A stretch of DNA of 64,000 nt. Source: Yuukianura sp. NJ FZ-2021 (lineage: Eukaryota). The notes under the pieces were generated by a model. The model saw only the letters and a list, made by a program, of their open reading frames with translations, was not told the origin of the DNA and did not search any database. Made by a program: the position numbers and the translations under genes. The first letter of the stretch is position 1. Every line of letters starts with the position of its first letter. Shown in pieces: positions 1 to 64,000 of this stretch. The stretch covers positions 6,944,001 through 7,008,000 of the forward strand of contig CM102283.1 of assembly GCA_046563655.1 (NCBI GenBank), given 5' to 3'.

Positions 1-494
1 TGCCCCGTTAGAACTTGAAACGGGAGTGCGGTGTGGGGTGAACGAAAATCCGTCCACGGAAGAAGTTTTACAGATAGCTTTTCGGTGTGGCTTCTCTCAT
101 GGACGATTCGTGGGTGGAAATTCCATCCGTTGATTACGGTGTGTAACCGCCTTTATCGTCACTTACTGGATGGGTAAGAGTGTGAGATAAGGTCCTCATG
201 AAAGCATCGTATGACTGGTCTCATTCATTACAGTACATTTCTAAATTGACGCGTCTGGGCAGACGACGTCACATTCGACCTTCACCTGTTATTGCCAATG
301 TCAATGTGAGGCACGGGTAATATTGACTGCAATAAACCGTCCGTAATGATAATAGCGAAGAATAGGGAAGTTTTGTAAATCACACTGAAGCCCCCCTCCT
401 CCAAAAGTGAGCGGGGGTGTGTTCCCCCCACTTCCCCCCCCCCCGGGGTAGTGGGGGTATGTTCCCCCCACTTTCCCGCCCCCCAGGGGGTGTT

Positions 495-760
495 GACAGG
501 TGAGACGTGACAGCTGAGGCGTGACATGTGACAGGTGAGACGTGACAGGTGACACCCGGCAAGTGACAGGTGACACCCGGTATGTGAATGGTGACACCCA
601 ATTAACAGGTGACAGGTGACACCCGGCAAGGGACAGGTGACAGGTGACACCCGGCAAGGGACAGGTGACAGGTGGCACCCGGCAAGGGACAGGTGACAGG
701 TGACACCCGGCAGGTGACAGGTGACACCCGGCAAGTGACAGGTGACACCCGGTGGACACA
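495..760. repeat. Tandem repeat of GACAGGT / GACACCCGGCAAG subunits (20-27 bp units), the central array of the HINE-like element
   Basis: About 10 visible reiterations of gacaggtgacacccggcaag(g/t). Confidence 0.95.
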
Positions 761-1032
761 GTGCATGTGTAAAGTGTTATGTCAACTGCGAAATAGTTTT
801 TTTGCTAAGCAGAAAACCAAGTCCCATGCCAATTGCCTTTCCAGTCTCACAAGCAGAGTTTTTGTTACACACACTTGCATTACAAATGACCTTTGAAATC
901 CATTTTGACTCGGAAGGAGGTGACCTAGTGTCACACATTAAACCCAAAACTTGTTCTTCTCGATGAGATGAACAACTTTTGTAGAGGTCATTTTCCCGGT
1001 TACCAGGGATAAAACTGGTTGACCTTGACCTT

Positions 1033-1397
1033 TGAAGCGGACAGGGACTGACGAGGGACGGATTCGGAACTCCGGAGGAAACCGAGTGCGTAGGAATAGG
1101 TAGAGTAGGAGGACTATGTTCTCGAGATAGGATACAGAAATATTCTCATTCACAATTTTCTGTAGCGGGAGTCTCTTCCCAACCTTCAACAAGTGAACAT
1201 CTCAATAAAAGTTATTCCATTAGTTCACTTTGTTGTTTCCGACCATTTTCATTTTCTAGTTGATGTTGGCACATTAGGAGAACCTACTATTGTTGACCTC
1301 AGGTCAAATCTTCTCTCCAGGAAGATTCGACCTGAACTGCAGATTTCCCTGTAGAGGAAATCACAGTTTTGGTCTCAGGGACTGCGGGGTTGTTGCA
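1033..1397 (+). repeat. 5' LTR
   Basis: TGAAGCGG...TGTTGCA, direct repeat of 6525-6889; AATAAA at 1204-1209. Confidence 0.97.
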
Positions 1398-1398
1398 G

Positions 1399-1415
1399 TG
1401 GCGGCCGAAGGGATC
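1399..1415 (+). other. Putative primer binding site
   Basis: TGG-starting GC-rich sequence 1 nt after the 5' LTR. The cognate tRNA was not identified. Confidence 0.6.
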
Positions 1416-1669
1416 ATTCCAGTGATGTCATGTTCTCAACTGAAATGAAAGGTCAAGAGGTCAAGTGAGACTTTCCTGTAGAGAAAGGCTCGATTGAAGA
1501 CAATTGAAGAAGAAGAAGAGATAAACCGATGAGAATTTCCCTGTAGAGGAAATTCTGACCTACCAGCTGATTGATTTTCCTGTAGAGAAAAGCAATCCAG
1601 CATTGGAATAAATCAACAACCTACCTGTATTTTCCTGTAGAGAAAAGACGGGTCAGGTCAAAGGTCAAA

Positions 1670-2065
1670 TAAAGGCACGGGTGCTGCCAAAAATTTTCCA
1701 AAAATCGTTTTCACGCACGGGTGCTGCCCGATTTTTTCAAAAATTCAAACACTTTGAAATTTTCCTGAAGAGAAAAGTTCAAAGCTGAGGGACACCAAAC
1801 CAAAGGACAGAGAGCAATTCGTCGCTTATTTTGAAAAATCCTGAAGAGATTTTTCGAAAATTGAACCGATTTTCCCGTAGAGAAAATCGTTCATTGTCCA
1901 TTTGATGCCAAATTAAAGGAAGGAAGAGATTCATATAACAACCCTGACATAAAATAAAGGCACGGGTGCTGCCAAAAATTCCAAAATCAAACATTACGCA
2001 CGGGTGCTGCCCAAAAATTTTCAAAAATTCGAAATCACGCACGGGTGCTGCCCGATTTTCCAAAA
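1670..2065 (+). repeat. Five copies of GCACGGGTGCTGCC in the retrotransposon leader, within a duplicated block
   Basis: Copies near 1675, 1715, 1960, 1998 and 2039, with similar flanks (AAATAAAGGCACGGGTGCTGCCAAAAATT occurs twice). Confidence 0.85.
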
Positions 2066-2272
2066 ATTACCAAATACTTTGATTTCCCTGAAGAGGAAAT
2101 CGAAAACCCAAGGAGAGGAACAAGTTGTAACTTGGAGTTGAAGCTCCTGAAGAGAGCATCGACACCAAGACCATCTTAAAACCAATTAAAACAAACAGAA
2201 TCCTAAAAATCGACTCAGTTAACTGGATTAATTGAAATTCCTGTAGAGAATTTCGTTGTCCAGCATTAACTA

Positions 2273-3913
2273 ATGAGCAGAAGGGAAGTGAGAGATTTAG
2301 AACGAAACTCTCGTGCATTCCTACAAGGATTTAACATGGACAGACAAAACATAAATCCAATTCCTGAAGAACCAATTGATGATGATGATTTTGAAGGTGA
2401 CATGCAAATTCAGAATCCAGTAGATGAAGACACAGACTATTCAACTGGAGGTTCAGATTCAAGTTCTGTAATTCAAAGAACTGTAGCAAACCAAGTTCCT
2501 ATCGTCTCATCTGCTGCTCCAACTATCACAACCCAAGCTCTAACAGCAACATCAGGCATGCGTACTACGGGTTCTGGTCCATCCAGTTCACGTACTGTAC
2601 CGAGTGGAGCAGATTTTGTGCAAATTCCAGAATCAAGTCAAATTAATCAACAAAATCTCGCAAAATGGATCAATGAAGGATTTGCTGCTGTGGTTTCACA
2701 AGTCATGAATCCTATTCAAGCGAGTCTAACGCGATTGGATAGACGCATGCACAGAATGGAAAGTGGCAATGCAAATCCTACTGGCAGTCAATTCTACCAA
2801 TCACAATTCAACCAGAGACAGCAAATTAATCAACCTCAACAAGATTTTCTAAATGCTCTACAAGGAATTCGGCTGACAACCGTCAGTTCCGCAATTCCAA
2901 TTCCGAAATTCAACCATAAGAAAACAACAGCTTCAGACTTCTTGAAGGATGTAGAAAGATACTACAGAGCTCAACAATACAAAGAAAATGACTACTTGTA
3001 TTTGGTCAAAAACATTCTACCAAATGACGCACAAGAATGGTGGGACCATGTACGCCACAGAATTGATGACTGGGATGAATTCAAACAAGAGTTTATGGAA
3101 AAATACGACGGAGCCACCAACATCATGGAACGAATGAGGCTTTTGCAAACAAGACTTCAGCGTATCCATGAGCCGACAGAGTCTTTCATTTTCGAAATGA
3201 TGAAGATGTCAAAGGTCGTTTATCCAAATGAGCCCACAGAAATGGCAGTCGAAAGAACGCGAAATGCCCTATTTCCACAGTTGCGACTGGGTTTAGGTGC
3301 TCAAGACATTAAAACACCGGAAGCTTTAGTTAAAGCTTGTCACGTGGTTCATCGGAGCCTTGAGGCTAACGCCAGAGTTTACAAAGAGAAAATTCGCCTA
3401 CCGCCATTAAATAAACATGAATTGGAAGAATCTAAGAAAAACCATGGTCCCAAACAGAAATCTGAAGAAAACTCGACCGAGGAGTCAGAAACTGAATCCT
3501 ATCGCGGGTCAAAGTCTTTTCATGAACAACAGGGATTCAATGAAACATACAATTCAAACTCTAACCATACATTCCGCGGCGGAAGAGGAAATTTCCCTGA
3601 TAGAGGAAATTTCACTTATCGTGATGGAAGATGGAACGGAACCCCAAGAGATCACAAACCAGATGACAAACCTCAAGAAGCTAAGCCAAGTCAAAATCCA
3701 TCTGACAAAAACAAACTGGCCACCGTCCAGTGCATGAAATGCAAAGGATTTGGTCATCTTACAAAAATTTGTCCGAATAAAACAGGATTAGCACTTCCCA
3801 CTCATGATGAGGAATGGGAGACTGAGTACGAAGAGGAGTACTACGAAGAACAACTTGATGACGACAACACCAATCAAAATCCAGATTTAAACTCTCAAGG
3901 GAGACACCAATAA
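2273..3913 (+). CDS. gag: Retrotransposon Gag (546 aa) with capsid-like region and CCHC zinc knuckle
   Basis: Intact ORF. Capsid-like segment 'AQEWWDH...DWDEFKQEFMEKY'. Knuckle CMKCKGFGHLTKIC. Confidence 0.93.
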   Translation: MSRREVRDLERNSRAFLQGFNMDRQNINPIPEEPIDDDDFEGDMQIQNPVDEDTDYSTGGSDSSSVIQRTVANQVPIVSSAAPTITTQALTATSGMRTTGSGPSSSRTVPSGADFVQIPESSQINQQNLAKWINEGFAAVVSQVMNPIQASLTRLDRRMHRMESGNANPTGSQFYQSQFNQRQQINQPQQDFLNALQGIRLTTVSSAIPIPKFNHKKTTASDFLKDVERYYRAQQYKENDYLYLVKNILPNDAQEWWDHVRHRIDDWDEFKQEFMEKYDGATNIMERMRLLQTRLQRIHEPTESFIFEMMKMSKVVYPNEPTEMAVERTRNALFPQLRLGLGAQDIKTPEALVKACHVVHRSLEANARVYKEKIRLPPLNKHELEESKKNHGPKQKSEENSTEESETESYRGSKSFHEQQGFNETYNSNSNHTFRGGRGNFPDRGNFTYRDGRWNGTPRDHKPDDKPQEAKPSQNPSDKNKLATVQCMKCKGFGHLTKICPNKTGLALPTHDEEWETEYEEEYYEEQLDDDNTNQNPDLNSQGRHQ

Positions 3914-3961
3914 CCACCTCGATGTGTGTTCTCCCGATACTCAACAAAATCTCAAGAGGTG
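3886..3961 (+). promoter_or_regulatory. -1 programmed ribosomal frameshift signal (slippery T TTA AAC plus predicted H-type pseudoknot)
   Basis: Heptamer 3886-3892 is in X XXY YYZ register with gag. The -1 frame is open into pol. After a 6-nt spacer, GGGAGACAC pairs with GTG-T-TCTCCC (to 3935), and loop CACCTC (3915-3920) is complementary to GAGGTG (3956-3961). Confidence 0.8.
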
Positions 3962-5501
3962 TACCTACAATTCAAGTTAATCCAAATCAATTCAAATTCT
4001 CTGCATTCTTGGACTCAGTGTCTAAGTTTTGCGTGATGACAGAACAATTGACAAAATACATCAAATCAAGAATTAAACTTCAATTCAAAATTCAAACTAT
4101 TCTCAAATGTGACGCATCCGACAACGGCTTGGGCACTGCGCAAGTTCAAGCTATAGATGGAAAGGATCGGCCAATCTTATTCATCTCCAAAATCCTGAAG
4201 AAAACGGAACGGAGTGCACACATTTTCATTCTCTCACGAGCTCCAGTTGACAGTCATGACACTGAAGAAACGGACTATCCAGAAGAGATCGTCTGTACCT
4301 TTGTGTGTCTCTGTTACGAGACACCGACTTGGAACCAAATCAAAACTAACCAACAAAATGAAATTCAAACTTCACGTCTCAAGAAATTGTTTCGTGATGA
4401 CCCTTCAAATTCCAAGTGTACACACTTCTTAATAGAAGTTGGAACAGTGAAGCGTCAAGTCGAGATTCCGCTCAAGAGAATCAAAAAGTACTCTCTCGCA
4501 GATACTACCGAGGTTCACTCAAAAGTAGCTGAAACTCAAATTCAAAAAATGGAAATTCCGGGTTTCCAAAAATGTACATCCAGTGCGGAGGAACCTAAAC
4601 AAGTTCAGTCGGCAGGGATCGTACCAGAGTCAAACCAAACCAATATCTCAAAACAGAAGCGCGCTTTGCAAAAAATCAAGATTCCAGTTATCCTAACGTC
4701 ACTCCAAAATGAAATTCAGAAGATTTTTCATAATGCACCGGAGTCAGGTCATCTTGGAGCCAAGAAGACAAAGGAGGAAATCAAACATCGATGTTTCTGG
4801 AACAGAATGAATAAGGACACTGCTGACTACGTCAAGTCATGCAAAAATTGTCAAACGACAAAGCCAGACAATACCCTACCATCTGGGTTACTGCAACCAA
4901 CAAAATTTACATCAGCCCTTTTGAACTTAGGCAACGATTTGCCACTTCCGTTTGACAGAAATTTGGAAGCTAAAGGAAACACCAATTTTGATGAAGAAAG
5001 CGCGAAATTGACAGATTTACGCGAGAAACTTCAAGAATTAATCAAATGGATACGCGAGAACATGGAGGATGAACAGGAACAAAATAAGAAAATGTACGAC
5101 AGTTCTCATCGAGATGTTACATACGACATTGGTGATTTAGCCTTAATTCGAAATGACCCAATTCCCAAGAAGGACGATGAGATGATGCAAAAATTTTCAA
5201 AACGATGGCTAGGCCTTTTCAAAACTACATCAAAAACCGCAGACGCAAGCTACGAGTAGCAGATCCAGTCACAAACAAGAAATTCGGGAGACGTCACGTT
5301 GTGGAGCTAAAACCATTTTTTGTTCGAGAAGAAACTGTGTCAGAAATCAAGAACAATGACATTCGGAAAAGTCAACCAATTACCAGGAAGTTACGCGAGA
5401 AGAAACCAACCAGTGACATTCCGACAAGTACAGCAGTTACCAGCGAATTACGCGAAAGAAAACAAGTAAATTATAGGTCATTGGCAGGCCTACGTCATTA
5501 G
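3886..5501 (+). pseudogene. pol: Internally deleted Pol: degenerate protease, RNase H ends, integrase Zn finger and C-terminal module; no RT and no DDE core; 1-nt frameshift near 5255
   Basis: FLDSV (protease-like) runs straight into CDASDNGLG...PILFISKILKKTER (RNase H N-terminus), then LSRAP. HHCC motif H..GHLG...C..C, then LLQP joined directly to SALLNLGNDLPLPFD. The tail VADP...HVVELKPF continues in another frame (to 5501). Confidence 0.85.
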
Positions 5502-5948
5502 TTAAGTCAAAATAATAATTAATTATTAGTTAGAAAGATTTTCAAATTATTATAATATAAATCACAATGTTGATAGATTTATAATTTTCCTTCATTATTT
5601 AATTGTACTGAAATAGTATAAGTCCAGTACCTTTAGTACATTTAGTCGTTAAATTTAATGTTTCGTAAAGTAGAATCGTACGTTGACGTTAAGCAGTTTC
5701 CGCTAAGTCAGAGTATTAGTCACAACCTCACTTTCGAGCGCTAACTCACACTCATTTATCTAACTATCTCACATGCTTTCCAGATTCAGCACAGTACAGT
5801 CTAAAGATTTACTCTAATTTCCCTGTAGAGGAAATTGGAAGTCAAAAGCTAAAAATCTCCAGTAGAGAGAATTTCTACTTCTAAAAACGTGTTACTGATT
5901 TTCCTGAAGAGAAAATCGGTGTTGACTTCTCCGTAGAAGAAGTGGACA

Positions 5949-6353
5949 ATGTCAAACAAACGTGAACTGAAGAAGAAATCAAAATTATTGCCGACTTCTG
6001 ACGAAAGTGTCAAGAACACTCAATTTACTGACAAACCAATGGAAGTGACAAGCAGTCGAAACGTAACTTTACTTCAAAACAAATTGGCACAACGATATGC
6101 TGAGGAAGACATTGCTGACATAACTGATGAGTTGCAGATCAACATCTAACAACATCAGAGACAAGTTTTGACAGTTCCTACAACAATTCAACAATCTAAC
6201 TTCAAAGATTTACTCATTTGTTTCTCAAATGGACACAACAGGCAAGAATGCCCGAAAGTCAACCAACAACCGGACGCAAAAGGAATATTTTGGAAAGAAA
6301 ACAATACCGGAACCTCTATTTTGAACAATGTCCAGTCCACAGAATTCATTTGA
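5949..6353 (+). pseudogene. Possible extra 3' ORF of the retrotransposon, with one in-frame stop and a degenerate zinc knuckle
   Basis: ORFs 5949-6149 and 6168-6353 are in the same frame, separated only by TAA at 6147-6149. LICFSNGHNRQECP resembles a CCHC knuckle lacking its first Cys. Confidence 0.4.
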
Positions 6354-6524
6354 CTCAAAGAACTAACATGAAAAAACGGGAGAAACTTAAGACAAAACGT
6401 GGGAATTCTGGACGTGTCGAGTGGAAACGAGACGATAAGAAGACGAAGATTTTATCCGCTGGTCGAGGTCGGAGGACCGTGCATGGAGATGGCGCTGATG
6501 GAGGCGCGTTTCGCGGGCGCAATA

Positions 6525-6889
6525 TGAAGCGGACAGGGACTGACGAGGGACGGATTCGGAACTCCGGAGGAAACCGAGTGCGTAGGAATAGGTAGAGTAG
6601 GAGGACTATGTTCTCGAGATAGGATACAGAAATATTCTCATTCACAATTTTCTGTAGCGGGAGTCTCTTCCCAACCTTCAACAAGTGAACATCTCAATAA
6701 AAGTTATTCCATTAGTTCACTTTGTTGTTTCCGACCATTTTCATTTTCTAGTTGATGTTGGCACATTAGGAGAACCTACTATTGTTGACCTCAGGTCAAA
6801 TCTTCTCTCCAGGAAGATTCGACCTGAACTGCAGATTTCCCTGTAGAGGAAATCACAGTTTTGGTCTCAGGGACTGCGGGGTTGTTGCA
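6525..6889 (+). repeat. 3' LTR
   Basis: Direct repeat of 1033-1397, followed by TSD CCTT. Confidence 0.97.
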
Positions 6890-7910
6890 CCTTTGACCCG
6901 GAAGGAGTTGACACCCGGGGGTCATATTCAATAGTGACCAAGCCCGGGTCATGACATGGTCACCGGTGAAAACCGGAATGAAATCGGACCAGTAGTTTCT
7001 GAGATAATTAATCTGGACAGACAGACGGACAGACAGACAGACAAACCACTTTTATCACAATAGCTTCGCTATTATAATAAGTGGTTCACTTGGAGAAAGG
7101 TGATAATTAGTCATCATCAAATGTGTTAATTACATTTACATAAAAATAATGCGTCCAACTAGACGAATTTAACATCGGAAAAGCAAATATGCAATAAGAT
7201 TAATTCGGTGTTCAGGTTGCCTTGACCTTTAACCTGTGAGACAAATGGGTAGGGAAGCGTCACTTTGGAGTGAGCTGTGGACTGCATGCTTCCGTCCTCT
7301 AGTGAGTTCTGAGGTAGGAGAAGGTGAGTGAAACTTACCTTCTCCTACCACAAAAACACAGCCGACAATCAATTTAAATGCTAATTTAAAACTCAATTAA
7401 CGTTCACTACCTAAATTAAACCTACTTTACAATTATCTGAATTAAATAAACGACTCTAACTTACCTTGATATCACCCCTAAATTAAAACTGCCAAGTTCT
7501 TAAAAAGTGTTTTATGTCTGCGGTCGACTATGTATTTTGTCAGAAATAGGAGAGCATCAGCCACTTTTTCACACATGAAGATCTTACAAGCCAAAGTGAA
7601 ACGCGGGGAACCTCTGGTGGACTACAACTACAACCGATCTTTACAGGTAACGTGGTTTGATTTTTGTTCGAAATATTTGTGAAATGGTGATCCCACCATA
7701 CTCACTTGAACTGCAATTCGAAATTCAATTTCATCGTTCACCTTTGTTTGAAATTTAAGCCTATTATCTTATCTTTAGTATAAAAATATTTGAGTACGGC
7801 TAGCAATCTGTAATGAGTAAGCAGCCGGAAGGACATGGGTAGATGAACACTGTATCATGGTTTTACATTTGCTGGTTGCTCAACTTGCAGGCTGAGACTT
7901 AATAGTAAAC

Positions 7911-10876
7911 ATGAACGGAATTTCCAGAAAAACTTTCCAAGGTGCAATCCATAGCAGTACTGGTAACTCGCCGCCAAACGAAAGCGAGATACTGAAGCCA
8001 TCCGAGACAGGTATTCACTTGGTTACTGACATCGTTCAGGAGAGTTTTTGTCCTGAAAAGTAAGTCGTCATTAAGTCGAATTTTTTGAATTTTGCTGCTT
8101 CTCTATTTGGTTGGTTATGCAGCGTTTTTGAAATGAATATTTTGTCTGAATTATAGTGCTACATTTCAGTTACAAGTTGTTGACAAGCGGGAATTGAGAA
8201 ACAACGCTTTTGAGTTTACGTTCAAACAAGGAAATGAAACTGTACGTGGAATATCATTCGGAAACAACGGTGGACCAGCGAACAACAATTTATTACAAGT
8301 TTGAATTCAGTTTAATTAACAATTTTTGGAACTATAATTTTCAAAATAAGCATATGTACGTTAATTCCAGACGGGGTACACATATCATGTCAAGGCTTTG
8401 TATGGAAAAATTGAGATCCGTTTACGCAACGAACTGTATCCGCAACCATCCTTTACGTCTAAATATGAGCTACGGCTTCCGGAGCTCTATAGACTTTCAG
8501 CCACGAAGGATAAATCGCCGGAAGATTCCAAATCAATACTGAATACCATAAGCGAACGTAAGTTTAGTTTTTCTAATTTTGTCACAAACGTCCATTCACA
8601 ATAAGCTGGCAATTGATTGGTGCAGTAGATGTGAAACGGTATTATTGCAGTGAACCAATTGATCGATTCAGCAGGAGAATTTTATCGGCAAGAGAATCTG
8701 ACAAACGTAGCAATTACACACTGTGAATTCCGTCGATACAAAGGCTGCCATATTTGTAAAACTCAGGTGAGTTCGCTCATACAGTAGTACATCACGAGTG
8801 CTTTTATGTTGCGTTTTCTTGTGGATTCATTTTGCTATTGGATTATTTATTTACTTTACACATTTATTAGATTCAAGATCCGATTCATGATAACCAACGC
8901 CTACTTTGTCAAAAATGTCAATGGGGAGGTGGAAACACAATGGAAGACAGAAAATGGGAGATGTTTATGACTCTCAGAGTAAATACCTTTTTATGCAACA
9001 AATTGAACTAAAGCTTTTTAAAGATTTTTATGAACCTAATTTTACCTCATGGGTTCTAGGATTGCTGCTTTACAGATGACGAGGGTAATAGTCTTCAAGG
9101 AGGAATTGCATTTCACGACGAATGCAAAGAAATACTTGCTCATTTTTGTGAGAACTACGATGAAATGTTTGACGAAGACGTGAATGATGTCACCAGAAAA
9201 AATTTAATTGGGGCAAAGGTCGACGTCAGCATTAAAATATACAGAGTAAGAAACAAAATACTTACGTGACATGTGCGAGTTGTAAGTTTAGTTTTGTATT
9301 CTCCCGCCGAACTGTAAATTTTTTTTTTATTTAGCAAAAATATCTTTCTACTGGACAAAGTTCTACCAATGTAAAAATTGTGGTCTCGCGTTTAAAAATT
9401 CTATCACAACCGCCGGCATCTGACAATGGAATTCCTGTTGAAACTGAACCACTACCCTCAGCAAGTAGTGGTCGCAATGGATACGCCACTACGAAACCGT
9501 CAAATTTTGAAGACGTTGAGCAAGCAGATGAAGAGTGTGCTGGAGAGGCCGATTATAATGTCACTCATGACTCGCATTCTACAAGAACTGTTACACCGCG
9601 TCACCAACATCGTACTGTTTTTGTTCAATCTGGAACGAATTCAGTCAGCATCGGACAACCGGACCAATCCCTCCAATCGGATTCCGATTCACCGTCGGAT
9701 CTTGAACCACATAAACCAAAACAAAATTACGACATGAAGACATTTCCTGACATTGATGAGTTGGAAGAGGGCGTGGATTTTGTAATACTTGTTGTAACTA
9801 AATAATTTATAATTTTGATTACGCCTGACATCATTTTGTTGATTGAGTCTTTAACTATTTGCAGAACCAGACTTTTCACCTCGAAAGGTGTGGCGTAATG
9901 ATTCTAAATATTTTTACAACTGAAGTTGATGGGAAAATCCATGAAAGGCCCGGTTCGGAAAAAGACGTCGAAAACCTGGAACAATTATTTCGGAATACAC
10001 TTGATGTTCGGTTTTTTAAAACATTTAAAAACGTCAAATCAACCGTAAGTAACTCACATTTTCTTGTCGAAGAAATAATTCTTTTTCTTATTGCTTTTTG
10101 ATTCCACTATTATCTGAACTCTTTCTAGCGTTTATCTAAGCGCCTGAAGGACTTCGAAAATTTTTTAAAAGAGATAAACGCCGACAGTATGATGTTGTTC
10201 TTCTCGTGTCACGGAACGCAGAATTCCATTATCATGTCCGATGGAGTACGCATCAACATTTACACCATATTGGCACGCTATTCAGATGACGTCTTTCCAC
10301 AATTGGCTGGGAAACCGAAGATGTTTTTTGACCTCAGTTGTCAAAAGTTCGACCGAAAAATTAATAGTAAATGCAACGGATTCCTAGTATCACAGTACTC
10401 CGCCACGTTGATTTCTCTCGCGCAGCTGTCTGGAAACGTAGTCAAGCGCTGGCCTGATATAGGGACTCCATTTGTGCATTACTTTTGTGAAGTTGTCCGG
10501 AAACATTCCGATGAGAAAGACGTGATGCAACTCCTTAATCTTACAAGTCGCGGCGTAAGAAAAAACAAACACAACGGAAGTGTAAACTGCAATGCTCATA
10601 AGTAAATCTAAATTTTTTTATGAACAACGAACTTAGGTGCAGCAGCTATGCAAAGAAATTCGTGAACAGAATCCTGAATTGAGGGGAACAGTGCCAAATC
10701 AAGTACCACAAGTGCAGACGATTGATTTCCATACAAAATATTATTTCAAAAAGCGTCATAAGTATACATCGGATTCTTTCTTTCCAAAGATCGCACAAAT
10801 CTTTCTTTCATTTCTTACAAAAAACGCCATAAATCTTTTTAAAAGGATTGTGCCTTTCAAAGAAAAATCAGGGTAA
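7911..10876 (+). CDS. Caspase-family (C14) protein with two N-terminal RPA70-like OB folds, the second containing a C4 zinc finger; about 726 aa, 10 coding exons
   Basis: Phase-compatible GT-AG exons: 7911-8059, 8157-8298, 8371-8557, 8651-8766, 8871-8978, 9060-9245, 9335-9781 (donor could be 9793), 9865-10044, 10129-10554, 10637-10876. Caspase motifs: RPGSEKDVENLEQLF, FFSCHG, LAGKPKMFFDLSCQ, KRWPDIGTPFVHYFC, QVPQVQTIDFHTKYYF. The OB-fold call is by eye. Confidence 0.85.
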
Positions 10877-11519
10877 AATATCAACATAATCCAATTTTCT
10901 TTTGCATACGAATTGTAGCCACTCTGTCAATTGTAGTTTCGGGTATCCGGCTTTTCTGTTCCAAAGAGCTTATTTGCAGTTACAATTTTACAACTCTAAT
11001 AATAAAGAATGTCACAATTCGGATTTTTCCTGTAGTTTTTGGCGACTCCTTATCGTGATATGCTTCGTGATTTTGTCCGTTTAGTTTTCCGAAATCTGCT
11101 GTTTTTATTACAACATTTTAAGGCTGCTCGGTAGTACTGTACTATAGTCCAAGTCAAAATTCCGTACAGATTGTTTATTCCAAAATTAGCATTTTTTCTC
11201 ATGGTAACACGAAGACAAAACTAACCACAATGTACCCGTGTCCCATAGCCCGCTGCGGAATTGTAAAGCACTGCAAATTTATAAATTCTGAACTAAGTAC
11301 GAGCTACCAAATTGGAACTAAAACAGAAAAAGTTATTCCTCATCGGTGCTGGTGTCAGATTCCGATGAACTTTCGCCAAGATTAATGATAATCCGTTCTC
11401 GATTCGATTCAGGAAAATCCTCCGCAATTTTTTCAGCATGCATAATCATTTCCTCCAAAGCAATTACGTGACGACAATAGCTTTGCCGGAACTGGTCAAT
11501 TTCAGGTAATTGTAGTATC

Positions 11520-11997
11520 CGTAGCAGGTCATAAGGGCTAAACCAAAAAGGGCTACTCCAATAAGGGCTACTCAATAAGGGCTACTGCAATAAGGGCTAC
11601 TTTCAATAAAGGCTACTCCAATAAGGGCTACTCCAACAAGATCTACTTTGCGATAAAAGCTACTTTAAATTAACATAGATTCCCTGTTATTTTCCCGCGC
11701 CGAAGGCGCGGTGTTAGGTAATTTAATTGACAATAGTGATTAGTGCTTTCAATACCAAAACTTTATGCAAATTACAAATGTTTCTTGATATTTCATGTTA
11801 TATATTTTCTAAAACGATTAAGGTTAAGGTTGTTGGAGGTGTTAAAAAGCGGGAAGATAACAGTTAATTTGCACGAATTACAGTACCCTTTATTGGAAGT
11901 AGCTCTTATCGAAGTCGCCCTTATTGAAAGTAGCCCCTTTTGAAAGTAGCCCTTATTGGAGTAGCCCTTGTTGGTTTAGCCCTTATGACATGGAACC
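11520..11997. mobile_element. Foldback-type MITE with long terminal inverted repeats built from about 16-bp subrepeats (AATAAGGGCTACTYC)
   Basis: Left arm GTCATAAGGGCTAAACCAAAAAGGGCTACTCCAATAAGGGCTAC from 11528 mirrors the right arm ending TAGCCCTTATGAC at 11989. Possible degenerate 8-bp TSD GTAGTATC / ATCGTATC. Confidence 0.85.
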
Positions 11998-12094
11998 ATC
12001 GTATCACTTCCAGAACAATGGGAAGCAGGTCTTTCATTTTAAAAGTTTAATCGTAAAGAACCAAAGAATATTGTCCTTAATCAACTAAAGTTCG

Positions 12095-12473
12095 AATAAA
12101 CCGGTTGTAAACCGCGCATACTGATAATAGCAAAGTAATAGGGCCCCCGAAGGGGGTTTGTTCCCCCACTTTCCCGCCCCCAGGGAGAGTGGGGGTGTTT
12201 CCCCCACTTTTTTGCTCCGCACCCCAGGGAGCGCGGGGGTGCGTTCCGCCACTTTCCGGGGTGTTCACCCACTTTTTTTGCTCCGCACCCCAGGGAGCGC
12301 GGGGTGTGTTCCCCGGGGGAGAGGGGATGTGTTCCCCGGGGGAGAGGGGGTGTGTTCCCCGGGGGAGAGGAAGTGGGTGCCCACTGCCCACCCTCACAAT
12401 CCACGCCCGCCCGGGGGAAAACTGTCTTTTGGCTTGACCTATTTCGTTATGCGCGGTTTACACCCGATTTATT
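12095..12473. mobile_element. MITE-like element with 26-bp imperfect TIRs and a GC-rich internal repeat array
   Basis: AATAAACCGGTTGTAAACCGCGCATA (12095-12120) versus the reverse complement of 12448-12473 (2 mismatches). Internal repeats TGTTCCCCGGGGGAGAGG x3 and GCTCCGCACCCCAGGGAGCGCGGGG x2. No clear TSD. Confidence 0.75.
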
Positions 12474-12937
12474 TATTTTTTAGTGAACGGCGGGTATTAC
12501 TTGGAGGACAGGCAGACGTACAGAGTCTAATGTTTACATAAAGTTTTCATCAGCTGTTTTAACAAAAATCAAACATATGGTCTGTGTTTACAACGAAGTT
12601 GCAGATTTTAATTCTTTTTTCAGTAGTACGTTCAGTTCAAGTTCAACGTTCAACAATATAAAATTACAAACGTCGGCTCCTCTTACCGTCAATCAGGTCG
12701 TACAACCTTTGGTCTTCTTAATTAATAAGGTGAGTGACACTCACTGAGTGAGTTAAAGTCTTTTTTCACAATCACAGACTACGACGACATGTACATGTAT
12801 TCATAATTTAATAGAATAAAGAATGATATTTTTCGATGCACGTTATTGATAATGGTTATTGAATTACACTAATTTACTCTGTCTTGGTTGTTTACATGTA
12901 GTAATCCGACGGAGACGAGTAATCATCATCAGAAGAA

Positions 12938-14711
12938 ATGCAAAACAATATTGTTGAGTACTTCCCGGGAAATGATGGTCACAGATGTGGTTACTGCAAA
13001 TCAACTGATACAAATTTTTCTCATGGTAAATCAGTTTACAACGTTAAGAATAATAATTATTGTTATGCAATTATTGCATAATGGCTGGAACTTAACTGGA
13101 GTGTTTTTTTTTCCACAGGCATATGGGCGCACAGTATAACCCCGAAGGAATACGAAAGTTTGCTGAATAGAGGCTGGCGACGATCCGGAAAGTACTTGTA
13201 CAAGCCCACGAACGATCGAATTTGCTGTCCCTGCTACACAATTAACTGTCATGCTGTTGATTTTCACATTTCTAAATCACAAAAGAAAATTCTGAAGAAG
13301 TTTAACGACTATTTGCTGACTGGGAATCTTAAGGTCCGGACGCATACCTCTGGTAAAATTATTTTCAATTACTTTTTCGTATTAAGGTAAACTGCTGACA
13401 GTTTTTTTTTACACGAACCGGAAGTAAACAACAGTCTAGATGAAAATATGAAGGAAGTGATCGATGTTAAATCTGGAATCGCCGATACTAAGGATTTGGA
13501 TCTCCTAATCCCGGAAAAATCGAAACCTAATGATGACAATGGAAGTCCTCATTTGTCATCGAGGATGGACTCGCCCAAACGTCCCAGGAACGAACTACCA
13601 GAACCTTGCAATACATTGGCCTTTGCCTCCTGTCAAACTTCTCAAGATGGTGGTACTAGAGAAAAGGGCAAGAAGAAGAAATTTCTTCGAATTCAGCGCA
13701 AACTGCAAAAGTTAGCATCCCAAGGACTGAATCCAGATGATGAGATGGCCAAACTGAAGAAGTCTGCTGCTCCAGTTACTAAAACGATCGATGATTTTAT
13801 TGACATCGAGGCACCAACAGCGAAGTATCGATTCGAAATTCGAAAAGTAAAAGTTGGAACTCCAGAATTCACTGCCACGTTTAAATTGGAGCACTCGTTG
13901 TACCAAAAGTATCAAATGACGATTCACAACGACGAAGAAAGTGAATGTACCACTAAACAGTTCCGTAGATTTCTATGTGACAACCCGTTCATTGTAAGTT
14001 AAAAAGCCGACTTTTAGTTACTCCGCTTTTAGTGTTTTCAACTTATCTTAATTGACTTAACATTATCGAATCGCAGGACAATGCCGGAGATGACTCAGGA
14101 TGCTATCATCACCAGTATTACGTCGGTAATCAGTTAATTGCTGTTGGTGTCGTTGATGTTCTACCAACCTGTCTCTCGTCGGTTTACTTCTTCTACGACC
14201 CTGCTTTTTCTGATCTTACTTTGGGTACATTTGGAGCTCTTCGGGAAATCAGTTTCGTTCGTCAACGCGTCAAGACTCATCCGAATTTTCGGTTTTACTA
14301 CATGGGATTCTACATTCACTCATGTACGAAAATGCGGTACAAAGGAAACTACTCGCCATCGTACCTCCTTTGTCCAGAAACTTATCAATGGAAGTTATTA
14401 GACGATAATTTGAGAAAGCAGTTGGACCATACCAAGTACATCGCATTTGTTCGAACCGATTCTTTTCAACACAAGGAAGAGAACATCAATAAGGTAAACA
14501 GCGTTAAACTTTTTCAAATTGGAAACTTTTTTTTTGACTTAGGAAAATTTAAATCATCCAGGTCTCAATTCTCTACCGAAGAAGTATAATGCCTTATGCA
14601 ATCTACGAACTTCAACGTTCCAGAGACGACACCAGTGAAATCCAAGAGTACTGCAACCTCGTTGGGAGTGAAATTGCGCAAACTCTGTGTCTTTACCGGT
14701 CGCTCAACTAA
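12938..14711 (+). CDS. ATE1: Arginyl-tRNA--protein transferase 1 (5 coding exons)
   Basis: Exons about 12938-13025, 13119-13352, about 13425 or 13440-13993, 14077-14493, 14562-14711. Motifs IVEYF..RCGYCK, GWRRSGKYLYKP, CCPCYTI, YQKYQMTIH, FRRFLC, LIAVGVVDVLP, YYMGFYIHSC.KMRYKG. Confidence 0.95.
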
Positions 14712-15331
14712 AATACTCACGCCTCGCTTACTTCGTCTTATCACTGGGCACGTCATAATTTTAACCTTGAAAATTTTAACATTTTAAATTCTAGTTTCAA
14801 CACACACCAGTTTTCATCAATGTATATTGTATAGTCGCAAAATCTTGTGATAAACAACTTAAATTTTTATTTGGCTCCTCCCCTTTTTAGTTCACGCTGT
14901 AGAAATAAACGTCAAAATATTTCAATTCCACAGGGCATGTTTATATTACCACCTAAAGGAACCCGGATTCTAACAAGCATAGATTCTGCCAACGCATTTA
15001 AAACAAGGCAGAAAAAAAAGATGAGCATCTCTTTCATTAGTTTTGCTTTTTCGGTTTTTATAAAGATTTTCTATTTTTAGAGTCTAGCGAGCATCTCTGT
15101 GTGCTAAAACTTTGCTCTAGTTTTTCTGCCTTGCATTTTACGAACGACCGATGTTAGTGCTTCGCAGTCTCTGCGGCATAACTTATACATAGTTCTTTTT
15201 TTAAACATGTCCGACACGTTGGATTTCACTTTTTTTGAAATCTAAACATTCTTTTCTAGGAACTGTTAATTTTTTTGAAAATCGTAAAACTTTTTGTTTT
15301 TTATACTTTTTCCTTTTGTGCTAGTCAAAAA

Positions 15332-18300
15332 ATGGCCAAAGATCCATTGTGTCCACTAGGATTCCATCCGCAGGTTCGATGGCCTACACGCTGCAAACGA
15401 TGCTTTCGGTAAGCCATACTTCAAAATTTTCAAACATTTTTCCAAATCTATCAAAATTTTGTAAAATTTTCTAATTACACAGGGAGTATAAGGAGCACTC
15501 ATCTAAAAAAGACGAACCGACAGAACGTGTTTCGTTTTTGAAAAAAGAGCAAAGCGGTGACATGAGTGACGAAGGTAGCGAATCTTCCGGATCTAGCAAA
15601 AGAGATTACAGTTCGCCTTATTCCTCCATTTCTCCTGCTGCACTAAACAGGTAAATTAACTTAAGTTTTAATTAATTAACAAATTTTTAATACCAAATAA
15701 ACAAGATTTTAAACAAACTTTTATAAATTGGCAGACTCACAAAACTCCGGACGGACGATCCATCAAAGAAATTAGGTTTCGCGGGAGTTGACACTCGGTT
15801 GACACCGCCAGACTTTGGCTCCGCCCTCCGCCGCAACACGACTGACTTATCTGAATTCCTTGAAACGTCTGGAACGTCTGACGTTGTAGCACACCATCTC
15901 AGTCCAACAGATTCATCAGTTACTATTCGACTGCGGAAATCCAATAGTTTCACTGACGACAGTCTCAATAGCAGCAGCGATTTGAAGAGAACTGAAAGTC
16001 CACCAAGACGTGCCGTCACTCCTACACCAATTCCTACTTTTAAATTGACTTCAGAAGATGCGCAGTCGTCTTCACCTTCAGCTTCTCCGAAATCACGGCT
16101 GAAGGAACGCAATGGAGAACGGAAAGCTTCTAGTGACGGATCACGAGAAAATTTAACTGAAGAAGAACTGGTTGCAGCAGCAACTTTGCCTAGGAAAAAA
16201 ACCAAAAGAAAACGATTGTTGATCAAGGGAGTGCAGGAAGTTGTTCCAGATAATTCTTTTGATGGAGGCGACAGTGCGGATGGCGACGGGTCAATGGACA
16301 ACTCCTCTGCTGATGTCGCTTTTATTATTCAGGTAAGCGGGAACAACCTAAAATGGACCACCTTTGAAATAAAATCAATAACTTTATTTTTTCAAAATTT
16401 TGATTTTTTTTTAATCTAGGTGAAAAGTACTAGAAAGCCTAAGCTGAATGATGATGACGAGACTATGAGCATGACAACGGCTACAGATACGACTGACACT
16501 ACGCTGATTGATGTCAACGAGTCGCAAAATGCTAGTGGTTTGTGCTTGTGGGAATTTGAAGAACTGAAGAAAGAAATGGAGAGGCTGAAGGAGAAATGTG
16601 ATAAACTGGAAAAGGAGAAAGCAGATATTCTGTCTAGGAGAGTTGCTAGTTTGGAAGCACCAAAATCACAAGTAAGTATTGTGATGTTCATTATTTATTA
16701 TGTTATTAATAACAATTTTTATTAAATTTTGATACTTTTTCTTATTTTAGTCTGCAGAGTACTTGAAACTACAACAAAAAGTGAATCAATTGACCACCGC
16801 CAATGAAGATCTGAAAGAGGAGCAGAAGCATTTGGAAGTCCGAAATCGGGAACTTGAAAAAGAGTTGTCAGCAAGACCTACCGGAGATTTTTTCCAAGTA
16901 ATCAACTCGTTTTGTTAAAAATTTTGTTTTTGGAAAATTGGTAGTTTTGACCGAATTGGTTTTGATTGATTTCAGAGATGCATTTCCGAACTGCGTTCAA
17001 AACTGGCAAATGCGGAAGCGGATATAGAGAAACTCCATGAAGAGAAACGTGAAACGGAGCAACAGATGAACGAGATGCAAGACGAATTTGAAGAATTACA
17101 AGACAGTTTTCAGGGAGACAAATCCGAAGAATACTCAGCTCTGAAGAAAGAACTCGACGACTCTAACAAGAGTTGCAGAGTTCTTCAATTCAAATTACGA
17201 AAATCCGAGAAGAGAATCGACACTCTGGAGGCAGAGAAGAAGGAACTGGAAACTACAATTGAAAAAACTAAAAATGCTTCTAAGATTATCCAATTAGAAG
17301 AAGAACTGAGCAAGTCCAAGGCTGAAAATGAGAAACTCCAGAAAGAAATCTTCAAGTACAAGAAGAACGATCCACAATTGTCGCCGCGTCTTGGTGGTGC
17401 AGCAGTGAAGAAGAAGAGTCCAGTACTAACTAAAGCTCCCTCTGGAGAATTCGTGGATCCACCAATCAGCAGTGACATGGATCCTCAACAACTTCTTCGT
17501 GACCTCCAGTCAACAGTTGAACGCGAATCGGATTTGCGGGAACAACTAAAGTTTGCTGAGGAGGAAGTAACAAGTCTGCGTCAGAAAGTAATTGAAGTGC
17601 TTAAGTTATAACTAATTAACTAAGCCAGAATGTCATTTATATTTAAATTTGGATTTTTTTTTTAGATGAGTCGAATTGAAGATGAGAATGAATCACTTCT
17701 GATTCAAATCAAGAAAATTTCGACTCCAGGAAAAGCTGGCGTGGAATCTCTTGCTGGAAAAGGAAACTTGAAGCAAGTAAAAGGCGCCGTCTCTTCCGAC
17801 AATTCTGCAGAACTGAAGCTACAACTGGAGCTAAATGAACAAGAGTCTAAGATTTTGAGAAGAAAAGTCGAAGATTTGGAAAAAGCGAATGCTCAACTAT
17901 CCAAAGATTTGCAAATCACTCAAGACAGCTTGGAAACATGTCTGAAAGATGTTACACAATCTGTAACAAAATCCAAAGTCAGGAAAACTTTGAAACATAA
18001 CATTTTTTGCCGAACTTTTCAATTTGCCTTTGGAACTTCTTTTTTCAATTGCAGAACGTCGAAGAAGTCTCGATTCTGCGCAGAAAAATAATCGAAAAGG
18101 AGAGAGAGGTGGAGCGACTGGAAGCGGAATTGCAAACTATGAAAACAAAATCCAAGACAAGCAGACCCAAGTCATTTTATATGTTAAAAATTCATGTTAG
18201 AAAACCATATTCAACTTTATGTGTTTCATGATTTTAGGATTTTGGAACTAGAAGAATCGAAAGCTGAAGTACGGAAACTCACTGAAGAAAATACCAAACT

Positions 18301-21300
18301 GAAACAGGAAGCTTTGAATCAAACGACATCACTACAATCTGAACTGAGTAAAACAAAAACTGAACTTGAGAGTCGTGAAAGCAGAGTTGCGCAATTAAAC
18401 GAATCAAATAAGACGTTGTTGGCCCATGTCGAGAAATTCAAGCGTGACATTGGAACTATGAAATCCCATTACGAAGCTATCCAAGATGACTTCGTTTTGA
18501 AAAATGCGAACCTCATAGCAGAAAAGGAGAGACTCCTGTCGTAAGTTTTTGTAAAAATTTAAAAACCAATTCAAAATTTTCAAACCCCAATGACACTTCT
18601 TTGATTTTTTGAAGGTCATTGAGTAATGTTCGGAAAGACACGGATACGCTTGAGAACGAATTGAAAACTCTCCGAGAAACATTCAACAACCGACAGGACA
18701 ATTGGATCAAGGAGAAACTTTCACTTCAAGTACCGTCCACATTTCAGCAAACAAAACACATTTTTTTTAAAATTACGTTTTCTAAATTTTTGCTAATTTT
18801 TTGACAGGATCGCTTGACAGAGTTGCAATCAAAAAGTGGAAACCACATTCCAGGAGGAGGGGAGAATCCGCAGCTCAAGAAGCTCGTCAGGGACCAAACG
18901 GTGGAGCTGGAAACCAAGCGTCGAGAAGTTGAAGGCTACAAAGATCAAGTCGTGTTTATGCAGAGAGAGGTAAAGAATAACAAAATTTCTTCAAAATTTC
19001 AGGATTTTGAAATTCAAAATTTTCATTTTCAGAATGACGAGCTAAGAAAACAACTGGAGGACTTTGAAAAACTTTCCCAAGTACAAATTCGTAGTATTTC
19101 CAATGAGCCCAGTGTCAAATCTGACAAGGAGATTAAAGCTGTCAGAGAAAGGTGAGCAAATGAAGAACAAACATAATAAAATAAGTTAATTTAATTATTA
19201 TGTTAATTAATTAATTTACGACAGACTCCAATCTGAAGACAAATTACACAAGAATGAAATTGCTCAAATGAAGATGCGGCATGACCAAGAGCTGGCAGCT
19301 AAATCCGAAGAAATTTCGTCAATCCAGAATCAACTGAGTCGTGCCAAGAGAGAGCGAGACACTTTTAGACAAATGGTGGACTCTGCTCAACGCGCAATCG
19401 CTGAACTAAAGTCACAGGATAGCTATCACCGTAAGGAATCTATTAGTGGTTTGGAAGAAGCTGCTGAAGGAGCTCGAGCCGCAGTAAATGCATTGCAAGA
19501 TCGCGTCCAATCGCTAGAAGATGAACTGTCGGAGTCCAGAAGAGAAACTGCAAGATGCAAAACAGAACTTGCTACAGAAAATTCAACATGGGAGATGAAA
19601 CTAGGTCAAATGCAGCAAAAAATTAACGAGGTAAAATTCAAAAACGTCGAAAAATTCAAAATCTCGAGAATAAATTGCTGAAAAAAAACAAAAACTAAAC
19701 TGGTTGGTTTCCAAATATTTCCAGTTGGAAGAGGATCGTCTTCTGGGCAGTGGACGCTCACGCGCAGTGGGGCAAAAGACAAGACTGGAATTGGCGTGGC
19801 AAAAAGAACGTGAAGAACAGCAACGCCGCTTGAAAGAAGCAACAACACTTGCCCGTGACCTGAAAACAACACTACAAGAAGTTAGAATTCAAAAATAGTT
19901 TTAACTTTAGTATAATCTTTGACCTTACACTGACATTTGTTGACCTTTGACCTTACACTTTCAATTTCCAGATTGAACGTGAACGTGACCGAGAGAAAAT
20001 CGAAAGTCGACGTCGTCTAGAGCAATTAAAATCAGCTCTTGACGAAGAACAGGAAGAGCTGCGTCGGAAAGTCAGCGAATCACATTCAGATTTGCTCGAA
20101 CTGCGTGACGCTCATGCAAAACTTCGAACAGCCAATGAAAAACTTCGGCGGGATCGTGAAAAATTGGAAAAAGAGCGCGAAACCCAGTTGAAAAAAGAGT
20201 TGGAACAACGGCGGCTGGCACACGACCGTGAAAAAATGCTGGAAGACCTGATGAAGCGTCTTGGCACTACAGCTAGCCGTGAAAATATTCACTTACTGCT
20301 TAAAGAAGTTGCTCCAGAAGGATCTGGCCAACTGATGCGCGACGCACGTAGAGGTGCGTTTCGTCGCGTAGCTTCGGCTGACGGATCTGACTCAAGTTCC
20401 TCCAAACCAGACTCGTCCATATCCATTTCCAGCACGGCTTATGGAAAAGAGCACTACGGCGTGGCTGGAGGTGTTGGACGAACTGCGATGAAATATGCTG
20501 GCGGAGCTTCTTCGACGTTGACCTTGCCGAGAGGTCAACGTTCTACTGACGACACTGAAAACTCCAACAAATTAAACGTACCGCAAGGAAGTCTCTATCG
20601 CAAGAGCGTTTCGCTTGAACAAACGGTTTCGATGCCTGACGAACAGGTATTTCGTTTGAACAATTTTTCGAAAAAGCGAAATTTTTTGAAAAATTTGAAA
20701 AGCTGTAATTGAATTGAAATGAACAGAGAATTTGGAAAGGCGAATCCGAAACTGGGAGTGGTTCCAGTCTCAAATCGTTGACCTCGATGGATTCCAGAGG
20801 ATCTAGCGTTGACAGGTTAGCAGTCAATATACGCTCAGTTTAAAAGCTTTGTTTTCAAAATTTGATTTTTTTTAGATTTTCAACAATTTCTAGCAAAAGC
20901 GAGAAACCAAAAAGCAAAAGTCTTGTGAGCAAGATGAAGAAGTTGGTTAAGTCCAAAAGTATCGAAGAATCTCAAACAGCACAAGCCGTAGTGAGGATGG
21001 GCGTCCAAGTGAGAACCCTTACCTCAAAAACTAAAATTTCAAACAATTTTTAAAAATAAATAGTGAAATTGTGAAAATTAAAATGCTTTTGAACGATTGC
21101 AGGCAGCAGGAGTCGGTGCAAGTGAACCTACACCAGTGACGGCAAGTACTAAAACCGATTCAGCTTCTTCCCTGACCTCGGAACCTGAAAAAGACACAGG
21201 AAAAGTCAAATTGAAGGACAAAGTCAAGGGCATGTTCAGACGGAGTTCAAGGTCACCGAGGTAAGATTTGAAAACATAATACTACATAGTTACTGACCTT

Positions 21301-21543
21301 TCCTTTGTGAAGTGGAAATTTCTAAAAACGTTGTTTTTCAGCGCGGAAAGAACACGATCTGCAGGACTGCCTCCAGAACCACCGACGAGACCTAGCAGAG
21401 AATCCACTCCGAAAAAAGATGCTGCGGCTCCATCTCTGCAGCGCCCTCTGATTGCAGCAGAAGGTGGATCCATGCAGAGACCGCTACAACCACAACCTCA
21501 AGCATCCCCCACTGGCCCACCACCCCAAAGACGTTTGAAGTGA
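15332..21543 (+). CDS. SOGA/MTCL-family long coiled-coil protein (Drosophila CG18304-like), multi-exon
   Basis: N-terminal CPLGFHPQVRWPTRCKRCFREYKEH across the first intron. SOGA-type motifs SCRVLQFKLRKSE, DLREQLKFAEEE, ELKLQLELNEQE and LELAWQKEREEQ. About 20 short GT-AG introns; not all internal exon boundaries were resolved. Confidence 0.8.
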
Positions 21544-21820
21544 CAGTGATATTTTGAGATCGATTGATATATTATTGTAAGGCTGGACAGATAGTAATGA
21601 ATAAAACAATACAACTTATTGTAATTAATCCTAGTCGAAACTGGAACGTTATATCTTGTGCTCGTCATTTGGAGTTGAGAGTGGATACTACACCCATACT
21701 ACTACAGCGTTGATTACTTACAGCATACAACAATCGTGGTAACATGATCGACGATTGGAACGATGAGGTTGGCTCGGTCTCCTGGCAGTAGTTAGTGTGT
21801 TGTCTTATGTAAGCGTCGTG

Positions 21821-22857
21821 TTAGTTCATGGACGCAGAAGTAGCAGTTGCAGTAGCTGTGGTGTTGCGTGGTTTACTCTGAATTGGCAAGTATAGCTTGA
21901 ATTCTGCTGGTAACTCGTCCTCCGCGTACAAACGATCAGAGAAGTACACTCGACGAACACGGCAATTGGCGTGAATTTGAACACGCAGTGTCTCCATGTA
22001 GTTCGATCCGTATGCCCTGCGGGTGAAGTCGCTCAAGTTGAACTGAATCTAAGAAAGCATTGCGGGAACTTTAATTGAGTTTTCAATTTACGTCAACAAT
22101 GTGCCAGTTACCTGGTTCCAGCCCTCATCCAGCCTCATAGGCATCGTGCAAATAAACGGCTTGACTCGAGTAGTTGATTGATAATTTGCTAAAATAAATT
22201 CAATATAAAGCAACTTCTAGAATTAAATGAGTAAATTGTAACCTACAGGCTCTGAATCTCCGCCTGACATTCTTGTCGTCGAGTACTTGCACTTCAAAGC
22301 TAAAGTACTTCTTCATATTTTTGACAATCATGACCAAGTAAGGGAGTTTAATTCCGAGAGTCTTGCGAGGATCCGCAGGGCATGATATGAAGGTGGTACT
22401 GATGTTAGTTCCAAGTATTTCCAGAACAAGCGACTGTATGTCGTTGTCCGTAATACGTTTGATGTGACCGTTCCGAACCTAAGGAAACAAACAAACGTCA
22501 ACCTAATTCAATTGTTATTAAAGACAACTACTTAAACCATAACTTTCGGATTCTCTCTCTCTCAATAACCACTGCCGAATGACATTTGCTAACAAGGTAA
22601 CAAGCAAACCGCAAAATAAGTCCACTCTGTAGTGGTAGGAACCACGAACCACTACCACTGCCGAGTGGGCTAAACTTAAGATTTTTTTTGGTATCTCCAC
22701 CAAGTTTAATTCGTTTCGCGAATTTTCTGCGTACCGCTAATAAGGAGTGACTAATTTCAGATTCTCTCACTACCTTCTTGTCCCAGATTTGCAACGGTTT
22801 ACTTCCAATACTGTACAGGATGGAAAGAAATCCACTTTGAAAAGTATTTTTAAACAT
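21821..22857 (-). CDS. CFAP20: Cilia- and flagella-associated protein 20 (Bug22)
   Basis: Exons 22857-22774, 22478-22247, 22188-22112 and 22048-21821 give [44 protein letters not shown]...[45 protein letters not shown]..., the highly conserved CFAP20 sequence. Confidence 0.97.
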
Positions 22858-24003
22858 TCCTGCAATACCACAAACATAATGCAGTTAGATACCGATATTA
22901 ATGCTGTCATAATTGCTTGACTTCATGTATGTATTAATGTAGTTAAGGACGCCCTTACTGAATGAACTGGGTAAACACGGAGCCTTTACACTAGTGTCTG
23001 TCCAGCGCGGCCCTCCAAGTTGAACGTCTTTCTTTCACAGGTCAATCGCCTTAATCCATAAAAATAACAATGTTAAAGAATGAAAACCAAGCCCGCAAAT
23101 AGAATTACGTTACCACACCCTTTTCCAATGATGACTAATTCCACTATGGTCCTTCGCCTCCAACGATTAATTTGTTTAATCGATTAACGGTAACGAAATA
23201 GCGTTACAAATGGATACCCCCGGCTAAAAGTCACAACAAATCAGCTGAGATTCACATCACAAAATCAAAACAAACAAAGCGTGTCTTTGAAAAATTCATT
23301 TTCCAAATAAGAGGGAAACCAAAAATTCAAATTTCTTCTTTTTACTTGTATCACCCGTTCACTAGATAGCGGCAGCAGCAGATTGTCAGAAAGACGCCGA
23401 ACGCTGTGGAGAAAGTGACTTTCTCTGCATTCAAGCACAAACTTAAGGAAAGTGTTGAAAAAAAGAACATAAATTGTCGAAGCCTTAACTACGACTAGTT
23501 ATTTACATAATTTATTATACCATTTTAATTAATCTACAGGATTTAATGACAAAGCAAGTTAATTATGCTACATGAGTATGCAAGGTGTGTCATTAAAAAT
23601 GAATTGACAAGTGACATGTCAGATCCAATTACTAACTGGATTTGTGAACATGTCCATATTAATTTCTGTGTAAAGGAGTGTCATGTCAAGTGTTGACCAA
23701 ATGGAGAGTTTAAAACCAGTTTTATAATTAAGAGTAAATAAATAAGGCAAGATTAATTGGATTGTTCTTTCTGACACTTGCCCTTAAGCCACTAACTTTC
23801 TTCACTTTAACTTTGTTAAGTAGACTTCCAGAAGTTAAAGTGGGGCCAAAAGATTAAAAGAGTGAAGGAAATTGAAGTGACTTGTGCTCTGGAATTCTAA
23901 TCATTGTGGAGGAGGCTGGAATCTGGAGATGATCTAGAAAGATGAGGAAGAGGTTGTGTTGGGATGGGTCCCCTGTGTAATCAAATGGAAGTTTTGGTGA
24001 TGA

Positions 24004-24026
24004 AGATGATGATGATGATGATGATG
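24004..24026. repeat. (GAT)n microsatellite
   Basis: About 7 perfect GAT units. Confidence 0.85.
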
Positions 24027-25851
24027 GGGGATGCTGGAAGAAGAAGGAAGATGAAGAGATGATTATGATGAGATCAAATTATGGACCCACTCCAAGTTTC
24101 TTCTAACTTCGGAATCATGATGAGGTTTTAGGCTGCCTTAATTGGAACTTACCAACACTTCTGTAATTGGAACTTCACAAAACTTCCCGCCCCCTCCGAA
24201 AAAAAAACTGTCCAGGAAGAGCCTCCAAGGGCGTATTACCAAAACAACTCCACTTCAACTTAAGTCTACCAACTGATCCAGTTTGTCCAGGCACCCTCCA
24301 GCATCTAAACTCAAATTCAAAGCTCAATTTTTGCATTAAGCATCACCGTTTTTGGCACAAATTGGACAAAAAAGCTTCCAGCCAATTCAAAACTTTTACC
24401 TAAACTTGAATCTCTGCCAAAAGCATTTCCGTGGCGTAGCTTTTGGCGTACCATTCATTTCTAAAATTGCATTCAAAATAAAACTGCTGAAAAGCGTCTA
24501 AGAATGAATCTATCAACAATTTTTTGCCAATTTCAACTAAAAATGACACTGATGTTTTCGTGTAATGTTCTCTTTGAAAGCATTTTTTCATAAAATTTTC
24601 ATCATGTTAGGATAATTTTGGAACTTTAAGTACTATTTTTTCAAAATGGTTGAAAATTAAAATCAAAATGATTTACTTTTCTAAAGCGTTTCATCTAAAA
24701 GCTGATTTTTTTCTACACGCCGCTCCCGAAGCTAAATTTCGAACATGAGTAGTAAAATAGAATACTAAATCGGGAATGGCAGACGGTTTCAAATTACAAA
24801 ATTTTTGAATAAGCGCTTTTTGAAAAACTAAAATTTGAATTACAATACAATGGTCCAAAATGTCAGAATAGAATTTTTGAAAACCTCTCATTCAAAATCT
24901 GGCATTGACTGAAAATTTTAAAAACGTGTAGCTAAAAATGTTACAGCAGACTGCTACTAGCAGTCATTCTGATTTTTTTTTGTGGTTGAACTTTTTCAAA
25001 AAATATTTTTTTGAAATGACTTGTTTCAAGTACCCCGGTGACTTAAGGCCCCCTTGACTCTCCTTTGGGGAGAAGGTGGTAATGAAGGGCTGATTGGGAA
25101 GAGGTGTGAATGAGTCTATTAGGCCCCTAAAAATCCCGTTTTCCATTTGACAGTCACTGGAGGGAGAGGGCTGGGTTCGGCTTGGTCCACCAAGCTCCGC
25201 CCCTCGGCCAAACTCCCTCCGCCCCCTCCGGCCGAACTCAGTCGTCAGTCGTAAGTCGTTTGGACTTGAAGTTAACATAGGTTCCACGAACACATTCAGC
25301 TAGGCACCAATTCCCCAAGTCAACTTATTCTCCACTCCTTCGGTCGATCTTGGGTTGGACGGACGTTTAGTGTTGATCCTTAAGCTTACAGATCAACTAC
25401 TCAAAATTCTCATTAACTAAAGTGACGGACTCATTAACACTCACCTGACGCTCCAAAGTAACATAGTCAACTTGTCTCTGGCGAAGGCTTGGCCCAACCC
25501 CCTCTTCTTCAGCCGGTTATTCTTCTTACATAAGTTTAATTAACAAAAAGCGTAATTGAATTCTGGACAAAACAGTTTGAGCTGTCAAACTTGTTGGCTT
25601 GTCGGCAGTGACTGACAGTGGATGTGTTTTGTGAAAAGTTTTTTTTGAGAAAACGACTTGTGAATTTGAATTCTCGCGGCATGTCAATTGTTAAGTGGAT
25701 GGTCGTTAAAATCAGACAGTCATCTCATCAGTGATGGTTCGACCATGACTTCTGTTCAGCAGGGCGAAGATTGAAAGTGAAGTTTTGAACAAGCTGAATT
25801 CAAAATTCAAATTTTTGAAAATTTCAAATTTGTTTGAAATTTTAAAAAGTT

Positions 25852-30608
<4,757 letters not shown>

Positions 30609-33600
30609 ATTGGAGAATCTTTGGAAAAAGAAGTTTCAAAATTTTGAAAAATTTCAAATTGGGAAAAACAGCCGGGAGGAGGACAAGGTCAATGGAATCG
30701 AACTACAAATCTCAAAAACTACCGAAAACCTAAAAGTATTAAAAATTTTGCTTTACTTTTACTTATTGGACTTAAATGTAACAATCGGATTTTTTAAAAA
30801 CATTTTTTTAAGTTTTTTTTTCAAATTTTGAAATAACTTGAATTTGATTTTTGAGACAATGCAGTTTACTTCGTTTGATTATTTTTGAACTTCCCTCTTC
30901 GTGCCAAAACGAGCTTGACCATTACTCAACAGAGTCATACAGTTTCAAAATTTTGTTTTTGGAAAAGTTTTGAATTTTGATCAGCTACGGTATTACCAAT
31001 CGTCAATTAAAATTTATGTCTGAAGTTAGTTTAACTTTCGTGTACACAATAGACATGTGCCAAAACAAATGTCGTAGAGAATGCCCGGGAAAATTTGAAT
31101 TTGACCCGTCAAGGTCAATACACCACGTTTAGCACAAAATGTTTAAATCTAAAGAATTGATTTTAAGTATTACTCACACACTTAACTGTCTCAGATAATC
31201 GTGATTTTATTCTGCAATTCTCTTATGGCCAACAATAATTGTAAATTATTATAATTTAGAAAGACCAAAAGGAGATTGAGTAAAAACGAAAATATTAATT
31301 TCAAAATTTTCAGCAACTTTCAAACTGCAAATTTAATTGAAAAACACGAGAGGTCAAAGGTGGCTTTGTTGAAAAATTTCCTGAGTTCCTCGTTCAGTTT
31401 GGATTGAATTTTTGGAAGATGATGTGGGTTAGAATTCCTGTGAAGATGGGAGGAGGCGATTGAGCAGTTGACATGATTATTCCCATGGGAGAAAAGAACA
31501 TAAAAACAATTGTTAATCCTTGGTTTATGGATACAATTGGAGGAGCCCTTAAGTCCACCTTCCATGCAGTACATGCGGAGGGCCCTTCGAAATTCAAGAT
31601 CATCTCCTAAGACAACACAGAGGCAAAGGAAGAAAAATCTTCCAGGAATTTGGGGAATTCTGGAATGCTCTAATGAGACACACCTTGGAAATTATGCACT
31701 CCTGCGCATCTTTCCTGGATCTCCATGGAGAATTCAGGTCATTTGATTGGACGTCTTCCCAGAAGAAACATTCAAAATTTTGATTTTCTCCAAAACTCAA
31801 GCTTTTCAGATTTTTTGAAAAAAAATCTTCGCGTAAAAATAAGTTTTCATCTCTGTTCTAAACTTTGAGTTTCTTGAAAATTTTCTTTGGATAATACAAA
31901 GAATGCACAATATACTTTTTTGTGGTTCCAAAAGTTATTCACTATGGAGGGGAAAACGTGGCGGTAAATTTTGAAATGGAGGAAGTGTAATGGCGCGAAT
32001 AATGTGAAATCGATTTGCTTTGTTTTGAACTTGTTTAGAATTTGGAGCCAATTACTTTGAAAGTGATTGACATAAGCTCATGAAGGTGTTTGTACAAGGT
32101 GTAATGTTATGTTCTCCATTGTTGTTCTTTTTTATTGTTCAAACGTTGTGAAATGTTAAGAGTTGTTTGAAGTGAAATTGAGATTGGTTATGGATTTGAA
32201 ATTCCCGCACTCCCTCGATATGTGTCCATAACGTTATATACGCATGTGTACCCTTAGTATATTTGTTTGTTCCCAGTGAAGACAATGGGGAATTAGGTTC
32301 TCAACCTCGTAAAAGGGCTCTCTCTAGTCCATAAATTACTTTTTAACTCGGGTGTCATAAATGGACTTTTGCTTTTAAATGAACCTCATTCCCCTCCATA
32401 CACCTAAAACACTCTCAACCTAACTTTTTAACCTAGCCTATTCATAACCTAAGTTGGTTTAGGCCTGACCAGGGGGGATCCTACTGGAGGTCACGAGGTC
32501 AACCATCAACACTTTTCTCCCTGTGAAATGGTAAATATTAATGAAGGATCTTCCTACTCCTCCCCTTGGTGTAAAGTGACTGTGAAGAATTTCAAAAAAC
32601 ATAATTTAGAAAATGGGAGGAGGTAAAAGATACATTTTAAAAATAAAATGTGTCCAATTCCATCTTGCGTGAAAAGGTTCAAAATTTATGTTTCTTGTTT
32701 TACTTTTTTCGTTTTTGAAAATCCATTCCAACATTTTCCTTTAAAATAAGCAGTCAATTTCACACCTTTGAGACTCATTTTTTAAAAGAACAGATTTTGA
32801 AAAGAGAGAAGGAAAAACTTTTCAATTTCGATTTAAAAAAATGTTTTTGAGTTTTGTTGAAAATGTTTATTGAAGCGCATTTCGTTCTTCCTCTCGCGAG
32901 TGATTTTTCTCAATTTTTCTGTTGATTAAACTTTTAAAACTTTTATTTTTTCCCATTTCCGTAAATCTCTTTTTCGAAACTTCCACTAGAGAAAAACCTT
33001 TTGATGGAATCCAATAAGTGTGCAAATATTTTACGAGCTTTTTTGGATCTTACTTTTGTATCTCCTAACACGTAAGAATATTTTTCCACAAGATGCCTTC
33101 GTATGTTTTTTTTTTCGAAAAGTACCAGGGTATTGTTTGATTTTATTTTGGAGAGACCTTTGGGACAAATCAGACCTTTCGGTTCTTTTAAATTGAGTTT
33201 CTATTTATGTGGAAAACTGCAAACAAGAAAAACGAAAAAGTAGTTTTGTTTGGAATAGAAAATGGAAATTTGGAAGAACCAGCGAGAAATGGAATTGGGA
33301 GGAGAAAAGTGCAAAAAAAAAAGTTTGGAAAAAAGGAAACGAAATAAATTCAAATCAAAAGTCTCCATTTTGAACTTAAAATGTTTTCGATTTTCCACTC
33401 CTACTTTTAGTTTTATTCAACTTGAATTTTTTGCACTTTCAAAAAAATTCCCGTTGAAAGAAGCTTTTAACACTTGACTTGATTTCTTTGCAAAACGAAA
33501 TTCCAGTTAACACACAAGTCAAATTGAAATTCAAAGACAACCTTTTTGTGCTTTCGAAGAGTAACATTTAACAGCTTACAAACCAAAAGATCGCCTCGAA

Positions 33601-35153
33601 AAAGCTAAGAATGAGGAAATTCAAGTTTTGTGAAAAATTTTTATAATAAAGTCACCGACGCAGAAGAATTTTAAAAAGGGAAGAATGAAAACAGCAACAT
33701 TTTTATTAATGTGTTATGCATTGTCGAAAAATTATTTAGTAAAGTTGAAAATTCTAGCAAATTTGGAATGCGCAACTTGGTCAAAATCTTTAACTGGTCG
33801 AATTGTTAGAACAATTTCGTTTTCTGAATCCTCTCTTTAAAAAATCCCCATTTTGGCGGAATCATGACTTGGGGGGCTAAGGGCCCTCTTCTCGTGGTTA
33901 CTACGAGCCTTGAGGGTTCTTTTCAAACAGTAATTAGACTGTTCTTCTGCCTACCTCTAGTTTAAAAAAGTTTTTGTTTAAAAACTCCGTGGGCATTGTG
34001 TTTGATCCCTATGATAATTGGAAAGAAACAATCTTCCCACTGGATCTTTTAGGCTTGTTCCGAAGGTAAATATAGAGAAGAGGGGGGCCCTTAGCCTCTC
34101 AAAATAAGGGGTCTCTGGAGATTCTTTTAATTTCTGATGCCCTTAACTTGTGTTTAGGCTTAAGGAGAGGGATGATCTAAGTACCTATTCATTACCCTCC
34201 AATTTCTTTCGTTTAAGTCTTTAAATGGCCTCATTCCAGAGATCAACTTCAATCCAAACCAACCAGGAGCAGCATCCAAGCCTAAGAGCCCCTTCAACAT
34301 CAAATGTCTGGTCGTAAACAGAATTAACTGCCACGGCCACGGTCATTTGCGTCCTTCCAAATTAACGTTTTCTAAGTTGGTGGCTAAAAAGACGTTTTTA
34401 ACCTTGACGGATGAAACTACCGGCAGAAACCTCCATTTCTGCCGGCCAGCAGCATTCCTCCCATGGAATTTTCCAAACGCAGCAACTTCCAAATCTTCTC
34501 CCACGCAAATTTAAATTCCAAATCTCTTCAGAATTTTAGAAAACCGAAATTCAAAAAATCAGCACCTCCAGAACTTTTTTCACAGATTTTCGCATGATTT
34601 GTCAAACAGTTTCTACCACTTCTGGCCATCGTCCAATTTCCGCCAGTGGCAGAAAGTCTAAAAAATTCGACTTCTCTGAAAACAAAGCTCTTAAAATGAC
34701 AAACGGACTGAACGGAATTGGATCATTACTTGTGCGTTTTTCAGCAGTTTAGCCTTTAACGAATCCTTTTATGACAAAAGCGACGATTCTTTCACTATAA
34801 TTTTGCCTAATTTGGCAATAATTGATTATTTCCACTTTACTTATTTAGGTAATTACAGTTTTAAGGGTCCCTTGGCCCTTAACTTCTTGGGGGATGGATG
34901 GATTGGAGGACCCTTGGAATAATTAGAGACGGTTTCATCCCCTTTGTTTTACCCCTATGTTTCTTTACATTTGTTACAATTAGACAGTACATTGGAAAAC
35001 ACAGGTAGAATGGTTAGTTAAAGTATGGAGGTTAACAAGATTTCAAACCTAACCGCTTCTTCCCGCTCCTTGTATTTTACTTTTTTATTCGTAACAATTA
35101 TTTTGATTACTCCTCTCATCCCGTAATTATAGCCCCATCAATAAAAGCACAGC

Positions 35154-35263
35154 TTAAGGAGGGGTATACTAGCCACTCTTTTCAAAAAAAAAGTTAAGGA
35201 GAGGCATACTAGCCACTCTTTTCAAAAAAAAGTTAAGGAGAGGTATACTAGCCACTTTTTTTT
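35154..35263. repeat. Tandem repeat, about 39-40 bp x 3
   Basis: TTAAGGAG(G/A)GG(T/C)ATACTAGCCACTCTTTTCAAAAAAAAG occurs three times (the last is truncated). Confidence 0.9.
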
Positions 35264-38200
35264 AAACTTCAACTCCTCGTTGTTCCTTTTCGTAATGTGG
35301 TAATTGACTCTACGTTCAACACACTTGTCCACCTCTTGTTCAAATTAGATGAATTGAATTTGGGATTCAACGTAGTATGCGTTGTTAACGAACTCAAGTT
35401 ATAAACTCGTTTTTCAAAAAAAAAGTTTAGAAAAAATTCATCAGCTTATTCTCTCAAATGGAATAATCAAGTTTCAACGGATCTCAGCAGGAAACCTCCA
35501 TTTGGTCAGACAAACTCACACTTTTTGTATTGTTGTAGATTTGAATGTATGCAGCGTTGTATACGTTGTACAATTTAAAAAAAAACTTGTTTCTTCAATA
35601 CTACAACAAAGCTCATTCCAGTAAACAAGAGTTTTATTACACTTTTAATTAACATTGAAAAGATGAGTTTTATTGAGCTTCATTCAACAATTTTCAAACC
35701 TCTTGTTTCTTAACTGCTCCTCCAACCAACCCTCTCTAAAAAGGAAATGGAATTTTGCTAAAACTTTTATGGTTTTGTATCTTGGCGCGCTTTTTCTTTT
35801 TAAACAATTTTGAAAACAATGTTCACTTAACCTTAACAATGTAGAAAGACCACCTTTTAACACACACCTTAATTATCCATATCCGTCTTTATAAGAAGTT
35901 AAGGACTCGATGAGAGTGACAAAAGTCTAAGGTGAATTCAATTTCAAAATTTCAAAATGTTAAGGACGGGTGGTCTTTGCACTTTAAAATTTTTACAACT
36001 TGAGTAATTTCGAGTTGCAGAATTGAATTACAAATGAACATATGTTATAGAAACACGTACATTATACATTTACGTGTACATCTTACACGTACATTTTTGC
36101 ATACATTTTGTTAGGTGTCAAATGTTACACCATAAAAACGATGTGTATAAAATGGATTTCTGTTTTACATATTTAAAACAGTTACAGACTGTAACTGTTG
36201 TAGCAGTTAAGTGGGCGAAAATCAAAATTTGAGAAATGGCGCCTATAAAACTAAAATTTGAAAAATGGTGCCTATAAATGAGTCTTTTTAGTTTCTGACA
36301 AGCTTGAAGAAGGTTTTGAAATTGACGCCTTAATTTTCTTTGGACCAGTGAGTCCTAGTGTGTAAGTTATCCATATTTATACTGTGCAAGAGATGAGTAA
36401 ATTTAAGTGTATTGTTGGTAAATGATCTTTCTGTGAAAAGTTACTCCCTCCCCCGGCGGGAGATCTCAGCATGAGCTGCTCAATTTCAGACATTTTGTAC
36501 ATACAAATTAGTCACCCTCTTCCTCTTAATCATCCCCCGTAAATTTAAAGAAACTTCAACCAATTTAATACTTACTTTAAGTACGGAAAGGAACATTTTT
36601 TAAACCAAGACATGAAAACTTGATTCTCAGATCTGCGCATGCTTATAGACCTGTACGCATGCGCAGCTTCACTTTAACTTAAGACATCTCAAGCACAACA
36701 TAATTCATTTACACCTTTGAAGTTTAGAAACAATGAACCCGTAATTACAAAATTTAATGCTCAAGGTTCAAGTCTTTATTTAAGGCTTGGATTCACAAAC
36801 GAGCGCCAATTTCAAAAATTTTGGCTCCCGGCGCCAATTTCAAAGTCAGCGCGCAGTAAATTCAAAAATGAATTACATAATTATAATTTTACTGTGATTA
36901 AGTCAGGGTAATTAACCCATGAAAAATTAGTTTTGAAAAAGTTATGACACGAGAAATTTGGAAATGATTAATATAATAACATTATTATAATTATATAAAT
37001 TAGTAATTAAGTGAACTATACACGGATGTAGATTAGTAATTAAGTTAGGGATGTGTAATTTGTCTTTGTGCTTTTACTCCACGTGCTGTCCTTGTTAGAC
37101 AGTTTCAACAATGGGAACTTTACGATTAACTAGTTAGACAATGGTTTCCGTTTTGAACGTTACCCCTGCTCTGTTCATTCCATTGTTGTTGAACCTAGTC
37201 ACGTGTGAGGGAATGTCAATAAATTCCAAATTCAAATTTAAAATCTCCCGGGTGAGGAAGATTGACAAGTAATGACCAAGGGGATGCATAGGGCAGATGT
37301 AATTGCATTGACTATGAATAATTGATGGAGAGTGTCAATTGCAACCTGTCAAGAGCCGGGTTTACATTGGATATGAGCGATAAATGCTAATGCTCTCACG
37401 CGCATGTCTCGGTATTAAGGCCTCGCAGGCCATTTGTCTTAGCTGGTAACGAGCCTTTGACACCATCGGGGTCATTGACCTTGTAAAACATCTTGAAACC
37501 TATGTTGAAGCATTGATTTTTAGACTAAAATTGGGAATAGTTTTGAAAAATTTAACATTTTGGAACAAATTTGACCAGAATTGTTAAGTTTTAGATTAGT
37601 TTTTTAAATTGTTCTTTTAGTTAGGTTGTAAAGGAGCCATAAAATAAATAGGAACAGACTTCTGCGCCTGTGCGATTGGAAGAAAACATGCTAACAAGGG
37701 TAGGGGGTGATTTGTGTGTAAAAACCTGTGTTAAAAACCTTGTTTGAATTTTCCCTCTCCCGGCCCAAAGTCTCCCCCCTCCTTACTTTATGCTTTTCCA
37801 TGCCAGCACGGATTCCCCGCCCCCAATTTTTTGAAAAGTATCCTGAGAATGATTGTGAAGGAAGATTGATTTATGTTGCGGCGTTTACATCCTCGCGGGA
37901 TTTTTAATTATGGCTGGAAGGGTGAATGGGAACAACAGATTTCTTATTATTCAGAGCCAACACGCCCCCTTCAGGCAACGCATCCAGGTGAGGTACCTAA
38001 TTATCCTTCTTACAACATTTTAAAACATAATATTAGTTTCAAAAACAACAAAAAATGAAAAATTCTGCAAAAAATTTTTTGATACTAAACCTAATAGATT
38101 TTGTAGTTGGGTTTTGTAACAAAATTTATTTTTTGACAACTTTGACGTCATTAGAAAGTTAAAAGATTTAGTTTATGTTTATAGTTTGAAATTTTCATCA

Positions 38201-40029
38201 GTTTTAGTAGCCATTTTTGATTAACTTTTTAGAAAAGTCAATAAAATTCAGAACTGTGAATCCTGGGTAGTTTTATGCTTTGCTTTTTGGAAAAAGTTCA
38301 GATTTTTTTTCGTTTTGTTCAAAATAGAAACATTTTGAAAATGGATTTTGAAAGGAATAGTTTTCTAGTGCGTGCTACTTTAGGTGGTGGTGGCAAACTA
38401 AGGCGTTTTTTGAGTGTGAGTCAATGTGGAAACTAATTTTTGAAAACGATGAAGGAAAATGTTAAGGTAACTTTTTTCTTCTTCAAAATTTCCCAAGTTA
38501 AAAAGGAGGGAGGATTTGAGAAATAACAAGGGGGAATATTCCTCATATTAATTTCCTCTCGTCTCTTAAAACCATTCTTTTTAAACCGGTTTCCCACCTC
38601 ATTCCACATAATTTATAAATTAAGGCACGTTAAGACAAGTTGCCCAAGCTCTTAACAATTGTTTAAATTACGATCAAAATAAATTACACCCTAAATAAAT
38701 GTTTAACTAATAATTACTCTCCTCCGCCCCTCCCCCATATTCCCCCTCCAAAGAAAAAAGCAACACTGCTCACGTACTTCTTAGAGCCAAATTCCTTCTC
38801 AAATATTTAAATATTTTCGTTCTCGAAAACCTTTTGCAGAACCACTTTAATACAGTTCAAAATTTAAGAACAGGAATTTTGCACAACCTGTCTAATACAT
38901 TCAACTAAACTTCAAAAACAGTTTAACACAACCTCTCTAATACATATATTTAAAAAAAATTCGAAAAAATCCCTCCAGCATTTCTAACTTTTAAACTATC
39001 AGTAATGAGTAAATTGGAAAAATCGTCTCATTTTGCCCCAGTAGAGTGAAATTCTGTGGAATTCGTTCCTGTAGGGCTCCATTTTTGCATTTGCAGAATG
39101 AGGAAGACATCTATGTGATTTTGAAGATTGGTGAATGAGAAATGAGGAATCTGTATACTTACTTAAACGACCGTCATTAACCTCATCTTCACCAGAAATC
39201 ATTCCGGTTTTGGCAATTAAACAACTCTCTAATAACACACCTTAGTCAAGGTAAAGGACTTAAATGCCTCTGAGCTACAGCTGAACTTGTCAAGTTCAAC
39301 GAAGTAATAAGTTTAACAAGATGTTTCAAAATTAATTCCCTCATTACTACAACATTTTGTGTCTTCTTAAATGACTTGTAAGCAATTTGCGACATACATT
39401 AACTCTACTATGTTCTCCTCATTACCATAGTTAAAGTTATGAGCTTTTGCAAATGAGCAAAAGATTTGTCGGGTTTTGCAAATTTTGAAAATCTTCTTGA
39501 CGCAACTCCAAGGCGGGAATTTTTTCCACAATGGAAGTCAATTTCCTCCCAACTTCGCTTTTGAGCGGTTATTTACGAAAAAGTGGAAATTAAATTTGAA
39601 TTGAATTTTTTCCTGCTGACGGAGGAATGTCGGAAACTTTTGACAAATAATTATTGTTAAAACTCGTTTTTTCATTTTTGTGAAGAATAGGTGCAGAAGA
39701 AAGCGGGACCATTTGAAATAGACATGCAATCATGGATTGATAAGTATGCAAAAATGTAAAACATGATGTCAGGTTACAATTGAGAATTGACAATTAGATG
39801 TGTTCTGGTAAATGGAGCCTCATTCTAAACGCCCTTCAGCTCTTTCTCGTTCTACTGTTCAATTACAATCAATAACAAACATATTTATTTCCATCAAATT
39901 TCAATTTTTACATAAAAAATACTCCAATTATTTATTTGCATTTAATTGTATAGGAAGAGACATGAGAACATTCCTTTCAAAAACGTTAAACTTTTCTTCC
40001 GAATCCCCGCAGGGCACCTATCCAAGTTC

Positions 40030-40490
40030 AACCAGCTTGCGATCGATCAGTGTCCAGTCCAGCTAGCGCGTAGTCACAAGTTGTCTAACGGCGTTCGCTA
40101 TGTCTAACACAAGTAGAAGCTATTATCAGTTATCCAACTAGGCTATGATCGGTAGGTCTAACAACAGCTCGTTCTGAAAGCTGTCGAGCCGAATTATGAT
40201 CGCAGCTGGGGGCTCTTAGGTCTAACAGAAGCGCATTACAAGCTTGTCAGCTAGCCTGTGATCGCAGGTTGTAATTATATGGTCTAACAAAGCTTGACTT
40301 CGTTACCAGCTTGCTAGCCTATGATCGCAGGTTAGGATTGCTAGGTCCAACAAAAGTATGAAAGGTGCTAAGGTTCTTGGTAGCTTGAGATCGCAGGCTG
40401 TGATTGGTAGGTCTAACAAAGTATGAATGTTGCTAGGTTTCTAACTAGCTTGCGATCGCTGGTATGGATTGCTAGGTCTAACAAAACTGT
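40030..40490. repeat. Diverged tandem array, period about 62-66 bp, about 7 units
   Basis: Recurring core CTAGCYT(A/G)TGATCGCAGG...(T)AGGTCTAACAAA, separated by variable 20-25 bp segments. Confidence 0.85.
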
Positions 40491-43400
40491 GGATGTAGCC
40501 AGGAGGCGTGTTTGTAAGGAATTAGGATGATTCCTTAGTGTAATGGGGTCCGTTAACGAGGAAGGTGAGCAAGTGGTTAGCACTTTGGACACACGAGTTA
40601 TTGTTGTTCTATTGTTGGGAGGGAAAGGGATTGTTAGGTTGAAAGTGAAATGGAGGTAGGACGGATAATAGCTAAATCTTTTGGAGGCAATAATTCAACT
40701 GGGGGATGATGATTATTTTCCAAGACCAATCCTCACCCTCTCTCCCTCATAAATAAAATATTTTCTAATGTACATAGTCACTTAATTATTCATTCCATGA
40801 CATCTTCCCACAACTACTCTCAACATCATACCCTGTCTGTAATTGAGAAAAGTTTAAAACTAAAACTATCAATTTATTCAATCTTTTCTTATTTTTCAAA
40901 AAACAAAATAAAAACAAGTCCAATTAGCCGAGGTGAAACAACTCAAAGTCATTGGCAGCTTCGCACATAAAAATTATCAACAAAAGTAAAATTCATAGCT
41001 TCGCGCCTCTCTTCTGCTCAGAAGTTAAAAACTTATTTCCTTGATGATTATCAAATTTTAGCAAAATTTGTTAATTTTAAATAAAAACCTAACTATCACT
41101 TGTTAAATTTTTAATTTAGGTGAAGCGTCAGAAATTTTAAATTTACATTCAAAATTAGATGCTTCAATCTGCTAGATCAATTTTGAAAAAACGTAGAAAC
41201 TTTTTTTCGTTTTTGGAATTTGAGCGTCCGAGTGGCAGAAACTTCACACTTTTTTGGACAAAAAGTGAAGCAAAACACAAGGGCGAGCGAGTCTGGCTAA
41301 AATTTAAAAAAAAATGAAAAGTTGCATGTTTTGGTTGATGAAGTCATAAGCGCTTGGTTACGACATTAAAAACCAAAATAAGTTTCAAACTCAAGTTGAG
41401 TTGTAAATGTTGCGCCATCAAGTCAAAAGTTCCTGACATGCAGGAGTTCTCAAAATGGCAAAATGGTTCTAATTACCCACTCTTAAACTTTTGTGCAAAA
41501 AACACAGCCTAAACTAACAAGTCAACAGCCTCGTTTTTGGTTATTCGATTTAGTAATAATAACCATGTTATCACGGACAGGTCCGGAAGTAATCTGTAAC
41601 ATTATATTGGAGTGGTTGCCAATCTTCAACTGGACTTAAAGTGGCATGGAAGGCCCAAATCTAGTCAAAATCTCCCTCCACTTTGGCACTAACTCTGCAG
41701 TAAATACAGAACTCAGGTAAGAACAGGCTAAAAAGTTAATTGGAAAATAAATGAGGGCCACAATTTAAGAGGCACTTAAGTCCAAAAAGCCAGTGGGGAT
41801 TCTGGTCACTTTGTTCATCTCAAGAGGTCTTGATTACTAACATACACTGTAATATATGCAATATACTATGGATATGCATAGCATATTATAATATGCCCAA
41901 CTTCATCACCCCAATGCCCATAACATGTAGTGAATTAGTGTCCATGAAGTAAACCTAGGCCCATGATTAGTTAGATTAATCTTGAAAATGGGAACAACAC
42001 TTCGTTAGGAATAGTTAATGGGACGGGGGAAGGTGGGCAAGTTTCAAAAACGAAAAAATGAAAATTTCAAAAAAACGAAAACTAAAAATGCAAAGGGGCA
42101 ACTCATAACTCTCCTGCTCTTAATTCATGCCTTAGCTCGGACACTTCCTGGAAAATCAAAGATGGACTCTCAATTACTTTCTAAACTGCTTTCAAAAAAA
42201 ATAAGCATAGGGAGCAAATACGTACTGGAGGGCATGTTTTTATGGTTTAATTCCCATGTACTAACTTGAAGCAATAAATTTTCAGAAAAAAAAACACATT
42301 AGAAAAAAAATTTCATCGATGAATTGACCATTAGTCAAACCATTTACATTTCCACACTGACTGATTATCCACAGTTAGGAAAACGTTTACACCCTCCTCC
42401 TCTGTTCAAATTTTGACTTCAGGCGACTGCTTGTTGACCTCTAACCTGACTTTTCAAAAATTACTTTTCGAAAAAACAACTTGAAAATGAGATGATTTTG
42501 AAATTTCTTTTTTGAAAAGGAAAGTGACACTATTTTGGTGGGTCTTCATTTTTCAAAGTTAGGCGCAGAAGGAGAATGGAATGAGCCGTGAAGAGGCACA
42601 ATGGGAGGCTCGTTGAATCTGTCAGTTGGTTAGTTTAGGCTTTGAAGGGCCCCCTTAACTCCCATGACAGTGACTGGCTCAAGGGCCCTGTTTAGAAAAA
42701 AAAAGTTTTTGAAATTTAGTTTTTTGAAATTAGCATTCATGACAGGTAGGAAACTCTGTTGGCTAAAAGTTGTGAGTTTGTGAAGGGAACAAACTTTTCA
42801 AAGGGCTCCCCTCCCTTCCTACTTGATTTGACTCGAGTGTGACCTGACAAGGAGCACAGATGACCTCTATACCAACTAAAATTTTCAAAAAATTTCAATT
42901 TTTTTCAATTTTTTTTTGAACATGGACCCCTTAAGGGACCGAAGTCAAGTATTTGTGGTCTGGGTCAAATGTGTGGACATTTATGATGGGACAGAGGAGT
43001 TTAGTGTGCTGGATTTCTAAAAGGGCTTTGAATAGTGTTAGGGGAATCCGGTTGAACTCAGCAGGATGTCCATCGCTTGGATCTTCTGGAAGATGGTCCA
43101 CAGTTTAGTAAAACATAAAAAGATAGAGTTCTGGACAGTTTGAAGTATGAACATATTTTTCTGTCCAGAAGGATCCACAGCGTGATACATCCTTCCAGGT
43201 ATCCTCCGACAATTAAGTGACCATAACTACCCCAGTGTCCCTGCAGAGTCTACCAACGCCATTAATATTTGATAACTCCATTTAGTTACTCCCTCCATTC
43301 TCCTCGTCTTCTTGAGTTTTCAAATTTTCGAGCCTTTTCTGGACATACGAAACAGGTTTGGTGTCACTTTTGAAGCAGTTGGTGTCAAACTAATTATCAC

Positions 43401-43781
43401 TTCTCTCTAAATTGAAATTTGTGAAACAGCAATCCGTTTCAAAAACACAAAGTTCAAAAATTTGATCCTTTTCAAAAACACAAACTTCAAAATTCTTTGA
43501 AACAGACAAATTTCATTTTATCGAAAGACTTACATTACGGAATATCATAAGTTATGACTAATATTGCTTGACCAACGGCTGTACAGGGTTTATGTTTGCT
43601 TCTGCGCAAACATAAATTCTGAAGTACAAAAGCTTTTTTTAAAAAATTTTATTTCAATTTTTTTTTGAAAACGGCGCGGTTTTAAGTTGTTCACGACGCA
43701 CCGGAAATATTTCTGATCAAGTTGACGTCATTTGACTCTTCACCTAAACAAATGAAACTAACATAAAATAGCCTAATCATC

Positions 43782-44535
43782 ATGCATGCACCTACGAATC
43801 CGTGTTGCTGCGAAGACATCAAGATTGGATGTCTTGTGATGGTGTCTCTGTTTTTGGTAAGGTCAAGGTCACACATCTCTTCAGCAATCTTTGGAAGGTC
43901 ATACACTCGCCTATTCTAACCTTTGACCTCACTTTTGTTGCAGATTGCCAGTGTGTGCATGTTTATTACACATTGCAACGACGTGGGTGTGGGATATGAC
44001 GCCTTGTCCAAACTCAACGAAAAATATTTTGTGTCAGATCCACAACAAGACGTTGTGATTGCAAAAATCTTTATTGCGGTAGATTTACTTGGCATCATGA
44101 TCTGCATCATCGTGATTATTGGCTCCGCCAGGGTGAGTTACTGGATTCAATGAAATCGTTATGAATAAATGTTTTAAAGTTGGAAATTGTTGTAATTTTG
44201 CATAGGAAACTGTTTTATTGATCCGATTTTGGTACCTCTACATCCTTGTAATGCTGTACTACTCGGGTACATACTACGTGAAATTCAAGAAATGGTATTA
44301 CTCAATTCCGGGTATCGTCGTTGCAGTGCTGTTGATGTGCTACTTCCTGTGGGTTGCGCAGGCGTTCATCAATAAGATACAAGCTAAGAAGCGTACAGCG
44401 CCGGCTCCCGCTACTGCTCAGGCATTCGTCCAACTCCAGCCGGTCACATACGTATTTCCGCAACCAGGTTCATCAACATCAGCCGAAGCTCAAGCTAAAG
44501 CTGCTCCACCAGCCAATGAAGCCAAAGAACCATGA
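43782..44535 (+). CDS. Four-TM membrane protein, LAPTM/tetraspanin-like topology, paralog A
   Basis: Exons 43782-43856, 43944-44132, 44206-44535. N-terminal NPCCCEDIKIGCLVM, four hydrophobic segments, YFLWVAQAFINKI motif and a Pro/Ala/Gln tail. Confidence 0.85.
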
Positions 44536-45172
44536 GAACGGCAAAAGCTAACTTTGAATACGCGGTCAATACGCAACCGCAAAGGACAACCAATCAGCAA
44601 CTCTGAATTTAACACATTTTCTGCGGGATTTGAAAAATTCTAAGAATTTAATGTAAATGTCAGTAGCTGGTAAAAGGTCGTGCTGAAAAAAAACGAATAA
44701 ACAAATGTTTTTTTGAAATTCTGTTTTTGAAATTGGGACTTGAGACAAGTACAGGTAGTAACCCAGTTAGCTATACGTTTGTGCATGGCCCCAACTTTTT
44801 TCCGCAGATCAGGTCAAACATGAACGGATGACTCAAACATATGAAGCCCGAACAAAACTCAAACCGCAATAAAATCGAATCATTACAAAAATAGTTAGAG
44901 TTGTAATTATTGCCTTTGCAACGGCTGTTTCGGCCCGCTGTTTTGTTACTGGCAGTGCCAACGCGGAAACTTTTTCGTAGTCTGCCGACACTTTTTTTTT
45001 TTAGATTTTCAAAAACACGCACTTTACTACTAAATAGTAATTTAAATTTTAAGCTACCAACTTAAATTTTAAGTTGGTAGCTGTATACGCAGGACACACA
45101 CAAAATCGTATTTCTGACCAAATTTTCAACCTTTGACTGTTGACCTGAACAAATCAACTACTCGAAACCATC

Positions 45173-45969
45173 ATGGCTGTGAACCCCTGTTGCTGCGACA
45201 TCAAGACCGGATGCATCGTCATGGTGTCTACTTTTTTGGTAAGGTCACACATATTACACGTCACATTTGGAAGGTCACACTCTAATTTCATTTTCTTACA
45301 GGTTTCCCACGTAATGCTGTTTATTTTGCATTGCGCCAGCTTGGGAATGGGTTACGATATCATGGCCAACATTGGTGTACCCAGCCCCAGAATGTTCACT
45401 GCCTTTAGCCGTCTGCTCATGCAAATAAATACTGCCGTGGATGCCATTCTCGTGGTCGTCTGTATCGTTGTGCTAATTGGTGCGATCAAAGTGAGTCACT
45501 TATGTTATGTTCCATACGACCATTTCCAAGAAAGTGTGAAAAAATATTAACTTAATTGAGTCTCTGTTTGTATAAGGAAATTGGTGGATTGATCTGGGTT
45601 TGGTACGGCCATATAATCTACCTTCTGAACTCAAGCATTCAAAGCTTCTTAACCACGGAGGAGCTATATTTTTCCATTCCTATTTGTCTCGTTAACATTC
45701 TGATTACCTGCTACTTCTTGTGGGTTGGGCAGGCGTTCATCAATAAGATCAAAGCGGACAAGCGTAATCCACGTCCGAATGCGCAGGGCTTCAACCAACT
45801 CCAGCCGATGCAGTACGGATACCCACCACCAGGCCAATCGCCATCAGCTCAGTACCAACAACAAGGTCAACAACCTCCACCTATGTACGGTTCTGGCGGA
45901 CAGCAGCCAAAGATGTACGGCCCAGGCGGACTACAGCCTGCAATGGGAACGGATGGCCAAAACCAATAA
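45173..45969 (+). CDS. Four-TM membrane protein, LAPTM/tetraspanin-like topology, paralog B
   Basis: Exons 45173-45238, 45302-45490, 45577-45969. Same intron positions as A and C. Gln/Pro/Gly/Tyr tail with PPMY. Confidence 0.88.
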
Positions 45970-46417
45970 ACTCCAAGCAAAACACAAAAACAACACAAAA
46001 TCAAAACGCAAAACAACAGCATCAGCAGTAACTCCAAATTTACTAAAAACATTTTTGCGTTACTTTCAAAATTTTATTTAAAAAATTGAGCCCAAATCTA
46101 AAAAAAAACTAAAAAGTAAGATTTTGTACAATAAAGCCCGAACAAAAACTCAAACCGCAATAAAAATCGAATCAGTACAAAAATAGCTGGAATTGTAATT
46201 ATTGCTTTAGCAACGGCTGTTTTGACCCACTGTTTTGTTTACTGTTAACGCGGAAACTTTTTCGTATAGTCAGCCGACACTTTTTTGATTTCCAATAAAG
46301 CAAGTTTTACGTTTTAGTTTGTAGCCGTATACGCCGGACACACACACACAAAGTATTTCTGCCCAATTCTTCTTCCTTTGACTGTTGACCTGCACAAATC
46401 AACTACTCGAAACCATC

Positions 46418-47265
46418 ATGGCTGTGAACCCTTGTTGCTCTTGCGAGATCAAGGTCGGTTGCATCGTCATGGTGTCCATTTTTTTGGTAAGGTCACACAA
46501 GGCACTCTAACATATACCTCTTGCTGGTATCTCTAGTGGTTAACTCTCTTACTGCATTTTGTTGCAGGTTTTCGATGTAATAGTAATGATTTGGTTTGGC
46601 TACATCTTGGCAGTGGGAGAACTCCTCGTTGCTACCGGCGAATACAAATACAATGAGGAGAATCACACGCTCGTGGTTATCGATTTCGTGGCTTCTGTAC
46701 TTTTCGTTATCGTCTGCATCCTTACGCTAATTGGCGCCGTCAAAGTGAGCGAATTTTAGACCCCTAATGTCCTTTTCATTGAAATTAAAAGTTACCTAAA
46801 TTTTCTGATTTTGTTGTCGTGTAGGAGATTGTTGGATTAATCTATGTTTGGTACGCTTACCTCATCTACGTCATAGTCCACTTTATTTTCATCTTCAAAA
46901 CGTCCGCGCTGTTTCTCTCAATTCCTGCATTCATCATTGCACTTCTTATCACCGCCTACTTCTTGTGGGTTGCGCAGGCGCTTATCAATAAGATCAACGA
47001 GGACAAGCGTAATCCACGTCCGAATGCGCAGGGTTTCAACCAACTCCAACCGATGCAGTACGGATACCCACCACCAGGCCAATCGCCATCAGCCATGTAC
47101 CAACAACAAGGTCAACAACCCCCACCGATGTACGGTCTGGGCGGACAACAGCCAAAGATGTACGGTCCGGGCGGACAGCAGCCAAAGATGTACGGCCCTG
47201 GCGGACAGCAGCCACCGATGTACGGCCAAGGTGGACAGCAGCCACCGCAGGGAACGGAATACTAA
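46418..47265 (+). CDS. Four-TM membrane protein, LAPTM/tetraspanin-like topology, paralog C
   Basis: Exons 46418-46486, 46568-46744, 46825-47265. Tail has 30-nt repeats encoding GGQQP(K/P)MYG. Confidence 0.88.
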
Positions 47266-50200
47266 AACCAACCAACCCAAAGCAAAACAAAATCCAATCA
47301 ACACAAAATCAAAACGCAAAACAACAGCAAGCAGCAAGTCTCAATTTACTAAAACATTTTTGCGTAACTTTCCAAACTTTATTTAAAAAAAAACTCTGCA
47401 TAACCTAAAAATTGAGCCTAAAACCTAAACAAAACTAAAACGTAACGTTCCATACAATGAGAAAATTACGAGTATCGTAACCAAAATCAAAACTTTGTAA
47501 ACCAAATAAAAATTTACCAAAATATGTCACTGTATCACTACACGAATGTTAGTAGCAGTTCTCTAAAAATTCAGAAAAATATTTGTTTTTCAGAAATTCC
47601 GTGTTCTTATATTTCAAAAGTACGTTTTTGTTTGGAATGAATGAAATCGAAGTTCATTTTCCATCGACAATCCAATAACACTCAGACTTCTCAGTTGTAG
47701 CTGTCAAAATGCATAGGGTAGGTGGAGGTAAAGTACAAGTTAGGCTGATGCGTTCTTTTTTCTTTTGTTTCAATTTGAAGAGATCGATTGACGCAGTATT
47801 TGTAAGGGAACGAGGGGGGATCAAGTGCCGTTTAATACTTGGAATCTGATTAACATTATGGCAGCAGGTAGTAAGAGCGCACTTGGATGGATCTCTAGAT
47901 CATAGTTCACTTTAGGTGCAACAACATCAACCAAGATCATAGTTCACTCTAGGCCAGATCCAAGGGGGAGATGAAAGAAAGCATCTCCATCCATGATTGA
48001 AACTCTCCAAAAAACACACGGATCATGGTAGGCAGTTTTATTGATGTTTCCGGGGGACGCCGAACAATTAATTCCAGCCACGGTTCGGTATGACGATAGA
48101 TTTGTTAGGTTATGTTGTGGTGTGGATTCCTCCGGATCTTCCTCATCATCCTTCCAACTGACAAGAGAAGTTGACCTGTGACCTCTGACCTGTTCTAAGG
48201 GCCCTTGGATGTGGCGGAAGGGCCCTTCAATCTTCCTAGGAGTTAGTAAGACAACTTCCAATCTAAGTTTCATGTTTTGACACTTTGGGAAACAATGGGA
48301 GTCCCACCATGGTCTCACCATCTGAAACAATCCGACGGAGCAACCAATCAAAAGTGTCCATTCTATTCCTCAGTAATGTTCAAAACGCAACAAGCAGCGC
48401 GAAATTCAATTATGGCGGAATGACGGATTGGTTCAATTCGATTACGCGTCAAACAACTTCATTTTTGTTATAATTTAATTTGGAATAACAATAGGGTTTG
48501 GATGAATTCCAAAATGTCAGGCGCATGACTGATGTGACCTCAATGACCTTTGACCTTTGATTAATGTATGTTAAGGTTTTATGTGTAAGCCTTCAAAACT
48601 AAAGTTGAAGCTGCAGCATGTCCGAAATGGAAGCCTTTTGTTCAAAAAAATTTTGAAAATTTATTTTTTTTTCAAAAAATACAGGAAGAATTTTTTTTTA
48701 AAAGAATTCCAGAAAAGAAGTTTTGGGCGAGAAGTGCTTGCTGACTTCATTGTGTGATAAAGGTCAAAGGTCGGTTGGTTCTGATGAAGATTTAAGCGAC
48801 AGGGTACTTAATAGTGTTTCTTTTGTGACGCAAAAGGGCTCCCTGTGCAAGGGCCCCCTCTGCGCATGCCTGTTCAGGATATTGGACACTTTCCATTACA
48901 AAGTCGTTTATAATGGACATTACACAGAGAAAAGAGGAAGGATGAATGTTTATATGAAGACATTTTTCGAATGAAGTGGAGGATTATGAGTCATTTGGAA
49001 ATGGACACGGGGAGCCCTTGACGATGACCAAGGGACAGTCACCAGGAGGTCATAAATCCAAACCAGCCAGGGTCATATGCGACACGAAAAGTTACGCTTC
49101 ACAGCTCAATCAAGTGCTCATGGGCCCTTGAGAGTCACATGACATAAGTTTAACCAAGTGACAAGGAATAAGGACCTCATCATATCACCACACGACACAA
49201 ACATAATTTCATGACAACTTTCAAATTACCAACATCCGTCAACCGCTCGTGTCATAAAAATTTTAAAAGTCAAAATAAAAATTTGAAATTAGGAAACACA
49301 AAACGGCACTTTTACTTTAGTAAAAACAGCGGTAACATAAAATTCAAAAGGACGCGCAAATGTTTGAGTTTTTCAAACACTCAAAAATTATACCGCCCTT
49401 TTAATTATGCCTCAGTTATGATGAGCTTGTGGTCGGGGTCCCTTAAGTCCCTTGAGCAGAGGGTACTGCGACTAACAAAGTCGTCATCATAAAATAGGCT
49501 ATTTAACATTGGGCAGGGTGAAAATAAAGCGCCAATGTTTAAAATTCTTTTGTCAATATGGACGACCGTAGCGAATAAACCAAAAGACCGCTACGCTTTT
49601 GAAAAATAAAAGAAGATTTTATGATCTCCGGACACTGTTTGGAGCCCTTTTGGTTCTCGGTGTCATTGGGAATAGAAAACCCCAAAGCCAATTTTAACGA
49701 TCCATCAATTGTCATTTCCCCCTCAGTTAAGGGCTTTAGAAGGGGACTTCCAAGTCCCCCAGGGGGACTTCAAAGTGTCCTCCCCACCACTTACCAGGGG
49801 GACTTCGCATTTTGAACCATGTTTGTTGTAAAACGGTCCCTTTTACACACACAGTTCAATTCTCTCTCCCTAGTCGCTTACAATTTACGAATAGAATGGC
49901 CAGTGACAAAACCAAAAACAAATTGACTTTTTTTCTTTTTTGAAAATCGTTTATCTCCCACTTTTTGAAATTGCCGCCGTGAAAACTCGTGCTTAAATTT
50001 CTAAAAAAAAAGCTTGAACTTTGTAAAGTTTTGAAAAATTCGATTTCCTTCGTTGCGTCGATTTTGGATTTCTTTCGAATTCTGTCTTCCATTTTTTCCG
50101 ATGTTGGTGGAAAAATTTGAATTTAGGGAAAACTTAAAAAGAAGGAAAAAGTTTTTTGTAAAAAGTAGTGAAAAAACGTCTCTTGGGACACATTTATTTG

Positions 50201-51458
50201 CGTTCGCGACGTAATTTTTTGTTTTGTTGCAGATTGGAGTCGAAGGGACGTGAAAATATTATTGTGTTCATCTACTTAACAAGTTGACATTTACGTATGT
50301 GGTAGACTTCTCTTTTTACCTTATGTCCCCCCATAGCCTCATCTTCTGTTGACAATAAATGTCACAGTGATAGATCACGCAAGATAGGCAAAAGGGACAC
50401 GAAAGCCCCTCCATACTTTTTCAAAAAAAAATTTTGTTTTAGATTTTTTCAGAAAAGATGTTACCCGATTTTACCCCATTTTTTAAAAAAACGAACTCAT
50501 AAATCCTACTTTTTTAATTAAGTCCCACTAGGATCCTCTTGTTCTTCTTAAATCCGCTTCCGGTGGGCCCTTGGTGGGACACGAGTTTTCTAGAAAATGA
50601 AAAATGGAGAGACAAAGGTAGCAAAGACAATGAGGAACTTTTTTTTGTCTGTGGTTTGTTTGAAAAGTTGTAAAAAAGTTGAAAAGTTGTCTGTTTGAAT
50701 GGAGGGCAATCAGGGAGTTGGTTAGAAATGTATGTTGAACATTTGAACATGGTTAAGGGCTCCGACTACTTTTGGATATGTGGTTCAACATGACTGGAAG
50801 TCATGCTTGTTTTAATAGGAGAATTCGTCTGTCCCGGTGAGTGACATTGTTAGGTTAGGTTTTCAAGGGGTCCCCACCCTTATAGAGTCACTTCAATTCA
50901 ACTTTCCCATTCAATCAAAGGGGTCATGTCAAATTAAATTGTTATCGGATGACTTCTTAAAAGATCACGTCGTCTTTGGTTTTACGTCTTGTAGATACCT
51001 TTAAGGACCCTCCTTCAAAAAATTTTTTAAAAACATTGTTTTCTCGATTCTCAACTCCTTTTTACCTGAAAAACTTGCAAATTCCAAAAAATACCGCTAA
51101 GCCTCATTGCCATGACCATAGTTTTTTTGTTGTGCCGCTTCTAACCCGCCATTCAATTTAAAAAAACAAAATCGCAATAAGTTTCACACAAGTGTTTACA
51201 GATTTTGATTCGATCGATTGCATTGATTTTGATCAGGAATTGGAAATTGTCATTAAAATTTAAAAAAAAAACAAATATCGCAAATTTTAAAAAAGAGCTG
51301 AAAACAAAATTTTCCTCTTTTTGTCTCTCTTTTTATTTTATTAGCCCCGTTTTATCTCGTTGAAAGTCAGGTGAGTCAATTAACTTTTTCCGCGAAACTA
51401 ATTAATTGACACTAAAATTAGCTTGAATTTGAATTTTCTAGAGAAGCTTTGAATTCAA

Positions 51459-51659
51459 ATGGGCGCCATATTTCGAAGTTGCTGCATCATGCTTTGCTCT
51501 TTTGTATTCATCAGATGGACTGGTGTCGTAGTTCACGTTGACCCTGAAATTCCGCCTCGGATTGACATGCCAGAGTTCGGCAATCACCTTTACATCGAAT
51601 CAGACTGTGTCAATGGATTCATAGTGCTCATGGCAGTAACCTACTTGCTTGGAATTTGA
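51459..51659 (+). CDS. Small (66 aa) hydrophobic membrane microprotein of unknown function
   Basis: CAAATG start after a canonical 5'UTR intron (51371-51440). Two hydrophobic ends. AATAAA near 51751. Similar to the ORF at 63478-63735. Confidence 0.65.
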   Translation: MGAIFRSCCIMLCSFVFIRWTGVVVHVDPEIPPRIDMPEFGNHLYIESDCVNGFIVLMAVTYLLGI

Positions 51660-54600
51660 CAATGTCAAAGGTCAAGGAAATACTTAAGTGCTAATTCCTA
51701 GTTTACCAAAATTTTCTAGAGTTGTGCCAATTTTTAATTACAGAGTACGAAATAAAACTGTCTTTCTTGAATGAGGCTAAAACTTAAAAATCAAAATTTG
51801 ATTTCATGAAATCCGCTGTATTTCAATTTTATGGAAAACTCAAACTCCCTGTTTTGGTCAAAAGACTACTTTTTCTGACTTTCCAAATTTCCAAATTTTG
51901 TGTCCTTTTTCTAAACTTGTCTAAAAAGTTATATAAACTTTTGGTTTTGGATCCAAACTAATCTGATATCTGCATCTCTGATCTCCTCTTTTCTGAAAAG
52001 TTGAAAGTCAAATTAATTTCTCCCTGTCCCTTCGAAATGGTTACTGCGTAGCCTCCCTATTCTGTTTTTTGAATTTTTTTTTATGAATCCTGGATAAGGA
52101 CTCCTCAGTTTCCCAATTAATGTCACTCTTGGCCTCTCTGGACCACAATCTTCCCAAGGAATCAGAATCTGTCAGAAGATGGAGACAGAAAGTGTGGGCG
52201 ATTTGACTCTTTCCAAGTGCTAAATTGAACCAATTTAGGAAAATGCTGAAAAGTATTTCTTTGCCTTGGCAGTAAGCATGCGCTGGAACTGGAAAACTGC
52301 ACTGCCCGTGGACACGAACTTGTTGAAATTCTAATTTAGTTTAAGCATAAGGATCATCTTCCATCTGCTTTGTATTTTATGAAAAAGATCAAGTTACAGT
52401 GCATCCAAGGTGAGAAATGTCACTGAGGTCAACACTAACTAACTGAAGGTGTGGCGCCTAATGAAGTGAAAATGCGCATTACTCTGAAATTGGATTCTGC
52501 GCAGACGGGTTTTGGGCAAGCCAGAATCCTTTGTTTCATCAAACCATTTGAAATAAACTGAGACGGACCTTCATAAATTTATTTTTGACAGTTGGCGTTC
52601 ACTTTTACTGTCGAATTTTTGTGTTCAAAATTTGAAAAACTCGCCCAAAACAAAACTGACTCCTTGTATAGAAGGTTAATTGAGCCTTAAAAACAAATGG
52701 AAGGTTCTCAGGTTCATAAAGTGGAGTGCTTGTTTCTAGTAAACTTCTTATTCCTTCAACGCCCATTTCCAACACACAAAATTGTCAAGGATCATAAAAA
52801 TCCGAGGATTAGTGTCCATTACTCACTTTCCTCTGGCTTCTTCTCCCTCGAAATTCAAAACTTAATTGCTTCTCTGGTGGAGTTATGAGAACAATTATTA
52901 CAAGTTATTACGAGGACGAAAACTAGTGTAAAAGCTACCGTAATATGCTCAATTGACTTCCTAAACATTTGTCACTTTGTGGACTCTTTCAAAACGTTAC
53001 GACTGCGCAGACGCATCTGACCCCGCCCAACATTCTCACAAGTTCTACAGCTCATAAACTTTTTCTTACAAACCAAAAATTTTAACACAACTTTCTGTTT
53101 TTTCTTTGGAAAAATATTTGTTTTATTTTGATTTTGGAGACAAATTTAGCAATGTCAAACATGAAACGATACAAATGAGATTTTTATGCAGTTCAATTTC
53201 AAAGGAGACAAAATTTTGAATTGGAAAATCTGACACCTTGATTTCAAAAATGTCTTGAGATTTCAAAAATCTGTTGAGATTTTTCTGTGTCAAGTTATGG
53301 TACTCATTTTTAGTAATCTTTTATTGTTCTAACGCTATTCGAGAAATCTAACAAGGTTCGAAATGGCGCAGAAACGGTACAGGGTTTCTGAGTTAACAAT
53401 TTTAACTATGGATATGCTATTTATATTTCAATTTATTCAAAATATATAACCGTTTCCGAGGTTTAGTGAGCCCTTTGCATATCGGAGTTGCTGAGGATTA
53501 GTGTAGCTTAACCTATGACCTGAGGGCTCCTATTTTCCTCCAGTTTGATTATCATCTCACATGGAATGGAAAGATTCAATTTCCTAACCTTTAGAGACTA
53601 ATTAAGAAAATAATTTACGAGATACTTTTTGTTCACCATCATCCTTCCAGAAGAGCCTCATCTTAGCAATAGTAAAAAAATAACGTAACAATGGAGATGG
53701 TGAAGATTTTGAAAGCAATTTTAACTAGCCCTCCGCTTGTTTTGTGTTTCTGAGTCTCCCTATCATCCATCTTGTAAGTTGGGGATGACAATGCTCATGC
53801 TCACTCCCTTCTTGTCTCTGAGAATGATCTCCATAAGGTGGAAGGGGGCCCTTAAGGAGACTTTTTAGTGAGGAAAATAGAACCAAATAATTTAATTTAA
53901 GGCCCATTTCTCAGGAGAAGAAGAGAGGGAGATGATAGAGATCAGAATTATGGGCAGAATTAAATAAAAGGGGTATTTCAGATTAAGTTTCATTCCATTT
54001 GTAACGTAATTTTATGAACAGCTTCGACTTTTAAAAAAGAGTGGAGACTTTAAGAGGCAGATCGAGTAACAACTTGTATCACTTTCACAGTTTGTGATCT
54101 CAGGCTCCAGATTAGACACAGAAGTGTCGGACGGCTCATGGGCGGTATTGGAATTGTGGGTTGTAAAATTTCAAAAAAAAAGTTAAAAAGATTTAGTTTA
54201 AAAAAGTCCATTGAAAAATTTAGAGCTTTCAAGTAATTCTTCCCATTCCTACTTTTTTCAAAATGAAAAGATTTTTAGAAGTTTTGGAGAAATTATGTCG
54301 CTGCATCAATTGCATGATGCAAGGAAATTATGTGGAAGGGAGGATTTTAGGCAACTTTTAGACAAAATAAAATTTTTTTTTTGAAATTTTATTTTTTGAA
54401 AAGTTGGGTGCTAATTTTGAGGGAGTTGATTCAGGGCCGAGTGACACTTAATCTGTTGCCTTGTTAGGACGATGGTGAGAAGGGGAGCCTTGGAGGGAGT
54501 ACTTGAAGGGTCATGAATAATTCACCTCGAGCAGTAGTAGTAACTCCAAAGGCTGCTTTCAAGAAAAACAATTCTGGCGGGAAGAGATGCCAGCGCTGAG

Positions 54601-57600
54601 TTTATTTAAATTTTTAAATGATCTTTAGGCCTAATCTCATTCTACTTAACTTTTTTGTCCTAGTCTAATCTCCAGTCATCTTTGGTTTTTATAATCACGA
54701 AGGACTTTCCATTCCTTCCCTTCAAATTAAAAAATGAGCCCTTGGATAAGTTCTAAGGGTCCATGACATGACACTTATTCTGGTCCACCAGCAGCATCCC
54801 GGTGGCCATCGACTAGGATCAATCTCTATACTTTCTACTTCGTTTGTTAGGTTTAGATTCTTGTTCCGGAGGGTGATGGGAGGGGGGAAGATTTGAAAAT
54901 GGGATCGCTTCCATCTCCCTCCGATGATTTTTTTTATTAGATGCGGAACTAGTGGAAGTTGGATGGGATTGAGGGGAAACGAGCCGCCATTATCATCTAG
55001 CGAGATCAAAATCAGGATCATCAGGATCTTCTGATGATCAAAATGAATTGCCAACTCAGCACTTCCTTCAAACCATCATCACTGCTCCACTTAACTCTGC
55101 TCTGCTGGAGGTTAACGCAAAGTAGTTTTGGAATCTCATAAGAAAATTTTTTTGAAAGAAAATTCAAAAATAGAGATCGAGTTTTAGGGAAAAGTTGTTC
55201 TTTGGTGATTGAGCGAAAAAATTGATCACAAAACTAAATAAGCTTAAATTCGAAATTTAGTCAACTTTAAAAATTTTGTTTAACCGAACTCATAGTTCTA
55301 TGAGTAAAGAATGATTATTGACAAATTTTTGTCATCTCAGGTCGCTTGTCAAAATTCGGAAGAAGCCGAAACGGTTAAAAGTCATTTGTTAGTGTCACAT
55401 TTCGGAAAAAAATCATTCTAAAAAAAAGTTGACGCACGCGCATTAGTCTTGAAGAGACTTCATCATCCCTCCATTAAGTTCCTCTTCCGCATCTTCATCA
55501 ATAATAAATTGAACGTCATTTCTCACTTGTCACATTTATCTCCCGTCCTCCTCTCTTTGTTTTCCATGTCCGAACTAAGTTATGTTCCAGCAGCCAATCA
55601 GAACGCTTCGTTCCATCCGGAGCGGCGGTGGCATCGCAAGAGTTCAAATTCATAAAAATTTATTGTTGTGAGGATGCGGCGAAAGTGCTTTCTCCCCTTC
55701 CCCCTCCAATTTCCAAAATTCATCGGTGCAGAAAAGTGGCATTTGCCAGAAGACAAGAAGCAGAAGTTAGAGCGGGCGGTGGCGGGATTTTTTGAAAAAA
55801 AAAAGTTTATGTTTTTTTTCAAGTTCATCTCTCGTCTATACTAAACAATTTCTACTTTCAAGTCCTAATGGATTCTAAACAAATTTAAAAAGTTTAGAAA
55901 CTTTTGAAAAAGAGCGCCGCAGAAGTTCTAATTATTCTATCATCATGGCGTTGATAACCTCCATGCGCCCTTGTACTTCTGGGATTTTTAAAAGCCTTTT
56001 GAACGTTAAATCATCCTCATCCGCATCTGGGATTTTGTGGATACGGATCCATTTGGGATATGATGATGCATTGAGGCTTTTTCAGTTTCTGATGACCTCC
56101 TGACCTTCAGTCTGTCTCAATCAAAAAAGTTTACAAAATCCTAACCTTTTCTAATTTTTTTTTGAAAAGCTCTGGAGGATTTTGTAAAACAAACTTTGGT
56201 TTTCCGAAGGGCCCTCTTTTTAAGTCCCCCTTTTTCCTGAACAGAAGGCGATTAATCCACGTCCAATTCCCACCACCTAACATAAAGCAAGAAGTTTTTC
56301 AGTTTCTTGTAATTTGAGTGTTTAGGAACTTCTGGAAGCATAAATAGTTACATAACCTCCCACAACATAGGCATGATACTGGGAAGTTAGGTTAAGGTTA
56401 GGCTAACCTAGTCTTGGAATGAAACTGACGCGGGAGACTTGGAAACCGAAACTGCCAAAAGTGGAAGTGAGCTTGGTCATGGTCCATTTACTCAGTTTTG
56501 TCCAGTGGGAGGCTGGAAGACGTTTTTTCAGAATCTGAAACCAAAAGAAGACGAAGAAAAAGTGGTTCGAATTGCGGATATTTCCTTCCAAACGGCAAAT
56601 TGAGATCACAACCTTGTCAGAACGGGAAACCTAAATCATTTTTATGGGAATTTAAGACCTAATCCACCGTGTCTTTTTTGACGTTTTTCAGAAAAAAAAA
56701 GTTTCCAAAAAATTTCACTTTTGACAACTTTTTCTCTCAAAATTTTGTCGTAGAAGATCATTCCAGGCTTCAATTTCAACGAAAACTCATTTGAGGTTCA
56801 TAAGTTGAAAAATTTGGACTAAGAATTTAACAAATTAAAAAGAAACATTTTTATTACAGCAGGGGCGACCACGCCCAGTTTTTTGAAACATAAAAATTGT
56901 GACATCATGTTTGGATTGAGTCTCGACGGACACTGTGTTCAAAAAATTAGAAATTTTGAAATTAAAAAAGCGTTTTCATTTTTTTGAAAAATGCGGAACT
57001 GATTTAAAACGACTAAAAGTGTTCGAGAAGTGAACAATATGAACTGCTAAAGGAGGTGATAAATGATGTTCGTGCAGATGAGAAATGGATCTGAACAGAA
57101 GCTGCTTGTCTTTGTCTCCTTCCTGCTGCTCTCTCGGCGACTTCTTCTGCATCTCCAGCACTGCTAAACAAAATTTTTTTTTGATTTTTTTCTGAAAAGA
57201 ATCGTGCAAGATGAAAACGAAGAAGCGTCTCTTGAAGATCAGAATCATTTATGCACTCTGAACCTCATTTCTCAAGCCTTCCCCAAATTGTCTCCATTTT
57301 GAAGAGAGCCCTCAGACAACATCATTTTTTATTCCTTCCCGCTCTGTCCATCCTCCCTTATAAGCACTTTAAGCCCCACTGTTCCTCACTCGATAACTCA
57401 TCATCATCATCTTCATCATCATCAGGAGCACTGATACTCACAAGTCCCCGCCCCTCCCCTCCCCTTAAGCATTGTCATCATTCCGAAGGGTCGTACCCTT
57501 TGTCCCCTAATGAACAGGATGGCTTCGCAGGAGACATCAATCCTAATGTCTCTCGACCTCAAAGCTATGCTAAACCTAAGGTGAACCTTCCAAAGGTTAA

Positions 57601-59100
57601 ACATAGGTGGACATACACCTATGTTATTGTTTTCCTGGAATTGAGCACGCATGGGCAATAAATCATGTCTGATCCATTTCCACAATTTGTCGAGTCATGC
57701 GCAGTCATAGTCACGGCCGAGTCAGGGTCGCAAGCGTCAAAACAAAAAAGTTATGTTTCAGAAATTTTTTTTAAGTTTGAGAAACCAAAAAACACAAAAG
57801 AAAACTCAAAATTCTTAAACACAAAACTCACAATTTCCAAAATTTTCGTCACAAATTTTCAAGTACAAAAAAATTGACATTTGCCAAATTCCATACCTAA
57901 CTTTTAGAACAAACGAGATTTCCTTTTTCTGAAGCTGAATTTTCTAAATAACCTTTCACTTTTTTTTCAAAAATTTTTTTTTGATATGTCACTTGAGAAA
58001 TAGTTTTGGAGGCGTCCGAGCTGTTTGAAATTTCAGTGTTGTTTAGAATTGATTGAGATGTTAAAATTACAAATGGGTTCACATTAAGATGGTAGTCGTG
58101 AGATATGTTGTTGGCGAATGGGGTAGAATTTTTAATTTACAAATTCATACCTTTTTGAAACGTGGTTGTGTCTATTCCTCGGAGACAACTGAACTTGTGA
58201 CTGTGATCTGTGGCCTATTAAGACATGGGCATGCGCACGGGGAGTGTGATACATGGTTTCTATGAGCTGACATTCCCTATCCTCTCCATCATCGCCATGT
58301 TCCTACACATGTTTTAATGAAGTCGTAATACGTTTTATCAAAGTCAGCGGGGAAAGATTTGAAATAAAAAATCTTCATCTTCATACAGATCCATCAACAT
58401 CAAAAAGACACAAATTCAAAACACCAACGGAATACCAACGTCCTAATTGCCCCAAACACTTTCACAAACGTAAGTTATGGCGAAACCAACAAAGTAGAAT
58501 TTGTAAGGCGCGTGTTTTCAAATTTTTAAATTTGGTGTGATATGCTGCATTATTTTAAGCCTTGAAGCTTACAAACTGCGGGAGATTTCAAACTAATCTA
58601 ACAAGGCATAAAATAAAAGTTTCTAAAAAGCATCCATTTTCTCGTATTTACAAAGTTTACCGCCCGTGATTTTCCAAAAAGCTTTCAAAAGCTTCCAAAA
58701 CACGCTGAAATGGAAAACTTTTTCTGTAAATCAGTGTGTCGGTCGTGGAAGAGTTAAAAAAAAAACTTTCAAAAATATATTTGTTTTTGAAAAATTTTTA
58801 AAAACATTTAGAGTGGATGGTAAATCATTTAAGCCTAACGGATTCATTCACTCTTCGTTTAAAATCTATTGATCGTACGACGCTTCCAGTAACTTTATCA
58901 CGTTCGGATCAAAAGTGGACAAAAAATATTTTAAAAAACTGATCCAGATATTGTTTCAATTTTTTTGAATTCGTTATAATAACATTGAAAATCAGGATTC
59001 TATTCATCTTTTTAGACTCGGATCATCTGAGAAGCGTCACTCCAACAGTATCAAATTCATTTAGTATCAAAACTGAAACTGATCTCTTCACAAATACTTG

Positions 59101-59150
59101 ATATTATTATATTATATTACTTTATTATATTATATTACATTATTATATTA
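59101..59150. repeat. (TATTA)n-like low-complexity repeat
   Basis: Directly visible AT-rich pentamer run. Confidence 0.75.
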
Positions 59151-62100
59151 GTAAACCCATGTCGAATGGGTAGTTAAGCCACATAGAACCGCAGTTGTAC
59201 AAACAAACCGCTCCACGGTGTGACGATTTTAACAAAAGGGGTGACATTCAAGCCTTCTCGTTTTGGATTTTCAAATAATACCGCCCTTAACAATAGCGCC
59301 GAACCATAATACCGCGTCGGAGTTTAAAAATTAATAAGAAAAGAAAATTTTGAACTTTTTTTTTTCAAAAAAGTTTTTCAATTGGTAATTGACCTACCGC
59401 ATACCATATACACAAACGTGTCAAATGTATCGTTCCGTCCATTTAGACAATTCACCCCAAAGGTCAAACTTTCCCTCTCAGAAATTACAAGAGGTCTAAC
59501 CTGTCTTTCAAAATTGAAGATGAAAAATCTCCAAATGTTTAGCGCCACTTAGATTTTTCAAAATTTGAAACCTCCTTGAAAAAATTTTGAGAACATTTTC
59601 CTACTTTTCAAAAATTGAAAAGGAAATGGAGGTGAAAAGTGTCAATCATCAAAATAAGGCATGCAGTTAGCCCTACCTTTTTCTCTTATTTTTGTTACGT
59701 AAATTGTACACTTTTGGAGTTGAAGTTGTTAGACAAGGGAGGGAAGTTTTGAAAGGTGAAAAATAAGTTTTTTTTTTGAATGTCCGCCTTCTGTCCATGT
59801 CACTGTCAAAGTGAATTTTGGTTGTCACCAATAATGACTAAAAGAGGAAATGGACTTAGGATTTAATTGTGATTGAAAATGTTAACTTAACAATTTAGTA
59901 ACATTGCACATTGGTTTCTGCTCCTGCGCAGTCGCTCGTGACTTGACAAGGTGTAGAATGGATCTGTTTTTAATTAATTTTTGTGTTTCAATTTACAATT
60001 AACTCCATTGTTTTTCAAAAAGACAAAAGACATGACAAGATTTGATTGCTAAAAAGCAGAGTGTGAGATATTTTAGAACGATGTGTGCCACACACAAAGT
60101 CAATTTCGAGCACCGTGGACCGCGGTGCATAGACCGTGGACCGTGGAAAAAGGTTTTTGAACATAATTGGATCATAATAGTAAGTTGAATGAAAGTGACA
60201 AGGTGGAAGGGCAGAAAAGTAGTCAAGTCAAGGGAATAACGCTTGTTCAAATCCAAAGCCACAAGGTATGACAAAGGTACAACTAATGCTACATGACGAA
60301 ACAAACAATGAACACAGGACTTTGGATCCACAAGATCCCAAGCAAGATAAGCTCAAAACCAGAATCGACTCAAGGGACTACCCCTTCAAGGCACCATAAA
60401 ATTTCTGGAACCCTTTAAGCTACAGCTTCTCCAGGATATTGAAATACAAAAAAAAACGACAAAAAAGAAAGCCATTCTTTAAAAATTTCTGCAATTTCTC
60501 TTTTTTTTTGTATTAGAAATGTCACGTTTGTAGATTTGTCTTAAAATGTGTGCCATTTTCATGACCTTTGACCTGAACTTGAAGACTCTGTGCAAAAATG
60601 TGGCTTGTGCGTTTACTTGTACGCATGCTTCAAAGAATGTTGGGCCGGCGCGTTTTTGCTTCATTTTGGGCAGGGTTGCGTGCCTTTTGTGTTGATTGGT
60701 CAATGATTTAATTTAGAAGTTAATAAATTATCCAAAGTCCCTTCAGAAGTGAGTTTAAGTTCACTTGAAAATTTTCTAAGGGCCCCCATGAAAATTCCAG
60801 AAAAGCTATTTAGGATCTCCTCAGAGTCAAAGGGCTGCTCTATGTAGCTAAACCTACGTTAGGTTCAACTAACCTTAGAAGTTCAGAAATGGGACTTTGT
60901 CACCGGTGGAATGAAGATGAAAGGGAGCAAATAAGTTAATCTTAACCAAGATCAGTTCCAAAACCTCAACGTTTGTTTGGAATTTGGGAATGTCCATGTC
61001 CCATTGTTTCCTCCAATCCAAGGCCCAAACATATGGACAAGGGACCGGGGGACTTGAAAATTTTGACTTGGACTTAAAATCCTTCTTTAGAAGTTCAAAT
61101 GAGATCATCCGCAGAAGTTCTTGTTGATTTTGATCTCCGCCTGTGAGAGAAGTGATACTTGACGGGGCAGGGGGGACTTGGCAGAAGGAACAAAAGAGGA
61201 ATAAGCACTGAGGGACATGATAGGATGAGGTTTTGGACTATAAGGGCCCTCATAACAAATAATTGCAGTTGACCTACCGTAGTTGACCTTTGAAGCTCCC
61301 AGAGGAGCATGAAACAGGCCTTTTCTAACGCTTTCTGGGAATAAGGTGACAATAGAATTTTAAAAGGTGAACCTTTTGCCGCTTCTCTTTTGAAAAGAGA
61401 AGATGGGAATTTTCTTGAAAAGTTTTAATTTATTTTACGTTCTTCCTGAATATGATCATTACCTGTGAAGAATGGGTTTAGGAACGCGTGTGCTTTTGTT
61501 GGTTTAAACTTTCAAAAAATTTCAGGGCAGGAACCAAAGACGAAAAATCAAAACAAAATTTATGAGGAAAAGTGGCGACCTCTGACTCTTGAAAAAAAAA
61601 ACTCTCTGTTTTTCACAAAACTGCTCGAAATTGGCAAAAATTTCTCAAATTCTGAAAAACAGCTTGTTAGAAGGCTTTTTACTTCAAACTCTCAAAGGCC
61701 AAAGGTCAACAAATGAGTGCAGTCAAGTTACCTTTTGATGAGTTAATTCTAATAATTCTCGCAATAAGAAATATGAGTTTAGCGGGGAAAAAACTTTCTG
61801 ATAACATTTGCCAAAAAAAAATTCGGAAAACGTAGGTGTTGCGGACGTTTTACACAAAAAAAAAATGCTAACCTAACTACTAATTTCCTAACTAAAATTC
61901 GAGGAATTTTGTTATCTTTAAGTCAGAAAATACACACGAGCCGGCCCTGAAACTTTTCTTTTTGACTTAGCTTGTGAGTCAATTGGAAGGTTAAGGGCCT
62001 CTCCATTTCATCTTCAGAAGAGCCCTTAAGGTGAGCTGACAGTGGAATGAGCCCTTTGTATACTGATGAAGGGTCTCTTTTGGTTCGGTAAATGGTTACA

Positions 62101-63477
62101 AAAGTGACTGTGAATAGGGTAATTGTGAGACTGTAGGTCTTCCAGAATACTTGGAAAGATTCAAATCCCTTAGTATTTCTTTGATTCTGTTTCAGAAACA
62201 AATTGAAAAACGATGAAGTCCTTAAGTCCTTTGAGCTCCCAGGGGAGGGACAAGGGCGCCAAATAATAAAAATAATGCACTTGAAAAATATACTTCTTGA
62301 CTTTCCCTTGTCAACTTATTATTATTATTTCTAAGGGCCCGGGACAGACGGTGAGAAAAACACCCGGCAAAGGGCCCCTTTAAGCCTATTTTAAGGGTCA
62401 TCCACTCAAGCAATTGACGTTGTTGACCTTTGGTGTGCTCCGTAGGATTCAACAGCCTCAAAGAAAACTAAAATGGCTTCGGCATAACTTAATCCCGGGA
62501 AATTCAAAACATTTTGCAGTTTGTTTTTGAAATTTCCTGCTTTTTATTTGGATTCATCCTTTATTTTCTACATTTAGAAGAAAAAAAGTTGAGAAAGGAA
62601 GAGTGCAATAAAACGTGTAAAAATGGAAGTTAGTTTTTCGTAGTTTTGAATGACCTGAGAACTCCCGCCGAACCGGAAGCTCCCATAAACTTGCATTTAT
62701 TGACTTCAATTTTCAGTTGAACTCACACGAAGAAGAAAACATAATTTCCGGTTCTGCTCAGACTGAATCTCTTACAAAACAAATCCGAATCTCAATTCAA
62801 AATGTTGACCTTTGACCTTCTATTGGACTGTTTCAAGGTATAGTTCTAAAATGGGCTATGGGTTTAACACACTCTGTTCTAGTTTTAGGATTTGGCGGGA
62901 GAAAGTACTTAAGGGCTGGAACGAGTTGAGATTGGAGGGGCAGAGACACAACTCAAGTTAATACGATGAAATTATGGGCAAAAGACCTCCCTTTTATGGT
63001 GGTGGCGTAACTTGTGGGGAGTAACTACACAAAGTCCCCAGTGACTTACACTTCATCGTCCTAACCTCAAACACTGCTTTGGAAAAATCAAGAACAAATT
63101 ACGTTGTCTTCTCCCCCGGTGAAAGTCATTCCAACTGAAATTACATAACTTTTTCCTACCCTCCACTTCATATTTCTCCAGAGAAATAAAACTTCATCAT
63201 CATCATCCCCTCCTACTAATAAAGTTTACCAAATTCTATACAAGCTCAAGTTTCTAGAAAAAAAAAGCTCCAAGCGGTCAAACTGCAACTTCATTTTAAC
63301 CAATTTTTATTTCAGTTGTTCAAAAATCTTAAACCTACTAAAGTTTTAGGTATTTTGTAATTCATAATCTTTGTAAGTTTTTTTTCCTACGAGACAATTT
63401 ACACTTCAGTGACTTGATTGCTGTTTGTGATGATTCGATTGACCTTCAATTCAACACCAAATGTGACCTTGACATTG

Positions 63478-63735
63478 TCAGAATCCGAGCAAGTACGAGA
63501 TGCCCATGACTCCTACGAGCACCTTTAGTGGTAGAGCAGTAAATGAGAAGATGGTCGCACCTGTGACACGATTAAAGACGAAATGGAATGAACTCCAGCC
63601 AAAGTAAATGTGGCTGCCTAGCGTAGGCCGCACACGGGGGTTGCCAAAATGGATGCGGTAACCGAATAACATCAAGCAGAACATGTAGGCCAGCAGGCAA
63701 CAGAAAACAACAGCGCAGAAATAAAACACGATCAT
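63478..63735 (-). CDS. Small (85 aa) hydrophobic membrane microprotein, paralog of 51459-51659
   Basis: ATG immediately follows an intron (GTATGT at 63840 ... AACAG at 63736). Shared motifs P..G.H(L/I)Y and M.(V/I)(T/S)YLLG(I/F)-stop. AATAAA on the minus strand near 63306-63311. Confidence 0.65.
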   Translation of the reverse strand: MIVFYFCAVVFCCLLAYMFCLMLFGYRIHFGNPRVRPTLGSHIYFGWSSFHFVFNRVTGATIFSFTALPLKVLVGVMGISYLLGF

Positions 63736-64000
63736 CTGTTACACAAATTTTGAAAAGTTAATTTAAAATTTTAAAAAAAATGGGATCTACGAACTTCAAA
63801 CTTACTTTTTCTTCAAAAAAGTTCAAGAAATTGAACATACAAGAGAAACAGCACGCAGATGTCGGAACGAGCAGCACAAAATATCGAAATGTAAAAGCAA
63901 AGACAACAATGAAACAAGACAAGACAACAAGAAATGAGATCGAAAAATGATTTGATTTTGTTTTCAATTTGTTGAAATTGAAACAGACGCGGTGAAAGTT

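Follow-up and report, generated by a model that had tools for sequence, protein, structure and literature searches.

An array of constant-loop hairpins in a Gag-only LTR retrotransposon that looks like a repeated RNA docking site

The window analysed here, a stretch of 64,000 nucleotides, contains an LTR retrotransposon carrying 15 hairpins that share a seven-nucleotide loop and differ in stem sequence; one lies in the LTR, ten in the leader and four in the 3' UTR. The array looks like a repeated RNA docking site, undescribed so far. Judged from the sequence, it may be an RNA signal that binds protein multivalently, for which Gag packaging is the leading candidate, a reading we hold tentatively and put somewhat short of an even chance.

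The carrier is a young, non-autonomous Ty3/gypsy-type LTR retrotransposon: its two LTRs are identical, gag is intact and pol is reduced to a remnant. It is organized as follows.

1033-1397, + strand: 5' LTR, 365 bp, with TG...CA ends
1399-1415, + strand: primer-binding-site-like stretch, beginning TGG one base past the LTR
2273-3913, + strand: gag open reading frame (546 aa), encoding a single CCHC zinc knuckle and RG-rich repeats
3862-5259, + strand: pol remnant, an open frame at -1 relative to gag
6525-6889, + strand: 3' LTR, from repeat comparison, holding duplicates of hairpin 1 and of the reverse hairpin

A repeat search of the window aligned 1033-1332 with 6525-6824 at 100% identity, and a 4-bp target duplication, CCTT, is present at 1029-1032 and 6890-6893. 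Because an AATAAA occurs at 1204-1209 in the 5' LTR, the final ~170 bp of that LTR are probably U5. No tRNA gene was found in the window, and the primer-binding-site-like stretch was matched to no tRNA. The gag product matched the profiles Arc_capsid_dom (24.9 bits) and Retrotrans_gag (22.1 bits), both under the curated cut-offs, and three homologues were found, the best of which is 54% identical and carries PF03732. In the pol remnant only an RNase H fragment and an integrase zinc-binding domain were recognised, and the element is predicted to encode Gag without protease, reverse transcriptase or integrase core. The family is young, since the LTRs are identical; in each of four runs from two studies, 311-954 contigs matched the element, with likeness from 99+ to <90. 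Locus L001, the sole relative compared (gag 32% identical), has a leader of 56 nt with no hairpins. The leader of the present element holds a second repeat, GCACGGGTGCTGCC, in five sequence-invariant copies with no evident stem covariation.

Hairpins were located by a motif scan for the loop C[TCA]G[TA]AGA with a flanking stem of at least 4 contiguous pairs, G-U permitted, and by a covariance model from whose training set the reverse LTR copy and the gag variant were left out.

1342-1362, + strand: hairpin 1, in the LTR, loop 1349-1355 CTGTAGA, 7-bp stem; motif scan and covariance model
1466-1492, + strand: hairpin 2, loop 1476-1482 CTGTAGA, 5-bp upper stem, A-G mismatch, lower stem
1532-1556, + strand: hairpin 3, loop 1541-1547 CTGTAGA, 9 bp
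1569-1597, + strand: hairpin 4, loop 1580-1586 CTGTAGA, 5 bp, A-G mismatch, 5 bp
1623-1653, + strand: hairpin 5, loop 1635-1641 CTGTAGA, 5 bp, A-G mismatch, 6 bp
1752-1784, + strand: hairpin 6, loop 1765-1771 CTGAAGA, 5 bp, A-G mismatch, 7 bp; position 1768 is A here and T in other family copies
1829-1859, + strand: hairpin 7, loop 1841-1847 CTGAAGA, 12 bp including one U-G
1867-1889, + strand: hairpin 8, loop 1875-1881 CCGTAGA, 8 bp
2078-2104, + strand: hairpin 9, loop 2088-2094 CTGAAGA, 10 bp
2137-2163, + strand: hairpin 10, loop 2147-2153 CTGAAGA, 4 bp GCTC/GAGC, A-A mismatch, 5 bp
2233-2255, + strand: hairpin 11, loop 2241-2247 CTGTAGA, 8 bp, ending 18 nt 5' of the gag ATG
5813-5839, + strand: hairpin 12, loop 5823-5829 CTGTAGA, 10 bp
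5852-5874, + strand: hairpin 13, loop 5860-5866 CAGTAGA, the weakest member
5893-5921, + strand: hairpin 14, loop 5904-5910 CTGAAGA, 11 bp including two U-G
5920-5948, + strand: hairpin 15, loop 5931-5937 CCGTAGA, closing pair T-A
6834-6854, + strand: duplicate of hairpin 1 in the 3' LTR, loop start 6841; motif scan
1300-1334, - strand: reverse-oriented copy in the 5' LTR, loop CTGGAGA; 30.4 bits, E 1.6e-5
6792-6826, - strand: duplicate of the reverse hairpin in the 3' LTR; covariance model
3583-3618, + strand: gag-internal variant, 8-nt loop CTGATAGA between GGAAATTTCC palindromes; 24.8 bits, E 6e-4

The scan recovered each of the 15 hairpin starts listed in the initial annotation, and 6841 as well; its quoted stems (AGAATTTCC/GGAAATTCT, GAAAAATC/GATTTTTC, GCTC/GAGC and ACTTCT/AGAAGT) are correct, and both the reverse LTR copy and the 8-nt gag variant that it described match the covariance model. 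All 15 hairpins lie in the LTR or untranslated regions, flanking the reading frames as it had proposed, in a pol-defective element with intact gag. All 15 loops are 7 nt long, with the consensus C-N-G-W-A-G-A in which C1, G3, A5, G6 and A7 are invariant, and 14 of them are closed by a C-G pair. Stems range from 7 to 13 bp and differ in sequence between hairpins. The gag-internal variant overlaps the codons of the RGNF repeat.

The hairpins are concentrated on one strand of the element. On its + strand (window 1032-6888) the scan found 24 loop strings, of which 16 have stems, and on its - strand none; the coding parts have no stemmed loops, with three loop strings in gag and four in the pol remnant. 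Hairpin density in the surrounding DNA and a covariance-model scan had both been proposed as checks: the 58 kb of the window outside the element gave a single hairpin on each strand (from 26 loop strings on + and 17 on -), and the model gave 18 matches at E<0.01, every one within the element and including three kinds outside the training set, the best match outside the element having E 0.09. Hairpin 15, itself in the training set, was matched partially (17 bits, E 0.11). Dinucleotide shuffles of the element (n=1000) contained a mean of 0.061 hairpins and at most 2. Control DNA from 240 unrelated loci (1.94 Mb), 239 of which were chosen for three 9-nt loop-core copies in a row, had at most 3 hairpins per strand and none on 428 of 480 strands.

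The stems vary in a way that keeps them paired. Comparing the paralogous hairpins within this one element copy, 82.8% of cells were paired, versus 60.2% in shuffles (0 of 500 as high) and 36-57% when the partner was slid, and 47 cells were altered on both sides, versus 17.0 in shuffles. The eight outer pairs, which were not used in picking hairpins, were 74.2% paired versus 51.0% (again 0 of 500). Of the 12 pair positions, 11 show both-side changes between copies, around a loop that does not change. In four hairpins (loops at 1476, 1580, 1635 and 1765) an A-G mismatch lies under a 5-bp upper stem, the number the initial annotation had given, and below it the lower stems are unrelated: GAG/CTC, GATTG/CAATC, CCTGT/ACGGG and CTTTGAA/TTCAAAG. 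Inheritance, not compensation, accounts for part of the pairing, because the stems are AU-rich and 9 of 15 share TTTYC/GRAAA. On this sequence comparison, compensating changes keep the differing stems paired, and a constant loop with covarying stems goes beyond what plain duplication explains, in agreement with the earlier claim of conserved structure.

Predicted folding is consistent with these stems. The minimum-energy fold of the leader includes all 10 leader hairpins (z = -3.35, 20 shuffles) and that of the 3' UTR piece three of four (z = -2.29), and in the long folds 12 of 15 hairpins have probabilities of at least 0.7 for all four inner pairs. Hairpin energies run from -5 to -13 kcal/mol. 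Hairpin 1 is absent from the long fold of 1230-2330, and the membership of hairpin 13 is doubtful, as its inner-pair probability is 0.32-0.36 and the fold prefers an alternative stem.

Wobble, energy, orientation and reverse-copy evidence do not prove the sense strand to be the one that acts. The initial annotation had taken the U-G wobbles as pairing only on sense RNA; they are present, but speak for it less strongly than claimed, with 11 U-G cells versus 6 A-C among 12 pairs x 15 hairpins (one-sided binomial P = 0.17). Over the first 10 pairs the counts are 9 and 1, but six sit at one stem position and may have a common descent. Antisense folds are predicted to be as stable as sense folds (mean -9.75 versus -9.2 kcal/mol). 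Fifteen of 16 hairpins point in one direction, a bias that direct duplication could have left behind. On the - strand the reverse LTR copy forms an uninterrupted stem of 14 pairs, including a G-U that becomes an A-C mismatch on the + strand, with energies of -19.6 and -17.3 kcal/mol, respectively.

The leader has 5 ATGs versus 15.6 expected (P about 0.001), and 1532-2272 has one versus 12.4 (0 of 5000 shuffles as low); for comparison, 11 occur on the other strand of the leader and 14 in the 3' UTR. Given this strong depletion, ribosomes probably scan through the hairpin array. A leader kept ATG-free that works as a scanned 5' UTR, with hairpins of modest energy that scanning could pass through, also suits docking by a host RNA-binding protein instead of Gag, which would serve to export an intronless transcript from the nucleus, to stabilise or localise it, or to control its translation. 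Multi-copy export elements are known in retroelements, such as the constitutive transport element of simian retrovirus, and hairpins in 5' leader and 3' UTR alike fit a general mRNA tag better than a leader-only packaging signal. Against a host protein, we know of no RNA-binding-protein motif that the loop fits, an Rfam search of the hairpins returned no family match at E up to 1, and the motif is absent, by the model at E<0.01, from the surrounding 58 kb of host DNA, several genes included, so that host targets would be uncommon here if such a protein reads it. We regard this explanation as possible though rather unlikely.

Anticodon loops have the form Y-U-NNN-R-A, which the hairpin loop fits, and a purine-purine mismatch resembles the 26-44 position under the tRNA anticodon stem. 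Only ~1.6% of all 7-mers fit this form by arithmetic, and besides the constant 7-nt length, position 1 is C in 15/15, position 2 U in 12/15 and positions 6-7 G-A in 15/15; CUGAAGA resembles the GAA (Phe) and CUGUAGA the GUA (Tyr) anticodon loop, and exactly 5 bp are followed by the mismatch in 4/15. The array might then recruit or soak up a tRNA-binding factor; candidates are a synthetase, an enzyme that modifies anticodon loops and the machinery of the primer tRNA. A precedent for mimicry is the tRNA-like element of HIV-1, and the element of the poliovirus IRES bound by glycyl-tRNA synthetase reportedly mimics an anticodon stem-loop. Binding of the IRES by that synthetase is the subject of PMC3384309. 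For the tRNA in structure 1evv, ACUGAAGAU is printed as the anticodon hairpin (PMC2817452), and the tRNA pseudouridine synthase PUS7 has the consensus UGUAG (bioRxiv 10.1101/2022.10.25.513650). However, the loop positions that vary, 2 and 4, are the equivalents of U33, which is universally conserved, and of the middle base of the anticodon, position 2 is C or A in three hairpins, position 4 is G in the reverse copy, 11 of 15 stems run past 5 bp, no literature match was found for CUGUAGA with tRNATyr, and the primer-binding-site-like stretch is tied to no tRNA. We consider such mimicry improbable.

It is decidedly improbable that the repeats act as double-stranded DNA, as a transcription-factor or insulator site array in the 5' UTR. 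DNA-site arrays are known in LTR-element leaders, as in the Su(Hw) array of Drosophila gypsy, and a nearly invariant 9-bp core, CCTGWAGAG, together with a reverse copy beside a forward copy in the LTR, which orientation-free sites allow, would fit; but a DNA site requires conserved rather than complementary arms, and here the arms vary yet keep pairing, the 3' UTR, well away from the promoter, holds four copies, and one orientation prevails in 15/16. Highly improbable, too, is that the loops kiss each other or the reverse LTR hairpin (sense loop UCUCCAG), dimerising or compacting genomic RNA: CUGUAG can pair with itself when two central G-U pairs are permitted and the reverse-hairpin loop complements forward loops at 6/7 positions, but about 6/15 loops, those reading CUGAAGA, lose self-complementarity, every forward-reverse pairing has a central mismatch, and the sense strand of the element has no exact loop complement (0 loop strings on the - strand). 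That a functionless palindromic unit was copied by repeated duplication within a fast-evolving leader and has not yet decayed, as the stem sequence shared by nine hairpins, the multiplication of another, stemless motif and the youth of the family would allow, has very little probability, as the arms changed on both sides under a fixed loop, the outer pairs of the A-G class are complementary though unrelated, and flanks beyond the stems are unlike each other.

Under the Gag-packaging reading, the hairpins on the sense transcript would repeatedly present a docking site to a single protein, one recognising the loop, as suggested by the five loop positions that never vary. That protein would most likely be the element's own Gag, acting through its zinc knuckle and RG-rich tail. 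The 3' UTR is not a classical site of the retroviral packaging signal, and the four hairpins there set the array apart from it. In hepatitis B virus, stem-loops that are dispersed and share a loop motif, such as RGAG, are described as packaging signals (PMC7612645, PMC6281560). Many weak sites would sum to selective encapsidation of the element RNA, and with Gag bound in the leader the RNA could also be diverted away from translation and into packaging. Since Gag is made here while the enzymes for the element's own copying (protease, reverse transcriptase and integrase core) are lacking, the signal may let this Gag-only element borrow those of an autonomous relative.

The hairpin array is carried by an LTR retrotransposon that occupies positions 1033-6889 of the window and has the following parts.

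1033-1397 and 6525-6889, + strand: long terminal repeats (LTRs), 365 bp each, identical, with ends TG...CA
1399-1415, + strand: primer-binding-site-like stretch, starting TGG after the 5' LTR
2273-3913, + strand: gag ORF, 546 aa, intact, with one CCHC knuckle (CX2CX4HX4C) and RG-rich repeats
3862-5259, + strand: pol remnant, in the -1 frame relative to gag

The element is of the Ty3/gypsy type insofar as it has LTRs with a 4-bp target-site duplication (CCTT) on both flanks and encodes a Gag with a capsid region and a CCHC knuckle. The Pfam matches of gag are weak (Arc_capsid_dom and Retrotrans_gag, both under their curated cut-offs); a homologue search found three proteins, the best of which, P0001, bears PF03732. 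The full pol order of protease, reverse transcriptase, RNase H and integrase was not found in a domain search of the pol remnant: within its 445 aa the recognised domains are limited to an RNase H fragment (aa 54-101) and an integrase zinc-binding domain (aa 260-315). Since most domains are lacking, this copy is a deleted, non-autonomous derivative, and the identity of its two LTRs points to recent insertion. Between 311 and 954 contigs per run from four public sequencing runs (X1-X4, two studies) fall on the element at likeness values from >99 to <90, and it therefore belongs to a multi-copy family. One contig variant carries 217 additional letters between 4225 and 4230, so other copies differ there. 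No primer tRNA could be assigned to 1399-1415, and a scan of the window found no tRNA gene.

Several other features of the element were recorded. A canonical -1 frameshift heptamer, T TTA AAC, is found at 3886-3892 in the correct phase inside the 52-nt overlap of gag and pol, and the pol remnant frame is open over 465 codons despite the absent protease, reverse transcriptase and integrase core. An ATG ORF of 115 codons runs from the 3' UTR into the 3' LTR (6248-6595); its product is very Arg/Lys-rich and had no match in a Pfam search, and it may be either a chance ORF or an accessory RNA-binding protein. A metagenome scan with the gag-homologue alignment returned one locus (L001), whose leader is 56 nt long and which breaks off within pol. 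Viral contigs gave no relative by the same alignment and no match to a stricter two-hairpin pattern.

The element is inserted in a far commoner repeat (flanks 900-1032 and 6890-7000). Summed contig depth on these flanks was 7,300-81,000 in X1, X3 and X4 and approximately 690-2,000 in X2, compared with hundreds to approximately 2,800 and 20-170, respectively, over most of the element, and element-free contigs connect position 1027 with 6889. Direct repeats at 904-924 and 6892-6912 are part of this host repeat. Upstream of the element are a tandem array of GACAGGTGACACCCGGCAAG-like units, at about 500-770, and the C- and G-rich runs that precede it (390-490). Elsewhere the window contains host gene fragments, namely the C-terminal domain of an arginyl-tRNA-protein transferase (14059-14586; PF04377, Atlas score 0.94), long coiled-coil ORFs (16970-20712) and a His/Pro/Ala-rich ORF (25846-26724). 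The DNA is eukaryotic and apparently of animal origin.

A rule-based scan, which required the loop C[TCA]G[TA]AGA and four or more pairs flanking it, found a hairpin at every loop start that had been listed in the initial annotation. The + strand of the element has 16 such hairpins, being 15 distinct members and a duplicate in the 3' LTR, and the - strand has none; 1000 dinucleotide shuffles of the element gave a mean of 0.06 hairpins and never more than 2. Ten of the 15 are located in the leader between the 5' LTR and gag (1466-2255), one in the LTR and four in the 3' UTR, and the scan found no stemmed copy in gag or in the pol remnant. The remaining 58 kb of the window has one hairpin per strand. 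Unrelated control DNA, 240 loci totalling 1.94 Mb and all but one of them chosen because they carry three successive loop cores, had at most 3 hairpins on a strand and none on 428 of the 480 strands. The three-core pattern matched at least 120 prokaryote and at least 119 viral stretches without hairpin clusters; we would guess that these are coding or tandem repeats.

A covariance model of the kind originally proposed, built from the 15 hairpins, was run unfiltered over the whole window and gave 18 matches at E<0.01, all within the element, while the best match outside it scored 17.2 bits (E 0.09). Two features that had been reported from the sequence and that are outside the training set were recovered by the model: at 30.4 bits the LTR copy in reverse orientation (- strand, 1300-1334 and 6792-6826), and at 24.8 bits the variant with an 8-nt loop inside gag (3583-3618). 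A further weak match lies at 4266-4300 (E 0.033). The hairpins with loops at 5931 and 5860 are the weakest members of the array: the first, although in the training set, is matched only partially (17 bits, E 0.11), and the second is outcompeted by an alternative stem in folds. A search of Rfam with both strands of window 900-7000 gave no match at E up to 1.

In a loop-anchored alignment of the 15 hairpins, loop positions 1, 3, 5, 6 and 7 are invariant. T predominates at position 2 (12 hairpins, against 2 with C and 1 with A), position 4 is divided between T (9) and A (6), and the loop-closing pair is C-G in 14. Alternation of A and T at position 4 is also seen between copies of the element, as position 1768 (taken from the 40 places listed of 945 contig variant places in total) is T rather than A in most or all of the contig depth in all four runs, which turns the loop of hairpin 6 (loop start 1765) from CTGAAGA into CTGTAGA in those other copies.

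The stems vary but continue to pair. Across 12 stem pairs, compared among paralogous hairpins within one copy of the element, 82.8% of cells are paired against 60.2% after shuffling (reached in 0 of 500 shuffles), and sliding the 3' partner by 1-3 columns lowers pairing to 36-57%. Changes on both sides occur at 11 of the 12 pairs, with 47 doubly changed cells against 17 in shuffles. Because the inner four pairs had served to select the hairpins, the count was repeated on the outer eight, of which 74.2% of cells are paired against 51.0% shuffled (0/500), falling to 34-52% when slid. The A-G mismatch reported directly below a 5-bp upper stem is present in four hairpins, whose lower stems are unrelated yet complementary. 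Neutral duplication of a hairpin is a rival reading of the array; the stem covariation above shuffles, outer pairs included, bears out the original view that this is conserved structure and not plain duplication.

In the minimum-energy structure of the leader folded alone, all 10 hairpins form with open 7-nt loops (z = -3.35, 20 shuffles), and three of the four form in the 3' UTR piece (z = -2.29). In long folds, 12 of the 15 hairpins reach a probability of at least 0.7 at each of the four inner pairs. What the analysis shows is a stem-loop, repeated and under structural constraint, whose loop is fixed and which is found only in the untranslated parts of a gag-only element.

The leader contains a second repeat. 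The 14-mer GCACGGGTGCTGCC occurs five times, on the + strand only (1675-1688, 1715-1728, 1960-1973, 1998-2011 and 2039-2052), interleaved with the leader hairpins and absent elsewhere in the window. It sits within larger A/T-rich repeat blocks (1667-1790, similar to 1952-2105), each of which has a hairpin at its end. As the 14-mer is invariant, a covariation test is impossible for it.

The U-G wobbles had been taken to mark the sense RNA as the folded strand. The evidence for this is weaker than claimed: U-G outnumbers A-C by 11 to 6 (P = 0.17), and within the first ten pairs the counts are 9 and 1, but six cells share one position and possibly common descent. Antisense hairpins fold as well as the sense ones, and the 15-to-1 orientation bias may be a consequence of direct duplication. 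On the - strand the reverse LTR hairpin, which directly abuts forward hairpin 1, forms a perfect 14-pair stem that includes one G-U; on the + strand it has an A-C mismatch. This better pairing could mean that the LTR is transcribed in antisense or that the hairpin acts in minus-strand DNA.

That the sense transcript is a working one is supported independently by the scarcity of ATG. In the leader (1398-2272) there are 5 ATGs where 15.6 are expected (P ~0.001), and 1532-2272 has 1 where 12.4 are expected, a count as low being reached in 0 of 5000 shuffles; for comparison, there are 11 on the leader's opposite strand and 14 in the 3' UTR. The upstream ORFs in the leader are all of 3-12 codons. 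By this depletion the leader resembles a scanned 5' UTR, and the hairpins, with energies of -5 to -13 kcal/mol, are probably passable by scanning ribosomes.

We propose that the hairpins would serve as a multivalent docking site for a single protein that reads the loop, and that the first candidate for this reader would be the element's own Gag. Taken whole, this statement is tentative: it is a serious possibility that falls somewhat short of an even chance. Retroviral psi consists of stem-loops with exposed G-containing loops that are bound by zinc-knuckle nucleocapsid, and the array shares with it the three features that lead us to rank Gag first: 10 of the 15 copies lie between the primer binding site and gag, which is the placement of a retroviral packaging signal and makes them a candidate for one; a Gag with a CCHC zinc knuckle is encoded alongside; and the loops expose two invariant G residues. 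Unlike psi, which is made up of a few dissimilar stem-loops, the element has an array of one motif with four copies in the 3' UTR, and the two have no similarity in sequence or in Rfam. Packaging together with a helper's enzymes is something on which a pol-less element would wholly depend.

The nearest precedents appear to be the GGG stem-loops of alphaviruses together with the dispersed signals of MS2, parechovirus and hepatitis B virus. The available text of PMC6283419 describes the alphavirus nsP1 packaging signal as GGG motifs in repeated stem-loops, and that of PMC7612645, PMC6281560 and PMC5431903 describes dispersed packaging signals in the other three viruses, with the loop motif RGAG in hepatitis B virus; in the available parts of all four papers such stem-loops are individually weak and are thought jointly to specify encapsidation. 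The array is like these in having many short stem-loops with variable stems and a common loop motif. Its last loop bases and closing G read AGAG, formally the RGAG of hepatitis B virus, although the motif is short and the match may be chance. The viral signals are mostly spread across coding sequence and degenerate, whereas the 15 copies here are in untranslated regions only, have a 7-nt loop in which five of the positions never vary and are carried by a cellular LTR retrotransposon; of the whole-genome spread typical of dispersed arrays, the coding sequence has only the 8-nt gag variant and the weak match at 4266-4300. A literature search returned nothing relevant on hairpin arrays in LTR retrotransposons; most subscription journals were outside its scope, and it is no proof of absence.

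The reader could instead be a host RNA-binding protein acting in export, stability or translation. The iron-responsive element (IRE), whose 6-nt loop CAGUGN stands 5 bp above a C bulge, and lambda boxB, with a 5-nt loop closed by a Watson-Crick pair, are both protein-read hairpins in untranslated regions, and the array resembles them as a small hairpin whose loop is fixed and whose stem is free. Four of the 15 hairpins have, like the IRE, an upper stem of 5 bp above an unpaired position, and one boxB pentaloop is identical to GAAGA, the five bases that end the loop. The array is not an IRE, given its 7-nt loop C-N-G-W-A-G-A, the A-G mismatch in place of the C bulge (4/15) and the lack of an Rfam match, and boxB is ruled out by the 7-nt loop and, again, by Rfam. 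None of the IRE, boxB, Smaug element, Pumilio element, histone stem-loop or microRNA seed site fits all 15 loops. We group the array with protein-read hairpin arrays and packaging signals; its motif is absent from Rfam. Loop-loop kissing, in which the loops would pair with one another or with the reverse LTR hairpin, is a further alternative.

It is improbable, in our estimate markedly so, that the hairpins are fifteen anticodon-arm decoys with Phe- and Tyr-type loops that capture a host tRNA-binding factor, for example a synthetase or a modification enzyme of the anticodon loop, for packaging, priming or RNA protection. An anticodon loop has 7 nt with pyrimidine-32, U33, purine-37 and A38; the poliovirus IRES element mimics the tRNA anticodon stem-loop, and HIV-1 has a tRNA-like element. 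The loop here is 7 nt of the form C-U-NNN-G-A, with C at position 1 in 15/15, U at position 2 in 12/15 and G-A at positions 6-7 in 15/15, and 4 of the 15 hairpins have a 5-bp stem above a purine-purine mismatch. However, the variable positions (2, equivalent to U33, and the middle 'anticodon' base) are those that a tRNA keeps or uses for identity, and the 5-bp stem with a 26-44-like mismatch is limited to those four, the others having 4, 6 or 7-12 contiguous pairs. In contrast to a tRNA or its viral mimics there are fifteen copies, not one, and most stems exceed 5 bp. Our search found no report of CUGUAGA as a tRNATyr loop, and the literature matches to CUGUAGA alone, among those listed, are mostly microRNA or oligonucleotide papers. 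ARAGORN run on 60 prokaryote loci found one bacterial tRNA-Tyr, whose bacterial loop is an irrelevant comparison. Counted in favor of mimicry, the available text of PMC2817452 prints CUGAAGA as a tRNA anticodon hairpin loop and that of bioRxiv 10.1101/2022.10.25.513650 gives UGUAG as the PUS7 consensus; glycyl-tRNA synthetase binds the poliovirus IRES element according to the accessible part of PMC3384309. If true, a gag-only parasite would hitch-hike by tRNA mimicry on a scale undescribed for any retroelement.

An array of sites for a DNA-level factor, such as the Su(Hw) site array of the Drosophila gypsy 5' UTR, which is double-stranded DNA with a conserved duplex core and for which complementary arms are unnecessary, would also place about a dozen copies of a short motif in a Ty3/gypsy-type leader, but the loop-flanking arms here covary to keep pairing, and copies are also present in the 3' UTR.

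Little is known of how LTR retrotransposons select the RNA that they package, and still less of how non-autonomous copies come to be copied by the enzymes of a helper. Fifteen near-identical loops on free stems offer a clean handle on both, as loop and stems can be mutated independently of each other and the candidate reader, the 546-aa Gag, is encoded alongside. Should Gag be the reader, as we tentatively propose, the model of many weak packaging signals would extend from RNA viruses to a cellular retroelement whose capsid is of the Arc/Ty3 kind; should it be a host factor, the motif would be a messenger-RNA tag new to animal genomes.
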